A DNA stretch of 64,000 nucleotides from Candidatus Calescibacterium sp. (GTDB lineage Bacteria; Calescibacteriota; Calescibacteriia; Calescibacteriales; Calescibacteriaceae): the NCBI GenBank assembly GCA_032249135.1, contig JAVVGL010000005.1:40995-104994 (forward strand). Reading direction: 5' to 3'. Under the pieces are notes generated by a model, which saw only the letters and a program-made list of their open reading frames with translations, ran no database searches and was not told the origin of the DNA. Below, in pieces: positions 1 to 64,000 of the stretch. Every line of letters starts with the position of its first letter. The stretch's first letter is position 1. The translations under genes were made by a program, and so were the position numbers.

Positions 1-505
1 GTGTTGGGTGAATTTTTATTCCTGTTATTGAGAGAGAAAGAGGGTTTTTGAAAATAACTCCGAGTGCAAATTCTGTGGGTTTGCCATAGCAGCAGCCGGC
101 AGAAAAACATCCCCATCTCCCTATTGAAAGTCCTAACATTACTGCAAGGGAGACAACATCGGCAACTTTTAGAAAACTCATTTTATTTTTCTTTGACCAT
201 ATATATCCGAGTATTATAGATAAAACTATACCACCGTACCAAGCAAGTCCTCCTTCCCATATTTTGAGAATTTTCACTGGGTCTTGAATGTAATCCTTTA
301 TATTCATCAGTATATAAGCTATTCTTGCTCCGAAAATTCCCCCTATGAGCATCCATATTATTATATCAAGGATGTAGTAAGGTTCAAATTTGAGTTCCCG
401 AGAAACTCTGGCTGCATATTCTGCTGCGATTATGAAAGCCAGGGCTATAAAAACTCCGTATGTATATATTTTTATTTTGCCTATTTCAAGTAGAATAGGG
501 TACAT
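1..505 (-). CDS. lgt: Prolipoprotein diacylglyceryl transferase (partial, runs off left edge)
   Basis: Hand translation from ATG at 505: MYPILLEIGKIKIYTYG...GGLAWYGG...GRWGCFSAGCCYGKPT...IHPT. Overlaps the murA 3' end by 20 nt. Confidence 0.93.
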   Translation of the reverse strand, partial: MYPILLEIGKIKIYTYGVFIALAFIIAAEYAARVSRELKFEPYYILDIIIWMLIGGIFGARIAYILMNIKDYIQDPVKILKIWEGGLAWYGGIVLSIILGYIWSKKNKMSFLKVADVVSLAVMLGLSIGRWGCFSAGCCYGKPTEFALGVIFKNPLSLSITGIKIHPT

Positions 506-1799
506 AGTTTGGAATTTCCTTTATTATTTCTTCTTTTTTAATTTCATCTTCAAAGATCTCAATTTTTGCGTTTGCATTTTTGAGTTTTTCTACAAAGTTT
601 TCATATCCTCTTTCTATAAGTTCAAAGTTTTTGAGGGTTGTTTGATTTTTTTCTGCTACCAATCCGGCTATAACCAGAGCTGCTGTGCTTCTCAAATCTT
701 TTGCCTCAGTTTCTGCTCCATATATTTTTGATGGGTTTATGATAATCTCTCCATTTTCCAAAGATATATCTGCTCCCATTTTTTTTAGTTCCCAGATATG
801 GGAAACTCTTTCAGGGAAAATGTTGTCTTTTATTCTGCTTTTTCCTTCGGCTTTCAAGAGCATAACACATATTTGAGGTTGTAGGTCTGTTGGGAATGCA
901 GGATAAGAGTCTGCTATAAGTAAGTCAACTGGTTTATATTTTTTTATTCCCTCAACTTCTATTTCATTCTCTGAAATTTTTATTTTTGCGCCGCATTCTT
1001 TTAAAACATCTATAACAGACTTAATATGTTCAGCTATTACATTTTTTATTTTGAGTTTCCCTTCTGTTGCAGCTGCTAAAATTAACCATGTTCCAGCTTC
1101 AATTCTATCTGGTATAAGTTCAAACTCTGCTTCTTTTATCTTCTCCCTTTTTGTTCCATCTATTAAAATTTTATCTTCTTTGGTTTCCAGCCTTATATCT
1201 ACTCCGTACTTTTTCAGGTAGTTTATAAGTTCTTGGACTTCTGGTTCTATTGCTACATTTTCTATTTCAACTTTTGAGTTTATTGACATCAGGATTGCAT
1301 TTTCTGTTCCTGTGACTGTTTTTATATCAAATTTTATTTTCCCCTCTTTTTTTGGTGTTCCATAAGCTTTAACATATTCTTCTTTCTCTTCCACTTTGTA
1401 TCCAAGGCTGTTTGCAGCTTTTATATGTTGGTCTATTGGTCTTTTGCCTATTTTGCAACCACCGGGCATCGGGATTTTTGCATTTTCAAATCTTCCTAAA
1501 AGTGCTCCAAAAATGACAACTGACCCTCTTATTTTGCCGAAATTTTCAGGAGATACATCGTTTAGTTTTATTTTTTCTGCGTTTATTATTACTTCGGAAC
1601 TTTGTATTTTGTATTCGCAGCCGAGCTCTTTCAGGAGTTCCAACATAACAAAAACATCTTTTATTTTTGGAGTGTTTTTGATTACTATTTTTTCTGCTCC
1701 TAATGCAATTCCAGCCCCTACTGCCGGAAAAAATGCATTCTTTGAACCAGAAACTTTGATCTCTCCCGATACCTTACTTTTTTCTAACAGTGCTATCAT
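486..1799 (-). CDS. murA: UDP-N-acetylglucosamine 1-carboxyvinyltransferase
   Basis: SGSKNA, PGGCKIGKRPIDQH (catalytic Cys loop), IPDRIEAGT, FPTDLQPQ, IERGYE. Confidence 0.96.
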   Translation of the reverse strand: MIALLEKSKVSGEIKVSGSKNAFFPAVGAGIALGAEKIVIKNTPKIKDVFVMLELLKELGCEYKIQSSEVIINAEKIKLNDVSPENFGKIRGSVVIFGALLGRFENAKIPMPGGCKIGKRPIDQHIKAANSLGYKVEEKEEYVKAYGTPKKEGKIKFDIKTVTGTENAILMSINSKVEIENVAIEPEVQELINYLKKYGVDIRLETKEDKILIDGTKREKIKEAEFELIPDRIEAGTWLILAAATEGKLKIKNVIAEHIKSVIDVLKECGAKIKISENEIEVEGIKKYKPVDLLIADSYPAFPTDLQPQICVMLLKAEGKSRIKDNIFPERVSHIWELKKMGADISLENGEIIINPSKIYGAETEAKDLRSTAALVIAGLVAEKNQTTLKNFELIERGYENFVEKLKNANAKIEIFEDEIKKEEIIKEIPNYVPYST

Positions 1800-1971
1800 T
1801 TGTTCTTTTCTTATTTTTCCCTCTTGCCTTTATTTTTTTTATTGTTAATTCATAATTTTAAAAAAATCAAATTATCTGGAATATGGGTTTGAATGAATAG
1901 GAAAATTTTCTTTCTTGATTGATTTGTTCTACTTCTCTTTTGTTTGGAATGCTATGATTATTCATTCATTT

Positions 1972-2896
1972 TCATTTGAAATTTTTATTTTTTGAATTTG
2001 AGTTTTTGAGAAATTTGATAAAATCTTCCCAAGTTTCCGCTCTTATCACCTCTTTTTTTATCTTTTTCAAGTGGTTTACGTCGTTTATCTTTTCTAAAAG
2101 GTTTTTGATTAGTTTTGCTTTTTGACTGCCAAACTTTGCTTGGATAATGCCAAAAATTCCTTCTCTCAAACCTTTTATGAGCCCTTCTTTCAGACCTTCC
2201 TGTCTACCTTCTTTTAATCCTTCTTCTTTTCCCCACTTATAAAGAAAAGTTTTCCTTATATCAACTTGTATTGGCATAGGCTTTACCTTTATTTCAATGT
2301 CAAATAAGCCAGCTAAAAAACTTATGCTATCTATATATTTTATGATTTTTTCTTCGTTTTTCAAGATTTCTGCAATTCTTTTTTGAACCTTTCTTATTAT
2401 TTGGGGTTTATCTTTGAATTTCCCAGCCAAAATCCCCAAAATAACCTCTGCTGGTTTCCTACTCCTTATGAATACATCAGGGTCTATTTTCTTCATGTCT
2501 AAAACTTTGTATTTTAAGGTTAGATTTGGAGTTTTGTACTCTGATGGTGGGGGATTTCCTTTACCAACGAATAAAACTATTTGTGTAGGTTCTTTTTTGT
2601 ATTTTTCTACTATTGCGTAGTAATAGCGAAACATCCTTTTTGGTAAGTTTTTATCTTGTTGAGCTTGTATTTCAACCTGGATTATTTCATCATCGGCTTT
2701 AACTAAAATATCAGGGCGAAAAGTTTTTTACTAACCTTATTTCCGCAGATATAACTTTGACTTTTTTACCTATTTTTTTACCAATAGCTAAGTAGTAAAT
2801 CATTCCTATTGCTTCGGAGAAAATTTCTTTTAAAATCGCATCAAATCTTTTGAGCTCTTTTTTGCGTTTTTGGTATTGCTTTTTATGCTTTTTCAT
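1972..2896 (-). pseudogene. Rpn/YhgA-like PD-(D/E)xK nuclease (putative transposase family), frameshifted
   Basis: ORFs 2711..2896 and 1972..2634 plus the intervening sequence are colinear with intact paralog 32158..33108. T6 at 2724-2729 versus T5 at 32913-32917. Removing one base restores LVKTFRPDILVKADDEIIQVEIQAQQDK. Confidence 0.88.
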
Positions 2897-3082
2897 TTTT
2901 TTCTTCTATTCTAATTTTGCTTTGAAATTTTATTTCAGAAAATGATTTTACTTATTTATTTTGGTTTTCGGACGCTTTTGTTTTCCTTTATAGTGATAAT
3001 TCAAAAAAAAGAAAAGGAGAAGAAATATTAGAAAAAATATGCTCTTGATTATTTATCGTTCAATTCTTAAATTTTTTCTTGT

Positions 3083-4588
3083 ATGGGGAATAGTGTTTTG
3101 GTCGTTGAAGATGATGTCCAAGTTGCTAAATCTTTGTCTGATCTTTTGAGTAGAGATTTCAAAGTTTCTGTTGCTTATTCTGCTGAAAGTGCTCTTGAGA
3201 TTCTATCTGAAAATGATTTTGACCTTGTGTTGTGTGATTTAAAACTTCCTGGTATGTCTGGGCTTGATTTGCTGCGAAAAGTAAAATCTTTGGGAATAAA
3301 TACTCCTTTTGTTGTCCTTACTGCTTTTGGTGATATACCTACTGCTGTTGAAGCTATGAAACTCGGAGCAGTTGATTTTATAAGAAAGGGAGAAACTTCA
3401 CCTGATGAACTTATCACAAGAATAAGAGATATTATTGAAGATAAATATGAGTTTGAGTTTATTGCAGGAAGTGAAGTTATGAAAAATCTTGCTGCTCTGG
3501 CAAGAAAAATAGCTAAAACAGACTCAACCGTTCTTATAATAGGAGAGTCAGGGGTTGGAAAGGAGGTTCTCGCAAGATACATACATAAATATAGTCCAAG
3601 AGCTCATAAACCATTTTTAGCTGTGAATATGTCAGCAATTCCTGATACCTTGCTTGAAGCCGAGCTTTTCGGATATGAAAAAGGAGCTTTTACAGGTGCT
3701 GAAAAAAGAAAATTAGGTAAATTTGAACTTGCATCTGGTGGAACAATTTTACTTGATGAGATAGGAGATATGCCTTTACATCTGCAACCAAAAATACTCC
3801 GGGTAATTCAGGAGAAAAAAATAGAAAGGCTCGGTCAAGGTTCTGTCAATTCTGTTAGCGTAGATGTCAGAATTATATCAACCACAAATAAAGACCTTGA
3901 AAATCTCGTAAAAGAAGGAAAATTCAGAGAAGATTTGTATTACAGATTATCTGTTATTCCTATAAAAATTCCGCCTTTGAGAGAAAGAAAGGAGGATATT
4001 CCTTATCTTACGGATTATTTTTTCAGAAAGCTTGGGAGAAAATATGGAGTTGAAATAGTTTGGGATAAAGATTTTCTCTCAAAACTTTTTGAATATGATT
4101 GGCCAGGAAATGTCAGAGAACTTTACAATGTTCTTGAAAGAGCTTTTATACTCTCTTGGTCAGGACAAAAAAATGTCAAGGTCTTGCCAGAGAATATAAT
4201 TTTCTCAACTTCTGATCTCATTTCTGCTTTGGGTAAAAACAGCGACTTTAAATCAAAAGAAATTTTAGGCTCAAATGAAATTGATTTAGGTAAAAAAGAT
4301 TATCAAAGAAACGAAGCATTTGAAGCATTTGGGACAAAAAAAGAGGGTAGTGAATTTAGTTCAGGAGATAAAAAAGAGGGAGTTGGAATCCAAAAATTGG
4401 GATTCGGTGTAAATTTTGATGACCTCAACATAAAAAATATGGAGAAGATTTTCATTTTAGAGGCTCTTGCAAGGACTGGAGGAAACAAAACAAAGGCAGC
4501 TCAACTTTTGGGAATAACGGTGAGAACTTTGAGAAACAAACTCAAAGAATTAAATATCCAAAAAGGAAGCGAATCAGATTTGGACTGA
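3083..4588 (+). CDS. Sigma-54-dependent response regulator (REC-AAA+-Fis HTH; NtrC/FleR-like)
   Basis: REC (VVEDD, LCDLKLP), Walker A GESGVGKE, GAFTGA, Walker B LLDEIGD, WPGNVREL, C-terminal GGNKTKAAQLLGI. Confidence 0.95.
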   Translation: MGNSVLVVEDDVQVAKSLSDLLSRDFKVSVAYSAESALEILSENDFDLVLCDLKLPGMSGLDLLRKVKSLGINTPFVVLTAFGDIPTAVEAMKLGAVDFIRKGETSPDELITRIRDIIEDKYEFEFIAGSEVMKNLAALARKIAKTDSTVLIIGESGVGKEVLARYIHKYSPRAHKPFLAVNMSAIPDTLLEAELFGYEKGAFTGAEKRKLGKFELASGGTILLDEIGDMPLHLQPKILRVIQEKKIERLGQGSVNSVSVDVRIISTTNKDLENLVKEGKFREDLYYRLSVIPIKIPPLRERKEDIPYLTDYFFRKLGRKYGVEIVWDKDFLSKLFEYDWPGNVRELYNVLERAFILSWSGQKNVKVLPENIIFSTSDLISALGKNSDFKSKEILGSNEIDLGKKDYQRNEAFEAFGTKKEGSEFSSGDKKEGVGIQKLGFGVNFDDLNIKNMEKIFILEALARTGGNKTKAAQLLGITVRTLRNKLKELNIQKGSESDLD

Positions 4589-4686
4589 ATTTCGGATTAT
4601 TCTATTTTTGAGAGATTAGAAAATATTTATGTTTTTCACTAAATTTTTAACAATATGTCCTTGTAAAAAATGGAGAGAAAAAAGAA

Positions 4687-5556
4687 ATGAGAATAGTTTT
4701 TATAACTGGAATATCGGGTTCAGGAAAAACGACCGCACTCAAAACACTAGAAGATATAGGTTTTTACACAGTAGATAACATTCCAATAGATATGATATTT
4801 GATTTTGTCTCGCTTACGAAGAAAGCAAATATAAAAGATGTGGCTCTATCGCTTTTTTTCAAAGATGAAAAAACAGCACAAAAATTTTCCGAAATTATAA
4901 ATCAGTTGAAAGAAGAAGTAAAAGATGGAAGGGTTATCCTTATGTTCCTTGAAGCATCAGATGATGCCATAATAAGAAGGTATAAGGAAACAAGAAGAAA
5001 ACACCCATTCGGAGATGAGATAAAGTCAATAGATATGGCAATCAAAAAAGAAAGGGAAATTCTGAAATTAATCTTTGATATATCAGATATAAAATTGGAT
5101 ACAACACAAATGAATATTCATCAGCTCAGAGAAAAAATAAGGGAACTCTTTGGAGATGAAAAAGGTATGGAGCTCACATTTCAAATATATTCCTTTGGTT
5201 TCAGATATGGAATTCCCCAGGAATCAGACCTTGTATTTGATGTCAGATTTATCAGAAACCCAAACTTTGACCCTCAACTCAAAAAATTTGACGGAACCCA
5301 TCCGGAAGTTCAAAAATATATTTTTGAAGATGAAAATGCAAGGAAATACCTTGAAATGATAAAAGAAATGATCAGATTTTTGACAGAAAGGTTCAAAAAA
5401 GAGGGAAAATTTATAGCAACAATATCCATAGGCTGCACTGGAGGTAGGCATAGATCAGTAGCATTTGCGGAAAAAATCAAAGAATTCATAGAAAATGAAA
5501 TAAAAGCAAAAGTCATTCTAATACATAGAGACAAAGAAAAAGAATCTGTAATATGA
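4687..5556 (+). CDS. rapZ: RNase adapter RapZ (YvcJ family P-loop NTPase)
   Basis: ITGISGSGKT, RRYKETRRKHP, SFGFRYG, DVRFIRNP, IGCTGGRHRSV. Confidence 0.95.
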   Translation: MRIVFITGISGSGKTTALKTLEDIGFYTVDNIPIDMIFDFVSLTKKANIKDVALSLFFKDEKTAQKFSEIINQLKEEVKDGRVILMFLEASDDAIIRRYKETRRKHPFGDEIKSIDMAIKKEREILKLIFDISDIKLDTTQMNIHQLREKIRELFGDEKGMELTFQIYSFGFRYGIPQESDLVFDVRFIRNPNFDPQLKKFDGTHPEVQKYIFEDENARKYLEMIKEMIRFLTERFKKEGKFIATISIGCTGGRHRSVAFAEKIKEFIENEIKAKVILIHRDKEKESVI

Positions 5557-5631
5557 GAGAAGCTTGAAAATTCAAAAGAAGAAATTAAACTGAAACTAAA
5601 TTTGATGGTCTATTTTTTGAAATTTTCAAGC

Positions 5632-6498
5632 TCAGTGAAGGGTATAATAAACTGTTATTTCGTTTAATATTTCTGGCATAGCGGAGGCGAATGTAGATTT
5701 TATATAAATATCTGAGTTAAAATACTGATCTGTTGGATTTATTTCTATGAGTATTCCCCCATTATTTTTCACAATTTGAGGAATATATGCTGCAGGGTAA
5801 ACTACCCCCGATGTTCCTGCAATTATGCAACAGTCAGCTCTTCTTGCATAATCTAATGCGATATCCATATCTTGAACTGGTTCTGTGAAAAATACAATAT
5901 CTGGTCTCATTATCCCCCCACAATCACAAAGTGGGATAGATTCTCCGAAAATCTTAATCACTTCTTCCAAACTTATTCTACCTTTTAGTATGAAATGAGA
6001 AAAATCCAACTTTCTTACCTTCTTGGCGAATTCTATTGCTTTTTCAACTGCACTTTTTTTGTCTATTTTTTTCTTTTCTCCGCAAAGTATGCATCTCAGG
6101 CGCGTTGCGCTCCCATGAACTTCTATAACATTTTTGCTTCCAGCTTCTTGATGAAGATTATCTATATTTTGAGTTATAACTGCTTTCAGAATATCCATAT
6201 TTTCAAGTTTTGCAAGAGCAATATGTCCGGCATTTGGTTTTGCCTTTCCGAGAACCTCAACGGTAGATATGACAAATTCAGAAAATCTTTCTGGATCAGA
6301 AAAAAGAACATTTATCAAGCCTTGTGGAGTTCCAAAGATTTCAGGTGGAAATTTCTCCCAGAGACCTCCTTTATCTCTGAAAGTTGGAATTCCAGATTCA
6401 GCTGAAACTCCTGCTCCGGTGAAAGCTATGACAAAATTTGATTTCAATATTCTCTCAGCAGCATATTTTATAAGCTCTTTTTTGCTCTGTTCATTCAT
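5632..6498 (-). CDS. cobB: NAD-dependent protein deacylase (sirtuin, CobB-like)
   Basis: TGAGVSAESGIPTFR, TQNIDNLHQEAG, HGS, Zn ligands CILC/CDC, RPDIV, GTSGVVYPAA. Start moved to ATG 6498 (MNEQ). Confidence 0.9.
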   Translation of the reverse strand: MNEQSKKELIKYAAERILKSNFVIAFTGAGVSAESGIPTFRDKGGLWEKFPPEIFGTPQGLINVLFSDPERFSEFVISTVEVLGKAKPNAGHIALAKLENMDILKAVITQNIDNLHQEAGSKNVIEVHGSATRLRCILCGEKKKIDKKSAVEKAIEFAKKVRKLDFSHFILKGRISLEEVIKIFGESIPLCDCGGIMRPDIVFFTEPVQDMDIALDYARRADCCIIAGTSGVVYPAAYIPQIVKNNGGILIEINPTDQYFNSDIYIKSTFASAMPEILNEITVYYTLH

Positions 6499-6592
6499 AT
6501 AAAGAAAAAGTAATCGAGAAAAAAATTTAAAACAAAAAATAAATAAGTTAGTAAAAGAAAAAAAGAAAGAGAGAAATGGGGCTCGGAGAATT

Positions 6593-7633
6593 TCAATGTA
6601 TTGACAAAGTTTTGAGTATTCCTTTTTCCTGGGCGGATTTATAGATCGCATATCCAACAAAAACATCAAGGATAGATATACCGGTTGAGTCAAAAACAAC
6701 TCTCTTTTCGGGGGGAATCTTTTTCATTCCAGCTATTATTTCTCCAATCTCTCCGAATATTATTGATTTATCTATTTGTCCTTTTTTTAATGGGACATTT
6801 ATTTCTCCTCCATGTATTGCTTGTTCTCTGTTGTCTACAATAACTATGGAACTTTTCAGTATTTCCGGGGAGAGCTCCTGTTTTCCTGGTCCATCGGCTC
6901 CCATAGCATTAATTAACTTTACATTCTCAACATGTTCTAACATAAGAAAGGGTTGGGTTGACGGTGTAATGGTTACGACGACATCGCAATCTTTGAAATC
7001 AAAAAGAGAATTTGCTTTTCTGGGTCTGAAACCAAGGTTCTGGGAAAACTTCTCAAATTTTTCCATAGCATCAGGTGATATATCATAAATGATAACATCC
7101 TTTATTTTTTTGACGCAAGATATCAGGGCAAGTTGAGTTCGTGCTTGAACTCCGCACCCAATTATTCCTAACTTTATGCTTTCTTGCTTCTGATCTATTA
7201 TGTGTTTAACAGCAACTGCTCCTGAAGCTCCTGTTCTCATAGCTGTAAGGTAGGTTGCATCCATAACGCACAGTAAAGCCCCTGTATTTGAATCAATAAG
7301 GACAAAAAAACCAATAACTACCGGGAGCCCTCTGTTTTTGTTTTGAAAGTGTACGCTAACTATTTTGATACCACTTACCTTTTTACCATCTATTTCAACA
7401 ACTGATGGCATCACCCTCATATCTCCATCTTGATAGAAAAAGTAGAGCTTGCTTGGCATCTGAATAGCATCTTTAAATTCAGCTGTATATCTATATGCTT
7501 TTTCAACATATTCTATCGCAAGAGACGGAGTAAGTATGTCCTGAATTTCGTTGAAACTTAAAAAGAAAGTATCAAGATTTAAAGATTTGAACTCGTTTTT
7601 TAAAATCTCAACTATCTTTGCTTCTTCGCTCAT
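6593..7633 (-). CDS. Ornithine cyclodeaminase/mu-crystallin family protein, archaeal-type alanine dehydrogenase-like
   Basis: MPSKLY..GDMRVMP, MDATYLTAMRTGA, GIIGCGVQA, NAMGADGPGKQEL, HGGEINV, FDSTG. Start moved to ATG 7633 (MSEE). Confidence 0.85.
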   Translation of the reverse strand: MSEEAKIVEILKNEFKSLNLDTFFLSFNEIQDILTPSLAIEYVEKAYRYTAEFKDAIQMPSKLYFFYQDGDMRVMPSVVEIDGKKVSGIKIVSVHFQNKNRGLPVVIGFFVLIDSNTGALLCVMDATYLTAMRTGASGAVAVKHIIDQKQESIKLGIIGCGVQARTQLALISCVKKIKDVIIYDISPDAMEKFEKFSQNLGFRPRKANSLFDFKDCDVVVTITPSTQPFLMLEHVENVKLINAMGADGPGKQELSPEILKSSIVIVDNREQAIHGGEINVPLKKGQIDKSIIFGEIGEIIAGMKKIPPEKRVVFDSTGISILDVFVGYAIYKSAQEKGILKTLSIH

Positions 7634-7773
7634 ATTCAAAACACGCAAGCAGTGATATACAGACAAAAAATATATTTCGTGAAAAAAACAATGATTTTCC
7701 CTAAAAGCAAATTTTTTATCTTGAAAACTTTCATATTTTGTTCTGAAAAATTTCATAAATTGAATTATTAAGA

Positions 7774-8211
7774 ATGGAGAAAATAAAAGAGATTTTAAGT
7801 AATACAATTTTTAGCAAGAATTTTTTACTTCAAGCAATAAGATACGGAATAGTAGGTTTAGCTGGAATAACGACAAATCTTTTGACCTTTTCTCTTTTGG
7901 TCTATGTGATAAAAGTGTGGTATATAATAGCTGGTCCAATAGCTGGTTTAGTAGCACTTACGCAAAATTTCATATTACACAGGAAATTTACATTCAGGGG
8001 ATATTCAAGTTTCAAAATTATATCTTTTTCTGGATTGAAAAGGTATATAAAATTTTTTCTGTTATCTTTGATAAATACTCCTGCGTTTTCATCTTTACTA
8101 TATTTTCAAGTTGAAATATTGCATTTTCCAAAGGTAGTGGCACAATTTTTTGCAAGCGTTATATTAGGTCTTTTTTCTTTTCTGATATCAAGAAAATTTA
8201 TTTTTTCATAA
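7774..8211 (+). CDS. GtrA-family membrane protein
   Basis: 145 aa, about 4 TM segments, RYGIVG..., NFILHRKFTFR, RKFIFS pattern. Confidence 0.8.
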   Translation: MEKIKEILSNTIFSKNFLLQAIRYGIVGLAGITTNLLTFSLLVYVIKVWYIIAGPIAGLVALTQNFILHRKFTFRGYSSFKIISFSGLKRYIKFFLLSLINTPAFSSLLYFQVEILHFPKVVAQFFASVILGLFSFLISRKFIFS

Positions 8212-8230
8212 AAGCTATTTTTTATAAAAG

Positions 8231-8584
8231 CTACCCTGGAGGCCATCTCATCTGCCTTCCCCCTAATAAATGGAAATGCAAATGATAAACCGTTTGACCA
8301 CCTTCAGGGTTAGTATTCACTACAATTCTGAAACCTCTTTCTGATATTTTCATCTGGTCCGCTATAATTTTACATGCCTTTATGATTTCATGTAGTATCT
8401 CTTTATCTTCTTCTGAATCTGATATATCTGTGATTTTCTCAATATGCTTTTTGGGGATAACAAGTATATGGATGGGAGCTTGCGGGTTTATATCGTGGAA
8501 TGCTACAATTTTTTCATTTTCATATACTTTTTTTGAGTCTATTTCTCCCCTCACTATTTTGCAGAAGATACAATCACCCTTCAT
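8231..8584 (-). CDS. hinT: HIT family nucleotide-binding protein (HinT)
   Basis: DCIFCKIV, DINPQAPIHILVIPK, GQTVYHLHFHLLGGR, WPPG. Start ATG 8584. Confidence 0.92.
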   Translation of the reverse strand: MKGDCIFCKIVRGEIDSKKVYENEKIVAFHDINPQAPIHILVIPKKHIEKITDISDSEEDKEILHEIIKACKIIADQMKISERGFRIVVNTNPEGGQTVYHLHFHLLGGRQMRWPPG

Positions 8585-8743
8585 AACTTTTTGTGCTTTT
8601 AGTAAAGGAGTAATTAAATTCCAAAAGAAATTTTTTTGTCCAAAAATTTTTAATAAAAAATTCCTTAATTTCGGGTTATAAATTAAACTTCCTGCTATCC
8701 TTCTTTTGCCAATCATTTATTTAAATTAATATTATTCAATTTT

Positions 8744-9754
8744 TTATTCAATTTTTATCTTTTCATCCATAGCATTTCTTCTGAGTATATCTGATATTTC
8801 TTTTGCTGCGGTGTAAGGATCTTTTTGCCCGTCTAATATCTTTTGAAGCTCGTCTTTGAAAATCTTTGTTTCTTTCAAAGTCCGAATTATGCTTTTAGAT
8901 AGATTACTTACGAAATCTCTCTCTAACCTGCTTTTTCTCTTTTGCAATATCAAATTGTTCTCTTTCAAGAATTTTTTGTGCTCATCTATTTTTTCTATCA
9001 ACTCATCTATCCCTTGACCTTCTTTTGCTATCGCTTTCAACACAGGTGGCTTCCATTTTATATTTTCTCCTATCCCTGCCAGAACCATATAGGCAGTATC
9101 TATTGCAACTTTTATTTCATTGAAAAGCTTATCTGCGGATGGTCTATCTGACTTATTGAGGACGATTATATCTGCGATTTCAAGGATACCACTTTTCATA
9201 AATTGTATTTCGTCTCCGCTTTCTGGTGAGACTACCAGAACTACCGTGTCGGCGACTTTGTGTATTTCTGTTTCCGTTTGCCCTGTTCCTGCAGTTTCTA
9301 TTAATATGTTTTTCATACCAAATAGGACATAAAGATTTATTATATCTCCTGTGTTTGCCGATATTCCGCCAAATTCTCCCCTCGTTCCGACGCTCCTTAT
9401 GAATACTCCATCTTGTTCTGTCTTCTCTGATCGTATCCTTATTCTATCTCCTAAAATTGCTCCTCCTTCAACTCTTACCGATGATGGATCACACAATAGA
9501 ACCCCTCCTTTTATCTTTTTTATAAGCTGTGATATTATTGTGCTTTTTCCCGTTCCTGCCGCTCCCGTGATTCCTATTATATGAACATCTTCTGATAGCA
9601 AGTTTCTTCCTGTTCTTTTTGATATTTCAGATATTAGGAGATAACTTTTTTCTGGGTTCCTTTCAACAAAACTTATTGCTCGTGATAGCGCAATCTTTTC
9701 TCCTCTTACAAAACCTTCTACTATATCCTCAAACATAAAACAAATTCTATTCAT
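8744..9754 (-). CDS. meaB: Methylmalonyl-CoA mutase-associated GTPase MeaB/ArgK
   Basis: ALSRAIS, GITGAAGTGKST, DPSS..GGAILGDRIR, ETAGTGQTE, GDEIQFMKSGILEIAD, NKSD. Confidence 0.9.
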   Translation of the reverse strand: MNRICFMFEDIVEGFVRGEKIALSRAISFVERNPEKSYLLISEISKRTGRNLLSEDVHIIGITGAAGTGKSTIISQLIKKIKGGVLLCDPSSVRVEGGAILGDRIRIRSEKTEQDGVFIRSVGTRGEFGGISANTGDIINLYVLFGMKNILIETAGTGQTETEIHKVADTVVLVVSPESGDEIQFMKSGILEIADIIVLNKSDRPSADKLFNEIKVAIDTAYMVLAGIGENIKWKPPVLKAIAKEGQGIDELIEKIDEHKKFLKENNLILQKRKSRLERDFVSNLSKSIIRTLKETKIFKDELQKILDGQKDPYTAAKEISDILRRNAMDEKIKIE

Positions 9755-9858
9755 TTATTCTAATGTGTAAGTTATTCCAAGAAAAATCAAAACAAATCTT
9801 TCCTCAAAAATCCTTGCAAGTATAATCTGATTTTTTTTCGTAAATAAAATTTTGTTCT

Positions 9859-10665
9859 ATGTCAGAGGAAAAAAATGCAGTCTTATTCCAAAAAATAGAT
9901 GACGGGAAAATAGTAAAAGTGGTTTTCAACAAACCAGAAAGAAGAAATCTTATGGATCCAGAAATTATGGCAGGTTTGTCTGATGCGATTGAAAGAATCA
10001 AAGCATCTGATGAGGTAAGATGTGTAATAATTACAGGAAGTGGAAATTCGTTCTGTGCTGGTGCTGATTTTTCAACCTTGCAAATGTTTGCCACAGAAAA
10101 AGGTCTATCAGGAGCAGCAGGAATGAGAGAAGGTATAATAAAATTTTATAACTCATTTATGAAAATTCTTGAAGTGGAACAACCCGTTATAGCCTCGCTT
10201 AATGGATACACAATAGGAGGGGGGCTCGCTTTCGCACTCCTTTGTGATATAAGAATTGCATCATCGGACGCAAAAATAGCCGCAAACTTTGCAAAAGTTG
10301 GAATACATCCTGGAATGGGAATAACCTATACTTTACCTTTAATAGTTGGACTTGAAAAAGCTTGCGAACTTCTTTTTACAGCAAAATTCATAACAGGAGA
10401 AGAGGCAGAAAAAATAGGACTTGTTGCAAAGGCGGTTCCTCCCGAAAAGCTTGAAGAAGAAACTCTGAATATGGCTCGCCAAATTTCCGAAAACGCTCCG
10501 TATGTTATAAAACTTACAAAGAGAATACTAAAAAGAGAATTCCATGTGAAGGCTCAAGCTGAGATAGAAGCTCTGGCTCAATCAATATGCTCACAGATGG
10601 AAGATGCAAAAGAAGGAGTGAGAGCTTTCTTTGAAAAAAGAAAACCTGAATTCAAAGGTAGATAA
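9859..10665 (+). CDS. Enoyl-CoA hydratase/isomerase family protein
   Basis: FCAGADF, PVIASLNGYTIGGG, CDIRIAS, EGVRAFFEKRKPEFKG. Confidence 0.92.
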   Translation: MSEEKNAVLFQKIDDGKIVKVVFNKPERRNLMDPEIMAGLSDAIERIKASDEVRCVIITGSGNSFCAGADFSTLQMFATEKGLSGAAGMREGIIKFYNSFMKILEVEQPVIASLNGYTIGGGLAFALLCDIRIASSDAKIAANFAKVGIHPGMGITYTLPLIVGLEKACELLFTAKFITGEEAEKIGLVAKAVPPEKLEEETLNMARQISENAPYVIKLTKRILKREFHVKAQAEIEALAQSICSQMEDAKEGVRAFFEKRKPEFKGR

Positions 10666-10681
10666 AAAAAAGAAATAAGTT

Positions 10682-11689
10682 GTGTTTATAAATAAAAAAG
10701 ATAGCGAAATCCTTTCTGGAATAATAGGTATCGGTTCGTATTTGCCTCAGAATATTCTGACAAATTATGACCTTGAAAGAATGGTTGATACAACGGATGA
10801 ATGGATATATTCGAGAACAGGAATAAAGGAAAGAAGAATTGCAGGAGAAAACGAATTTACATCAACTATGGCAGTAAAAGCAGCGGAAAAAGCGATAAAA
10901 ATGTCCGGAATCTCACCTCAGAAAATAGATCTCATAGTTTTTTGCACGATAACGCCAGATTATCCTATACCTTGCACTGCTGGGATTTTATCAAAAGAAC
11001 TCGGAATAAAAAACGCGGGGGGAATGGATATAAACACAGCTTGCTCGGGTTTCATATACGGAATATCAATAGCTGATACATTCTTGAAATCCAAAAAAGC
11101 AAACTATGTTCTTGTTGTATGTTCAGATAAACTTTCGGCAATAACGGATTATCAAGATAGATCAAGTTGCATACTCTTCGGAGACGGAGCGGGAGCAGTA
11201 GTTATGACAAGAACCGAAAAGTTTGGGCTTTTGGACTTCAAACTCGGACTCATAGGAGATGAATACGATAAAATTGTGATACCAGCAGGGGGTTCCCGCA
11301 ATCCTGCATCTGAGAAAACAGTAAAAGAAAGAATGCACTTTATGAAATTGCAGGGGAGGGAAGTATTTAAGCTTGCGGTAAAGTATATGGGGCAAGCTCT
11401 CAAAGAAATTTTGGAAAAAAATGAAATAACAATAGATATGGTAGATTGGATTGTTCCACATCAGGCAAACCGAAGAATAACTGAGGCGATATGTGAACAT
11501 TTCAATATACCAAAAGAGAAAGTTTATGATAACATAGAATTCGTGGGCAACACATCAGGTGGTTCAATAGCTATCGCTCTTGATGAGATGCTTGAAAAGG
11601 GACTTCTGAAAAAAGGGCAACTTATAGCTCTTGCGGCTTTGGGAGCAGGAATAACTTATGGTTCTGCACTGCTTTCCTGGGGTATATAA
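10682..11689 (+). CDS. fabH: 3-oxoacyl-ACP synthase III
   Basis: DTTDEWIYSRTGIKERR, TACSGF (Cys), LFGDGAGA, PHQAN (His), GNTS (Asn). Confidence 0.95.
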   Translation: MFINKKDSEILSGIIGIGSYLPQNILTNYDLERMVDTTDEWIYSRTGIKERRIAGENEFTSTMAVKAAEKAIKMSGISPQKIDLIVFCTITPDYPIPCTAGILSKELGIKNAGGMDINTACSGFIYGISIADTFLKSKKANYVLVVCSDKLSAITDYQDRSSCILFGDGAGAVVMTRTEKFGLLDFKLGLIGDEYDKIVIPAGGSRNPASEKTVKERMHFMKLQGREVFKLAVKYMGQALKEILEKNEITIDMVDWIVPHQANRRITEAICEHFNIPKEKVYDNIEFVGNTSGGSIAIALDEMLEKGLLKKGQLIALAALGAGITYGSALLSWGI

Positions 11690-11754
11690 CCTATAAATTT
11701 TCAGGAAATTCTCAAAAGTCTGTTTCAAATTATTAAATTTTTATTTTATAATTT

Positions 11755-11820
11755 ATTAGAACTTTAAAGATTAGAACTTTAATATTAAAAACTTATAATC
11801 TTTAAGATTTAAAGCTTTAA
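11755..11820. repeat. AT-rich direct repeats and palindromes upstream of gyrB
   Basis: ATTAGAACTTTAA at 11755-11767 and 11770-11782; CTTTAA-gat-TTAAAG 11800-11814; TTAAAGCTTTAA 11809-11820. Confidence 0.55.
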
Positions 11821-11851
11821 GGAAGAACAAAAAAGAAAAGGAGGAACAAAA

Positions 11852-13996
11852 ATGGAGTTCGAAAAAATACAGGAAAAACATACAATAAAACAAAAAGAAA
11901 ATACAAAACAGCAGGAACTGAAATTACAGGAAAAGTTTGAACCTAAAAAAGATAAGAAAAAAGAAAGACACCCTTCTCAGGAATATTCAGCAGAACAAAT
12001 AAAAATACTCAAAGACCTTGAAGCCGTTAGAAAAAGACCTGCAATGTACATAGGTTCCACAGGTCCGCAAGGATTGCATCATCTTGTATGGGAAATTGTA
12101 GATAATGCGGTTGATGAAGCTCTTGCAGGGTTTTGCAATAAAATAATCGTCAGAATCCTTGAAGATGGCTCCTGTGAAGTTGAAGATAATGGGAGAGGAA
12201 TCCCAATTGACATTCATCCAGAAACAGGAACATCAGCCCTGGAAGTAGTATTTACAAAACTGCACGCAGGAGGAAAATTTGAAAAGGGAGTTTATAAGGT
12301 GTCAGGGGGATTACACGGAGTTGGAGCGTCTGTTGTGAATGCTCTATCAGAGGAGCTTGAGGTTTGGGTAAAAAGGGATGGAAAACTTGCATACCAAAAA
12401 TTTAGAAGAGGGAAACCAGTTACTCCAACAAAAATAAAACAGGAAAGTGGTATTGAAGAAACAGGAACACGAGTTAGATTCAAGCCGGACCCTGAAATCT
12501 TTGAAACAACCGAATTCTCCTACGATATAATAAGAGAAAGGTTGAAAGAAATTTCTTACATAATTCCGGGACTGAAAATAATACTGGAAGATAAGAGAAC
12601 GGGACAAAAGGAAACATTTTTCTCAACAGAAGGTCTGTCTGGGCTTGTGAAAGAATTAGCGTCAGAATCTCAGGTGCTATTTAGAAATCCGATTCAAATT
12701 GAGGGGGAAAAAGAAGATGTAAAATTTTCAGCAGCACTTCTTTACAGGGAAGAAAGTGAAGAACTTGTTCTTTCGTTTGCAAATACTATAAGGACAGTGG
12801 ATGGTGGAACCCATCTTACTGGTTTCAAAACGGCTTTAAGTAGAGCAATAAACCAATTTGCTCCCAAAATACTGAAAAAAGATATTGTGTTTTCGGGTGA
12901 AGATATAAGAGAAGGACTTGTCGGAGCAATCTCTGTGTTTTTACCAGATCCACAATTTGAGGGGCAAACCAAAGCAAAACTTGGAAATACGAAGGTAAAA
13001 AGTATAGTTGAATCAGCAGTATATGAGAAACTGGTCAAATTCTTTGAGGAAAATCCCAAAATAATTGAAACAATAGTAAAAAGAGTATTTCAAACTCATC
13101 TTGAAAAAGAAGCAGAGAAAAAAGCAAGAGAAGTTGTAAGGAAAAGGGCAAAAGATGAGATCATTTTACCAGGAAAACTTGCAGATTGTCAGATAAGGGA
13201 TCCAGAAAAAACTGAACTCTTTATAGTTGAGGGTGAAAGTGCAGGGGGGAGCGCAAAGCAGGCAAGAGACAGAAGGTTCCAAGCCATACTGCCCCTCAGA
13301 GGAAAAATCCTGAATGTAGAAAAAGCATCTTTGATAAAAATGTTAAATCATGATGAGATTCAGGCAATAATAGCTGCTTTGGGATGTGGGATAGGAAAAG
13401 ATTGTTCTATCGAAAAATTGAGGTATCACAAAATAATATTGCTCGCAGATGCTGATATAGACGGCTCTCACATAAAAACTCTGCTTTTGACTTTCTTCTG
13501 GCGATATATGAGACCGGTTGTTGAAAATTCTCACCTTTTCATAGCTCAACCTCCTCTTTTTAGAGTAAGAGAGAAAAACCAAGATTTATATCTCAAAGAT
13601 GATACCGAGCTGAAAGAATATATTTTAAAAAGGGGATTAACCAGAATTCTTAAAATCAAAGACGATAAAGAAATTTCCGCAGTAGCGAAAGCTCTGCTTA
13701 AAGGAAAATATGATGAGGTCAAAAAATATGGAGATCCAGAAAAACTATTAGAAGAAGCAGAGCAATTGGGAAGAGACGGAATAATAGTTCAAAGGTTCAA
13801 AGGGCTTGGAGAAATGAATCCGCAGCAGCTTTGGGAAACAACTATGAATCCAGCTACACGAGTTCTCAAAAAAGTTACAGTTAATGATGCTCAAAAAGCT
13901 GACGAACTTTTCACAATTCTTATGGGAGAAAAAGTTGAGCCAAGAAGAGATTTCATCATGAAATACGCTCTTGAAGCTACAACTCTTGATATTTAG
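11852..13996 (+). CDS. gyrB: Type IIA topoisomerase B subunit (DNA gyrase B; ParE not excluded)
   Basis: EAVRKRPAMYIGS, EIVDNAVDE, GGLHGVGASVVNALS, EGESAGGSAK, PLRGKILN, DADIDG, QRFKGLGEMNP. Confidence 0.9.
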   Translation: MEFEKIQEKHTIKQKENTKQQELKLQEKFEPKKDKKKERHPSQEYSAEQIKILKDLEAVRKRPAMYIGSTGPQGLHHLVWEIVDNAVDEALAGFCNKIIVRILEDGSCEVEDNGRGIPIDIHPETGTSALEVVFTKLHAGGKFEKGVYKVSGGLHGVGASVVNALSEELEVWVKRDGKLAYQKFRRGKPVTPTKIKQESGIEETGTRVRFKPDPEIFETTEFSYDIIRERLKEISYIIPGLKIILEDKRTGQKETFFSTEGLSGLVKELASESQVLFRNPIQIEGEKEDVKFSAALLYREESEELVLSFANTIRTVDGGTHLTGFKTALSRAINQFAPKILKKDIVFSGEDIREGLVGAISVFLPDPQFEGQTKAKLGNTKVKSIVESAVYEKLVKFFEENPKIIETIVKRVFQTHLEKEAEKKAREVVRKRAKDEIILPGKLADCQIRDPEKTELFIVEGESAGGSAKQARDRRFQAILPLRGKILNVEKASLIKMLNHDEIQAIIAALGCGIGKDCSIEKLRYHKIILLADADIDGSHIKTLLLTFFWRYMRPVVENSHLFIAQPPLFRVREKNQDLYLKDDTELKEYILKRGLTRILKIKDDKEISAVAKALLKGKYDEVKKYGDPEKLLEEAEQLGRDGIIVQRFKGLGEMNPQQLWETTMNPATRVLKKVTVNDAQKADELFTILMGEKVEPRRDFIMKYALEATTLDI

Positions 13997-14000
13997 TGGT

Positions 14001-14369
14001 GTGATAAAGGGAATAGGGATAGATATAGTTAGAATAAGTCGTTTTGAAAAAGTTTACTTTGCCCATGGGGAGAGATTTTTGAAAAGAGTTTTTTCTGATG
14101 AAGAAATAAAATATATTACGCGCTCGCAAGAGAAATTTTTTGAGAGAATTGCAAGTACATTCTCCGCAAAAGAATCTGTTTTTAAAACAATAGGAATGAG
14201 GAGACCAATAATATTCAAAGAAATAGAAATAATAAGAAAACCTTTCCCATCTGTTTCTCTTTATGGCTTGACAAAAATTGAAGCAGAAAAGAAGGGTATA
14301 TCTCAAATTTTTGTATCAATCACCCATGATGGAGATTTATGTATCTCAATAGCACTTGCAATTGGTTGA
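14001..14369 (+). CDS. acpS: Holo-[acyl-carrier-protein] synthase
   Basis: GTG start: IKGIGIDIV, FSAKESVFK, VSITHD. Confidence 0.9.
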   Translation: MIKGIGIDIVRISRFEKVYFAHGERFLKRVFSDEEIKYITRSQEKFFERIASTFSAKESVFKTIGMRRPIIFKEIEIIRKPFPSVSLYGLTKIEAEKKGISQIFVSITHDGDLCISIALAIG

Positions 14370-14522
14370 AATTTTTTATTTCAGCTATCATTAATGAAAA
14401 CAAGAAGAAAAAAAATTAGGCGATTGAGTTTTGTTATGCATAAGATGCTCCTTTCGGAAGACTCAAAAATGCAAGTTTGTTTTTTCAAGAGTAGAAATAT
14501 TGTGTAAAAGATAAATTTTCTG

Positions 14523-15590
14523 GTGGGAGATAATTTTAAATTTCATATGGAAGAAAAAAGAGAAAGAATAACTCAAGAACTTCCAACAGAAGAATTTAGT
14601 ACATCAAGGGGGAGAAAAATTATAAGGTTATCTGTGAACACTTTACCTTTTCTTTACAACAACATCTATGTTGTGTTGGCTGATGATGGTGTTTTTTTGA
14701 TTGATATGGGATTTATGTCAAATTTAGAAAGTTTCAGAGAAAAATTTGAAAAGTATGTATCACAAAAGTATTCCGTAAATTTAGAAGATGTTAAGGGAAT
14801 TTTTGTCACGCACGCTCATATAGACCATTTTGGTGGACTTTATAACTTTTTGCAGCTTTATCCAAAAACTGAAATCTATGTTCACGAGATTGATTCAAAA
14901 GCTGTTGAAAGATTTCAAGAAGTTCTAATATATGCAAAACATTATCTCTCTATTTTCTTAATAAGATCGGGACTTGATGAGAAAGCTGTTCAAGATTATA
15001 TTTTGATGTACACGGCTTCAAAGGAATTTTTGAGATCTGTGAAAATAACAAAAGCTTTACGAGATGGAGATTTTCTGTATGGATTTAAAGTTGTTCATAC
15101 CCCAGGTCATAGTCCCGGTCACATGTGTCTTATTTTAGACGATGTAATATTTACAGGAGATCATATATTGCCATATATAACTCCTCATCAGTTCCCTGAA
15201 AGTATAATGAGATACACAGGTGTCGGACATTATATTAACTCACTTGAAAGGGTGAGGGAAGAGGTTATAAAAAATAAGATTTCATTTGGTCTTCCGGCTC
15301 ACTACTCAATAATAGAGGATGTTGTAAAGAGAATAGATGAAATAAAAGAGCACCATAATATAAGGTTGAAAAAAATTTTAGATTTGTGTTCCGAACCTAA
15401 AACTATTTTAGAGCTGACTCGTGAAATTTTCCCAGATGCAAAAAAGTATCAGTTTCTTTTGGCAATTGACGAAGTAGGAGCGCATGTTGAATACCTTTGG
15501 GATAGAGGCTACCTTGGAATTGAGAACATAAAAGAATATCTTGAAAACGATGATGTCCCAGCAAGATGGGTAAAAGTGAGGGATTTGTAA
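14523..15590 (+). CDS. MBL-fold metallo-hydrolase with C-terminal winged-helix-like region
   Basis: THAHIDHFGG, HTPGHSPGH, FTGDH, PAH. Confidence 0.88.
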   Translation: MGDNFKFHMEEKRERITQELPTEEFSTSRGRKIIRLSVNTLPFLYNNIYVVLADDGVFLIDMGFMSNLESFREKFEKYVSQKYSVNLEDVKGIFVTHAHIDHFGGLYNFLQLYPKTEIYVHEIDSKAVERFQEVLIYAKHYLSIFLIRSGLDEKAVQDYILMYTASKEFLRSVKITKALRDGDFLYGFKVVHTPGHSPGHMCLILDDVIFTGDHILPYITPHQFPESIMRYTGVGHYINSLERVREEVIKNKISFGLPAHYSIIEDVVKRIDEIKEHHNIRLKKILDLCSEPKTILELTREIFPDAKKYQFLLAIDEVGAHVEYLWDRGYLGIENIKEYLENDDVPARWVKVRDL

Positions 15591-15710
15591 GAAAATAAAA
15601 AAATTTTTAAGAATAAAGAGAAGGAGAGATTTGAGAGGAAATTTGATTTGCATAAATTCAATTTTTCTGTTAAACCTTCAAATCTCCCTGAATGATTTAC
15701 TAAAATTACT

Positions 15711-16664
15711 ATGGAGGTAAGAAATGTTATAATTTTGGGGTCTGGTCCTGCTGGATATACAGCCGGAATATATACTGCAAGAGCTCTCCTGAAACCGCTG
15801 ATTTTAGCTGGAATACAACCCGGTGGACAGCTTATGCTGACAACGGAGGTTGAAAATTTCCCTGGCTTCCCTGATGGCATTATGGGACCGGATTTGATGG
15901 AGAATATGAGAAGACAAGCAGAACGTTTTGGAGCAGAAATCATATATGAGAATGCTGTTGATATTGAGATTGGAAATCCACTTGAGAAAATTCCATTCAA
16001 AGTAAAAACGGATACCGGGAAAGAATTTTTGAGTTGGACTTTAATAATCGCTACTGGTGCAAGCTCAAAAATGCTCGGACTTGAATCTGAAAAAAAGCTT
16101 GTGGGGAGAGGTGTTTCTACATGTGCAACATGTGATGGTGCCTTCTTTAAAAACAAAAGAGTCGTTGTAGTTGGAGGAGGTGATTCAGCTATGGAAGAGG
16201 CTCTGTTCCTTACAAGATTTGCATCTGAGGTGAAAATCATCCACAGAAGAGATAAACTCAGAGCTTCTCCAATAATGCAAGAAAGAGCTTTCAAGAACCC
16301 AAAAATTTCATTTATTTGGAACAGTGTTGTTGTTGATATTCTTGACCCAGAAAAAGGTAAAGTTGAAGCCGTTGTTTTGAAGAATGTTGTAACTGGGGAA
16401 ATTTCTAAGGTAGAGACAGATGGAGTTTTTATTGCGATAGGACACAAACCTAATACTGATTTCCTTAAAGGAAAAATTGAGTTAGATGATCAGGGTTATA
16501 TAATAACGAAAAACGGAACAACAGAAACATCTGTCCCGGGAATTTTTGCAGCAGGCGATGTCCATGATAAAAGATATAGACAAGCCATTACTGCTGCTGG
16601 CTCAGGATGTATGGCTGCTCTTGATGCTCAAAGATTTCTTGAAAATTTAGGAATTTCTCATTAG
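15711..16664 (+). CDS. trxB: Thioredoxin-disulfide reductase
   Basis: GSGPAGYTA, CATCDG, VVGGGDSAMEEA, FAAGDV..YRQAITAAGSG. Confidence 0.97.
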   Translation: MEVRNVIILGSGPAGYTAGIYTARALLKPLILAGIQPGGQLMLTTEVENFPGFPDGIMGPDLMENMRRQAERFGAEIIYENAVDIEIGNPLEKIPFKVKTDTGKEFLSWTLIIATGASSKMLGLESEKKLVGRGVSTCATCDGAFFKNKRVVVVGGGDSAMEEALFLTRFASEVKIIHRRDKLRASPIMQERAFKNPKISFIWNSVVVDILDPEKGKVEAVVLKNVVTGEISKVETDGVFIAIGHKPNTDFLKGKIELDDQGYIITKNGTTETSVPGIFAAGDVHDKRYRQAITAAGSGCMAALDAQRFLENLGISH

Positions 16665-16708
16665 TTAATCTGGGCTTAAACCTAAATTCTCAAAAGCTTA
16701 ATTTAAAA

Positions 16709-19441
16709 CTAAAAGCTTATTCTAAAACTTCTTGTAAGGTCATCTAATTTTATCATAATGTAGCTTATGGATTTATTGAGGGAAAAGTTATTTGCAAGCT
16801 GGAAACTTTCATTTTCAGTTCCACAACCTTGTGATATTTTACCTATGAACAAATTCCCTCCGAATGTTGGATCTTTGAAATAAATATAAAGTAGAGGAAT
16901 TCTCTGCTGAATTATACTCTCAAATAGAAATTTTCCTTTGATATATAAGCAATCATTTTCAAGTTTTTTTATTGTGTTGCCATCAAGAGTTTTTTGACCA
17001 TCGTATTCTGCAAACCTTTCCCCTTCAAAACATACATAGCATTTTCCGGTTTTTGGAATTTTGTCGTTTTCATTTGCTAGCTTTCCAAGTTCTCCTTCTA
17101 TCAAAAGCGAGGGCAAAGAGATTTTTTGATTGAGTTCAGGTTTTTCCAGTATTTCTTTCATATCCGGAATTATATCTGTTATTATGACTTCTGGTAGGTA
17201 AGCTCTGAGTGGTTTTTTTGCATCAAAAAATCCTCCAATATTGAACGAAATAAAATCTGGAAAGATTTCACCTAAATTCAAGCTTTTTAGGAAATCTGGA
17301 ATTAGAACTCGCATTTCAGCAAAATTTACAGGGTCATTTTTTCTTATTTTTGACGATAGATTTACCAGGAAATCCCTGACTCTTTTGAAGTAATTTTCAT
17401 CAAAGAAAGTGGGAATTAGTTCTAAAATATCAAGTAGTCTTGTGTAATTTGTTTGTATTCCTTCTGGTACAGTGTAGAGTTTCCCTGTTGAGAATTTATC
17501 TCCCGGAGAAAATTTACTATCTTCATTTTCATCTTTGACTGAGAAAACATCGTTGTTTTTGGGTTTGAGGAAAATTTCGTCAATAGCCAAAGCTATAAGT
17601 TCAAGAGATTTTATAAGTTCTTGCTTTGCTGAATCAAACTTTTCAGGTCTTATGAAATTGAGGATATTAGAGTTTTCATAGTAGAGTATTCCTGCAAGTC
17701 TTAAAAGTCCTGTTATATCTTCTCCTCCTTTTGCAAGGAAAAGCGGGATAAGATATTTTGAAGTGAGTTCTTTTTGTATATCAAAGTTTATGTCGTGTGA
17801 AAAAATAAAATCAAGGAAAAATTTTGCGATATGTGATGTTGCCATAACAATCACCGGAAGTTCTTTTCCGAATTTTTTGCCTATTCTCACCTCTGATGTG
17901 AAGCTTTGCATATAGATTGGTATGCCATCTTCTTCATAGAACTCGCAAGAGTTTGAATATAGATATTCTGATAAATTTTGAAGTTCCGCTAATTTTTCTT
18001 CTATTGGCATTATATAGTTTTCATAGAGAAGATTTAGGTTAGGTTTCCACTGATATTGATTTTCAGATTTTTCCAATATATTTTTTTGATAAAGCTTATT
18101 ATTTTGATGATCTTTTTTATCTCTTTCTTCTTCTGCTTTTGCTGATAGTAGATATAGGTGTGGACTGAGAGATATAGATATGTTTGATTGAGAAGAATTT
18201 GGAGATACGAGAGATAAAATTCCTGATTCATTAGAAACTATGATTTGACTCAGCATATCAAATGCTTTTGCAAGGAATTTACCATATTCCGTTTCACAAC
18301 TTTTTGACTTTTCACTCTGTTTTGAAAATTCAAGATAAGCTTGTTTGAAAAACCCACGTTTTAAGAAATCACGAGCTTTTTCAAGATGGTTGTAATTATT
18401 AGGAGTATTCTTTTTGAGCTCGCTTACAACTTTTTCGTCTATAAATCCATATTTTTTGAGGAATTCAAGTAATTTTTCTTTTGTTTTCTTCGTGTATTCT
18501 GTTTCGGGAAAGGAATCAAATGCATGAGCTCCATCTTTTACTACGAAGATTTCAGCTTGTTTTCCTTTTTGAACCAGTAAATGATAGAGTTCAACGGATT
18601 GATCAAGAGGGACGAGAAAATCCGCATCTCCGTGTATTATCAGGACAGGGAAATCTACAAAATCAATATAATTTACGGGTGATAATTTTTTTATAGTTTC
18701 CTCTATATTTTCGGATTCAGCTCTTACTGGCTCAAAGTATTTTATATAGGGGTTACCGAAATCATATATTCCATAGAAAGGAATTGCTGCATCTACTTTA
18801 AGTTCGCTTTTTGATTTTTCGTCAAACCATTCGCAGTTTTCAGGTAGGAAATCATTTTTTGAAAATGCTGTGAGAGCTGTGAGGTGTCCGCCTGCGCTTC
18901 CTCCCAAAAGTATTACTTTGCTGCCTATTCCATACTTTTTACCTTCTTTTTTTGCCCACAAGATTGCACATTTTATTTCTTTTACTTGCTCTGAAATTTT
19001 AGCTTTTGGAACTAATGTATATTCAATATCAAACACAGCTATTCCGTTGCATGCAAAAAGCTCTCCCCACCATCTGCCCATCGGGGTTCCTTTGTTTCCG
19101 GCTGTCCATCCTCCGCCGTGAATATGTATTGCAATAGGAAAATTTTTTATGCCATACGGCAAATATAGATCTCCAACTAAATTTGATTTTGAGTTTGAAT
19201 ATTTTATATTTCTTATCAGGGAAAATTGTCCTCCCGTATATTCTTTTCCGAGTTCATCAGAGCATGGAAGCAGGTTATCTTCTATAATTTTTATTATTTC
19301 TTTTGGTATTTCACTTTTGTCTTCCCTATTTTTTTCTCCACAAGCCACAAAGAACGAAAAAGTTAATAATAAAGCAAAAGCAGAGAGAATAATTTTGAAA
19401 ATCAAAGTTGTAAAATTTTTCTTATAGCTTTTATTTCTCAT
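16709..19441 (-). CDS. Lipoprotein: alpha/beta hydrolase (HSL-like esterase) fused to a large unknown C-terminal domain
   Basis: Lipobox FVAC; HGGGW oxyanion motif, GGSAGG nucleophile, HGDADFLVP (Asp), GAHAF (His); about 570 further residues not recognised. Confidence 0.8.
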   Translation of the reverse strand: MRNKSYKKNFTTLIFKIILSAFALLLTFSFFVACGEKNREDKSEIPKEIIKIIEDNLLPCSDELGKEYTGGQFSLIRNIKYSNSKSNLVGDLYLPYGIKNFPIAIHIHGGGWTAGNKGTPMGRWWGELFACNGIAVFDIEYTLVPKAKISEQVKEIKCAILWAKKEGKKYGIGSKVILLGGSAGGHLTALTAFSKNDFLPENCEWFDEKSKSELKVDAAIPFYGIYDFGNPYIKYFEPVRAESENIEETIKKLSPVNYIDFVDFPVLIIHGDADFLVPLDQSVELYHLLVQKGKQAEIFVVKDGAHAFDSFPETEYTKKTKEKLLEFLKKYGFIDEKVVSELKKNTPNNYNHLEKARDFLKRGFFKQAYLEFSKQSEKSKSCETEYGKFLAKAFDMLSQIIVSNESGILSLVSPNSSQSNISISLSPHLYLLSAKAEEERDKKDHQNNKLYQKNILEKSENQYQWKPNLNLLYENYIMPIEEKLAELQNLSEYLYSNSCEFYEEDGIPIYMQSFTSEVRIGKKFGKELPVIVMATSHIAKFFLDFIFSHDINFDIQKELTSKYLIPLFLAKGGEDITGLLRLAGILYYENSNILNFIRPEKFDSAKQELIKSLELIALAIDEIFLKPKNNDVFSVKDENEDSKFSPGDKFSTGKLYTVPEGIQTNYTRLLDILELIPTFFDENYFKRVRDFLVNLSSKIRKNDPVNFAEMRVLIPDFLKSLNLGEIFPDFISFNIGGFFDAKKPLRAYLPEVIITDIIPDMKEILEKPELNQKISLPSLLIEGELGKLANENDKIPKTGKCYVCFEGERFAEYDGQKTLDGNTIKKLENDCLYIKGKFLFESIIQQRIPLLYIYFKDPTFGGNLFIGKISQGCGTENESFQLANNFSLNKSISYIMIKLDDLTRSFRISF

Positions 19442-20784
19442 GTCTTAAATTTAAGCACAATATAAATTATTGCAAGAGAAATATATATAATTGTAGTTAT
19501 AAAAATTGAAATTTTTTCTATTTTTGATTCTTTGAGAGTTTCTGATAGTTTTGGAAGAAAATAAGATTGAGTTATTATAACCATAATGCAAATTGCTCCC
19601 ATTCCAAAAAATCCTACCACTGCTGTGAAAACAATAAGTTCCCCAGGGGGAGCAATCGGTAAAGTGATGCATGTTATTACGGTTATTGCTGTTATAAGAA
19701 TTTTGTAAGCCTTATTTTCGTCTTTTATAATTTTTTCATTTACAAACTTGATGATATCAATGTTTGTTCGTGCAACGGCGTCGGCAGTAGATATCCATGT
19801 ATCAACCAAAAATAAAGCGGAAGCAAACAAAAAAATTCTTCTTCCGAGTTCTCCGCCCCATTCTGCAAAGAACTCTGCTTGAACAACCGCAATTTTATAT
19901 TCCGTAGGAAAAAGACCTTTTGGATTAAGTATTGCAAATGCCAGAAGTGTTGTCATAATTGTTGTTATTAAGTTCCCTACAACTCCAACCGATGAATCAA
20001 GCAATAGAGCTTTCTTCCAGATTGATATTTTATTTTTGGGTGTATCTTTTGAAGGTATGAAACCGGAGATGAATTTATTTTGGGTTAGCTTTGCCATTCC
20101 CATTCCTTTCCCTAAAATCCAGTATGAGTAAAAGAGCGACCAGAATCCGCCAAGCCCCATAAAAGTTATAGCTGTTATAACTTTCTCGTAGTCTTCTTTT
20201 TCTATGACTTTAAGGTTTGGCTTGAGGAAACTTGCGAAAAAATCGGGTATTTTTTCCAGAACCGTTCTATAAGAGCAAGATATAACAAGTCCCACGAATG
20301 TTCCTATTGCCACAAACATCATAATTTTTTCTATCACATCATATACTTTTTTTGATTTCATAAGTACTATATACATTCCTAAAATAAGCAAGTATCCCCA
20401 GAGTATTGATTCGGCTTTCCTTGATATTCCAAAAGGTATGAGTTCAGATAAAGCTGTTCCTCCTGCAACCACAAATGAACCGAACCAAAAGAACGAAAAG
20501 TTCATCATAATCCAGAGAAAAATTGAAAAATACTTGTTTGCTCTCAAAAATCCTCTCCATATACTCTCACCTGTAAGCAGTGAATACCTTCCGATGTAAT
20601 AAGTTAGTGGGAGTTGCACGAGAGCGGAGGGGATGAGTAAAAACAAAAGAGCCCCTCCGTATTTTGCAGCAAGATATGGCCACCATATAAGTTCTCCCGA
20701 ACCTTGGGCAAGTGCAAGCCATATTATCCCTGGACCTAAAATTTTTAAAAACCCCGGAAATTCCGGAATTTTTTCTTCTTTCAT
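19438..20784 (-). CDS. Nramp-superfamily divalent metal/solute transporter (YcsG-like)
   Basis: LGPGIIWLALAQGSGELIWWP, many TM helices, YSYW. Confidence 0.75.
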   Translation of the reverse strand: MKEEKIPEFPGFLKILGPGIIWLALAQGSGELIWWPYLAAKYGGALLFLLIPSALVQLPLTYYIGRYSLLTGESIWRGFLRANKYFSIFLWIMMNFSFFWFGSFVVAGGTALSELIPFGISRKAESILWGYLLILGMYIVLMKSKKVYDVIEKIMMFVAIGTFVGLVISCSYRTVLEKIPDFFASFLKPNLKVIEKEDYEKVITAITFMGLGGFWSLFYSYWILGKGMGMAKLTQNKFISGFIPSKDTPKNKISIWKKALLLDSSVGVVGNLITTIMTTLLAFAILNPKGLFPTEYKIAVVQAEFFAEWGGELGRRIFLFASALFLVDTWISTADAVARTNIDIIKFVNEKIIKDENKAYKILITAITVITCITLPIAPPGELIVFTAVVGFFGMGAICIMVIITQSYFLPKLSETLKESKIEKISIFITTIIYISLAIIYIVLKFKT

Positions 20785-21191
20785 AAATTTTCTTTACTCT
20801 ATCTCTTTTTCTTTATTTTCTTGCCCCTTTTCTTCGTATTAATTTTTCCCATAACAAGGAATAAAAAGATAATGAAAAATGCAGAAGTTAAATTTTCTCT
20901 TAAAATTATAGGTGTATTTGCAAAAGTTGTAGTTCTATTTTTGATCTTCGCAAAATCCACAATTTTTGTGTTCTACAAAAATAGATAAGCTATTCTCTTT
21001 AAGATATAGATACAGATGTGAAAGTTATTTTACTGTTGGAAAATCTGTTGTTTCATGAACTGGAACTATTACAGCTGATAGCAAAAATATAATGTCAAGT
21101 TTAAAGCTAATGGTACAAGCAAGATATGCGATGAGGCAAGTAAATGCAAGAGCTTTTCTTAATTTGCAATTTGTTGTATAATTCTAATTCT

Positions 21192-21656
21192 TTATTTTTT
21201 ATCTTGTGAGTTTGTATGATTTGATATATATTTTATTATGGTGTGTAGAGATTTTATTGCTGCGTAGAATTCCGGGCTTTTCATTAGCTTTAACATTTTA
21301 AATATTGAAGGTTTTTCTTTTTGAGCCTGGGAGAATTCTTCTGCTGCTTTCTTCATCCCTTCTGGTAATTTTTGAGCAAGTTCAAATAACATCTGATGGT
21401 TAAGATTCCCTATCATCCACACCAACATCATAGCATTTGCAACTTATCCCATAAGTTCAGGTTTTACTATTGAATTGAAACCTTCTTCAAATCCTTCAAG
21501 GAGACCAGATACAGCACTTAGGATACCGCTCTCTTGTAGTTTCTGAACGATTTCTATTATATCTTTTATTGCATCTTTATTTTCTATTAGTGTTTTGATT
21601 ATATCCTCTATTTTTTCCTTTTCTTTCTCATCAATACCCTTTATTGTTATTTCCAT
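21192..21656 (-). pseudogene. DUF1641-family protein interrupted by in-frame TAA
   Basis: ORFs 21444..21656 and 21192..21431 share a frame (GGA TAA GTT GCA AAT GCT ATG). KLQESGIL and PSIFKMLKLMKSPE motifs; SD GGAGGT upstream. Confidence 0.75.
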
Positions 21657-21674
21657 AGTTTTTTACCTCCTTTT

Positions 21675-22884
21675 TTATCTACCAAAAATTTGGCTAAACC
21701 ACATCCTTTCAAAAGCAACTTTTAAACCTCTGAACGCTCTCATACCTCCAAGCATCCAGCAATCGGGATAAGGTGCCGTACCATCTATGACCTTTGAAAA
21801 ATCACAAAATACTCCGGCTCCCATGTATCCCACATCCATAACGCATATTCCTGTTCTGTTGTACATGATCCCCATAGATGTTCCTTTTATTTCGTCTATT
21901 ATCTGTGAAGCTACATAATCTGCTTGGAAGTGAGCAAAAACTCCTGCCATACCTATTCCAAGACTTCTTGAAATTATATCACCTATGCCGAAAATGTTTT
22001 TGTATTCCGGGTGTCTGAGCAATTTCTTATCAACTAACATATATCCATCTGCGTTATCGTTTCTGAGTTTGCTGTTTTTGAATACAGGATCTGCTGGTTC
22101 ATGAGGAGGAATTATGATTGCAAGATCGTATTCAATTTCTCTACCATCTTTTGCTTGTATTTTCCCATCTTTTATTTTTTCAGTTGAAAACCCACCTTCA
22201 AATTTCACATTAAATTGATTGAGAAACATCTTGAAGGCATTTACCATAAATGGTCCAAAAGGTTGCATAGGCTCACTCCACGGATGTATTACTGTTATTT
22301 CTGTCTTTTCGGAGAAGCCTCTTTGTTCTGAAATATATCTTATCATAAATGCAAGTTCAAAAGGAGCTGGAGAGCATCTGTACACAGGTTCCGCCGGACC
22401 AACAACTACTTTCCCTCCTCTGAAATTGCTGAGTGCTTCGCGTAGTTTTAGAGCATCTTTCATTTCCCATGCGTGGAATGTTTTCTCTATCACCGGTATT
22501 TTTTCTGGTTTTAGAACCGTTCCTAATGATACTACAAGGTAATCGTATTCAAGTTCTTGCCCATCAAATAAAACTTTGTTTTTCTCCGGAATTATTTCTT
22601 TTACTTCGGAATTGATTACATTTATGCCTTTTTCTTTTAGTTTTGATAGAGGTCTTGAAACATCATTAGGTTCCCTTGTCCCTACGGCAACTCATAAGTA
22701 AGATGGACGAAATTCGTGAAGAAGATTTTTATCAATAAGATATACTTCTAATTTTTGATTTTTTATTTCTTCTTTTAGAATTTTATTTTTGATTTTTTAT
22801 TTCTTCTTTTAGAATTTTAGAAAGTCTTGAAGCTACTACTACTCCACCTATGCCACCTCCTAATATTACTACTTTTTTCCCCAT
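21675..22884 (-). pseudogene. Sulfide:quinone oxidoreductase/FCSD-like FAD oxidoreductase, disrupted
   Basis: ATG 22884 with SD GGAGGTG: MGKKVVILGGGIGG. 34-bp tandem duplication causes a frameshift and TGA at 22692-22694 replaces the expected Trp in PSYL*VAVG. Downstream YDYLVVSLG, YRCSPAPFE, IFGIGD, GICVMD. Confidence 0.85.
22752..22819. repeat. Perfect 34-bp tandem duplication
   Basis: TTTTTGATTTTTTATTTCTTCTTTTAGAATTTTA at 22752-22785 and 22786-22819. Confidence 0.92.
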
Positions 22885-23000
22885 TTTTTTCACCTCCAAT
22901 AAAAATATTAGCCATTATACGGGTTAGTACATTTATTTCTTGTTTTTTTGAGTGAAGATTTAGATGTGGAGTTTGGATGGTTTTTTATTTTTTTTATTTT

Positions 23001-25013
23001 TTACTTTGATATTTGATCTGCTACAAGTTGTGAGACATCTTTTACTTTTACTTTTTCTTCTAAACCTTTGTATTTTGTTGCATCGTCTAACATTATCATG
23101 CAGTACGGACAAGCCGTTGCTATTAAATTTGCGGAAATCTCTTCAAACTCTTCAAAGCGTGTATAGTTTATTCTTTTCCCTCTTTCTTCTTCGTACCACA
23201 TTTTTCCACCCCCTGCTCCACAGCACATTCCTCTTTCTCTATGTCTCAAAACCTCTTTGATCTCACCATCAAATGTAGATTTAAGAATAAATCTTGGCTC
23301 ATCGTATATTGAATTATATCTTCCAAGATAGCAAGAGTCATGGTATGCTGCTGTACCATCTCTCATTTTCTCAACTTTTATCTTACCTGTTTCAATAAGT
23401 TCTTTTATGAACACCGTGTGATGTATAACTTCAAAGTCTCCACCATATTGTTTATAGTCATTTTTCAAGGTATGATAGCAGTGAGGACAGTGAGTTAGAA
23501 TTTTCTTTACTCCCATATCTTTGAGTATGGCGATATTTTCTTGTGCTATCATGGCAAATAAACCTTCTTCTCCGAGCCTTCTTGCAGGGTCTCCTGTGCA
23601 TTTTTCTGCTGATCCAAGAACAGGAATATCTAACCCAGCTACTTCAAGAATTTTTTTCATTGCTTTTGTGATTTTCTGTCCAAGTGGATCAAAGTATCCA
23701 GCACATCCTACCCAGTAAATAAAATCTGCTTTTTCTCCGGGAGAAAGAATTCTCAAACCTATACTTTTTGCAAATTCATTTCTGTTTTCTGCGGGAAGCC
23801 CCCAAGGATTTCCTTGGTTCATAACTTTTTGAAGAGTTTTCCCTGCTGTTGAAGGCATTTTCTGGTCAAAAACAAGATATCTTCTCATATCCATTATGAA
23901 TCTTGGGTGTTCTATCCCAACTGGACATATCTCCTCGCAAGCTGCACAGGTTGTACAATCCCATATTTCATCTTCCGTTATTTTTTTGCCGTCAACAAGT
24001 GGTTCTCTTTCTTGAATGCCTTTTATCGCTTTTGGTCCATCTTCTTTCAGTCTATCTTTTAGTTTGTGAACAAGATGCATAGGTGAGAGAGGTTTTTGTG
24101 TAATTGAGGCTGGGCACAAATCGGAGCATCTTCCGCATTCTGTACATGATATGAAATCAAAAAGTTGTTTCCATGTAAAATCTTCTATTTTTCTCACTCC
24201 ATAGTATTCAATCTCTCCCTTTTCAAGTTTTCCTATATCAAGTGGTTCTACATTGCATTTTGTTCCCTCTATCCTCCTGAAAAGTATGTTTGGGATTGAT
24301 GTTAGTATGTGTATGTGTTTTGAGAACGGGAGATAATTTAAAAAGAAAAGTACGGTGAGAGAGTGCACCCATAGAGCGATTTCTCTTATTATGTATATTT
24401 GGTTTTCGGTAAGACCAGAGCCTATCATCATAGCTCCGAAGACTTTTGCAAATGGAGAAAATGTGAAAGGTTCTCCTTCAAGTAAAAGTGCTGCTGCTTT
24501 TCCAACAAGAGAAGTTGATGCGATGATAAATATGAGAAAGAGAATTATTATTGCGTCAAGTGTGTTTTCAAGTCTTTTTATTCTGAGAACAAATCTTTGA
24601 ACAATAGACCATCCTATTGCCACAAGCACCAAAAATTGGATTATATCTTCTGCAAGTAAAAATGCAGGTCTGAAAGTTGTATTGATTATAGGAAGCCTAA
24701 AATGTGGAATCACGAGCTCTATCCATCCTTCAAGAGTTTCAAGTGAGATTATCATAAATCCCCAGAAGAAGAAGAAATGTTTTATTCCAGATGTAAGGTA
24801 TCTTAAAGGCTGATACTGGGCGAATGCGTCTTTTATTACTGTGAAAATTCTTTTTGGCATATTGTCCCATCTTCTTTCATATCTTCCAACTAATACATAT
24901 CTTAAAAGTTTTCCGAAGTTGAAAAAGAATATTCCCCAAGCTAATGCAAAAATTATAAGAAACGCTACCGGTCTTATGACCTCATATCTTAAAAGGTTTG
25001 ATGGCTCAAGCAT
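23001..25013 (-). CDS. Membrane-anchored Fe-S oxidoreductase (FadF/HdrD-like: NarI-type TM region, 2x[4Fe-4S], CCG domains)
   Basis: N-terminal TMs with His, CTECGRCSDLCP, CTTCAACEEICP, CPHC, YHDSCYLGR, CCGAGGG, ACPYC. SD GGAGGT before ATG 25013. Confidence 0.88.
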   Translation of the reverse strand: MLEPSNLLRYEVIRPVAFLIIFALAWGIFFFNFGKLLRYVLVGRYERRWDNMPKRIFTVIKDAFAQYQPLRYLTSGIKHFFFFWGFMIISLETLEGWIELVIPHFRLPIINTTFRPAFLLAEDIIQFLVLVAIGWSIVQRFVLRIKRLENTLDAIIILFLIFIIASTSLVGKAAALLLEGEPFTFSPFAKVFGAMMIGSGLTENQIYIIREIALWVHSLTVLFFLNYLPFSKHIHILTSIPNILFRRIEGTKCNVEPLDIGKLEKGEIEYYGVRKIEDFTWKQLFDFISCTECGRCSDLCPASITQKPLSPMHLVHKLKDRLKEDGPKAIKGIQEREPLVDGKKITEDEIWDCTTCAACEEICPVGIEHPRFIMDMRRYLVFDQKMPSTAGKTLQKVMNQGNPWGLPAENRNEFAKSIGLRILSPGEKADFIYWVGCAGYFDPLGQKITKAMKKILEVAGLDIPVLGSAEKCTGDPARRLGEEGLFAMIAQENIAILKDMGVKKILTHCPHCYHTLKNDYKQYGGDFEVIHHTVFIKELIETGKIKVEKMRDGTAAYHDSCYLGRYNSIYDEPRFILKSTFDGEIKEVLRHRERGMCCGAGGGKMWYEEERGKRINYTRFEEFEEISANLIATACPYCMIMLDDATKYKGLEEKVKVKDVSQLVADQISK

Positions 25014-25152
25014 GAATTTCACCTCCTTCTTTATTCAGATAATTCAGACAATTGTAGGTTTGTGTATTATCATTTTCTTGTTTTCTGAATTTTTATTTTT
25101 TATTTTTAGCAAAATTTTCTTGGCAATTTTTTCTGTATTGTGAAATTCATTT

Positions 25153-25956
25153 ATGAAAGATTTTTTAAATTTAGGTTTTAAGTTCAGGGAATTTTGCATA
25201 CATTTTTTTGTTGAGAAAAAAGTCCGTGGTATAGAAGATCTGAAAGAATTTTTTCAGTTTTTTGATCGCTGTTACCAAAATCACAAACTTTGGGATGAAA
25301 AAAAATTAAAAATTAGTTTTAGTGAAATTGTAAAAGATGGAGAGATAAGTATTTTTGATGTCCTTCGGGTTTTCTCATATTTTTCGCAGAAAGTAGCTGA
25401 TTTTATGTGCAGTGAATTTGCTATTTTTCACGCAGGAGCAGTTTCAGATAAGAAATATACTATAATCTTTGTGGGAGAGAATAAAACAGGAAAATCTACT
25501 TTGGTGAAAATCATGTGCGAGGCTGGTTTTGATTTTATAACAGAAGATACATTGTTTTTGGGACGAAAAAAAATAATCCCATTTCCAAAACCTATAAGTA
25601 TGAGGAATGAGGATGGTGTTATATCAGAAATTATTCTACCTCAAAAGATTTCTCATAATCCTCCTCGTAATCTCATTTTTTTCTTTCTCAAATCAAAAAT
25701 TTCAAGTCATGAAAAATATAAAAACTTGCTGGATTTTGCTGATTTGATAATTAGATTGAGCCAAAATAAAGATTTTCCTTTCAATCTTCATCAAAATTTT
25801 TCTGATAAATCCAATAAAATAAAGATAGAAAATTTGGGAAAAGGGGAGGGAATTATTTCAGCTGTTAGTATGATCTATAACTTTGCAAATATGAGGAACA
25901 AAGTATGGGTCTTGAATAAACTTTCCCGTAGCATATTTTTTTCAGTTCAGATTTAA
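25153..25956 (+). CDS. HPr kinase-related P-loop protein
   Basis: IFHAGAV...IIFVGENKTGKSTL...FITED..., PFPKPI. Confidence 0.6.
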   Translation: MKDFLNLGFKFREFCIHFFVEKKVRGIEDLKEFFQFFDRCYQNHKLWDEKKLKISFSEIVKDGEISIFDVLRVFSYFSQKVADFMCSEFAIFHAGAVSDKKYTIIFVGENKTGKSTLVKIMCEAGFDFITEDTLFLGRKKIIPFPKPISMRNEDGVISEIILPQKISHNPPRNLIFFFLKSKISSHEKYKNLLDFADLIIRLSQNKDFPFNLHQNFSDKSNKIKIENLGKGEGIISAVSMIYNFANMRNKVWVLNKLSRSIFFSVQI

Positions 25957-26022
25957 ATTTATCTCATTACTTATTTTTTTATTTTTTATTTAGTTTATTG
26001 TCTGGTTTGTCTATTTATTTTT

Positions 26023-27093
26023 ATGAGTGATACGAGAATAAGTTTTAGAGATTTTGTAAAATTGTGGATTGAAGAATTTTACAGGAATCAAAATCCAGAT
26101 GAGCATTTTCTCACTTTACCAAAGATTTCTGATGTTATGGCGGTTTCAATTCTTTCGTTTATCAGATCAAAAAATTTTTCTACTTTTAAATTTGTTGAGC
26201 TTGGAGCTGGTGATGGAGAGCTCGCGGAAGATATCATAAAATACTCCCATAAATTTGACATTAAGATCTTGGAAGTAAATCTTGTTGAAGCAAGTTCGTC
26301 AAGAGTATCTAAATTAAAAGAAAAATTTCAGTCTTATGATTTGAAAATCAACATATTTGATGAAATCCCGCTTTTAAGTAAAAACTCTCCAATCGTAGTG
26401 ATTGCAAATGAGTTTTTTGATTCTTTGCCTTTCTCAGTTGTTTTGTATTCAGGTAGAGAAAAAGTTTTCAAAGAGCTATTTATATCGTGCAATTCGGATG
26501 GGGAATTTTTTCTTTCATTTGATAATCTTTTACCTGAAACTAAAAATTTCGTAGAAAAATATTATAGTGAGGAAATGAAATTGATTGAAAACACAGTTTA
26601 TTATAGTGATGATTTTTTCTTTTTTGAAGTTTCACCACATTTTGAGTATGTAATGAATAATGTAAAAGATTTAGACCTTATCATAATATGCGATTACGGA
26701 TATAGGTTTTTTGAAGAAAGAACCCCACAAGGTTCAACAAATCTTCACTGGAAATTTTCTGTTGAAAAGCTTGATTTTTTTGATCTCAGAAAATTAGCTG
26801 AAATTATAAAATCTTCCTTTGGGAAGAAAGATATTTCTTTTTTCGTTGATTTTTTTGTTTTAGAGAGAATTGCTCAGAAACTTGGATTTGAAACACATAT
26901 CTTACCTCTTTCTTCTTTTATTTTTTCCAGTTTATATGAAAGTAAAGACAAAGTTGAAAACTTACTTTTTTCCGATAAATTACCAGAAAATGAAAGGCTG
27001 AAAAACATTTTATCTTTTTCAGATATAATGAAAGGATGGGGAAATTTTTTTGTTCTTGTGATGGAAAAGAAGATTGGTGGAAAAATAGTTTAA
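26023..27093 (+). CDS. SAM-dependent methyltransferase, MidA/NDUFAF7 family
   Basis: ISFRDFV, HFLTLP, VELGAGDGELA, IANEFFDSLP, CDYGY, DISFFVDF. Confidence 0.82.
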   Translation: MSDTRISFRDFVKLWIEEFYRNQNPDEHFLTLPKISDVMAVSILSFIRSKNFSTFKFVELGAGDGELAEDIIKYSHKFDIKILEVNLVEASSSRVSKLKEKFQSYDLKINIFDEIPLLSKNSPIVVIANEFFDSLPFSVVLYSGREKVFKELFISCNSDGEFFLSFDNLLPETKNFVEKYYSEEMKLIENTVYYSDDFFFFEVSPHFEYVMNNVKDLDLIIICDYGYRFFEERTPQGSTNLHWKFSVEKLDFFDLRKLAEIIKSSFGKKDISFFVDFFVLERIAQKLGFETHILPLSSFIFSSLYESKDKVENLLFSDKLPENERLKNILSFSDIMKGWGNFFVLVMEKKIGGKIV

Positions 27094-27133
27094 ATATTTG
27101 AATTTATCTGAAAAATTTGGCTAATTTAGAGAA

Positions 27134-27826
27134 ATGGAAAAACAAACAAAAAAAATTGATTTTTCAAAGGGACTTATTCCTACTGTTGTGGTAGATAGAG
27201 CAACTGGAAAAATTCTTATGCTTGCTTTCTCATCTCCTGAATCTTTGAAGCTAACTTTTGAGAAAAAACTTGCTCATTTTTTTTCCAGAGAAAGAAATAA
27301 AATATGGCTCAAAGGTGAAGAGAGTGGGAATACTATGAGAGTATCGCGAGTTTTTTCGGATTGCGACTCAGACTCACTTATATTTTTAGTTGAACCATCT
27401 GGACCTGCATGTCACACAGGAGAGAAATCTTGCTTTTTTGATGAGGTTGAAAGTTTTGACGGTCAAAACATATATGTTTTTTGGAAAAAAGAAAATCCAT
27501 CTTATGGAATACTTTCTGAGTTAGAGGAAATATTGAAGGAAAGAAAGAAAATGGTATCAGATGGTTCAAAATTAGAAGAGAGCTATTCTGCTCAACTATT
27601 TATCAAAGGTATTCCAAAAATTACTGAAAAAATAAAAGAAGAAGTTGAAGAATTGATAAAAGCTTCTTTGGATGGGAAAAAAGGTGAGGTAGGGGAGAAA
27701 AATTCTGTCATCTGGGAATGTGCTGATGTTGTTTTTCATATTTTAGTTTTACTCGTTGAACTTGGAATATCTTTTGACGATGTTTTGCAAGAGCTCCTTA
27801 GGCGAAGAAAGGAAAGGGAGAAATAA
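27134..27826 (+). CDS. hisIE: Bifunctional phosphoribosyl-AMP cyclohydrolase/phosphoribosyl-ATP diphosphatase
   Basis: FSRERNKIWLKGEESGN, DCDSD, GPACHTG..SCF; second domain SYSAQLF..KIKEE, ECADVVFH. Confidence 0.93.
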   Translation: MEKQTKKIDFSKGLIPTVVVDRATGKILMLAFSSPESLKLTFEKKLAHFFSRERNKIWLKGEESGNTMRVSRVFSDCDSDSLIFLVEPSGPACHTGEKSCFFDEVESFDGQNIYVFWKKENPSYGILSELEEILKERKKMVSDGSKLEESYSAQLFIKGIPKITEKIKEEVEELIKASLDGKKGEVGEKNSVIWECADVVFHILVLLVELGISFDDVLQELLRRRKEREK

Positions 27827-27844
27827 AGAAAGAAATAAAAGAAT

Positions 27845-28219
27845 TTACTGATACATTGTTTGTTCGTAAGGAGAGCCTGCTATTTTTTCAAAAATATCTT
27901 TATATATTTTATCATTTGCTTTTTCCACTTGTTTCCACAAGGTGATCACATCCAAAATCAGAAAAATTCCAAGGAGTGCTCCAAAAGATATACCGGTGAA
28001 AAAAGTTGTGTTGTCAAGATTGAAAAAACCGTGTATTGAGAAAATCAGGCACAAAGGCAAAAGCATAATATATATTATTCCTTCTATTGTTCTCCCAAGA
28101 TAGAATTTGTGCAACCCTACAAACCAAAAGAAAACTAAAAAAATGTAAGCCGTCAGAGTATCTTTCTTTTTTCTCTTGAATTCTATATCTATCAATTGTA
28201 ATTTCTCACGACTTATCAT
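27845..28219 (-). CDS. TM2 domain-containing membrane protein
   Basis: KDTLTAYIFLVFFWFVGLHKFYLGRT. Confidence 0.85.
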   Translation of the reverse strand: MISREKLQLIDIEFKRKKKDTLTAYIFLVFFWFVGLHKFYLGRTIEGIIYIMLLPLCLIFSIHGFFNLDNTTFFTGISFGALLGIFLILDVITLWKQVEKANDKIYKDIFEKIAGSPYEQTMYQ

Positions 28220-28293
28220 AAAAGTATAATTTTTGTAATCTGTCTTGAAAAAGTTTTTTTGATAAAATTTTCAAAATAAAATTTATTAATATT

Positions 28294-28767
28294 ATGAGCG
28301 CTTTTGATAAAGCGCTAAAATCAGAAAATTTCAAAAAGGTAAGACATCCAGACGGTGGATGTATTTTCTGTTCAAAAGGATTCTATGGCTTTTTTGATGA
28401 AAAAAATAATAAATCTTACTTTTATTTTACTTTCTCGCAAGAAGAACATCAAGGACCACCGGGTCATGTGCATGGTGGAGTAATAGCTGTTTTTATAGAT
28501 GAAGTTATGAGCTTTGCCACCGGTAATTTTTTCCCTTGTTTTCTTGGAAAGATTGAAATACTTTATAAAAAACCTGTCCCTCTCGGAGTCTCTTTGAAGC
28601 TTGAAGGTGAAGTCGTAAAGGTTGAGGGAAGAAAAATTTTCACGAAGGGGGGCATAATTTACGAGAAGGAAAATGGAGAAAAAGATATACTTGTTGAAGC
28701 ATCTGGAATATACATTCGTCCGAAAGGATCAGATGGGACGGTATCGCTTTTTGTTGTAGAAGACTGA
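28294..28767 (+). CDS. PaaI-family hotdog thioesterase
   Basis: HQGPPGHVHGGVIAVFIDE, YKKPVP, EGRKIF. Confidence 0.85.
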   Translation: MSAFDKALKSENFKKVRHPDGGCIFCSKGFYGFFDEKNNKSYFYFTFSQEEHQGPPGHVHGGVIAVFIDEVMSFATGNFFPCFLGKIEILYKKPVPLGVSLKLEGEVVKVEGRKIFTKGGIIYEKENGEKDILVEASGIYIRPKGSDGTVSLFVVED

Positions 28768-28854
28768 ATTTTTTGATGTTTTTGAATTCTGAAAAAGTGG
28801 CAAATTTTTTGGATTTTGTAAGCTTTAATTTTATTTTCATAAATTTGGGTATAT

Positions 28855-29127
28855 ATGGTTAGGATAAGGTTACAAAGGTTTGGAAAGAAGAAAAATCCAT
28901 TTTATAGGATTGTGGTTGCGGATGCGCGCTCACCACGAGATGGAAAGTTTATAGAAGTAATTGGACACTGGGACCCAAAAAGAAAAATTTTTGACCTTAA
29001 TAAAGAAAAATATTTGGATTGGCTAAAAAAAGGAGCTCAACCTACAGATATAGTCTTATCTCTCGTCAAAAACTTCAAGGAGCTTGAAGGAACTTCTGAG
29101 AAACAAGGAGAACAGTTGAACAGATAA
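28855..29127 (+). CDS. rpsP: 30S ribosomal protein S16
   Basis: [34 protein letters not shown]..., GAQPT. Confidence 0.98.
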
Positions 29128-29190
29128 ATAACAATTAACAAATAAAATGATAAATAAAATGAATTTTGCCCTATCTTTGCATCAACATCT

Positions 29191-30030
29191 TTACACCAGA
29201 AAATATTTTAATTTATTTAGTAGTTCCCGTGAAAGTTTGTGAGATTGGTTTAGAATGAAAAATTTCCCGAAAAATCTTATTCCAGAGCAATAAAGGTCCC
29301 CGAGAAAATCTAAAATTTTGTGTCTAACTCTTTCGTTTTCAAATCTTAAATCTGTGTTTATTGGATTATCTTCATCTGAAAATATTATTGCCGAATCCAT
29401 ATCTCCTCCTTTGAATAATCCCATCTCTAATGCTTTTTTTAAATCTTTCTCGTAAATAAAAGTTCTTGCCGGTGCTATCTCATCCGGATAAATTTCAATA
29501 TTATCTTCAATAATAAATTCTTCCTTTTTCCCATTTGGCGACTGATAAACGGCGTGAATTATGAACTTATCTGATGGCTCAGCTATTATTATTCCATTTT
29601 CATCTCTCACTTCTATTCTTTCTGTTATGACAAAATATCTTCTTATTGAGTTCTGTTCTTTTAAACCTACCTGCAACATCCTTTCTGAAAATATCAGAGC
29701 CGACCCATCAAAAAACGGAACTTCTTTTCCTTCAACTTCTACTATTGCATTATCTACTCCAAAAGAAAAAAACACAGATAATATATGTTCAATATAAAGA
29801 ATATCTCCTGATGAAGTTTTCAGTGTTAGGTTGTGAAACCCAGGGTAAGTTATATTTTGTGAAAGTTTTATTTCTTCTCCATTTGCAACGAACACTATCC
29901 CTGTATCTTCCGGGGCAGGTTTTACCCTTATTGAACAAGTTTCACCTGTCATAATTCCTGTGCCAAAAAGTTCAAATTCCTGAGCAACTGTATGTTGATT
30001 GCCAAAAAATAGTTCCTCGGTCTTCGTCAT
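29191..30030 (-). CDS. lpxC: UDP-3-O-acyl-N-acetylglucosamine deacetylase
   Basis: QHTV, PAPEDTGIVF, IEHILS, EVPFFDGSA, EIAPARTF, RHKILDFLGDL. Start probably ATG 30030. Confidence 0.9.
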   Translation of the reverse strand: MTKTEELFFGNQHTVAQEFELFGTGIMTGETCSIRVKPAPEDTGIVFVANGEEIKLSQNITYPGFHNLTLKTSSGDILYIEHILSVFFSFGVDNAIVEVEGKEVPFFDGSALIFSERMLQVGLKEQNSIRRYFVITERIEVRDENGIIIAEPSDKFIIHAVYQSPNGKKEEFIIEDNIEIYPDEIAPARTFIYEKDLKKALEMGLFKGGDMDSAIIFSDEDNPINTDLRFENERVRHKILDFLGDLYCSGIRFFGKFFILNQSHKLSRELLNKLKYFLV

Positions 30031-30151
30031 CTTTGTATTTATAAAAGCTTGTTTTGATGAACTTTTCAATTTTAATTTTGGTTTCTTCGTAAAATTGATT
30101 TTTCTGGAAATCTTTTATTTGAGGTTTGAGGTTCATAAAATAAAGTAGAGT

Positions 30152-30239
30152 GCCGAGGTGGCGGAATTGGAAGACGCGCAGGACTCAGGATCCTGTGGGG
30201 TTCACCCCCGTGCGGGTTCAAGTCCCGCCCTCGGCACCA
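30152..30239 (+). tRNA. tRNA-Leu(CAG)
   Basis: Acceptor GCCGAGG/CCTCGGC, anticodon arm CAGGA-CTCAGGA-TCCTG, long variable arm, T arm GCGGG-TTCAAGT-CCCGC, encoded CCA. Confidence 0.97.
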
Positions 30240-30244
30240 AAAAC

Positions 30245-30913
30245 ATGAAAAAAATCTCCTCTCCTCTCTTTCTTCTCTTTTTTGCTGTTGTTTTATATAA
30301 TTGCTCCCAAAAAGAGCCACCAAATGATCCCGCATTACTTTATAAACTTGCTATGGAAAAAGCAGAGGGCGGAATTTTCACAGCAGATTATGAGACCGCA
30401 GAAAGATATTTTCAGAAAATCATAGAGCTCTTTCCAACCTCTCAATATGTTCCCGATGCAAACTTTGGTATAGCCTATGTCAGAATGAAAAGGGGAGATT
30501 GTGCAGAAGCAGCTGTTTTGTTTGAATCTTTCTATCAGAGATATAGCTCGCACAAAAAAGCTCCTGACGCACTATACTATTCCATCTTATGCTATATGAA
30601 ATTTGTTGATACACCGGATAGAGATATTGAGTATGCAAAAAAGGTAAGAGAAATTTCTTCTATCTTCATCCAAAGATATCAAGACCATGAAAAATTCAAA
30701 GAAGTGATGAAAGCAAGAGAAAAAGTTTTGAATCTCATAGCAGAGCATCATCTATCTGTTGCAGAGTTCTACATAAGAAGAAAACTATATGAACCCGCTT
30801 TGAGAAGACTTGAAATTATTCTTGAAAAAGATAAAGATTTATCAAAAACAGCGGTTGCAAAAAAAGCAGAGAAGATTTATGCAGAAGTAAAAAATAAGAA
30901 AGGTGAAAAATGA
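30245..30913 (+). CDS. bamD: Outer membrane protein assembly factor BamD (TPR lipoprotein)
   Basis: Start ATG 30245 after the tRNA; lipobox LYNC; FPTSQY, APDALY, DTPDRD, LSVAEFYIRR. Confidence 0.85.
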   Translation: MKKISSPLFLLFFAVVLYNCSQKEPPNDPALLYKLAMEKAEGGIFTADYETAERYFQKIIELFPTSQYVPDANFGIAYVRMKRGDCAEAAVLFESFYQRYSSHKKAPDALYYSILCYMKFVDTPDRDIEYAKKVREISSIFIQRYQDHEKFKEVMKAREKVLNLIAEHHLSVAEFYIRRKLYEPALRRLEIILEKDKDLSKTAVAKKAEKIYAEVKNKKGEK

Positions 30914-30926
30914 ATTTTTTTCTTTG

Positions 30927-31856
30927 TCAGAAAATTGATTCAACAATTGCGATAGCCGATGCCAATTTCATGTGTGCTTGTGTAAAAATAACATCCTCAT
31001 ACATGCTAAAAACTTCTTCTGAAATTTCTTTTCCCTTGTGAGCAGGTAGGCAGTGCATAACAATCTTTGCATCAGAAATTTTTGACTTATCAACTCTATA
31101 AACTTCCATCTTTTTCTCTTTTTCCTCAGAATACTCTTGCCCCATAGAAAACCACACATCTGTGTATATTACATCTGCTTTTTGGACTGCTTTTTGAGGG
31201 TCGTACTCCACTGAATATCCTGAACCGAAATCTGGTTCGTATCCCGGAGGACAGCTGAAAACAAGCTGGAAATTTCCAAGAACTAAAAGAGCTTCTATCC
31301 ACGACCTTGCTACATTGTTTTTTGCGTCTCCGAGAAAAACTATTTTTCTTCCCTCATATGTTCCGAGTAAAAATTTTATTGTTGCAAGGTCAGAAATTAT
31401 CTGAGTTGGATGACTCAAATCACTTAAAGCATTAATTATTGGTATCTGCGAGTTTTCTGCAAAAATTTCTAATGTTTTATGGCTATTTACTCTGCATATT
31501 GCAAAATCAACATATCCTTCAACGACTTTTATAAAGTCTCTCAAATCTTCTCCTCTTGATATCTGGGTATCTTGCGGTGATGAATATATAACTTTTCCGC
31601 CGAGTTTATAAATTGCAGTTTCAAACGAAATTCTCGTTCTTGTAGAAGGTTTCTCAAAATATATTAACCCGACTTTATTTTTTAGTTTTTCACTATCTAT
31701 ATTTAGGTCGTTTTCTCTTTTCCGTGTTTTTTTTGTTCCTTTTTTTGTGTTGCTATATTGAGTTTTGATTGATTTAAATATTTCAACTGCTCTCTCTATT
31801 ATTTCTGCAAGTTCTTTTTTTGATAAATCCTCTAATGTAAGTAACCTCTTTATCAT
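30927..31856 (-). CDS. argF: Ornithine carbamoyltransferase
   Basis: FEKPSTRTR, INALSDLSHPTQ, DVIYTDVWFSMG, MHCLP. Start ATG 31856. Confidence 0.92.
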   Translation of the reverse strand: MIKRLLTLEDLSKKELAEIIERAVEIFKSIKTQYSNTKKGTKKTRKRENDLNIDSEKLKNKVGLIYFEKPSTRTRISFETAIYKLGGKVIYSSPQDTQISRGEDLRDFIKVVEGYVDFAICRVNSHKTLEIFAENSQIPIINALSDLSHPTQIISDLATIKFLLGTYEGRKIVFLGDAKNNVARSWIEALLVLGNFQLVFSCPPGYEPDFGSGYSVEYDPQKAVQKADVIYTDVWFSMGQEYSEEKEKKMEVYRVDKSKISDAKIVMHCLPAHKGKEISEEVFSMYEDVIFTQAHMKLASAIAIVESIF

Positions 31857-32012
31857 ATCAAAAGCATGAAATGAAAAGTAATTAGTGAGCAATTTTCAGA
31901 AAATCTTGCAAAAAAACAAAAAACTTGTAGATAAAATGATTAATAGTAAATTGAGGGTTTACAATTTATCAAGTGGAAGTTGAAACAACAAAAATGAAAA
32001 ACTTTGCAATGA

Positions 32013-32159
32013 TGCTTGCACAATCCTTAAAACTGCCAGTTTCAAACCTCTTATAACTCCTCTCTGTTCTCTCTCTTTCAGTCCCTCTTACCTTCCCCAT
32101 TTATAGAGGAAAGTTTTCCTTATATCAACTTGTATTGGGATAGGTTTCAAATTTATTTC
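32013..32159 (-). pseudogene. Silent/degenerate Rpn C-terminal cassette (RpnS-like)
   Basis: Frame overlapping the upstream stop reads EINLKPIPIQVDIRKTFLYKWGR*EGLKEREQRGVIRGLKLAVLRIVQA, homologous to the C-terminal module of both Rpn genes. ATG>ATC at 32139-32141 and TAA at 32088-32090. Confidence 0.85.
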
Positions 32160-33108
32160 ACTTATGGTTTCTGAATATTTTGATAAAATCGTCCCAGTTC
32201 TTTGCTTCTATTATTTTCCTTTTTATTTTTTTGAGGTAATTTACATCATCAACTTTTTCCAAGAGAGTTTTTACCTCTTTTACCTTTGACTTGCCAAACT
32301 TGATTTGAACATCTAATAAAATTGCTTCCTTTAAACCCTCCTGTTTCCCTTGTTTTATACCTTTTATAATTCCCTTCTGCTCCCCCTCTTTTAATCCCTC
32401 CTTTAATCCCTCCTCTTTTCCCCACTTATAAAGGAAAGTTTTTCTTATATCAACCTGTATTGGCATGGGTTTAACCTTTATTTCAATATCAAATAAACCT
32501 GCTAAAAAACTTATGCTATCTATATATTTTATGATTTTTTCTTCATTTTTCAGAATTTCTACAATTCTTTTTTTGACCTTTCTTATTATCTTGGGTTTAT
32601 CTTTGAATTTCCCAGCTAAAATCCCTACGATTACCTCACCAGGTTTTTTGCTCCTTATAAAAACATCAGGATCTATTTTCTTCATATCCAAAACCTCGTA
32701 TTTTAAATTTAGTTTCGGGGTTTTGTACTCTGATGGTGGAGGATTTCCTTTGCCAACAAACAAAACAATCTGTGTAGGTTCCTTTTTATATTTTTCTGTT
32801 ATTGCATAGTAATAACGGAACATCCTGTGTGGTAAAGTTTTATCTTGTTGAGCCTGTATTTCAACTTGGATTATCTTACCGTCAGCTTCAACTAAAATAT
32901 CAGGACGAAAAGTTTTTACCAAACTTATCTCTGCCAATATAACTCTTACTTTTTTACCTATTTTTTTACCAATGGCTAAATAATAAATTTTCCCTATTGC
33001 TTCTGAGAAAATTTCTTTCAAAATTGGGTCAAACCTTTTTAATTCTTTCCTATATTTGTTTCCTTTTCTTCTCTGCCATTGTTTTCTTATTTTCTTCTTT
33101 TTAAGCAC
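32158..33108 (-). CDS. Rpn/YhgA-like PD-(D/E)xK nuclease (putative transposase family), intact
   Basis: FDPILKEIF, RPDILV..IIQVEIQ..DKTLPHRMFRYY, C-terminal (E/K)EG repeats then KFG helical domain. Exact start uncertain. Confidence 0.85.
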   Translation of the reverse strand: MLKKKKIRKQWQRRKGNKYRKELKRFDPILKEIFSEAIGKIYYLAIGKKIGKKVRVILAEISLVKTFRPDILVEADGKIIQVEIQAQQDKTLPHRMFRYYYAITEKYKKEPTQIVLFVGKGNPPPSEYKTPKLNLKYEVLDMKKIDPDVFIRSKKPGEVIVGILAGKFKDKPKIIRKVKKRIVEILKNEEKIIKYIDSISFLAGLFDIEIKVKPMPIQVDIRKTFLYKWGKEEGLKEGLKEGEQKGIIKGIKQGKQEGLKEAILLDVQIKFGKSKVKEVKTLLEKVDDVNYLKKIKRKIIEAKNWDDFIKIFRNHK

Positions 33109-33245
33109 TTGATTTATTTATTTAGATTTTAAAATTTCCTGCATTTCAAAAATAGGGATGGAAATAGAAAATAGAATCTGATTGAGTTAAAATTTGGCTT
33201 TAATTTTACTTTGAATTTTGAAGAGATTTTATGAAATAATCGCTT

Positions 33246-34706
33246 TTAAAGTTGTATGTAAACATTTTTTACTTGAAGCATATCTTCTAAACCTTCCTTT
33301 CCGCCTTCTCTTCCTATGCCAGACATTTTATATCCACCCCATGGAGCATTGTGCGGAATTATACCAAAAGTGTTTATCCATACCGTTCCTGCTCTTATTT
33401 TCTTTGCAACTCTTATTGCTCGTGATATATCTTTTGTGAATATTGCGCTTGCAAGTCCATATTTTGTTGAGTTCGCAAGCTGAATAACTTCATCTTCACT
33501 CTCAAATGGGAAAATAGATACAACCGGACCGAAAATTTCCTCTTGAACAACTTCTGAATTATGAGGTAAATCTACAAAAACAGTTGGAGAAAAGAAATAT
33601 CCCTTTTTTTGATTTAATCTTGTGCCTCCAACGAGTATTTTCCCACCATCTTTTTTCCCTTTTTCAACAAATCTTTCAACTCTTTCAAGCTGTTTTTTGC
33701 TAATAAGTGGTCCTGATATTACGGCGGGGTCAAAAGGGTCTCCAACAGATATTCCTTTTGCCATATCTACATACTTTTTTACGAACTCATCATATATTGA
33801 TTTTTGAACGAATATGCGAGATGAAGCTGCGCACATCTGTCCAGCTAACGAAAACATTCCAACATTAGATAAAAATACTGCTGAATCAATGTTTGCATCC
33901 TCAAAAATTATGTTTGGTGATTTACCACCGAGTTCAAGGATATATTTTTTAATTCCACCTTCTTTTATTATTTTTTCTCCTATTTCTGTTCCACCGGTGA
34001 ATGATACTAACCAAACATCTTTATGTGAAATCAAAGCTCTTCCTGTTTCTGGTCCCCCGAAAATCACATTTACAACTCCTGGGGGAAAGACTTCTTTTGC
34101 TACTTTTGCAAATATGAAAGCAGGTAAGGGTGAATTTTCTGATGGTTTTATAACCACTGTATTTCCTGCTGCGAGGGCAGGAGCAACCTTAAAACCTAAG
34201 AACATTCCTGGAACATTCCAAGATGTTATTATTGCTGCAACTCCGAAAGGTTCTTTTAGTGTGAAATCAAAAAAGTTCTGACCTATTCCTACGACATCAG
34301 ATGAGATTTTGTCGCACCACTCTGCGTAGTATTCAAATCCTCTTCTCAAAGCTCCAAAAGATATTCTTGAGGATATAGAGCGAGGCAACCCAGAATCAAG
34401 CATTTCTGCTATCTGATACTCTTTTATATCTTTTATTTTTTCAGCAAATTGCTTCAAATATTTTGACCTTTCTCTGGGTGGAAGTTCTGACCAAGTTTCA
34501 AACGCTTTTTTTGCACTTTCAACAGCATCACCAACTTCTTTCTCTCCCGCTACACATACTTCCGCTATACCTTCTTCTATTGTTGGGTCTTCTGTGATAA
34601 AAGTTTTTTCAGTGAAAACAAATTCTCCATTTATGAGGAGAGGTATTTTTTGTCCTCCTGTTATTTGTTTTGCTTTTTCAATATGGTTTTTTACTATATC
34701 TTCCAT
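33246..34706 (-). CDS. Aldehyde dehydrogenase
   Basis: SWNVP, APALAAGNTVVIKPSE, SFTGGT, LELGGKSP, GQMC, EEIFGPV, PWGGYKMSGIGREGG. Confidence 0.95.
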   Translation of the reverse strand: MEDIVKNHIEKAKQITGGQKIPLLINGEFVFTEKTFITEDPTIEEGIAEVCVAGEKEVGDAVESAKKAFETWSELPPRERSKYLKQFAEKIKDIKEYQIAEMLDSGLPRSISSRISFGALRRGFEYYAEWCDKISSDVVGIGQNFFDFTLKEPFGVAAIITSWNVPGMFLGFKVAPALAAGNTVVIKPSENSPLPAFIFAKVAKEVFPPGVVNVIFGGPETGRALISHKDVWLVSFTGGTEIGEKIIKEGGIKKYILELGGKSPNIIFEDANIDSAVFLSNVGMFSLAGQMCAASSRIFVQKSIYDEFVKKYVDMAKGISVGDPFDPAVISGPLISKKQLERVERFVEKGKKDGGKILVGGTRLNQKKGYFFSPTVFVDLPHNSEVVQEEIFGPVVSIFPFESEDEVIQLANSTKYGLASAIFTKDISRAIRVAKKIRAGTVWINTFGIIPHNAPWGGYKMSGIGREGGKEGLEDMLQVKNVYIQL

Positions 34707-34714
34707 TTTTTGTT

Positions 34715-35515
34715 TTACCTCCTTTTTGTTTTCTCTTGAAGTTTTTCATTTTTCCCTTTTTCATTCAGCTCTGATGTGAGTTCTTCAAGCTTTTCAAGTA
34801 AAGTTTTTTTGTGAAGTATTTTTATAAGTTCAGATGTTTTTTCTATGGCAATTTTTGCCATGTCAATTATTTTTTCTGTAGGGAGCTTTCCTATAACTTT
34901 TGAATTGAATTCAGTAAATTCTATTTCTACAAGTTTTTTACATATATCAACATAGTTTTTCAGAAACTTTATAGAAAATCCGTGAGATTCATCAAGTCCT
35001 GCTTTCCTCATATCAGATATGATTGACAAAATTTCTTCTCTGAACAAATCTTTTTCATCTTCTTTTTTTATCAGACCTATTTTTTTTAGTTCTTCTATGA
35101 CCTCTTGTGGTAAATCTATTTTTGAATAGGTTTTTTCTTTCCCGTCTTTTGTTGTAATGAGGATTTCTTGGTCTATCTTCATCAACATTTCTTTTATTTC
35201 ATTATCAGGTCTTTTGAGTATCTTTTTTATCTCTTTGAGAGGTAAGAACCTTTTCTGCAACTGCTTTATTATTTTTACTCTTTCTACTGTTTCAGGTGGA
35301 TAGTAAGCCATCTGCTTTGATACCCGAACTGGTTTTGGCAAAAGCCCTTGCGATATGTAAAAGTGAATTGTAGATTTTTCTACTCCTGCAAGTTCGGCTA
35401 CTTTCCTTATAGGCATATAACCTTTTGCTTTAAGCTCCTCTTTCTTACTTAATTTGTTCTTATTATTTGTCTTCTCATCTTTTTTCCCTTCACCCATTAT
35501 TTGTCTTCTTTGCAT
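34715..35515 (-). CDS. MerR-family transcriptional regulator
   Basis: MPIRKVAELAGVEKSTIHFYISQGLLPKP...YPPETVERVKIIKQLQ..FLPLKEIK. Confidence 0.88.
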   Translation of the reverse strand: MQRRQIMGEGKKDEKTNNKNKLSKKEELKAKGYMPIRKVAELAGVEKSTIHFYISQGLLPKPVRVSKQMAYYPPETVERVKIIKQLQKRFLPLKEIKKILKRPDNEIKEMLMKIDQEILITTKDGKEKTYSKIDLPQEVIEELKKIGLIKKEDEKDLFREEILSIISDMRKAGLDESHGFSIKFLKNYVDICKKLVEIEFTEFNSKVIGKLPTEKIIDMAKIAIEKTSELIKILHKKTLLEKLEELTSELNEKGKNEKLQEKTKRR

Positions 35516-35653
35516 TTTTTCTATTAATTTTTTTATTTTTGAATTTTATCAGGGATTTTTCAAATTTTCAGTAAAAAGTAAGTATAAAGTGAAAATTAAT
35601 ACTTTTTTTGTTTTTCACAAATTTTTTTGTTCAATACTATTTTTTTTATTTAT

Positions 35654-37189
35654 ATGGAGACAGTGATTGAACTTCTTGAAGATAAAGCAAAGAGGTATCC
35701 AGAAAATTTTGTTGAGGTTTTCGGAGTAGAAAAAATGACTTTTGAAGAATGGGGTAGAAAATCCTCTCAGCTCGCTCACGCTCTTTTGGACCTTGGCGTA
35801 AAAAAAGGAGATAAAGTTGCAATAATGTTCTCAAACAAAGACGCAGCATTTTTTAAAATATCGTATTTCGCTATAACAAAAGTAGGAGCTTTGCCTGTTC
35901 CTGTAAATGTAAGGCTCCCAAAAGAAGGAGTTAAATTCATTCTTGAAAATTCGGAAGCAAAAGGAATAATTTTCGGAAGCGAGTTTGGAGAACTTGTAGA
36001 AGATCTAAAAAAAGAGGTAAATTTGGGATTTACTCTTGAAAGAAAAGAAGCAGAAAAAATCCTTGAAAAATTTCCTGCACAGCTTCCCCAGGTTGAAGTC
36101 AGAGGGGAAGACTATCTTGATATAATATATACTTCTGGCACAACTGGTTTCCCAAAGGGAGTTTTATCAACTCACAAGTCTCTCTTTGTCAGAGATGATT
36201 CAGTTTATGAGTCTTTATATGCTGGTAAAACTTTTTTGCATGCTGTTCCTCTTTTTACCTTTGCGGGTTGCCATGCTATGATGATGATACCATTAAGATA
36301 TGCTCTGAATGTAGTTATATTGCCAAAGTTTGATGCGAAAGCTTTTTTAGAAGTTATGAAAAGAGAAGATGTTGTTATGGTTTATGCTGTTCCGTTTCAT
36401 CTTCTTGCGGTTATGAGGGAAAAAGAATTTGAAAACGCAAAGATTGATCATATAAAAGTGATTATGTTTGGAACTGCCCCTATGCCTCCTTGGGCTGTAA
36501 AAGCCCTTGCAGAAAGACTCCCAAATACTTGGATTATGAACCTTTATGGTGCAACAGAAGCAGGAATGGCTGGATGTTTCCTCCCACCCGGTATGGCTCT
36601 CCAAAAACCAGATTCAGTGGGAATTCCTTTACCTCCAACCGAAGTAAAAATATGTGATGATGATGGAAACGAGGTTCCGCGAGGTCAGAAAGGAGAGATA
36701 TGGATGAGAATTCCGGGGGTAAAACCTCGGCAGTATTTCAAAGATGAAGAATCCACAAAAAAAGTGTGGACTGAGGATGGTTGGGTAAGAACAGGAGATA
36801 TAGGATATATGGATGAAGAAGGTTATTTATATGTTGTAGATAGGAAAAAAGATATAATAATAAGAGGCGGCTTCAATATATCTTCCGCAAAAGTTGAAGG
36901 AGTCATATCATCTCATCCGAAAGTTATTGAATGTGCTGTTGTTGGTGTTCCTCATCCACTCTTGGGGGAAGATGTTTTTGCTTTTGTAGTTGCGAAAGAG
37001 AAAATAACGGAGGAAGAAATCAAAGAATTTCTGAAAGGCAAACTTGCAGATAACGAGATTCCGAGATATTACGAATTTGTAGATGAATTACCAAAAAATG
37101 CAACCGGTAAAGTTTTAAAATATGAACTCAGGGAAAAAGCTAAAAAAATATATGAAGAAAGAAGAAGAAGAGAAGGAAAGGAAGTATGA
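35654..37189 (+). CDS. Acyl-CoA synthetase (AMP-forming, long-chain type)
   Basis: YTSGTTGFPKG, YGATE, RTGDIG, DRKKDIIIRGGFNI, LPKNATGKV. Start ATG 35654. Confidence 0.93.
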   Translation: METVIELLEDKAKRYPENFVEVFGVEKMTFEEWGRKSSQLAHALLDLGVKKGDKVAIMFSNKDAAFFKISYFAITKVGALPVPVNVRLPKEGVKFILENSEAKGIIFGSEFGELVEDLKKEVNLGFTLERKEAEKILEKFPAQLPQVEVRGEDYLDIIYTSGTTGFPKGVLSTHKSLFVRDDSVYESLYAGKTFLHAVPLFTFAGCHAMMMIPLRYALNVVILPKFDAKAFLEVMKREDVVMVYAVPFHLLAVMREKEFENAKIDHIKVIMFGTAPMPPWAVKALAERLPNTWIMNLYGATEAGMAGCFLPPGMALQKPDSVGIPLPPTEVKICDDDGNEVPRGQKGEIWMRIPGVKPRQYFKDEESTKKVWTEDGWVRTGDIGYMDEEGYLYVVDRKKDIIIRGGFNISSAKVEGVISSHPKVIECAVVGVPHPLLGEDVFAFVVAKEKITEEEIKEFLKGKLADNEIPRYYEFVDELPKNATGKVLKYELREKAKKIYEERRRREGKEV

Positions 37190-37241
37190 TTTATTAGTGT
37201 TTGAAGAAATTAAAAAAATTTAAAAGGAGGTGAAATAAAAG

Positions 37242-38462
37242 GTGGTTGACTTTACTTTATCTCAGGAAGACAAGGAGTTAATAAGGAACATAAGGTTTCT
37301 TGGAGAAAAATTCATGAGACCTTTGGGAATAGAGTATGATCTGAAGGGCGAGCCGGTTCCACCAGATCATCCGTTTTTTAAAATGCTTGCTCAAATAGGA
37401 TTTCAAGAAAGGGTTGCAGGGATGGGTAGAGAAATAGAAGGAGACGGAACAGAAAAAGAAAAAGAAAAAAAGGAGAGAACTTCCGCAAGGCGGGCAGTTA
37501 TAATAGGAGAAGAAACATCTTACTGGGATAGAGGAGTTGCCGTTGCTTTACCTGGACCAGGACTTGCGGGTCCCCCTCTTGCGCTCATTGGTACTCCTGA
37601 ACAAAAACAAAAATATCTCTCTATATTCAAAGATAGAGAAAATCCTCACTGGGGAGCCTTTGCGATGACAGAACCTGGTGCAGGTTCTGATGTTGCAAGA
37701 ATAACTACAAGGTGTGTCAAAAAGGGAGATAGGTGGATTTTGAATGGGCATAAAGCTTTCTGCTCTAACGCAGATAGAGCTGATTTTGTTATTGTTTGGG
37801 CTACCTTGGACCCAAAACTCGGAAGAGCTGGGCACAGAGCTTTTATCGTAGAAAAGGGGACGCCGGGATTTATAGTATCAAAAATAGAAGATAAGATGGG
37901 ACTTAAAGCTTACGCTTCCTGCTCTCTTATCTTTGAAGATTGTGAGGTTCCGGAAGAAAATCTTTTAGGCGGAGAAAAAGCATATGAGGGGAAGGAGGGG
38001 TTCAAAACTGCTATGAGGTCATTTAATGCTACAAGACCAACTATTGCTGCTATGGCAATAGGAATAGCCCGTGCTGCATACGATTACACGGTAAAATTCG
38101 TAAAAGAAAACTACAACTTATCAAGACCTATACCAAGATATGCAAAAATAAAGGAAGCGATAGCTCGCGTGAGAAGAATGATAGAGATCGGAAGACTCCT
38201 GTGTTGGAAAGCAGCTTGGATGGCAGATGTTGGTATAGCAAATATTGTTGAAGCTTCACAGGCGAAAGCTTTCTGTCCAGCTGTTGCTCAGGAAGCAGTT
38301 TCACTATGCCTTGATGTTCTCGGTGATGCAGGAGTTCAAAACGATAAATTTGTTGAAAAACTTTATAGAGATGTAAAAGCTCTTGATATAGTTGAAGGAA
38401 CAGGACAAATTCAAAGAATAGTTATAGCCAGAAGGCTTTTTGATCTGCCAAGTGAAGAATAA
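37242..38462 (+). CDS. Acyl-CoA dehydrogenase
   Basis: GAFAMTEPGAGSD, WILNGHKAF, KMGL, EKLYRDVKALDIVEGTGQIQR; SD AGGAGGTG before GTG. Confidence 0.94.
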   Translation: MVDFTLSQEDKELIRNIRFLGEKFMRPLGIEYDLKGEPVPPDHPFFKMLAQIGFQERVAGMGREIEGDGTEKEKEKKERTSARRAVIIGEETSYWDRGVAVALPGPGLAGPPLALIGTPEQKQKYLSIFKDRENPHWGAFAMTEPGAGSDVARITTRCVKKGDRWILNGHKAFCSNADRADFVIVWATLDPKLGRAGHRAFIVEKGTPGFIVSKIEDKMGLKAYASCSLIFEDCEVPEENLLGGEKAYEGKEGFKTAMRSFNATRPTIAAMAIGIARAAYDYTVKFVKENYNLSRPIPRYAKIKEAIARVRRMIEIGRLLCWKAAWMADVGIANIVEASQAKAFCPAVAQEAVSLCLDVLGDAGVQNDKFVEKLYRDVKALDIVEGTGQIQRIVIARRLFDLPSEE

Positions 38463-38558
38463 GGAGTTTTTGATCGGATAATCTGTCTCATAAATCATCT
38501 AAATTTGCAACTATAAAGCTCAGGAAAATACTATAAAAATCAAAAAAATGCCAAAAAA

Positions 38559-39962
38559 ATGAGTTTTTTAAAACATCCCACAAAAATTGTATCTTTTTAT
38601 GATATGAAAAGAAGAGGAAAACTTAACATTCCAAAAACACCCGAAAGAGAACTCGTAAAGGAGTTTTACAGATTATCTAAAATCAACTGGGGAGTAGACG
38701 ATGGATTTTATCCTCTTGGCTCATGCACCATGAAGTATAATCCACGCATAAACGAAAAGATAGCAAGTATGGATCAATTCAAATTCCTGCACCCTGCTTT
38801 TCCAGAGCTTGCTCAGGGAGCCCTTGAAATAATGTATGAACTTGAAAATATGCTATGCAAAATTACCGGAATGGACGCGTTCTGCTTGCATCCCGCAGCA
38901 GGAGCTCACGGGGAACTTCTTGCTATCAAAATATCCAAAAAATATTTCTTTGAGGAAAAAAAAGAATGCGAAAGAAAATATGTCCTTATTCCAGATTCAG
39001 CTCACGGAACAAATCCAGCATCAGCAGCAATGTGCAACTTCTATGTAAGAGAAGTAAAAAGCGATTCAAGAGGGAATATAGACATCCAGGACCTCAAAAA
39101 GAAGTTAGGAAAAGATGTTGCAGTTCTTATGATGACCTATCCGAACACTCTCGGACTTGCTGATGAAAACATTGAGGAGATTGTAAATTTGGTTCATCAA
39201 AACGGATCACTACTTTATTTAGATGGAGCAAACCTTAATGCAATAGCAGGAATTGTAAGACCCGGAGATATAGGTTTTGATTTTGTACATCTTAATCTTC
39301 ATAAAACATTTTCAACTCCGCACGGAGGAGGAGGTCCGGGGGCAGGACCGCTCGGAGTCAAAAAGCATCTTGAAAAATTCCTGCCCTACCCTAGAATAAA
39401 AAAAGAAGATGAAAATGGTAACTCAAAATACATACTTGATTACTCAAATAAAGAAAGCTCGGTAGGTAAAATAGAATCTTTCTTCGGCAATTTCCCAGTA
39501 CTTCTGAGAGCTTGGGCATACATAAAAATGTTAGGAGATGATGGAATAAAAAAGAACTCTCAAATTGCAGTCCTTAACGCAAACTATCTTATGAAAAAGC
39601 TTTCAGAAAAATATCATTTGCCATATCCGCGCAAATGCAAACACGAATTTGTTCTGAGCGAAAAAGGATTAGGAGTAAGAACTGAAGATTTAGCAAAAGC
39701 TTTGCAGGACGAAGGATTTCATCCACCAACAATTTATTTTCCGCTTATAGTCAAAGGAGCTATCATGATAGAGCCAACCGAAACTGAAACGAAAAAAACT
39801 CTTGATGAATTCGCAAATGCTATGCTCAAACTTTTTGACCTTTCGCACACTAACCCAGAATACTTTGAAAAAGCTCCGCAAAAGCAAGCGGTAAAAAGAG
39901 TTGATATGGTAAAAGCTAACACGAAATTAATCCCTTCTGAAAGATGGAAAAAAGACGAATAA
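38559..39962 (+). CDS. gcvPB: Glycine dehydrogenase (decarboxylating) subunit 2
   Basis: YPLGSCTMKYNP, PAAGAHGE, SAHGTNPASA, HLNLHKTFSTPHGGGGPG, MIEPTETE. Confidence 0.95.
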   Translation: MSFLKHPTKIVSFYDMKRRGKLNIPKTPERELVKEFYRLSKINWGVDDGFYPLGSCTMKYNPRINEKIASMDQFKFLHPAFPELAQGALEIMYELENMLCKITGMDAFCLHPAAGAHGELLAIKISKKYFFEEKKECERKYVLIPDSAHGTNPASAAMCNFYVREVKSDSRGNIDIQDLKKKLGKDVAVLMMTYPNTLGLADENIEEIVNLVHQNGSLLYLDGANLNAIAGIVRPGDIGFDFVHLNLHKTFSTPHGGGGPGAGPLGVKKHLEKFLPYPRIKKEDENGNSKYILDYSNKESSVGKIESFFGNFPVLLRAWAYIKMLGDDGIKKNSQIAVLNANYLMKKLSEKYHLPYPRKCKHEFVLSEKGLGVRTEDLAKALQDEGFHPPTIYFPLIVKGAIMIEPTETETKKTLDEFANAMLKLFDLSHTNPEYFEKAPQKQAVKRVDMVKANTKLIPSERWKKDE

Positions 39963-40041
39963 AAAGATGAAGCAAAAAATGAAGAATGAATAAAGAAGGA
40001 AAAGAAAGAAGTAGAAAAAGATAAATCACATAAGAAAAACT

Positions 40042-41463
40042 ATGAAGGTGGAAAGATTACTTATTGATACTGAAACACCTATATCTATTTTTCTCAAACT
40101 CAAAGCAAGTGGATTTAAACCTTTATACCTACTTGAAAGCGCAGAAGAACCGGAAAAATGGGGAAGATACTCATTTTTGGGCTTCGGAGAACCAAAAGCT
40201 AAAATAAAATACTTTATAGATGAAAAAGAAATAGATGAAAGAGATAAAGAAGCAGAAAAAGAAAAAGAAAAAGAAAACAAAAAAAATAGTAAAAAAAAGT
40301 TTCTTGACATTTTAAATGAAGAGCTTAAAAAAATAAAAGGCAAGTATTCGGAGTTTTTGCAAGAATTCAAGAAAGAAAGCGGAATTCAAAGAGTCCCTTT
40401 TGGTCTTGTAGGATTTATAGGATATGACCTATTTTCAGAATTTGACAAAGTAAATACAATAAAAGGTAAAGCTTCTCTTGGAATCCCGGATTCAGTTCTG
40501 GTTTTCACTCCAAATATAATAATTTTTGACAATCTCAAAAGAGATATAATTTTGCTATCAGAAGATGTAAGTATGGATGAAATAAAAAAAGTTCTAAAAA
40601 AATCAATAGATCCTTCAACAAAAAAATTCAAAGTGAAAAAAATTCACGACAAAGTCAAAAAAGAAGAGTTTGAAGATATGGTAAAAAAAGGAATCCAAAG
40701 AATATACATGGGAGATGTTATTCAAGTCGTCCTTTCAAGACAAAAAGAAATAGAAGTAAAAGGAAAAATAGATGAGTTCTCCCTTTACAGAATTTTGAGA
40801 ATAAAAAATCCTTCTCCTTACATGTATTTTGCTGATTTTGATGATATAAAAATAGTTGGAACCTCTCCTGAGATACTTGTGAGGGTTGAAAATGGTGTAG
40901 CTACAACGCTTCCAATAGCAGGAACAAGAAAAAGAGGGGAAACAGAAGAAGAAGATAGAAAACTTGAAGAGGAGCTTCTTGCAGATGAAAAAGAGTTAGC
41001 AGAACATGTTATGCTTGTTGACCTTGCAAGAAATGACATAGGAAAAGTTTCATATCCCGGAACAGTAAGAGTAAAAAAATTTGCTTACATAAAAAAGTTA
41101 TCAAGAGTTATGCATATAGTATCGGAGGTTGAGGGTAAAATAAAAGAAACACATCTTGAAGTTTTGAGGTCTTGTTTTCCAGCAGGAACGGTTGTCGGGG
41201 CTCCAAAAATTGAGGCAGCAAAAATAATTTCAGAACTTGAAAAAGAAAGGAGAGGTCCATATGCAGGCGCAATAGGTTATTTTTCCGCAGATGACAATAT
41301 GGATACAGCAATCTTAATAAGAACGGCTTTCATATACGAAAACAAAATAAAAATTCAGGCGGGAGCCGGAATTGTCTTTTATTCAGTTCCAGAAAGAGAA
41401 TATTTTGAAACAGAGCACAAACTAAAAGCCCTTGAAGAATCTATAAATGCACTTGCAGAATGA
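40042..41463 (+). CDS. trpE: Anthranilate synthase component I
   Basis: LLESAE..WGRYSF, NPSPYMY, PIAGTRKRG, EHVMLVDLARND, FPAGTVVGAPK, QAGAGIV. PabB not fully excluded. Confidence 0.85.
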   Translation: MKVERLLIDTETPISIFLKLKASGFKPLYLLESAEEPEKWGRYSFLGFGEPKAKIKYFIDEKEIDERDKEAEKEKEKENKKNSKKKFLDILNEELKKIKGKYSEFLQEFKKESGIQRVPFGLVGFIGYDLFSEFDKVNTIKGKASLGIPDSVLVFTPNIIIFDNLKRDIILLSEDVSMDEIKKVLKKSIDPSTKKFKVKKIHDKVKKEEFEDMVKKGIQRIYMGDVIQVVLSRQKEIEVKGKIDEFSLYRILRIKNPSPYMYFADFDDIKIVGTSPEILVRVENGVATTLPIAGTRKRGETEEEDRKLEEELLADEKELAEHVMLVDLARNDIGKVSYPGTVRVKKFAYIKKLSRVMHIVSEVEGKIKETHLEVLRSCFPAGTVVGAPKIEAAKIISELEKERRGPYAGAIGYFSADDNMDTAILIRTAFIYENKIKIQAGAGIVFYSVPEREYFETEHKLKALEESINALAE

Positions 41464-41619
41464 AAAGAAGAAAAACAATAAAAAAAGACAAAATAAATAA
41501 AAAAATTTATCAGAACTTGATACGAAAATGAAAAAATTCCTGAAAAAAATCTTCAAAGAAAAACAAATTTTAGAATACAAAAGAAATATACCATAAAAAA
41601 TATGGGAGGTGAAGGTAAA

Positions 41620-42018
41620 ATGAAGACAAAAAAAATTGCATTAGGAGGGATAGCAGCTCTCTCATTTGTTATTCTTTCGGCGCATGAAGTAAAAGCAGAG
41701 GATATGTTGCAGATTGCAAATCAAAAAGGGTGTTTAGCTTGTCATCAGATAGATAAACAGGTTGTAGGTCCAGCATGGATTGAAGTTTCAAAAAAATATA
41801 CAGAAAAAGACATTCCTCAGCTTGTAAATTCAGTCCTCAACGGCTCAATGGGAAAATGGGGGCAAGTTCCTATGCCTGCAAATAAAGGTTTGGTCACAGA
41901 AGAAGAAGCCAAAAAACTTGTAACATGGATAATATCTTTGAAGAATCAACAACCATCAGCAGGAACAAAGCAACCAGAAACTAAAAAAGAAGAAAAACCA
42001 AAGGGAACAAAAAAGTAA
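41620..42018 (+). CDS. Class I cytochrome c (c551/c552 type)
   Basis: Signal peptide, CLACH heme motif, VGPAW, GKWGQVPMP (Met ligand); SD GGAGGT. Confidence 0.92.
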   Translation: MKTKKIALGGIAALSFVILSAHEVKAEDMLQIANQKGCLACHQIDKQVVGPAWIEVSKKYTEKDIPQLVNSVLNGSMGKWGQVPMPANKGLVTEEEAKKLVTWIISLKNQQPSAGTKQPETKKEEKPKGTKK

Positions 42019-42070
42019 AGTTTTATTCTTATCTTCTTTCTCCGACTATTTTCACTCTCTGTCCATTATT

Positions 42071-45000
42071 CTATGGTGCGTGATGTACTATCCAATAAGC
42101 TCTATTTTGTGAGGTGAAATTAGATGAGGCAGGAGATGCGGATGTAGTAGAGATGATTGTTGAAACATCTTGTGAAATTGCATATGTAGTTATATCGAGA
42201 CCGAGCGAATCTTGTGACCTCATAGATGAACCAGAATTGAATTTTATATAGCCATCAGGAGTAATCTTCATAACAAAAATATCAGTTCCACCTCCTGAGG
42301 TTGTTGTGTATCCTGCTACTACAAAATTTCCGTCATCAGAAAGACATATTGAGCTTGCAAGGTCAGCATTAGAACCTGGTAGTCCAAATACTTTTTGCCA
42401 TTTTAAATTCCCATCCTTATCTAATCTCAAAATCCATATATCATATGTACTAGAGCCTGATACAAGACTATTAGCTGTTCCGGCGATTATAATATCACCA
42501 TTTTCTGCAACTACTGCCGAACGAGCTTCATCATCATTTGGTCCTCCAAAAGCTTTTTGCCATATAATTTCTCCATTATCTTTTCTTATTTTCAGTATCC
42601 AAATATCTCTTCCTCCTGAACCTATATATCTTTGAGCTAAATCGACGACTACGAAAGCTCCGTCTGGTGTTTCTTTTATATCCCAAGCAAATTCGTCTCC
42701 TGGAGAAAGAGGAGGATAATAATACTTTTTACTCATTTTAATATTCCCGTTCTCATCTGTTATCATTACCCAGAAGTCAAAATTAGTGGAAGATGAAAAA
42801 GTTCTTCCTGCAAAAACATAGCTTATAGAACCGCTATACGATGATGTTATGACTCTTTGGAACCTATCATCATTAGAGGTTCCGTATCTTTTCTGCCACA
42901 CAACAGAACCATCAGAAGAGTTTATTTTTAGTATCCAAGCGTCTTCTTTATTTCCTGGTGCACCGAAAGATTGTGTATAACCCGTAACAATAATGTATTC
43001 TGTTCCGCCTTCTTGAGATATTGTCAAAGATCTGAATTGATCGGTAAGCGATCCCCCATAAGTGAGGGACCAGGCAAAGTTTCCATTTGAATCAAGCTTT
43101 ACGATAAATCCGTCGCTTTGATTTGGAGTCCCGGGGGTAAAAGGATATGTAACAGAGGAACCTGCTACTATGAAACTTCCATCAGAACTTTCCTTCACTT
43201 CGTAGGCTACATCAGTAAAGGGTCCACCGAACACTTTTTGCCATTGGATATTTCCATCCGGGTCAAGTTTCAAAACCCAAACATCAGTATTTGTACCGGA
43301 AATTGTCATATATCCTGCAACTATGAATCCTCCATCTTTTGTCCTTTGAATTGAGTATGCTTCATCATTTCCTGTTGAACCATAAGCTTTTGCCCAAAGC
43401 TTTGGAACAAATAAATCTATATTTTTCTCTCTTACTATCCCCCCAGATGAAGCTTTGATTTTCATAGCATAGTATCCGGAAAATACGGAAGAATCTACAT
43501 TCAAACTTACTACCTGTGTCATCTGCTGATTTATACTGATAGAGTATGGGCTCACAGATATTCCGTAAATTGTTCCGCCTGTGTTCCTATCAACAACATA
43601 GAGATTAACAAGTCCTGAAAAACCATTCTGGGGCGTTATTGTAAGGCTAAAAGTTTTTATTTGTCCAGCTGCTACTACCAAACTCACAGGATTTGGATCC
43701 GATATTTCAAAAGAAGGAGAAGGAGGAGCTGGGGTTCCCTCAGTGATGTTGAGAGAGAAAATTTTTTCTCTGAAAATACTACCTGATGAGGCTCTGAATT
43801 TGAGGGAATAATTTCCTGTAATAGCATTAGGAGAAGCTTTCACATAGATTTGTTGGGTCATCATACCTCCATAAACTCTGACACTTTGAGGGTTTAAAGT
43901 AAGCCATGTGACAACACTTGTACCGGAGAGAACATCAAAGAAAATATCTCCATAGAAACCATTTTGAGTTGTGATTTGCACCAAAAAGTATCCTTCATCT
44001 CCTTTACCGATTGTTAAACTTGGTGGGTTCAAATCAGATATATCAAAGGAGGGAAGGGGTGCTGTCCCATCTCCCGGTGGTTCTTCTGCTGGTGGTGGAG
44101 GAATTATTTTGACATCTAAATCCTCATCGTCAAATATTCTACCTGAGACTGCTCTTATTTTGAGTTTGTATTCTCCTTCTGGAATTTCTGGTTTAGCATA
44201 CAGAGTTATTGTTTGAGTTACTGGTTCAAGAATATGTAGAGAGTATGGGAATAAGTTTATTCCTTCAATTAAGCTGTTTGAGTTTCTTTCTAATATTTCA
44301 AGGAAGATTTGTCCTTTGAAATCATTTTTAGGTACGATTGAGACGCTTAAATTAGTTTTTCCGCCTCGTGGCAAAGTTATAGAGCGTGGAGCGAGTTTGG
44401 ATATTTCAAAATATTGAGGTATCTGAGGTACGACGATTGGACCGATCTGCCCGCTTACAACAACCTGAAATTTAGTATCCGATATTATATCCCCTGATAC
44501 TCCTCTTAACTTCAAATTATATGTACCTTCTTTTGCTGTGTAATTTACATTTAACACAATAGTTTGTGTTACTGGTTCAAGTAAATATATTTCATTTGGT
44601 AAGAGAGAGAAATCAAGCATTTGGCTGTTTGTATTTACATCCTTTAATTCAAGTAGAACTTTGCCTTTGAAACCATCTTGCGGAATTATTTGCACTGAAA
44701 AAGAAGCACTTCCACCTACGGGAACTATGAGTAAGTTTGGATTTGGTTCTCCTAAGCTAAAAGACGGTTGGGATAGAACCTCAATATCTATATCTTTTTC
44801 CCTGAAACCTGAATCTCCACTGCTTACTCTTATTTTTAACTCATATTTTTTCGGTTCAACAGAATCCGCTATACTTACTGTAAATGGTTGATAAGAGAGT
44901 TCGCTAATATTTGCAGCAGTTGGGAACAAATCAATCCCAGCTACATTTTTATTTGCTTCTCTATCAAGGAGTTCAAAGAAAACAACACCTGAAAACCCAC

Positions 45001-45172
45001 TTTTTGGTATTATTGTGAGAACAAAAGTTCCAGTTCCTCCCCTTTGTATTTTCAATAATTTGGGCTGTGGTTCCGAAATATCAAATGGTGGAGGGGCAGA
45101 TTTGCACGAATTTAGAAAAATACTAATTAAAAATATGAAGAAGAAGTTTAGAAAAATTAACTTTCTTTGCAT
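42071..45172 (-). CDS. Large surface lipoprotein: five Ig-like repeats plus a 7-bladed beta-propeller
   Basis: Lipobox LNSC; five ~110-aa repeats (F.IS...P..L....G....F...I.P..GF.G...Y.LKIRA.SG); seven W.K.(Y/F)GG..D..DG..IVAG repeats. Confidence 0.75.
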   Translation of the reverse strand: MQRKLIFLNFFFIFLISIFLNSCKSAPPPFDISEPQPKLLKIQRGGTGTFVLTIIPKSGFSGVVFFELLDREANKNVAGIDLFPTAANISELSYQPFTVSIADSVEPKKYELKIRVSSGDSGFREKDIDIEVLSQPSFSLGEPNPNLLIVPVGGSASFSVQIIPQDGFKGKVLLELKDVNTNSQMLDFSLLPNEIYLLEPVTQTIVLNVNYTAKEGTYNLKLRGVSGDIISDTKFQVVVSGQIGPIVVPQIPQYFEISKLAPRSITLPRGGKTNLSVSIVPKNDFKGQIFLEILERNSNSLIEGINLFPYSLHILEPVTQTITLYAKPEIPEGEYKLKIRAVSGRIFDDEDLDVKIIPPPPAEEPPGDGTAPLPSFDISDLNPPSLTIGKGDEGYFLVQITTQNGFYGDIFFDVLSGTSVVTWLTLNPQSVRVYGGMMTQQIYVKASPNAITGNYSLKFRASSGSIFREKIFSLNITEGTPAPPSPSFEISDPNPVSLVVAAGQIKTFSLTITPQNGFSGLVNLYVVDRNTGGTIYGISVSPYSISINQQMTQVVSLNVDSSVFSGYYAMKIKASSGGIVREKNIDLFVPKLWAKAYGSTGNDEAYSIQRTKDGGFIVAGYMTISGTNTDVWVLKLDPDGNIQWQKVFGGPFTDVAYEVKESSDGSFIVAGSSVTYPFTPGTPNQSDGFIVKLDSNGNFAWSLTYGGSLTDQFRSLTISQEGGTEYIIVTGYTQSFGAPGNKEDAWILKINSSDGSVVWQKRYGTSNDDRFQRVITSSYSGSISYVFAGRTFSSSTNFDFWVMITDENGNIKMSKKYYYPPLSPGDEFAWDIKETPDGAFVVVDLAQRYIGSGGRDIWILKIRKDNGEIIWQKAFGGPNDDEARSAVVAENGDIIIAGTANSLVSGSSTYDIWILRLDKDGNLKWQKVFGLPGSNADLASSICLSDDGNFVVAGYTTTSGGGTDIFVMKITPDGYIKFNSGSSMRSQDSLGLDITTYAISQDVSTIISTTSASPASSNFTSQNRAYWIVHHAP

Positions 45173-45492
45173 AATATAATTTTATTTAAACTTTTTTTTA
45201 TATTTTTCATATTTATCATTTTTTTTTATTTTTTTAATTAAGAAATATAAATTGCTCATACTAACAAACTATTACCAAAATTCTTCTGTTTCCGTCTTTT
45301 AAATTATAGTTAGTCTAACAACTTTCCATGCAGGCAAATCTTTTTTGTATATCAGCAGTGAAATGGCCGAATCCCTCAGTTTTTCGTCCAAACATATAGA
45401 GAAGATTAACTATAAGAGGAATTATCTGCAAATTATAGTCCTATTGTTAAAAATCAAAGATTTCATACCTTATCTTTTTGTTCAACCAGCTG

Positions 45493-46596
45493 CTACCTTC
45501 TTTCTCCAACTATTTTCACTTTCTGCCCATCGTAGATTCTATCTGAAACTGGTGATATAACTTGAGTTATGCCTTCTGGAATTTTTACGAGAGCAAAATC
45601 TGAAAGGTTCTCAATAACAGAAACTTTTACTTTACGAGCGGTTCCGTTATCAGCAGAAAAAACAAACTCTCCTTCTTGTGAAATATAAATAGCCTCATAA
45701 GGCAGAAGATATAAACCGTCTGATTGGGATTTATCAGATTGAGAGATTTTCAAATATGCAACCCCCAAAAGGTTTGCGGGAACGCTTTCAGATAAATCTA
45801 TAACTACATCAAATCCAGTTCCAGCCGATGAAGGTTTTATACTTGAAACTCTACCCTTTACCACTTTTTTTAAAGAAGGAAATTCAACATCCAAAATATC
45901 CCCTATTTTTAATTTTGTTATATCTTTCTCTGCAATTTTACCCAGAAAGAAAGTTTTTGAACTTTGTATCACAAATATAGGAGATTGAGGTCCAACAAAA
46001 GAGCCTACATCTGCTCTTTTTTCAACTACTATTCCATCGTAAGGAGCAACTATGTTAGTTTCGTTAAGGTCAATTTCCGCTTTTTCTAAATTTTTCTTTG
46101 CAGTCTCATAAGCTGCAAGTAAGCTTTGATAGTTTGATTTTGCATTATCGTATTCTGCTTGCGCTATTGATTTTGTTTTTATAAGGTTTTCAGCTCTTTC
46201 ATAGTTTATCTTTGCAAGTTCAAGTTGAGCCTTTATCCTTTCAAGTTCGGCTCTCGCTCTCTCCAAATTGTTCTTATAATCTGTATCATCAATTTTTGCA
46301 AGAACCTGACCCTTTTTTACTCTGAAACCAATATCAACAAAAAGCTTCACAATCCTCCCTGAAACTTTTGAAGATATGACAGATTGCTGTTCAGGTTGTG
46401 TAGAACCTACAAAAGATATTGAAGGAGAGGAAGAATTTTTTTCTTTGGTCAAAGTTATAACAAAAACCCCAACCTCATCCTTCTTCCCCTGAAATGTTGG
46501 AACTTTCTCATTTTCTTTATTTTTCCCAACTTTTCCGCATGAGAAAAAAACAGAAAGCAAAAAAACAACAGCGAAACTTTTTTTAATTTTTCCCAT
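45493..46596 (-). CDS. RND efflux periplasmic adaptor (MFP) lipoprotein
   Basis: Lipobox FFSC; SKVSGRIVKLFVDIGFRVKKGQVLAKID, coiled hairpin, IVAPYDGIV. Confidence 0.9.
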   Translation of the reverse strand: MGKIKKSFAVVFLLSVFFSCGKVGKNKENEKVPTFQGKKDEVGVFVITLTKEKNSSSPSISFVGSTQPEQQSVISSKVSGRIVKLFVDIGFRVKKGQVLAKIDDTDYKNNLERARAELERIKAQLELAKINYERAENLIKTKSIAQAEYDNAKSNYQSLLAAYETAKKNLEKAEIDLNETNIVAPYDGIVVEKRADVGSFVGPQSPIFVIQSSKTFFLGKIAEKDITKLKIGDILDVEFPSLKKVVKGRVSSIKPSSAGTGFDVVIDLSESVPANLLGVAYLKISQSDKSQSDGLYLLPYEAIYISQEGEFVFSADNGTARKVKVSVIENLSDFALVKIPEGITQVISPVSDRIYDGQKVKIVGERR

Positions 46597-46677
46597 AAAA
46601 ATGAATTTTAAACTTCAATTACCACTCAAAATATTTCACAAAAAGAAATCCCCCAAGTTTCAGACTAAAATTTTGCT

Positions 46678-49600
46678 ATGAACCTACCGCAGATTTCTGT
46701 TTCAAGACCTGCAGGTATAACTGTAATTTATGTTTCTTTGATTGTCGTGGCTCTTTTTGCTTCAAGAATAATTCCAGTTGATATATTACCACCAGTAGAA
46801 CCACCTTTTGTTTCCGTAGCTATAACATATCAGAGCGCCTCACCAGAACAGATAGAACAAATGATAGTAAAGCAAGTAGAGGAAGCGGTGAAAGTAGTTG
46901 AAGGTGTTGAGGAAATATCATCAATTTGTGAGCAAGGGGTAGCAGTTGTTCAAGTGAAATTCAGAGTCGGAGAAAACCTTGATTACGCTGTCCAAAGAAT
47001 AAATGAACGTCTTGAATTCATAAAGAGAACCATACAAGATACAAACATTCAATTTTCAGTTTTGAGATTTACTTCATCAGCTTTTCCTGTTCTGTTTCTG
47101 GGAGTTTCAGGAAAAAGAGATAGAGCCTCTTTATACAAAGTTCTTGATGAGATAATATCGCCCTATATATCAAGCCTTCCTGGCGTAGGAGGTGTTCTTA
47201 TTTTAGCAGATGCACAAAGGAATGTAAATATATGGGTAGATCCCCAGAAAATGAGAAAATATGATATAGGTATCGCAGAGGTAAAGAACGCAATAGCACA
47301 ATATAATGGAGATTTCTCTGCTGGGAAAATAACGCTCGGAAGAACATCAATATACGCAACTTTGAAAAGCAAACCAAAAACAAAATCAGATATTGAAAAC
47401 ATAGTAGTCGGGGTAAAAGGAGGGGTACCTGTAAAGTTAAAAGACATAGCAGAAGTGGAGGTTTCGTCAAGATATGTTGATTCTTCTCGTTCATACTTTT
47501 TTGAAGGAGGAAATCAAGAAACAGTTATTTTGTATCTTGTGAGAAAAAGACCTGGGGCAAACATAGTTGAAGTAAGTAATAATGTAAAAGCAGCTCTTGA
47601 AAAAATATCCGAAAAAGTTCCAGCTGATATAAAAATTAGAGTTCTACTTGATTTTGCAGATTCAATAAGAAGCACAATAGAAGAACTTAGAACAACCTTA
47701 TATTATGCGGTTTTAGCAGTTATTATTGTTGTATTTATATTTTTGAGGAGCATAAGAGAAAGTCTAATTCTTGCAACATCTATTCCGACATCTCTTTTAT
47801 TTTCTATTCTATTCCTATATTTTCTTGGCAAAAGTCTGAATTTGATCACGCTTTCCGCAATTATAATTTCATCTGGTATAGTTATTGATAACTCAATAGT
47901 TGTTCTTGAAAGTATAAGGAGAAGATTGGAGGAAGGATTACCTTTTCGGGAGGCGATCGTAAAAGGGGCTAATTATGTTTTCACTGCTTTGCTTGGTTCA
48001 ACAATAACAAACTTTATCGTCTATGCGCCGATAGTTTTCTTGAAGGGATTAGCTTTCTTCATATTTATTGATTTTGTTATAGTTATAGCTACATCATCAA
48101 TTATTTCGTTATTTGTTGCTATCTCGCTTATCCCAGCGTTATCTTCAAGACTTTTGAAGAAAAAAGAAGAATCAAAAAGCGTTGAACCCACATCAAGATG
48201 GCTTGAAGAAAAATATAAAAAAGCACTTGGATTTGTGGTAAAACATCCGGTAATATCAACAACACTTCTTATTTTGATATCAATAGTACCATTTTCTTTA
48301 TCACGAAAGATTAAAAAAGAATTCATACCAGTTCAGGAAGCACAAGATATGAGAATTTTCATCTATCTTCCGAAGACCGCAAGCTGGAAATGGGCAGAAG
48401 AAGTTGCTTTTAAAGTTAAAGATGAGATAATGAAGAAAATGGCTCAAAATACAGAATATATCTTTTTAAGGTATGGAGAATCAGCTTTCGGTAGGGCTTT
48501 CGGAAGAGCTCAAAGATTCACAGAAGCAGATAACCTTATTCTTATGGGACTGAGATTCAAAAACCTAAAATATAACGAAGCTTACAAGATAGTATCAAAT
48601 ATACTTTCAGAGGAACCGAATATAGAAGAGTTCAGAATAATACCAGCAAACCCTATAAACCTTTTCATATTTGGGCAATCAAGAGGAATTGAAATGAGAG
48701 TTTATTCAGATGTTGCGGAAGAAGATTATGTTAAATTCATAGAAAGATTATTAGCTCTGCGAGATTTTTTAAGGAAACAAGATTTTGTAAGGTCAGCAGA
48801 TATTGAAGTTGAAAAACCTGTTCCTGAACTCCAACTTTTACTCACAGATTCAGGAAAATACAAAGGATTTACGCCAGCATATCTTGGAGATTATCTATCA
48901 ACTATCATAACGGGAACTCAAGTAGGAACTGTAACTTTCGGTGGAGAAGACTTCAAAATTTTTCTGAGATCAAAAGAAGGGAAAGAGGTAAAAATAGAAG
49001 AGTTTTTAAATACTCCTGTAAAAACTCCAATTCCAATTCAACAAGATGGCTATATGTACCTTTCAGATGTGGTAAAATATAAATTTGGGCTCTCTCCATC
49101 AGAAATTTACAGAATAAATGGATTTAGAGTAGGGATTATATCAATAGATACTACCGAGGCATCTGTGACAGCAGCTGAAAAGATAAAAAAACTTGTCAAA
49201 GAAAACTTTCCAGAATTTGATATAGAATTCGGAGGAGCAGTTCAGGAAGCATCCAAAACCTTTTTAAACCTTTTAATGCTGATGGCTCTTGCTATTTTCC
49301 TTGTTTGGGCATCTATGGTTGTTGTACTTGAATCCTTTTCAGCTCCATTCATTATACTTTTAACAATACCACCAGCAATATCGGGGACATTTTTAGCTAT
49401 GTTCCTAACAAACACATCTTTATCTTTGATCTCTTTTCTTTCCATATTCCTACTTGAAGGAATAGTAGTAAATAATGGAATAGTTCTACTTGATGTTATA
49501 ATAAAAAAAGAAAGAGAAGAAGGTTTAAGCTGGAAAGACGCCGTAATTTTAGGTGCATCTGAGAGGTTAAGACCAATTCTTATGACATCTTTGACAACAA

Positions 49601-49773
49601 TAATAGGAGTCGTCCCATCAATTTTCTCCACAAGCCAAAGTTTGGTTGGAGGAAAAGAATTTGCAATACCAACAGCAGGAGGACTCATATTATCAACAAC
49701 TCTGACATTATTCCTTATGCCAGCAATTTATTCGCTAATAAAAACTATATCAGCCAAACTGAAAGGAGCTTGA
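46678..49773 (+). CDS. RND efflux transporter permease (AcrB/AcrD/AcrF family)
   Basis: 1031 aa; SVSRP, GANIVEV, GIVIDNSIVVLE, GIVVNNGIVL, RLRPILMTSLTT. Confidence 0.93.
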   Translation: MNLPQISVSRPAGITVIYVSLIVVALFASRIIPVDILPPVEPPFVSVAITYQSASPEQIEQMIVKQVEEAVKVVEGVEEISSICEQGVAVVQVKFRVGENLDYAVQRINERLEFIKRTIQDTNIQFSVLRFTSSAFPVLFLGVSGKRDRASLYKVLDEIISPYISSLPGVGGVLILADAQRNVNIWVDPQKMRKYDIGIAEVKNAIAQYNGDFSAGKITLGRTSIYATLKSKPKTKSDIENIVVGVKGGVPVKLKDIAEVEVSSRYVDSSRSYFFEGGNQETVILYLVRKRPGANIVEVSNNVKAALEKISEKVPADIKIRVLLDFADSIRSTIEELRTTLYYAVLAVIIVVFIFLRSIRESLILATSIPTSLLFSILFLYFLGKSLNLITLSAIIISSGIVIDNSIVVLESIRRRLEEGLPFREAIVKGANYVFTALLGSTITNFIVYAPIVFLKGLAFFIFIDFVIVIATSSIISLFVAISLIPALSSRLLKKKEESKSVEPTSRWLEEKYKKALGFVVKHPVISTTLLILISIVPFSLSRKIKKEFIPVQEAQDMRIFIYLPKTASWKWAEEVAFKVKDEIMKKMAQNTEYIFLRYGESAFGRAFGRAQRFTEADNLILMGLRFKNLKYNEAYKIVSNILSEEPNIEEFRIIPANPINLFIFGQSRGIEMRVYSDVAEEDYVKFIERLLALRDFLRKQDFVRSADIEVEKPVPELQLLLTDSGKYKGFTPAYLGDYLSTIITGTQVGTVTFGGEDFKIFLRSKEGKEVKIEEFLNTPVKTPIPIQQDGYMYLSDVVKYKFGLSPSEIYRINGFRVGIISIDTTEASVTAAEKIKKLVKENFPEFDIEFGGAVQEASKTFLNLLMLMALAIFLVWASMVVVLESFSAPFIILLTIPPAISGTFLAMFLTNTSLSLISFLSIFLLEGIVVNNGIVLLDVIIKKEREEGLSWKDAVILGASERLRPILMTSLTTIIGVVPSIFSTSQSLVGGKEFAIPTAGGLILSTTLTLFLMPAIYSLIKTISAKLKGA

Positions 49774-49828
49774 TTGAAAAAACGAAAAAAGATTGATTGA
49801 AAAACAAGAAAGTCCGGTAGATAGAACT

Positions 49829-50611
49829 TTAAAACTCTGCTACTAAGCTTTCCTTCATTATTTCTTTTATATCTATGACGACTATGGGTTTGTTATCTCT
49901 TCTCAAAACTCCTCTTGCATATTTTGAACCTGAAAATTTCACAGATGTTATAGGTTCAAGTTCATCTACATAATATACAGAGACCTCGCTGACATCATCA
50001 ACAAAAACTCCGAACTGAAAACCTTCTTCATCCTCCACAACCAAAATTTTGCTCTTTTTGCTTTTTTCAGGGTCAAGATCTTCCATTCCGAAAAACCTTC
50101 TTAAAGAAATTACAGGAAAAATCCTACCTCTCAAATTCATTATTCCAAGCACATGATAATGAACATTCGGAACAGGAGTTATTTTTCCAGCTCTGACTAC
50201 TTCCCTTATATTCTCAACATCAACTCCGTAGAACTCCTCCCCTAACTTGAAGTTAAGAATATAAGAAGCTTTTCTGACAACCTCTTCTTTCTTTTTCTTA
50301 TCTTCCCTCTTCCTTTCAGCAGGTTGCTGGACCTGTGGAGATGGCTGATATTGCGGTTGTTGTGTCTGCTGCGGGACCGGATACTGAAAAGCAGGAGGTT
50401 GAAAAGTTGGAGGGAACGGGATTTGCGGAACAACTTGCGGAGTTACAACTGGAACCTGCTGAGGAATAAAGATTTGTTGCTGAACACCTGAAACTTCTTG
50501 ACCTTGCTGTTGTGGAATCTGAGGTTCTTGTCCCGAAGGTTTTCCCCATATACTCTCACCTAAAATTTCCTCTCCTATATCCTCAAAAGGATCTTTTCCG
50601 AAAATACCCAT
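49829..50611 (-). CDS. cheW: CheW-domain protein with Gln/Pro-rich N-terminal extension
   Basis: C-terminal FKLGEEFYGVDVENIREVV..ITPVPN..LGIMNLRGRIFPVISLR..FGVFVDDV. Confidence 0.85.
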   Translation of the reverse strand: MGIFGKDPFEDIGEEILGESIWGKPSGQEPQIPQQQGQEVSGVQQQIFIPQQVPVVTPQVVPQIPFPPTFQPPAFQYPVPQQTQQPQYQPSPQVQQPAERKREDKKKKEEVVRKASYILNFKLGEEFYGVDVENIREVVRAGKITPVPNVHYHVLGIMNLRGRIFPVISLRRFFGMEDLDPEKSKKSKILVVEDEEGFQFGVFVDDVSEVSVYYVDELEPITSVKFSGSKYARGVLRRDNKPIVVIDIKEIMKESLVAEF

Positions 50612-50750
50612 TTAATAAAAATTATAATACTTTTTATTTTATTTATATTTCGGATTATTTTTTTTCATTTTCATTTTTTTATTTTTTTTAGTATTTCCCC
50701 CAAACTTTATTTTTTCTTCTTTGATTTTTCTCTAACTAAAATTATCTTTT

Positions 50751-51218
50751 ATGCGCGGTTCAATTAAGCGGGTGGTTATAGAAGGAATTTTATATGGTAT
50801 CTTATTCTCTTTTGTGTTATTTGGAATAATCTGGCTTGCGAAAGACAAAGATATAAATTTTGTCTCACACGAAACCCATCTTAAAGTAATAAACCTGATC
50901 TCTGAAAAGCTTGGAAAAATGGGAGAAATTTCAAGGAGATCGGTGGCTCAATATGAAAACTTATCGTTTACTTTGGTTAGTATTGGAAAGTCGGAGGAAC
51001 CTCATATTCATCAAAAAAGTGACATTATTGTCATACTTCTTGAAGGAGAAGGAGAAATAAATATAGAAGGTGAGAAAAAATATGTTGAGAGAGGAGACAT
51101 AATTTTTATCCCAAAAAATAAGGTGCATTTTTTTGTAAATAAAGGTGTAGATCCAGCGTTAGCTCTTGTAATATCTTTCCCACCTTTGCAAAAAGATGAT
51201 TATATACCAGTAAAATAG
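50751..51218 (+). CDS. Cupin domain protein with N-terminal TM
   Basis: PHIHQKSD..LEGEG..GDIIFIPKNKVHFFVN. Confidence 0.82.
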   Translation: MRGSIKRVVIEGILYGILFSFVLFGIIWLAKDKDINFVSHETHLKVINLISEKLGKMGEISRRSVAQYENLSFTLVSIGKSEEPHIHQKSDIIVILLEGEGEINIEGEKKYVERGDIIFIPKNKVHFFVNKGVDPALALVISFPPLQKDDYIPVK

Positions 51219-51224
51219 TTTGGT

Positions 51225-52835
51225 GTGTTATTTGAAAAAGTGTTAAGGCTGAACAGAAAAAATATTCTTTTGATCTCAACATCTCTTTTGGTTGGACTTA
51301 TGTATTTTCTTTCACAGCCAAGATATAATATTTACGTTTTTGCTTTCCTCTTTTATTTGCCAGCTCATATATTTTGGAGAGTTCATAAATCTATATCTCC
51401 TTTCTTTTGGGGAGGATTTTTCTCTTTTTCTATCACAATTCACTGGATAACCCATGCAATAACTTATTATGGAGGGTTCCCCTATATTTTCGCAATATTG
51501 CCTTTGACTTTACTTTCTTTAACTTTGGCTGGGTTTTTTCTGCTTTTTGCCTACATAAGAGAAAAAACTGAAAAACTCGGATTACCTTTCTCTTTTTCTG
51601 ATCCAGTAATATGGGTTGCGATGGAATTTATAAAATCTTGGTTCCTTACAGGTTTCCCGTGGGCTCTTGTTGGATACTCACTTTGGAAAAAAACAACCTT
51701 TATTCAAATTGCTGATATCGGAGGAGTATATGCTGTCTCTTTCTTCGTTATAACAATTCAAGGATTTTTATGCGATATAATTGATGTTATTTTGCTGAAA
51801 GAAAAAGAAGAAAAAAAGAAAATTTTAAAAAGGCTTATTTTCAGTTCCTCTTTTGCTCTTTTTGTTTTTGCTTTCGCATTAATTTATGGTGTGAAACGAA
51901 AAGATGAAATAAAAAAATATGTTGATGGAGTAAAAGAAGAAATTCCAGCTGTAATAGTTCAGCCGTCAATACCGCAGGATGTAAAATGGACTCCTGATTT
52001 CAAAATCTATTCCCTTGAACAGAATATAAATTTATCTTTTTCGGCAATTGATTTCCCTTATAGTGAAGTTATTTTGGTCTGGCCCGAGACTGCTTTTACT
52101 TTTTTCTTTGAGCGTGAGACTGAACTCCAAAGTAAAGTTTTAGAACTTTCAAAAAAAGGTTTTTTTATTGTGGCAGGTGGAATAGGAATTTCAGAGCAGA
52201 TTAAAAATGGAAGAATAAATTTGACATACCATAACAGAGCTTATCTTGTTGAGCCTGACGGAAAATATTCTAGTTATGATAAAACTCATCTTGTGATATT
52301 TGGTGAATATATACCTCTGAGATCATTTTTGGAAAAAATACCTTTTATAAAGAATCTGATTGATAGGGTAGAGAAGGTTGCAGGAGATTTTGAACCGGGA
52401 AAAGAGGTGAGGGCTGTTGGAGAGAAAATAAGATTAGGTATCCCTATTTGCTTTGAATCAATTTTCCCATCAATAGTCCGCAAAATGGTTCAAGACGGAG
52501 CAAAAATAATAGCCGTTATAACTAATGATGGCTGGTTTGGTTATTCTTCGGGACCTTATCAACATTTTTCTGTTTCTGCCTTGCGCGCTGTGGAAACGAG
52601 AAGATTTGTTCTGCGCAGTGCTAATACAGGAATTTCTGGTGCTTTTTCTCCTACTGGTGATTTAATTTTTCAAACAAAGCTTTTGGAGAAAACTTCTTTT
52701 TTGGTCAAAGTAAAACCTCTTGATATAAAAACATTTTATGTAAAATATGGAGATGTTTTCTCAATAGCTTGCCTTATTATAACTTCCTTTTTTGTTATAA
52801 CACATTTTTATCTTTCAAAGAGGAAAAGTAGATAA
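51225..52835 (+). CDS. lnt: Apolipoprotein N-acyltransferase
   Basis: GFPWALVGYS, VWPET (Glu), YDKTHLVIFGEYIP (Lys), PICFES (Cys), TNDGWFG, RSANTGIS. Confidence 0.95.
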   Translation: MLFEKVLRLNRKNILLISTSLLVGLMYFLSQPRYNIYVFAFLFYLPAHIFWRVHKSISPFFWGGFFSFSITIHWITHAITYYGGFPYIFAILPLTLLSLTLAGFFLLFAYIREKTEKLGLPFSFSDPVIWVAMEFIKSWFLTGFPWALVGYSLWKKTTFIQIADIGGVYAVSFFVITIQGFLCDIIDVILLKEKEEKKKILKRLIFSSSFALFVFAFALIYGVKRKDEIKKYVDGVKEEIPAVIVQPSIPQDVKWTPDFKIYSLEQNINLSFSAIDFPYSEVILVWPETAFTFFFERETELQSKVLELSKKGFFIVAGGIGISEQIKNGRINLTYHNRAYLVEPDGKYSSYDKTHLVIFGEYIPLRSFLEKIPFIKNLIDRVEKVAGDFEPGKEVRAVGEKIRLGIPICFESIFPSIVRKMVQDGAKIIAVITNDGWFGYSSGPYQHFSVSALRAVETRRFVLRSANTGISGAFSPTGDLIFQTKLLEKTSFLVKVKPLDIKTFYVKYGDVFSIACLIITSFFVITHFYLSKRKSR

Positions 52836-52908
52836 AGTAAGGAGGAGTGTACGAAGATAAGACTGTGAAGATAAAATAAAATAAAATGAGAAAGTAAGAC
52901 AAATAATA

Positions 52909-53382
52909 TTATGAAAGTAACGATCTTAGCATCCATGCAGTTTTTTCGTGTTTTACCATAAGTTCAGTCAAAAAATCAGCTGTTCCTAAATCCTTGAATT
53001 TATCTCCGACATTCACAATATCTTCTCTGATGTTTCTTATTATTGTTTCATAATCTGAAAGTAAGTTCTCAATCATTTTTTTGGGTTCTGGGAATTCTCC
53101 TGGGTGTTCCTTTATTCTTGTTATTTTTAAGAATTCTGTTAATGTTGCTGTGGTCTTACCACCAAGAGCCCTAATTCTTTCTGCTATTTCGTCAATATAT
53201 TCGTTTAGCTCTTCATAAAGAGATTCAAAAAATTTGTGAAGATCATTAAACTGCGGACCAACAACATTCCAGTGATAGTTTCTGACTTTTGTGTAAAGAA
53301 CATATTCATCAGCAAGTAGAACTGTCAGAATTTTTATTACTTCCTCTCTGTTCTTATCGTCTATACCTATGTTTGGTTTCAT
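52909..53382 (-). CDS. dps: DNA protection during starvation protein
   Basis: LADEYVLYTKVRNYHWNVVGPQFNDLHKFFE, DEIAERIRALG, HEKTAWML. Confidence 0.96.
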   Translation of the reverse strand: MKPNIGIDDKNREEVIKILTVLLADEYVLYTKVRNYHWNVVGPQFNDLHKFFESLYEELNEYIDEIAERIRALGGKTTATLTEFLKITRIKEHPGEFPEPKKMIENLLSDYETIIRNIREDIVNVGDKFKDLGTADFLTELMVKHEKTAWMLRSLLS

Positions 53383-53487
53383 AATAGATTTTACCTCCTT
53401 TCTCCTTTGAAATTAGGTTGTTTTACATTATTTATTTTGTTTCCAGCTTATTTTCAATTTACTTGATTACTTGATAAATTTTTTGTT

Positions 53488-54291
53488 TTATTCTTTTGTT
53501 GTTATTACGAAGACAGCGCGTCTGTTTAATCTCCATTTTGATTCATCGTTGCACTGTGGAGGAGGGCAGGGGGCTTCTGGAAATTCCTCTCCAAATGAAA
53601 CTGTTTGTATTCTATCTTCTGGTATGCCGAGCATTATAAGATATCTTTTTACAGCGTTGGCTCTTTTCCATCCCAGTTCTAAATTATATTCGTTTGTTCC
53701 TCTTTCATCACAGTGACCTTCTATCAAAATTGCTGCTTCTGGGTTTTCATCTAATATAGGCTTTATAATGTTGAAATTCTCTTTTATAGCTTCCTTAGCA
53801 TCTTCTCTGAGAGCATATGAATCAAAGTCAAAATATACTTTTTTCAGACCTTTCAATAAATAACCTCTTCCCAGAGTAGAAAGTCCTGCAATGTCTTCTT
53901 CTTTTACTCCTTTTAGACGTGGCAGATTTGGTCTGCGGAATTCTGGTTCTTCCTCCACAATTTCAACTTTTTCTTCTTGTTTTTCTGGCATCGGTCTTCG
54001 CGATAATTCCTCCCATTTTTTGATTGCGGCTTCTGCGAACTCTTTTGAGACTATTGCTTTTACTCTTGCGTCATCGTACTTTTTAGCTTGAACAAGTGTT
54101 AGAGCATCATTATAGTATTTTTCAGCTATTTTGTATTCTTCAACCTGATCTGCGCCTATTTTTTTTGCTCTTTCTAATGCCTCTTTGGCTGCATCTAATT
54201 CTGCCTGCGGAATTTTCTTTGCACAACTGAAAAAAACCGAGATGCCAACCCCCAAAATAAAAGGAATCAAAAATAATTTCACAATTTTCAT
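53488..54291 (-). CDS. pal: Peptidoglycan-associated lipoprotein (Pal/OmpA-C) with an extra N-terminal helical domain
   Basis: Lipobox FFSC; VYFDFDS, IEGHCDERGTNEYNLELGWKRA, SFGEE, NRRA; downstream of tolB. Confidence 0.85.
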   Translation of the reverse strand: MKIVKLFLIPFILGVGISVFFSCAKKIPQAELDAAKEALERAKKIGADQVEEYKIAEKYYNDALTLVQAKKYDDARVKAIVSKEFAEAAIKKWEELSRRPMPEKQEEKVEIVEEEPEFRRPNLPRLKGVKEEDIAGLSTLGRGYLLKGLKKVYFDFDSYALREDAKEAIKENFNIIKPILDENPEAAILIEGHCDERGTNEYNLELGWKRANAVKRYLIMLGIPEDRIQTVSFGEEFPEAPCPPPQCNDESKWRLNRRAVFVITTKE

Positions 54292-54403
54292 ACTTTGCTA
54301 TATTTTACAAAAATGGAAGGTAGAATTCAGATTTTCTGTTTTCTTTTTCTGCGCTTTTACTCTGATCTTTATGTTGATTGAATTGTTTTCTGCTGCTTAA
54401 TCT

Positions 54404-55552
54404 TTACCTTATGAACCCTACAATTTCATCTTTTTTTGTATCTAAAATTTTTCTTCTGAATGATCCGAATTTATCTGTTATGTAGAGGTCGTAGTCCCCG
54501 TCTGCGTTTGAGGAGAATATGATGAAATTCCCATCAGGAGTCCATGTTGGATTTTCCGATGAACCAAAATCTATAATTTTCTTTTCTTGACCGGTTTCAA
54601 AGTTGTAAATGTATATGTTGAATTTATTCCCTTCAAGTTTTGTGAAGACCATATCTTTCCCGTCCGGAGATATATCAGGAGATGAGTTGTATCTGCCTGA
54701 AAGAGGTATTTTCCTTTCTTCACCTGTTCCAATATCTTTTATGAATATTTGGGGTAACCCTTCTCTTCCTGAAACAAAGATGATTTTTTTACCATCTGGT
54801 GTTGTTTTCCCGAGCACATCAGAGTTTCCTGATGATATTTTTTGGAATTTTTTGAGGTTTAGGTTAAGAACATATAAATTAGAACCTCCTTCTCCGCTAT
54901 TCCATGGAACTATTAGTATGCTTTCATTTACAAATGTTGGAAATAGAAAATTTCCTGTTTTTAGGGTTGTTGAGTAAATTTTTCTGGAAGCAGCATCAAG
55001 AATATATAAAGAATAATTTTTTCCATCGTAGTGTGTGAAAGCTATTTTTGAGCCATCGTCTGATACCGAAAAAGAAGGTATAAATGACTTTGCTGAAACT
55101 AATTTTTCAATTTTGCCTGAAATAAAATTTACAGAGAAAATTTCTTTTTTACCTTCTAAGTTTGAAAGGAAGTAAAGAGTTCTTCCAAATATATCTGTTT
55201 TTACTCCTGCTATTTTTGATATAAGATGGTTTGAGAGTTCATTTGCTACTTTTTCTTTGTCTTTGCCGCGAGCTTTCAGAATCAAAAAGGGAGACTTTTC
55301 CTCATTCATAGTTGCCTGTAAAATGAATTCATCATCGGAAGAAGTTCTTATTGATATTTTTACATCGGGTTTATCTGACAGTTCTACATAACCTATTATT
55401 GATAAGTTTTTCTTTATTATCTCTTCAATTTTTTTATCTTCGCTTTCAACAGAAATTTTCACCGGTTTATAATCCGGAGATGTTATATCTATTATTATTT
55501 TCCCTGTTTCTGCAGAAATGATAAAAAGCGCTGCTCCAAGCCACATCATCAT
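54404..55552 (-). CDS. tolB: TolB-like protein (PD40 beta-propeller)
   Basis: IIDIT N-domain; TPDGKKIIFVSGREGLPQIF, SPDISPDGK, ENPTWTPDG; adjacent to pal. Confidence 0.8.
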   Translation of the reverse strand: MMMWLGAALFIISAETGKIIIDITSPDYKPVKISVESEDKKIEEIIKKNLSIIGYVELSDKPDVKISIRTSSDDEFILQATMNEEKSPFLILKARGKDKEKVANELSNHLISKIAGVKTDIFGRTLYFLSNLEGKKEIFSVNFISGKIEKLVSAKSFIPSFSVSDDGSKIAFTHYDGKNYSLYILDAASRKIYSTTLKTGNFLFPTFVNESILIVPWNSGEGGSNLYVLNLNLKKFQKISSGNSDVLGKTTPDGKKIIFVSGREGLPQIFIKDIGTGEERKIPLSGRYNSSPDISPDGKDMVFTKLEGNKFNIYIYNFETGQEKKIIDFGSSENPTWTPDGNFIIFSSNADGDYDLYITDKFGSFRRKILDTKKDEIVGFIR

Positions 55553-55607
55553 AGCAATAATTTTAAGATTTAAATTTGTTTTTTTCTTAAATTTGGAAGA
55601 TTTTTGA

Positions 55608-56729
55608 TTAAGAGATCGGAACTTTTTTGAAAATTGTAAAGCAGCCTGTGTATGTAAGTAGTGTTGGAAATTTAGTCGTGGTTATTTCTCCGTTTCCGAA
55701 GAATCCAGAGATTGGGAACTTTGCTTTCTTTTTGATTATAGATATATCAAAATTTTTCTTTTTAAATAATCTTTTCCCTCTTGCTACGCAGTTGAAAAAC
55801 AAACCAAAATCTCCATCCTGTGGTATAGATAAGAACTCCGTTTTAGAACTTTCTTCCGCAAACTCTTTTGACATTACTCCGAACTTTATAACTTTACCTT
55901 TTTCTATTTCTCCACCTATATATATTGCTCCGTCTTTTGAGTCTAAAATGGGATAGAACCTTATAAGTTCGTTCTCTTCATCCACTAAAACTCCGACAAA
56001 CCAAGGTAAAGATACATAATCAGGGTTTTCCATCGTACCCTCAACTAATATTTCATCTAAAACTTCCACTGCGCTCTCACCGTTTATCTCTTCAATTATA
56101 TTTTTGTAAGACGATGTGACTATGAGAGGTTCTCCTATTGGTTTACAGCTTTTCGCTATTCTTGTTGTGATTTCAACTCCTTCAATGAAAATTCCAGATA
56201 GTACATAGCTTCCTATTGAACCATTTTCAAATGAAAAAATTGGTGTTCCGGGGGGAGAGCTCGCAACTCCGCCTACAACTTTGATTTTCTCCGTTGTCTC
56301 TCTTATACCATCTAACACCTCTTGTATGTTGTAAAATGGTGTCGCGAATAGAATTAAAGTTGATGGTATTTCTGTATCAAACCTTTCTCCTATTTTTCTA
56401 CCTATTTCCCTTTCGTATTTCCATGGTACGGAAACAGAAAACGTTTCACAATAGAGGTATCTTTTATCTATCAAGAGTAAAGAGATTCCCGATTTTTCTC
56501 CTTCAAATTCTTCTTCTTGTGTTATTACTCCTTCGGCAGAGATTCCAACATTATCTATTCCATCAAAATAGCTTAAAATTTTCTGAATATCATATTTTGG
56601 ATTGAGGAAAATTATGCAGGCGATATCTTTCTTTTGCGGCGAATCTAATTTTTCAAGAGCCATATATAGGGCTTCTTTACAAGCCTTTTCCTCTTCGGTA
56701 GCTTGGGAGAATCCGGTTGAGGAGAGCAA
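55608..56729 (-). CDS. FIST domain protein (NosP-like)
   Basis: GISAEGVI, VVGGVAS, CKPIGEPLIVT, EINGESA, FNCVARG, GFFGNGEI; TTG start. Confidence 0.85.
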   Translation of the reverse strand: MLSSTGFSQATEEEKACKEALYMALEKLDSPQKKDIACIIFLNPKYDIQKILSYFDGIDNVGISAEGVITQEEEFEGEKSGISLLLIDKRYLYCETFSVSVPWKYEREIGRKIGERFDTEIPSTLILFATPFYNIQEVLDGIRETTEKIKVVGGVASSPPGTPIFSFENGSIGSYVLSGIFIEGVEITTRIAKSCKPIGEPLIVTSSYKNIIEEINGESAVEVLDEILVEGTMENPDYVSLPWFVGVLVDEENELIRFYPILDSKDGAIYIGGEIEKGKVIKFGVMSKEFAEESSKTEFLSIPQDGDFGLFFNCVARGKRLFKKKNFDISIIKKKAKFPISGFFGNGEITTTKFPTLLTYTGCFTIFKKVPIS

Positions 56730-56739
56730 TATAGGAAAG

Positions 56740-56828
56740 TGGGTAGGGCGGGACTTGAACCCGCACGGGGGTTTTTACGCCCCCAGTGGATTTTAAGTCC
56801 ACTGCGTCTACCATTCCGCCACCTACCC
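56740..56828 (-). tRNA. tRNA-Leu(TAA), CCA not encoded
   Basis: Acceptor GGGTAGG/CCTACCC, anticodon arm GTGGA-CTTAAAA-TCCAC, long variable arm, GCGGG-TTCAAGT-CCCGC; discriminator A followed by CTT. Confidence 0.95.
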
Positions 56829-56929
56829 TTATTGATATTATTTTAATCTCATATTGCAAAATTTCCTTTTTTTCTTTTTTGTTTTTGATTTTTTTCCTCG
56901 CTTCTTTTTGCTATGTCTTGAAAAAGCTT

Positions 56930-58009
56930 TTAGCTAATTATTACTTTATTTCCACCTTGTTTTTTAGCTTCATAAAGGTTTTTATCTGCTATTTTTATTG
57001 ATTTACCTAAATTTTTAACTTTTTTTGTTGCTCCTATACTTGCTGTCAGTTTTATTTTTTCTTTCTTCACTATTATTTTTGTTTTTCCTATCTCATCAAT
57101 TATTCTGTGTAGAGTAGGTACGAAATTTTTATCATCAAAGAACAAGATAAGGAACTCATCTCCGCCGTATCTTATGATTTCAGCTTTGGTATTTTGTGAT
57201 ACTACTTTTGAAATTATTTTGCTTACTTTCCCTATTACTTTATCTCCTATAAGGTGTCCGTATCTATCGTTGATTTGTTTCAGGTTGTCTAAATCTATAA
57301 TTGCTAACCCTTTTATATTTAGACTATTGATTTTTTTTCTATTTATTAAAAGTTGTAAGCAATTCCTTGTTTTGAAGTGAGTTATTGGATCTACTTTCAG
57401 TTTTTCCACTTCGTTCCTGTGACCTTGTATTATACATTTTATAAGAAAATTTTTTATTTCATCCGATAAGGCTTTGTACAAACTTTCAGCTTCTTCTGGG
57501 GCTTTTGAAGATATTGCTTCTTGAATCATTCTTGCAATTTCATAAATTCTTTTTGTTGAACCAAACTCAAAAGATTTTTCTTTTCTTGTTATTTCTTTTT
57601 CTCCTTCGTGTATATTGCTTTGTAATTTTTCTGATTTATTATTTATTTTTGCTTGCTCTTTTTCCTTTCCTTTTATTTCCCCAAATAATTTTTCAAGAAG
57701 ATTGTGTATATCGTATATTTCAATTCTTGAATTTTTGGGAATGAATTTAAAGAATTCTTGTTTTTCTATTAGCTCAAAAATTTTTAGATCTCTTTTAATC
57801 AGTTCTTCTATTTTGTTTTTCCGGTTTTTATAATTTTCTCTTGGTTGGTTCTTTTGTAGATTTTTTATCTTATCGTAGATTGAATTAAACTCACTGACTA
57901 TTTCGTTTATATAATCCTTCAATATTATTTTGTATTTGTTTATTTGTTTAGAAAGTTCTTCTTTTGTTTCGTTAAGAGAACTTTTTAATGTTTCAAGATT
58001 TAATGGCAT
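56930..58009 (-). CDS. Diguanylate cyclase (GGDEF) with coiled-coil N-terminus
   Basis: DPITH, IDLDNLKQINDRYGHLIGD, RYGGDEF, TASIG, ADKNLYEAKKQG. Confidence 0.92.
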   Translation of the reverse strand: MPLNLETLKSSLNETKEELSKQINKYKIILKDYINEIVSEFNSIYDKIKNLQKNQPRENYKNRKNKIEELIKRDLKIFELIEKQEFFKFIPKNSRIEIYDIHNLLEKLFGEIKGKEKEQAKINNKSEKLQSNIHEGEKEITRKEKSFEFGSTKRIYEIARMIQEAISSKAPEEAESLYKALSDEIKNFLIKCIIQGHRNEVEKLKVDPITHFKTRNCLQLLINRKKINSLNIKGLAIIDLDNLKQINDRYGHLIGDKVIGKVSKIISKVVSQNTKAEIIRYGGDEFLILFFDDKNFVPTLHRIIDEIGKTKIIVKKEKIKLTASIGATKKVKNLGKSIKIADKNLYEAKKQGGNKVIIS

Positions 58010-58230
58010 ATTCGTTTTTATTTTTCAAATTATATATAAAAGTATATGAATCATAGCTTTTGTTTTTAGTTTTTCAAAATGCTTGTACGGTAAAGATAAA
58101 AGATTTGTTTCCCGATAGCCTTAAATATCTGCTCTGATGATATTTTTATATAAAACTACGGAGCTAACTTGAATAAGTAAAAAACTTTTTCCAAAAACAA
58201 AAAAAACATCACAGAGATAATTTTTTTAGT

Positions 58231-59805
58231 ATGATGAGAACAGAAATAACCGAAAGACCTCAATTACTGAGGAGCATAAATCCGGCAACAGGAGAGCTCA
58301 TAGGAGAGTTTGAGAATTCATCAGAAGAAAAAGTGATTGAGGCTGTAAAAAGAGCCCGTCAAGCCCAGAAGGACTGGGGAAATCTCAAAATAAAAGAGAG
58401 GGCTGAATGGATACTAAAGCTCAAAGAAAAAATAAGAAAAAACATAGAGGATATATCAGATGAAATAGCAAAAGAGAAGGGGGTTTCAAGATTTGAAGCG
58501 CTGATTTCAGATGTATTCCCCATTTTAGACCTTGCGGACTTTTACGCAAAAAACACCGAAAAAATTCTCAAAAAAGAAAAAATAAACATAGGGATATGGG
58601 GATTTTTGGGGAGAGAAAGCTACATAGAATATTTTCCTTATGGAGTAATAGGAATAATTTCGCCTTGGAACTTTCCATTTTCAATACCTATGGGACAAAT
58701 AATAATAGCTCTTATGGCTGGAAACACCTGCGTTCTCAAACCTTCTGAATTCACTCCAAAAACAGGAGTTATCATAAAGGAACTTTTCAAGGAAACAGGT
58801 TTCCCAGATGGAGTTGTTGAAGTTGTAACAGGAGATGGTCTAACAGGAGCATATCTTGTAAAAGCAGGGGTAGATAAAATCTTCTTTACCGGTTCAACTT
58901 ACACAGGAAAACTTATAATGAAGTCAGCAGCGGAAAATCTTATTCCTTGTGTTATGGAGCTTGGTGGGAAAGACCCTATGATTGTATTTGATGATGTTGA
59001 TATTGATATTACAGCTAATGCAGCAGTTTTTGGAGCATTCTTCAATACAGGTCAGGTCTGTGCTTCGGTAGAAAGATTATATGTTCACAAAAATATATAC
59101 GAGGAATTCACTCAAGCCGTAATAGAGAAAACTAAAAAGTTAAGAGTTGGACCGTCTCAGTTGCCATATGATAAAGATATTGGAGCTGTTATTTCAGAAA
59201 AGCAACTTATGAAAATAAAAGAACATATTGATGATGCAAGAAAAAGAGGAGCAAAAATCATAGGAGGAGAAATAAAAGATCTTTTTGTTTATCCCACAAT
59301 ATTTTTAGATGTTGATCATTCATTCAAAATCGTAAAAGAAGAAACTTTCGGTCCTGTTTTACCAATAATTCCTTTTGAGACAGAAGAAGAGGCTATAAAT
59401 TTGGCAAATGATTCAGAATATGGTTTAACCGCATCAATATGGACCAAAGATATTAAAAGAGCAGAAAGGGTTGCACAAAAGCTCCAATATGCAACAGTTA
59501 TGATAAACGATAACCTTATCACGCACGCTATACCGCAAACTCCTTGGGGAGGAGTGAAAAAATCAGGGATAGGTAGAACTCACGGAAAAGAAGGATTATT
59601 AGAGATGGTTCAGATAAGACATGTTCATAAAAATAAATTTGGGCAAAAAATTCCATCACCTTGGTGGTATCCTTTCACAAAAGAAAAATATGAGTTTGCT
59701 CTATCTCTCACAAACCTTCTTCATTCACGAGATATAAAAGAAAAAATCAAGGGACTTTTTGGTGTTCTGAAAAACATAAATAAAGTTTCAAAGCAGAAAC
59801 TTTGA
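58231..59805 (+). CDS. Aldehyde dehydrogenase
   Basis: ISPWNFP, LKPSE, FTGS, MELGGKDP, GQVC, EETFGP, PWGGVKKSGIGR. Confidence 0.95.
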   Translation: MMRTEITERPQLLRSINPATGELIGEFENSSEEKVIEAVKRARQAQKDWGNLKIKERAEWILKLKEKIRKNIEDISDEIAKEKGVSRFEALISDVFPILDLADFYAKNTEKILKKEKINIGIWGFLGRESYIEYFPYGVIGIISPWNFPFSIPMGQIIIALMAGNTCVLKPSEFTPKTGVIIKELFKETGFPDGVVEVVTGDGLTGAYLVKAGVDKIFFTGSTYTGKLIMKSAAENLIPCVMELGGKDPMIVFDDVDIDITANAAVFGAFFNTGQVCASVERLYVHKNIYEEFTQAVIEKTKKLRVGPSQLPYDKDIGAVISEKQLMKIKEHIDDARKRGAKIIGGEIKDLFVYPTIFLDVDHSFKIVKEETFGPVLPIIPFETEEEAINLANDSEYGLTASIWTKDIKRAERVAQKLQYATVMINDNLITHAIPQTPWGGVKKSGIGRTHGKEGLLEMVQIRHVHKNKFGQKIPSPWWYPFTKEKYEFALSLTNLLHSRDIKEKIKGLFGVLKNINKVSKQKL

Positions 59806-59978
59806 AAGCAAAAATAAATAAAAGCTGCGAAAAACTTAATCTTTGTATGAAATAGCAATCTTAATTTGTGAAAAGTATAAAGATAGAAAAGTTTGAAATA
59901 AAAATAGGGAAGAAAAAAGAAAGAAGAGAAATTTTTACAAGTAAAAAAGAGAATGAAAAAAATAACAAAGTATCGGGT

Positions 59979-61001
59979 ATGAATGAGGTGATAAAAAGTA
60001 ATATTCCAAGATGGGATGGAAGAAAAAAAGGGCATTATGAAGTTTGGTATGTGACGGGAAATTCTGGGGATTATGGTTTTTGGATAAGGTACACCCTGAA
60101 TGTTGCGGAAGAAGGACATAATAGTTGGAGCGGTGTTTGGTGCGCAATATTTAAAAAAGGAGAAAAACCACTTGGGATATGCAGAAAATTTCCTCTTTCA
60201 GATTTTCATTTTGAAAACAAAAATTTCCTTATAAAAATAGGAGATACGAACGAGCTTGGGGAAAGAAAATTGAAAGGCAAAATAAATGTGAAAAATATTT
60301 CAGCGGAATGGGAAATAGAATTTGAACCAACGGGATATGTCTACAAACACTTACCAGAAGCAGCTTACTATCTACCACTTGAAACGGAGGTCCTTTCTCC
60401 TAATCCTGATCTCAAACTCAAAGGATACATAAAAATAAAAGATTTAGAGAGTCAATCACAAATACATGATATAAAAGTTGATGGTAGAGGTTATCAGGCT
60501 CATGTATGGGGTAAAAAACATGCGCTCAGATGGGTATGGGGACATTGCAACTCAATAGTGGACGAGAATGGGAACTTGTTAGAAGACTCATTTTTTGAAG
60601 GAATAACTGTTATTGCAAAAAGAGGTCCAATTCATCTTCCACCAATTACCCTTTTCTCATTAAGATACAAAGGTGAAAACTTTGAATTCAACAATTTCAG
60701 AGACATTCTTTTCAATTCAGCAAAATGGGAATATGGAGACAATATAACATGGGAGATCAGGTCAAGAAAAATGAATTTTTCTCTTAAAATGAAAGGTGAT
60801 AAGAATAATTTCATTATGGCTACATATGACGATCCAGACGGAGAAAAAGCTTTTTGTCACAATAGCGAAATTGAATCTGCTGAAATAGAATTTGAGATGA
60901 AAGGAAAAAAATTTAAGCTTTTCTGTCCCGGAACATTTCATACAGAGTTCGGAGCAAGAGCTCCTCTTGAATATTCTCCTCAAAAATTTTTATATGAGTG
61001 A
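59979..61001 (+). CDS. Tocopherol-cyclase-like / AttH-like beta-barrel protein
   Basis: GHYEVWY, FWIRYT, GYQAHVWGKKHALRWVWGHCN, YDDPDG..CHNS. Start ATG 59979. Confidence 0.6.
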   Translation: MNEVIKSNIPRWDGRKKGHYEVWYVTGNSGDYGFWIRYTLNVAEEGHNSWSGVWCAIFKKGEKPLGICRKFPLSDFHFENKNFLIKIGDTNELGERKLKGKINVKNISAEWEIEFEPTGYVYKHLPEAAYYLPLETEVLSPNPDLKLKGYIKIKDLESQSQIHDIKVDGRGYQAHVWGKKHALRWVWGHCNSIVDENGNLLEDSFFEGITVIAKRGPIHLPPITLFSLRYKGENFEFNNFRDILFNSAKWEYGDNITWEIRSRKMNFSLKMKGDKNNFIMATYDDPDGEKAFCHNSEIESAEIEFEMKGKKFKLFCPGTFHTEFGARAPLEYSPQKFLYE

Positions 61002-61024
61002 TTATTATGATGGCGAAATCAAAA

Positions 61025-61735
61025 TTAATCGGAAATTAATTTAATATTTTCTCCAAATTTTACTTTTTCAAATCCCTCTTCAATTTCAATATCACAATCT
61101 GTTATTTTTTCCTTTTCTGCAAACACGAAAATAGGTTTTTTATGGAGTGCATCACAAAACTTTGAAGACGGGAAACCATTGATTATGAATTTTCCTTCAT
61201 TTGAGATTACAACTGCATCAGCTCCCATAATTCCAACATCAGCTATATTTCCGATCTCATCTTCCCTAACGAACAAAATTTCGTTTTTCCCCGCCAACCT
61301 TTCTGCATATTTATCGTAGTATAAAGCTAAAATTTTTTTGTCGGAAAAATTATCTAAAATTTCTTTCAAAATAGATGAGTAGCTAACAACTGCTATTTTT
61401 TTATAGCGTCGTATAATATCAATCCCTTGATTTACAATCTTCTTTCTCTTTTCCCTTATTTCTTCTATAAGTTGGTAAATAAAATCTTGAATTTGTGATT
61501 TTATGTTTTCAGTCTCACGAAAGTTTGCCAAAAACTTTTCTATTTTTTCCGCGTAATTTCTCATTATAACCATTGATGGGCGCACACGTTTAAGCTCTGA
61601 TGTCAAAACAAATATATCGGATGGAGAAATTTTGTCCTGATCGGAAATGAATTTTTCAATTTTTCTTAAAGCTAAAATCAGAAGAGAAGAAGCTCCTTCC
61701 TCTTTATTTTCTTTTATGTCATGAAAAAATTCCAT
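61025..61735 (-). CDS. Initiation factor 2B-related (eIF-2B alpha/beta/delta-like) protein
   Basis: GASSL, RPSMVIMRN, SYSS, MGADAV, IN, FE near C-terminus. Confidence 0.6.
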   Translation of the reverse strand: MEFFHDIKENKEEGASSLLILALRKIEKFISDQDKISPSDIFVLTSELKRVRPSMVIMRNYAEKIEKFLANFRETENIKSQIQDFIYQLIEEIREKRKKIVNQGIDIIRRYKKIAVVSYSSILKEILDNFSDKKILALYYDKYAERLAGKNEILFVREDEIGNIADVGIMGADAVVISNEGKFIINGFPSSKFCDALHKKPIFVFAEKEKITDCDIEIEEGFEKVKFGENIKLISD

Positions 61736-61739
61736 CTTG

Positions 61740-61770
61740 CTTGAATTAAATTCTCATCTTGAATTAAATT
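61740..61770. repeat. 13-bp direct repeat in the spacer between lysA and the eIF2B-like gene
   Basis: CTTGAATTAAATT at 61740-61752 and 61758-61770. Confidence 0.6.
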
Positions 61771-61773
61771 TTG

Positions 61774-63012
61774 TCAAATATCTCTTGCTATGAGATCTTC
61801 GTATGTTTGTCTTTTTCTTGCGAGGAATACATTTTTGCCTTTTATTACAATCTCTGCGGGCAAAGGTCTTCCGTTGTAGTTCATAGTCATAGTAGATGTA
61901 TAGGCTCCCGCATAGAGGATACATAGGAGATCGCCTTCTGAAAGGTCAGGCAAAACTATATCTTGAACTATATAATCTGAATTTTCACATATTGGGCCAA
62001 CAACACTAACCTGTTCTTCATTATGAGCATTATTCATTTCAAGAGGTATAACTTTATGGTAAGCTTTGTAAAGAGGAATCCTTAATATTTCTGTCATACC
62101 TGCATCAACAATAAAAAACTTCTTCCCGCCGGAATATTTTTTCCTTATTATTTTGGTTATCAGTATCCCAGCTGGAGCGGAAATTGCTCGTCCAAGTTCA
62201 AAGATTATTTTATATCCTTCGCGGGCGATGGGTTCAAAGCAAGCAGTATATTCGGAAAAGGTGGGATCAACTAAATTTTCATAGTCAAGCCCCAATCCGC
62301 CTCCAACATCAACATAATTTATTTTTATGCCGTGCTTTTTGAGTTTTGAGAGGAAATCAAGAGCAAGTTCCGAAGCATTTCTGAAAATTTCCATATCTTT
62401 TATTTGTGATCCGAGATGAAAGTGAATACCAGAAACCGGTAGCCCTGCTTTTGAAGCATCTTCGTATAAAGAAAACGCTAAATTCTCGTCAATTCCAAAC
62501 TTTGAATCTTTTTTTCCAACTCCAAGATATGGGTGAAGTTTTTCAAGTTGAACTTCAAATTTTACCCTGAAAGACACACCAAAATTTATTTTCTGCTCTG
62601 ATGAGAGTTTTTTTATGAAATTATACTCTGATTCACTCTCTATATTAACAAGTAAAACTTTCTTTTCATTTGCATATAAGATTTCTTTATTTGTTTTTCC
62701 AACCCCCGAGAAAACGATTTTGTCTCCGGGAAAACCTGATTTTTCTGCGATAAAAAGTTCTCCGGCAGATACAACATCTGCTCCAAAACCTTCTCTGGCG
62801 GCTTCCCGAAGTAAAGCCAAAACAGAATTTGATTTCAAAGAGAAACACAAAAGGTGATCATAATTTGCACTCTTTGAAATTGCTCTCATTCTCCCTATGA
62901 ATTCATCAAGAGAATAAACAAAAACAGGAGTATCAAATTCTTCTGCAACCTTTTTCAAATTGACTTCTCCCCACCAGAGAACTCCATCCTTGTAATCAAG
63001 GCTTGTGATCAT
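61774..63012 (-). CDS. lysA: Diaminopimelate decarboxylase
   Basis: TPVFVYS, FSLKSN (PLP Lys), DVVSAGE, SKFG, HFHLGSQI, DVGGGLG, VGPICENSD, GAY..NYN. Confidence 0.93.
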   Translation of the reverse strand: MITSLDYKDGVLWWGEVNLKKVAEEFDTPVFVYSLDEFIGRMRAISKSANYDHLLCFSLKSNSVLALLREAAREGFGADVVSAGELFIAEKSGFPGDKIVFSGVGKTNKEILYANEKKVLLVNIESESEYNFIKKLSSEQKINFGVSFRVKFEVQLEKLHPYLGVGKKDSKFGIDENLAFSLYEDASKAGLPVSGIHFHLGSQIKDMEIFRNASELALDFLSKLKKHGIKINYVDVGGGLGLDYENLVDPTFSEYTACFEPIAREGYKIIFELGRAISAPAGILITKIIRKKYSGGKKFFIVDAGMTEILRIPLYKAYHKVIPLEMNNAHNEEQVSVVGPICENSDYIVQDIVLPDLSEGDLLCILYAGAYTSTMTMNYNGRPLPAEIVIKGKNVFLARKRQTYEDLIARDI

Positions 63013-63163
63013 GTTTTTTTATTTTTTCCTTTTTCTTCCGAATTTAATAATCTTACTTGCCTTGTCACAATCATCTTAAATTATAATTTCTCCACAAAAT
63101 TCAAAGATTTTGCAAAAATTCCACTTTAAGCACAAATCAATTATCACTATTATTTCAACTCAC

Positions 63164-64000
63164 ATGTTTATAACTACATGTTTCAAACTCGTTGTAAATA
63201 AGGAGGAGAAAAATCAAATTCTCAAACTTATGAGGAATTTCTCTTCTGCTGTGAGATTTTCATACAAAAGACTTCTTGAAGGTTTTACTCCATCACAAGC
63301 TTACAGTACAGCAAGAGAAAAATTCCCAGAACTTAACTCTCATTATGTAAGTTGTGCAGTTGAGAAAGCAAGAGAAATTTTTCAAAGCTGTAAGGCAAGA
63401 GGTCAAAATCCAAAAAAGCTCATTTTCGGTGGTAGAGCTTTGTTTGAGAAACTTAAGAAAAAACATCTTCAAGGAAAATCAAGAAGAGAGCTTAAAAGAA
63501 AATGGAAAGAAAAAAGGCAGGGTACTCTAATAAGCATAGGTGCAAAACACAAAACTCACAAAGGTAATCTTAATCTCAGATTTATCCCTGCTGAAAAAGG
63601 TAAAAACAATCTTTGTTTAAGAATAGCTTTGAAAAACAGGAAATTCATATTAGCAAGGGTAAAAAGAGATTTGAGTGGGAAATCAGATAAATGGGCTTTG
63701 TTTTTGGCGAAAATCTTATCAGGAGAGCGATTCCCTTACACCGTTGAGCTAAAATTAAAAGATGGACAAATATACGGATTTGTCAGGTTTTCTCTTGATA
63801 TTCCTCTTCAAACAATTACAAAAGCAAAAGGTGTGATAGGGATAGATGTGAATGCAAGCCCCTTTCATCTTGCTCTTGCGGAGGTTTCATCTGATGGAAA
63901 TTTACAAAGCTACAAATCAATTTATCTTTCTCATCTTTTGAAATACAAAAGCAGAAACAGAAAAGAGTATGAGGAGTGGTTGATAGCTCATGAGGTTATA
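63164..64000 (+). mobile_element. tnpB: TnpB-related RuvC nuclease (IS200/IS605/IS607 accessory protein, Cas12f-like), partial
   Basis: Not in the ORF track. Open from ATG 63164 to the window end (279 codons): MFITTCFKL...LMRNFSSAVRFSYKRLLEG...KLIFGGRALFEKL...KGNLNLR...YTVELK...KGVIGIDVNASP (RuvC-I). Confidence 0.85.

Follow-up and report, generated by a model that had tools for sequence, protein, structure and literature searches.

The rpn genes code for a toxic protein, RpnL, and for an internal antitoxin, RpnS. The specificity of Rpn depends on how many four-amino-acid repeats there are, and variation in that number is a described hallmark of RpnS (PMC10400941). Behind some E. coli rpn genes there is a second copy of RpnS (rpnCSs, rpnESs, which is ypaA, rpnFSs and rpnP1Ss); these rpnSs copies are described as being produced as protein and as clustering with their own upstream RpnS, and their loss is ascribed either to deletion or to fusion of the N-terminal domain with the rpnSs region (PMC10400941). 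Small stand-alone genes that resemble RpnS are known as DUF4351 (PF14261) (PMC10400941). Our search of the literature on Rpn tails found nothing beyond this paper and a commentary on it (PMC10400984); supplementary table sd01 of PMC10400941 may include downstream genes of this kind from other phyla.

The ypaA copy of E. coli K-12 starts right at the rpnE stop codon and brings with it the ribosome-binding site and ATG of the internal start. It shows 84% identity over 179 alignment columns, with one 12-nt repeat more, and RefSeq annotates it as a pseudogene. Displaced C-terminal modules are also known from another setting, namely as orphan CT/immunity modules behind cdiA and rhs genes, where the displaced module keeps the conserved segment of the junction and is located a short way downstream of the complete gene.

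The locus described here, from Candidatus Calescibacterium sp., is a decayed example of the rpnSs arrangement published in PMC10400941. It belongs to a family that differs from E. coli in that a full downstream module never shares the type of the module next to it (5/5).

An Rpn-like gene family in Candidatus Calescibacterium

The window, by which we mean the whole 64,000-nt stretch of DNA that was analysed, comes from an assembly of 2.1 Mb in 51 contigs with 34% G+C. The whole genome was surveyed for the family with tblastn and with HMMs (205 positions for the N domain and 102 for the C module, run over all six frames), which revealed 24 loci with both an N domain and a C module and two more that are cut by contig ends. 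Eighteen of the 24 two-part loci are in one open frame and six are frameshifted; two solitary full C modules and five fragments were found additionally. The family is present in all six other genomes of the same GTDB family (6/6) and was not found, with this query, in 24 more distant genomes, and tblastn of the family against plasmids gave no matches. Among relatives that have been given a name, Candidatus Calescibacterium nevadense and 'Bacterium HR19' are the nearest. The following features of the window concern the two members of the family in it.

32158 to 33108, minus strand: Rpn-like gene (related to COG5464/TIGR01784, PD-(D/E)XK), an intact open reading frame of 316 aa with a GTG start
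32854 to 32901, minus strand: putative catalytic core D70 ... E83-I-Q85, from conservation and alignment to the core of E. coli RpnA
33203 to 33211, minus strand: AAGTAAAAT motif, a possible -10 region, about 95 nt upstream of the start and present in most paralogs
1972 to 2896, minus strand: distal paralog, frameshifted in the N domain and bearing another type of tail

The gene at 32158-33108 is consistent with an Rpn-like nuclease gene whose kinship to the described family is remote and lies below the family cutoffs. Among 20 aligned relatives of the window protein, E83 and Q85 are invariant and D70 is found in at least 90%; in E. coli RpnA the counterpart of this core in the alignment is the S-D-V ... 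E-H-Q stretch. When a profile of 20 family sequences was compared with E. coli RpnA by hhalign, the catalytic core was matched (E = 5.6e-4, probability 30%), and D70, E83-x-Q85 and R-M-x-x-Y were paired with RpnA residues. Against TIGR01784 the window protein scores 24.2 bits, under the cutoff of 52.1, and all 14 aligned paralogs match this family at E <= 0.01 (best 1.8e-8), so that the Rpn-like identity proposed in the first-pass annotation is supported, though remote. Pfam PDDEXK_2 was matched by one of the 14 paralogs (E = 0.0046); no Pfam family exceeded its own cutoff in the scan of the Rpn-like proteins, and PF14261/DUF4351 was absent from the matches. Pfam matches to Yae1_N and FliH, which sit over the repeat stretch, were set aside. 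Many of the 986 relatives found carry the JGI name 'predicted transposase YdaD'.

The AlphaFold model of the 316-aa protein (pLDDT 76) has an alpha/beta N domain, and residues 26-145 of it resemble NucS (Z = 8.0, rmsd 3.2, 101 aligned) and other proteins of the PD-(D/E)XK fold (AF1548, Z = 7.4; Can2/Card1, Z = 6.2-6.5). A Foldseek search of the modelled protein against the PDB gave no match at E <= 0.001, all E-values being 0.01 or higher, and a sequence-profile search of the PDB with the family gave no relevant match.

The distal paralog is split into separate open reading frames, with HMM matches in two frames, and nhmmer detected no second module downstream of it. The AAGTAAAAT motif was recognized by eye when the upstream flanks of 24 loci were read; a promoter and terminator scan returned nothing above chance and no statistical support for the motif. 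Synteny with a genome of the same genus ends to either side of the unit (near 31942 and near 33245). Several hot-spring sequence data sets contain most of the stretch 31800-33350.

The C-terminal module has the hallmarks of RpnS

The C-terminal part of the protein was analyzed separately, and its features are as follows.

32158 to 32466, minus strand: C-terminal RpnS-like module, residues 215-316, which begins at the invariant Met215, a candidate internal start
32464 to 32466, minus strand: ATG of Met215, the candidate internal start codon
32335 to 32418, minus strand: region of four-amino-acid repeats (EEGLKEGLKEGEQKGIIKGIKQGKQEGL) in the long helix, variable in repeat number

The RpnS-like character of this part, which had been suspected from the sequence at first reading, is supported by three hallmarks, namely an invariant internal methionine, a long helix with variable four-amino-acid repeats and a predicted dimer. 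Met215 is invariant in 14 paralogs, its codon is ATG in all 25 first modules of the genome (by first module we mean the one that is part of the gene), and an SD-like AGGT, GAGG or AAGG lies within 21 nt upstream of this ATG in 18 of the 25. The number of repeats varies among paralogs, and it also varies among near-identical metagenome relatives of 316, 312 and 300 aa, which differ in this region only by whole four-amino-acid units. In the model, a low-confidence linker (208-219) precedes a helix of 47 residues (225-271), after which come three short helices. For residues 215-316 a parallel homodimer is predicted, paired in register along the long helix (score 0.66, best control 0.00; this mark is attained by 20 of 30 solved homodimers and by 1 of 23 monomers), with at least 97% of contacts shared among runs and a partner pLDDT of at least 85. 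Because a solved RpnAS dimer exists, the predicted pairing may reflect mere likeness to it.

A decayed second module behind the gene

Directly behind the gene lies a second, shorter copy of its C-terminal module.

32014 to 32160, minus strand: decayed second C-terminal module, 147 nt, a remnant of rpnSs type that abuts and overlaps the TGA of the gene
32158 to 32160, minus strand: TGA of the Rpn-like gene, the end of its open reading frame, overlapped by the remnant
32139 to 32141, minus strand: ATC at the start-codon position of the module, from the alignment of 34 modules
32088 to 32090, minus strand: in-frame TAA inside the remnant, from its translation

The second frame that the first-pass annotation saw overlapping the TGA of the gene is indeed present on the minus strand. 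It is offset from the frame of the gene and reads SEINLKPIPIQVDIRKTFLYKWGR, a stop codon and then EGLKEREQRGVIRGLKLAVLRIVQASLQSF... Compared with a DNA profile of the C-terminal modules found in this genome, the 147 nt give a match with E = 1.5e-27 (nhmmer, profile positions 3-161 of 312). The remnant holds the junction, the anchor (the conserved segment at the head of the module, in which the first-pass annotation saw a site for swapping tails), the repeat region and the first eight or so codons of the next helix, after which relatedness ends. It was correctly described as a repeat of the C-terminal module only; its start had been placed at the conserved KP(M)PIQ boundary, and in the alignment the homology begins five to six codons earlier, at the stop codon, where TGAAATAAA corresponds to the internal 'T GAA ATA AAG' of ..EIK... 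The two lesions noted at first reading were both recovered. The start codon is ATC, while among the 34 aligned modules ATG is found in 25/25 first modules and in 6/9 cassettes (as we call the modules behind a gene) and solitary modules, with GTG, ATT and ATC once each, and the TAA interrupts the frame.

A 29-mer of the remnant (32110-32138) occurs exactly at 2246-2274 in the distal paralog and with two mismatches at 32435-32463 in the adjacent gene (0/100 shuffles matched), as had been reported. It is not confined to the distal paralog, since a third exact copy lies on contig C36. The distal paralog is itself frameshifted. The tail of the remnant had been taken for a third variant, and its beginning (ILRIVQA) proved not to be unique: it is nearest to the module type of the cassettes at C38 and C4a and of the genes at C26 and C36, with a weak similarity of 19/26 versus 14/26 for the remnant's own neighbour module.

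Three metagenome contigs (L096, L098 and L106) cover the same locus and show the same ATC, the same TAA and the same truncation as the window. L096 and L106 have substitutions of their own, and the main gene is frameshifted in both; L098 is identical to the window and may be the source sample of the window DNA. Because the lesions are identical in three contigs of the same locus, the remnant is real and carried in its decayed state, which answers the concern, raised with the first description, that it could be an assembly artefact. The segment 32014-32160 is a fixed pseudogene remnant, a dead copy without a function to offer.

Second modules in the rest of the genome and in metagenomes

Further cassettes had been looked for on the strength of the first-pass annotation, and they exist: nhmmer detected a module or a piece of one directly downstream at 11 of 25 loci, the window included. 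At most one cassette was found per locus. They fall into the classes below, to which the solitary modules are added.

Full-length cassettes, five loci: C4a and C29 (open), C36, C38 and C49 (frameshifted)
Cassettes of about 140 nt, two loci: the window and C9
Head-only cassettes, two loci: C1a and C4b
Tail-piece cassettes, two loci: C2b and C3e, where about 20 nt of head also follow the stop codon, by eye
Solitary full modules with a start codon, behind unrelated genes: C11:42128-42469 and C44:1547-1834

On contig C4, the locus at 100744-101947 has an intact pair of gene and cassette. Vestiges recognized only by eye (about 20 nt of head, or head plus tail) were noted at five further loci. Two classes of junction were distinguished. 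Tails ending in ...FRNHK stop at a TGA that lies within the ..EIK. codons of the next module, with exceptions at C9 and C3b (TAA) and at C4a and C6 (no stop), and some tails ending in ...NSKNKI stop at a TAG within the FLAG codons of the next module. Cassettes of the 'EINLK' junction class, to which that of the window belongs, have lost the SD-like AAGGT of the internal site; if translated, they would probably need coupling to the upstream stop 17 nt away. Open reading frames behind the cassettes were checked, and there is no further one and so no gene of the immunity type.

In all five full cassettes, the middle part ranks only 11th to 29th of 33 in comparison with the module upstream of it, that is, it is of another type. 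Simple local duplication is not enough by itself to account for the second modules, since they fail to cluster with the module in front of them. The anchors give a different picture: in C4a the anchor of the cassette matches the upstream one at every position (58/58), and in C49 at almost all (56/60). Judged from the sequences of these two loci, the tandem anchors seem to undergo local conversion with each other.

A junction scan of metagenome contigs identified 28 loci with the first (EIK-type) junction, in which the second module is open and full-length in 12, full-length and frameshifted in 4 and truncated in 12; these 28 are not independent cases, because their flanks group them into about 12 locus types. 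The clustering of flanks revealed no clean locus in which the N domain is fused with the second module. For open cassettes of the same locus, pN/pS is 0.12-0.25 (C49 type) and 0.31 (C29 type). Second modules elsewhere in the family thus look like real small genes under purifying selection, as far as substitution patterns can indicate it, and the low pN/pS could partly reflect recent gene conversion from expressed modules.

Exchange of tails among paralogs

The tree of the N domain conflicts with the tree of the middle part of the module, as the first-pass annotation had predicted for exchanged tails. In AU tests, monophyly of the N domains of six genes of one tail type was rejected by 442 log-likelihood units (P-value = 6e-34), and monophyly of the tails of one N clade by 141 log-likelihood units (P-value = 2e-44); the groups were picked after the trees had been seen, and the effect is very large. 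Single pairs of loci show abrupt switches of identity. C29 and C2b share 95-100% in the last ~150 nt through the anchor and 55-72% beyond it, while C9 and C29 share 58-82% before the anchor and 90-98% past it. Identity also changes abruptly within the N domain (near column 470) and shortly before the end of the tail. The proposal that the anchor is the site of tail swapping therefore stands in so far as switches occur near it, and needs amending in so far as boundaries are also found in these other places.

Third codon positions are least diverse over the ~35 codons that lead up to the anchor (0.16-0.27); the anchor itself has 0.33-0.36 and the core of the N domain 0.45-0.55. This pattern fits homogenisation, an internal promoter or ribosome-binding site, or both. 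A maximum chi-square scan of 276 locus pairs placed 47 of 95 strong breakpoints in columns 400-439 and 26 in columns 640-759, a distribution that is confounded by uneven conservation. Since anchors can equal those of the neighbour while the tails differ, C-terminal modules appear to be exchanged by recombination in or near the conserved block. These data give good support to an exchange of tails between paralogs, and none to a mechanism dedicated to switching.

Explanation and alternatives

We consider it probable that the gene at 32158-33108 is an intact member of a lineage-specific Rpn branch of about 26 copies, that the 147 nt behind it are the wreck of a tandem module, and that tails have been re-assorted within the branch. 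The last ~100 residues, from Met215 on, would constitute an RpnS-like module, with a long repeat helix and a small helical bundle, that pairs with itself. The second tandem module abutting the stop codon would be the counterpart of the rpnSs genes, as ypaA is found behind rpnE. Such a tandem copy may have arisen from unequal exchange at the short repeat GAAATAAA, which is common to the tail end and the module head. The copy in the window has lost its start codon (ATG to ATC), gained the TAA and lost its distal two thirds. Across the family second modules are common, of another type than the front module, often intact and subject to purifying selection. Homologous recombination or gene conversion, acting through the conserved sequence that surrounds the anchor, would shuffle the tails among paralogs. 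The anatomy, the number of copies, the conflict of the trees, the signal of selection and the likeness in structure are results of the present analysis. By analogy with E. coli, we infer that the full protein may be a toxic nuclease, that the small protein starting at Met215 may restrain it and that the two may serve as an anti-phage system.

A further-reaching idea is that the loci of Calescibacterium form a combinatorial network, in which each locus supplies a nuclease with one tail together with a free small protein of another type that could restrain another paralog, and in which recombination at the anchor re-pairs nuclease domains with new specificity tails. We regard this as a tentative proposal that is rather doubtful at present. 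That the downstream modules are heterologous would gain importance here should the small proteins work in trans, on paralogs other than their own, and the whole would amount to a self-shuffling toxin-antitoxin repertoire, a polymorphic system with the antitoxin as its variable part.

The first of the competing explanations is a programmed cassette system, in which the modules behind the genes serve as silent stores and recombination at the anchor, as a site dedicated to this, exchanges the expressed C-terminus with appreciable frequency, comparable to the orphan CT modules of CdiA and Rhs or to pilS/vls. The conflict between N- and C-terminal trees would suit it, as would the heterologous type of all five full cassettes, the homogenisation of anchors to the neighbour in C4a and C49, the lowered third-position diversity before and through the anchor (0.16-0.36, against 0.45-0.55 in the N-domain core) and the fusion of N domain and rpnSs that is mentioned by Zhong et al. 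(PMC10400941). Stores would be expected to be silent, yet a start codon and an open frame are present in 12 of the 28 related cassettes, and pN/pS is 0.12-0.31. Frequent switching is not seen either, as L096, L098 and L106 keep the same arrangement and the same lesions. Moreover, no locus has more than one cassette, mosaic boundaries occur elsewhere in the gene too, no recombinase or signal sequence is associated, and the toxic domain would sit at the N-terminus, in contrast to polymorphic toxins. We judge such a system to be unlikely. The description of the window copy as a stored silent cassette, like the orphans behind polymorphic toxins, accordingly gives way to the published rpnSs arrangement, and the stronger reading is that of a small gene which has died here and is functional at other loci of the family.

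The second is that the remnant is still active, either as an extension of the protein reached by frameshifting or stop read-through, or as a 3' UTR or regulatory RNA. The same sequence is kept in three contigs, and it overlaps the stop codon in another frame. Against this, the shifted frame meets the TAA after 24 codons, no slippery motif or terminator-like hairpin was seen (0 terminator hits in the scan), and neutral retention over a short divergence suffices to explain the conservation, the more so as the main gene is frameshifted in two of the three contigs. Continued activity is therefore very improbable. Chance resemblance or mis-assembly of paralogous reads, which might be feared in an assembly of 51 contigs, as it holds about 26 paralogs and several of these sit where a contig ends, can practically be dismissed in view of the match to the module profile (E = 1.5e-27), the presence of the junction in 28 metagenome contigs, three of them from the locus of the window with the same lesions (one identical and perhaps the source), and the same gene-cassette architecture at 10 other loci of the genome and in the named relative L040.

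Under the preferred reading of a decayed tandem module behind an intact Rpn-like gene, the 'gene within a gene' picture of Rpn and its little-noticed rpnSs copies would be extended to a deep-branching uncultured thermophile. The family also offers a natural data set on the diversification of Rpn tails, a question left open by Zhong et al. (PMC10400941). A single genome contributes about 26 paralogs to it and hot-spring metagenomes add hundreds of relatives, in which one can follow directly how tails are exchanged, how repeat numbers change and how second modules arise and decay.

Comparison with known systems

In the silent-cassette systems of pilS and vls, several promoterless and startless cassettes serve one expression site, whereas here there is at most one per locus, and many have a start codon and an open frame. 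The orphan modules behind cdiA and rhs share with the present family a displaced module with its junction segment and the re-assortment of tails among paralogs. They differ in that here the nuclease is N-terminal and the variable tail is the regulatory or antitoxin-like part, no immunity gene is present, and each locus has one module. As to the stand-alone RpnS-like genes, the two solitary full modules with a start codon behind unrelated genes are comparable to them, but a Pfam scan of three modules gave no match to PF14261.

The RpnL/RpnS systems (E. coli RpnA-E and RpnP2, C. difficile Rpn) are a further case. Common to them and the present family are the PD-(D/E)XK N domain with a D...E-x-Q core, the variable C-terminal helices with four-amino-acid repeats that differ in number among close relatives, the conserved internal methionine after a purine-rich stretch and a dimer formed through the long helix, which is predicted in our case. 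Here, by contrast, HMM scores fall below the family cutoffs, and the host is an uncultured thermophile.

The rpnSs copies, exemplified by rpnE-ypaA of E. coli, provide the nearest parallel, for they too place a second module directly behind the gene with a junction that abuts the stop codon. The E. coli copies group with their own upstream RpnS, whereas the five full cassettes here are all of a type other than that of their upstream module. The copy in the window is truncated and without a start, and two of the five full cassettes in the genome have their own start and an open frame. The family itself is only remotely related in sequence to the E. coli genes and is spread over about 26 dispersed paralogs.

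Boundaries and upstream region of the gene-remnant unit

The intact Rpn-like nuclease gene (32158-33108, minus strand) and the decayed C-terminal module next to it (32014-32160) form, together with the promoter, a unit of about 1.3 kb, and similarity to the same-genus genome G001 ends on both sides of this unit, at window positions ~31942 and ~33245. In G001, the flanking genes, encoding an ornithine carbamoyltransferase-like protein and an aldehyde dehydrogenase, lie on separate contigs with other neighbours, which places the unit at a rearrangement or insertion point. The motif AAGTAAAAT (33203-33211, minus strand) is common to the upstream regions of most paralogs in the window's own genome, where it lies roughly 30-100 nt 5' of the start codons. 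Similarity among the paralogs appears to end just upstream of this motif. Inspection by eye revealed no terminal inverted repeats.

Region preceding the internal Met

Among 18 paralogs, synonymous-site diversity was lowest directly 5' of the internal Met (0.16-0.27 vs ~0.5), in the following stretch:

Window ~32485-32592, minus strand: low-diversity stretch, residues ~173-208

The promoter scan gave a promoter-like match containing TAAAAT at 32553-32526; the scan, including this match, was not above chance. The low-diversity stretch with its TAAAAT match may represent an internal promoter from which the small protein is expressed.

Other copies and C-terminal modules

The window's other member of the family (1972-2896, minus strand) is a pseudogene, with its N domain broken into two frames near 2714-2727 and a tail type different from that of gene 32158-33108. 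Elsewhere in the genome, two solitary C modules were detected 3' of unrelated genes, one MutS-like and one hydrolase-like:

C11:42128-42469, plus strand: solitary C module, open, full-length, with start codon
C44:1547-1834, plus strand: solitary C module, open, full-length, with start codon

The C44 module starts at the ..AGLFD boundary, as does one of the cassette junction classes. A compound wreck at C1:15568-15975 consists of an N-domain start followed by two successive module heads; it also includes an inverted N-domain piece.

Comparison with known systems

The 4-aa repeat count differs between the downstream cassettes of two metagenome contigs representing the same locus by their flanks (L109 and L119), which indicates that the instability of repeats already described in expressed Rpn tails affects downstream copies also. 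In E. coli K-12, ypaA (L124:7817-8002) is annotated as a pseudogene by RefSeq; contrary to this label, Zhong et al. (PMC10400941) report detection of its tagged protein.
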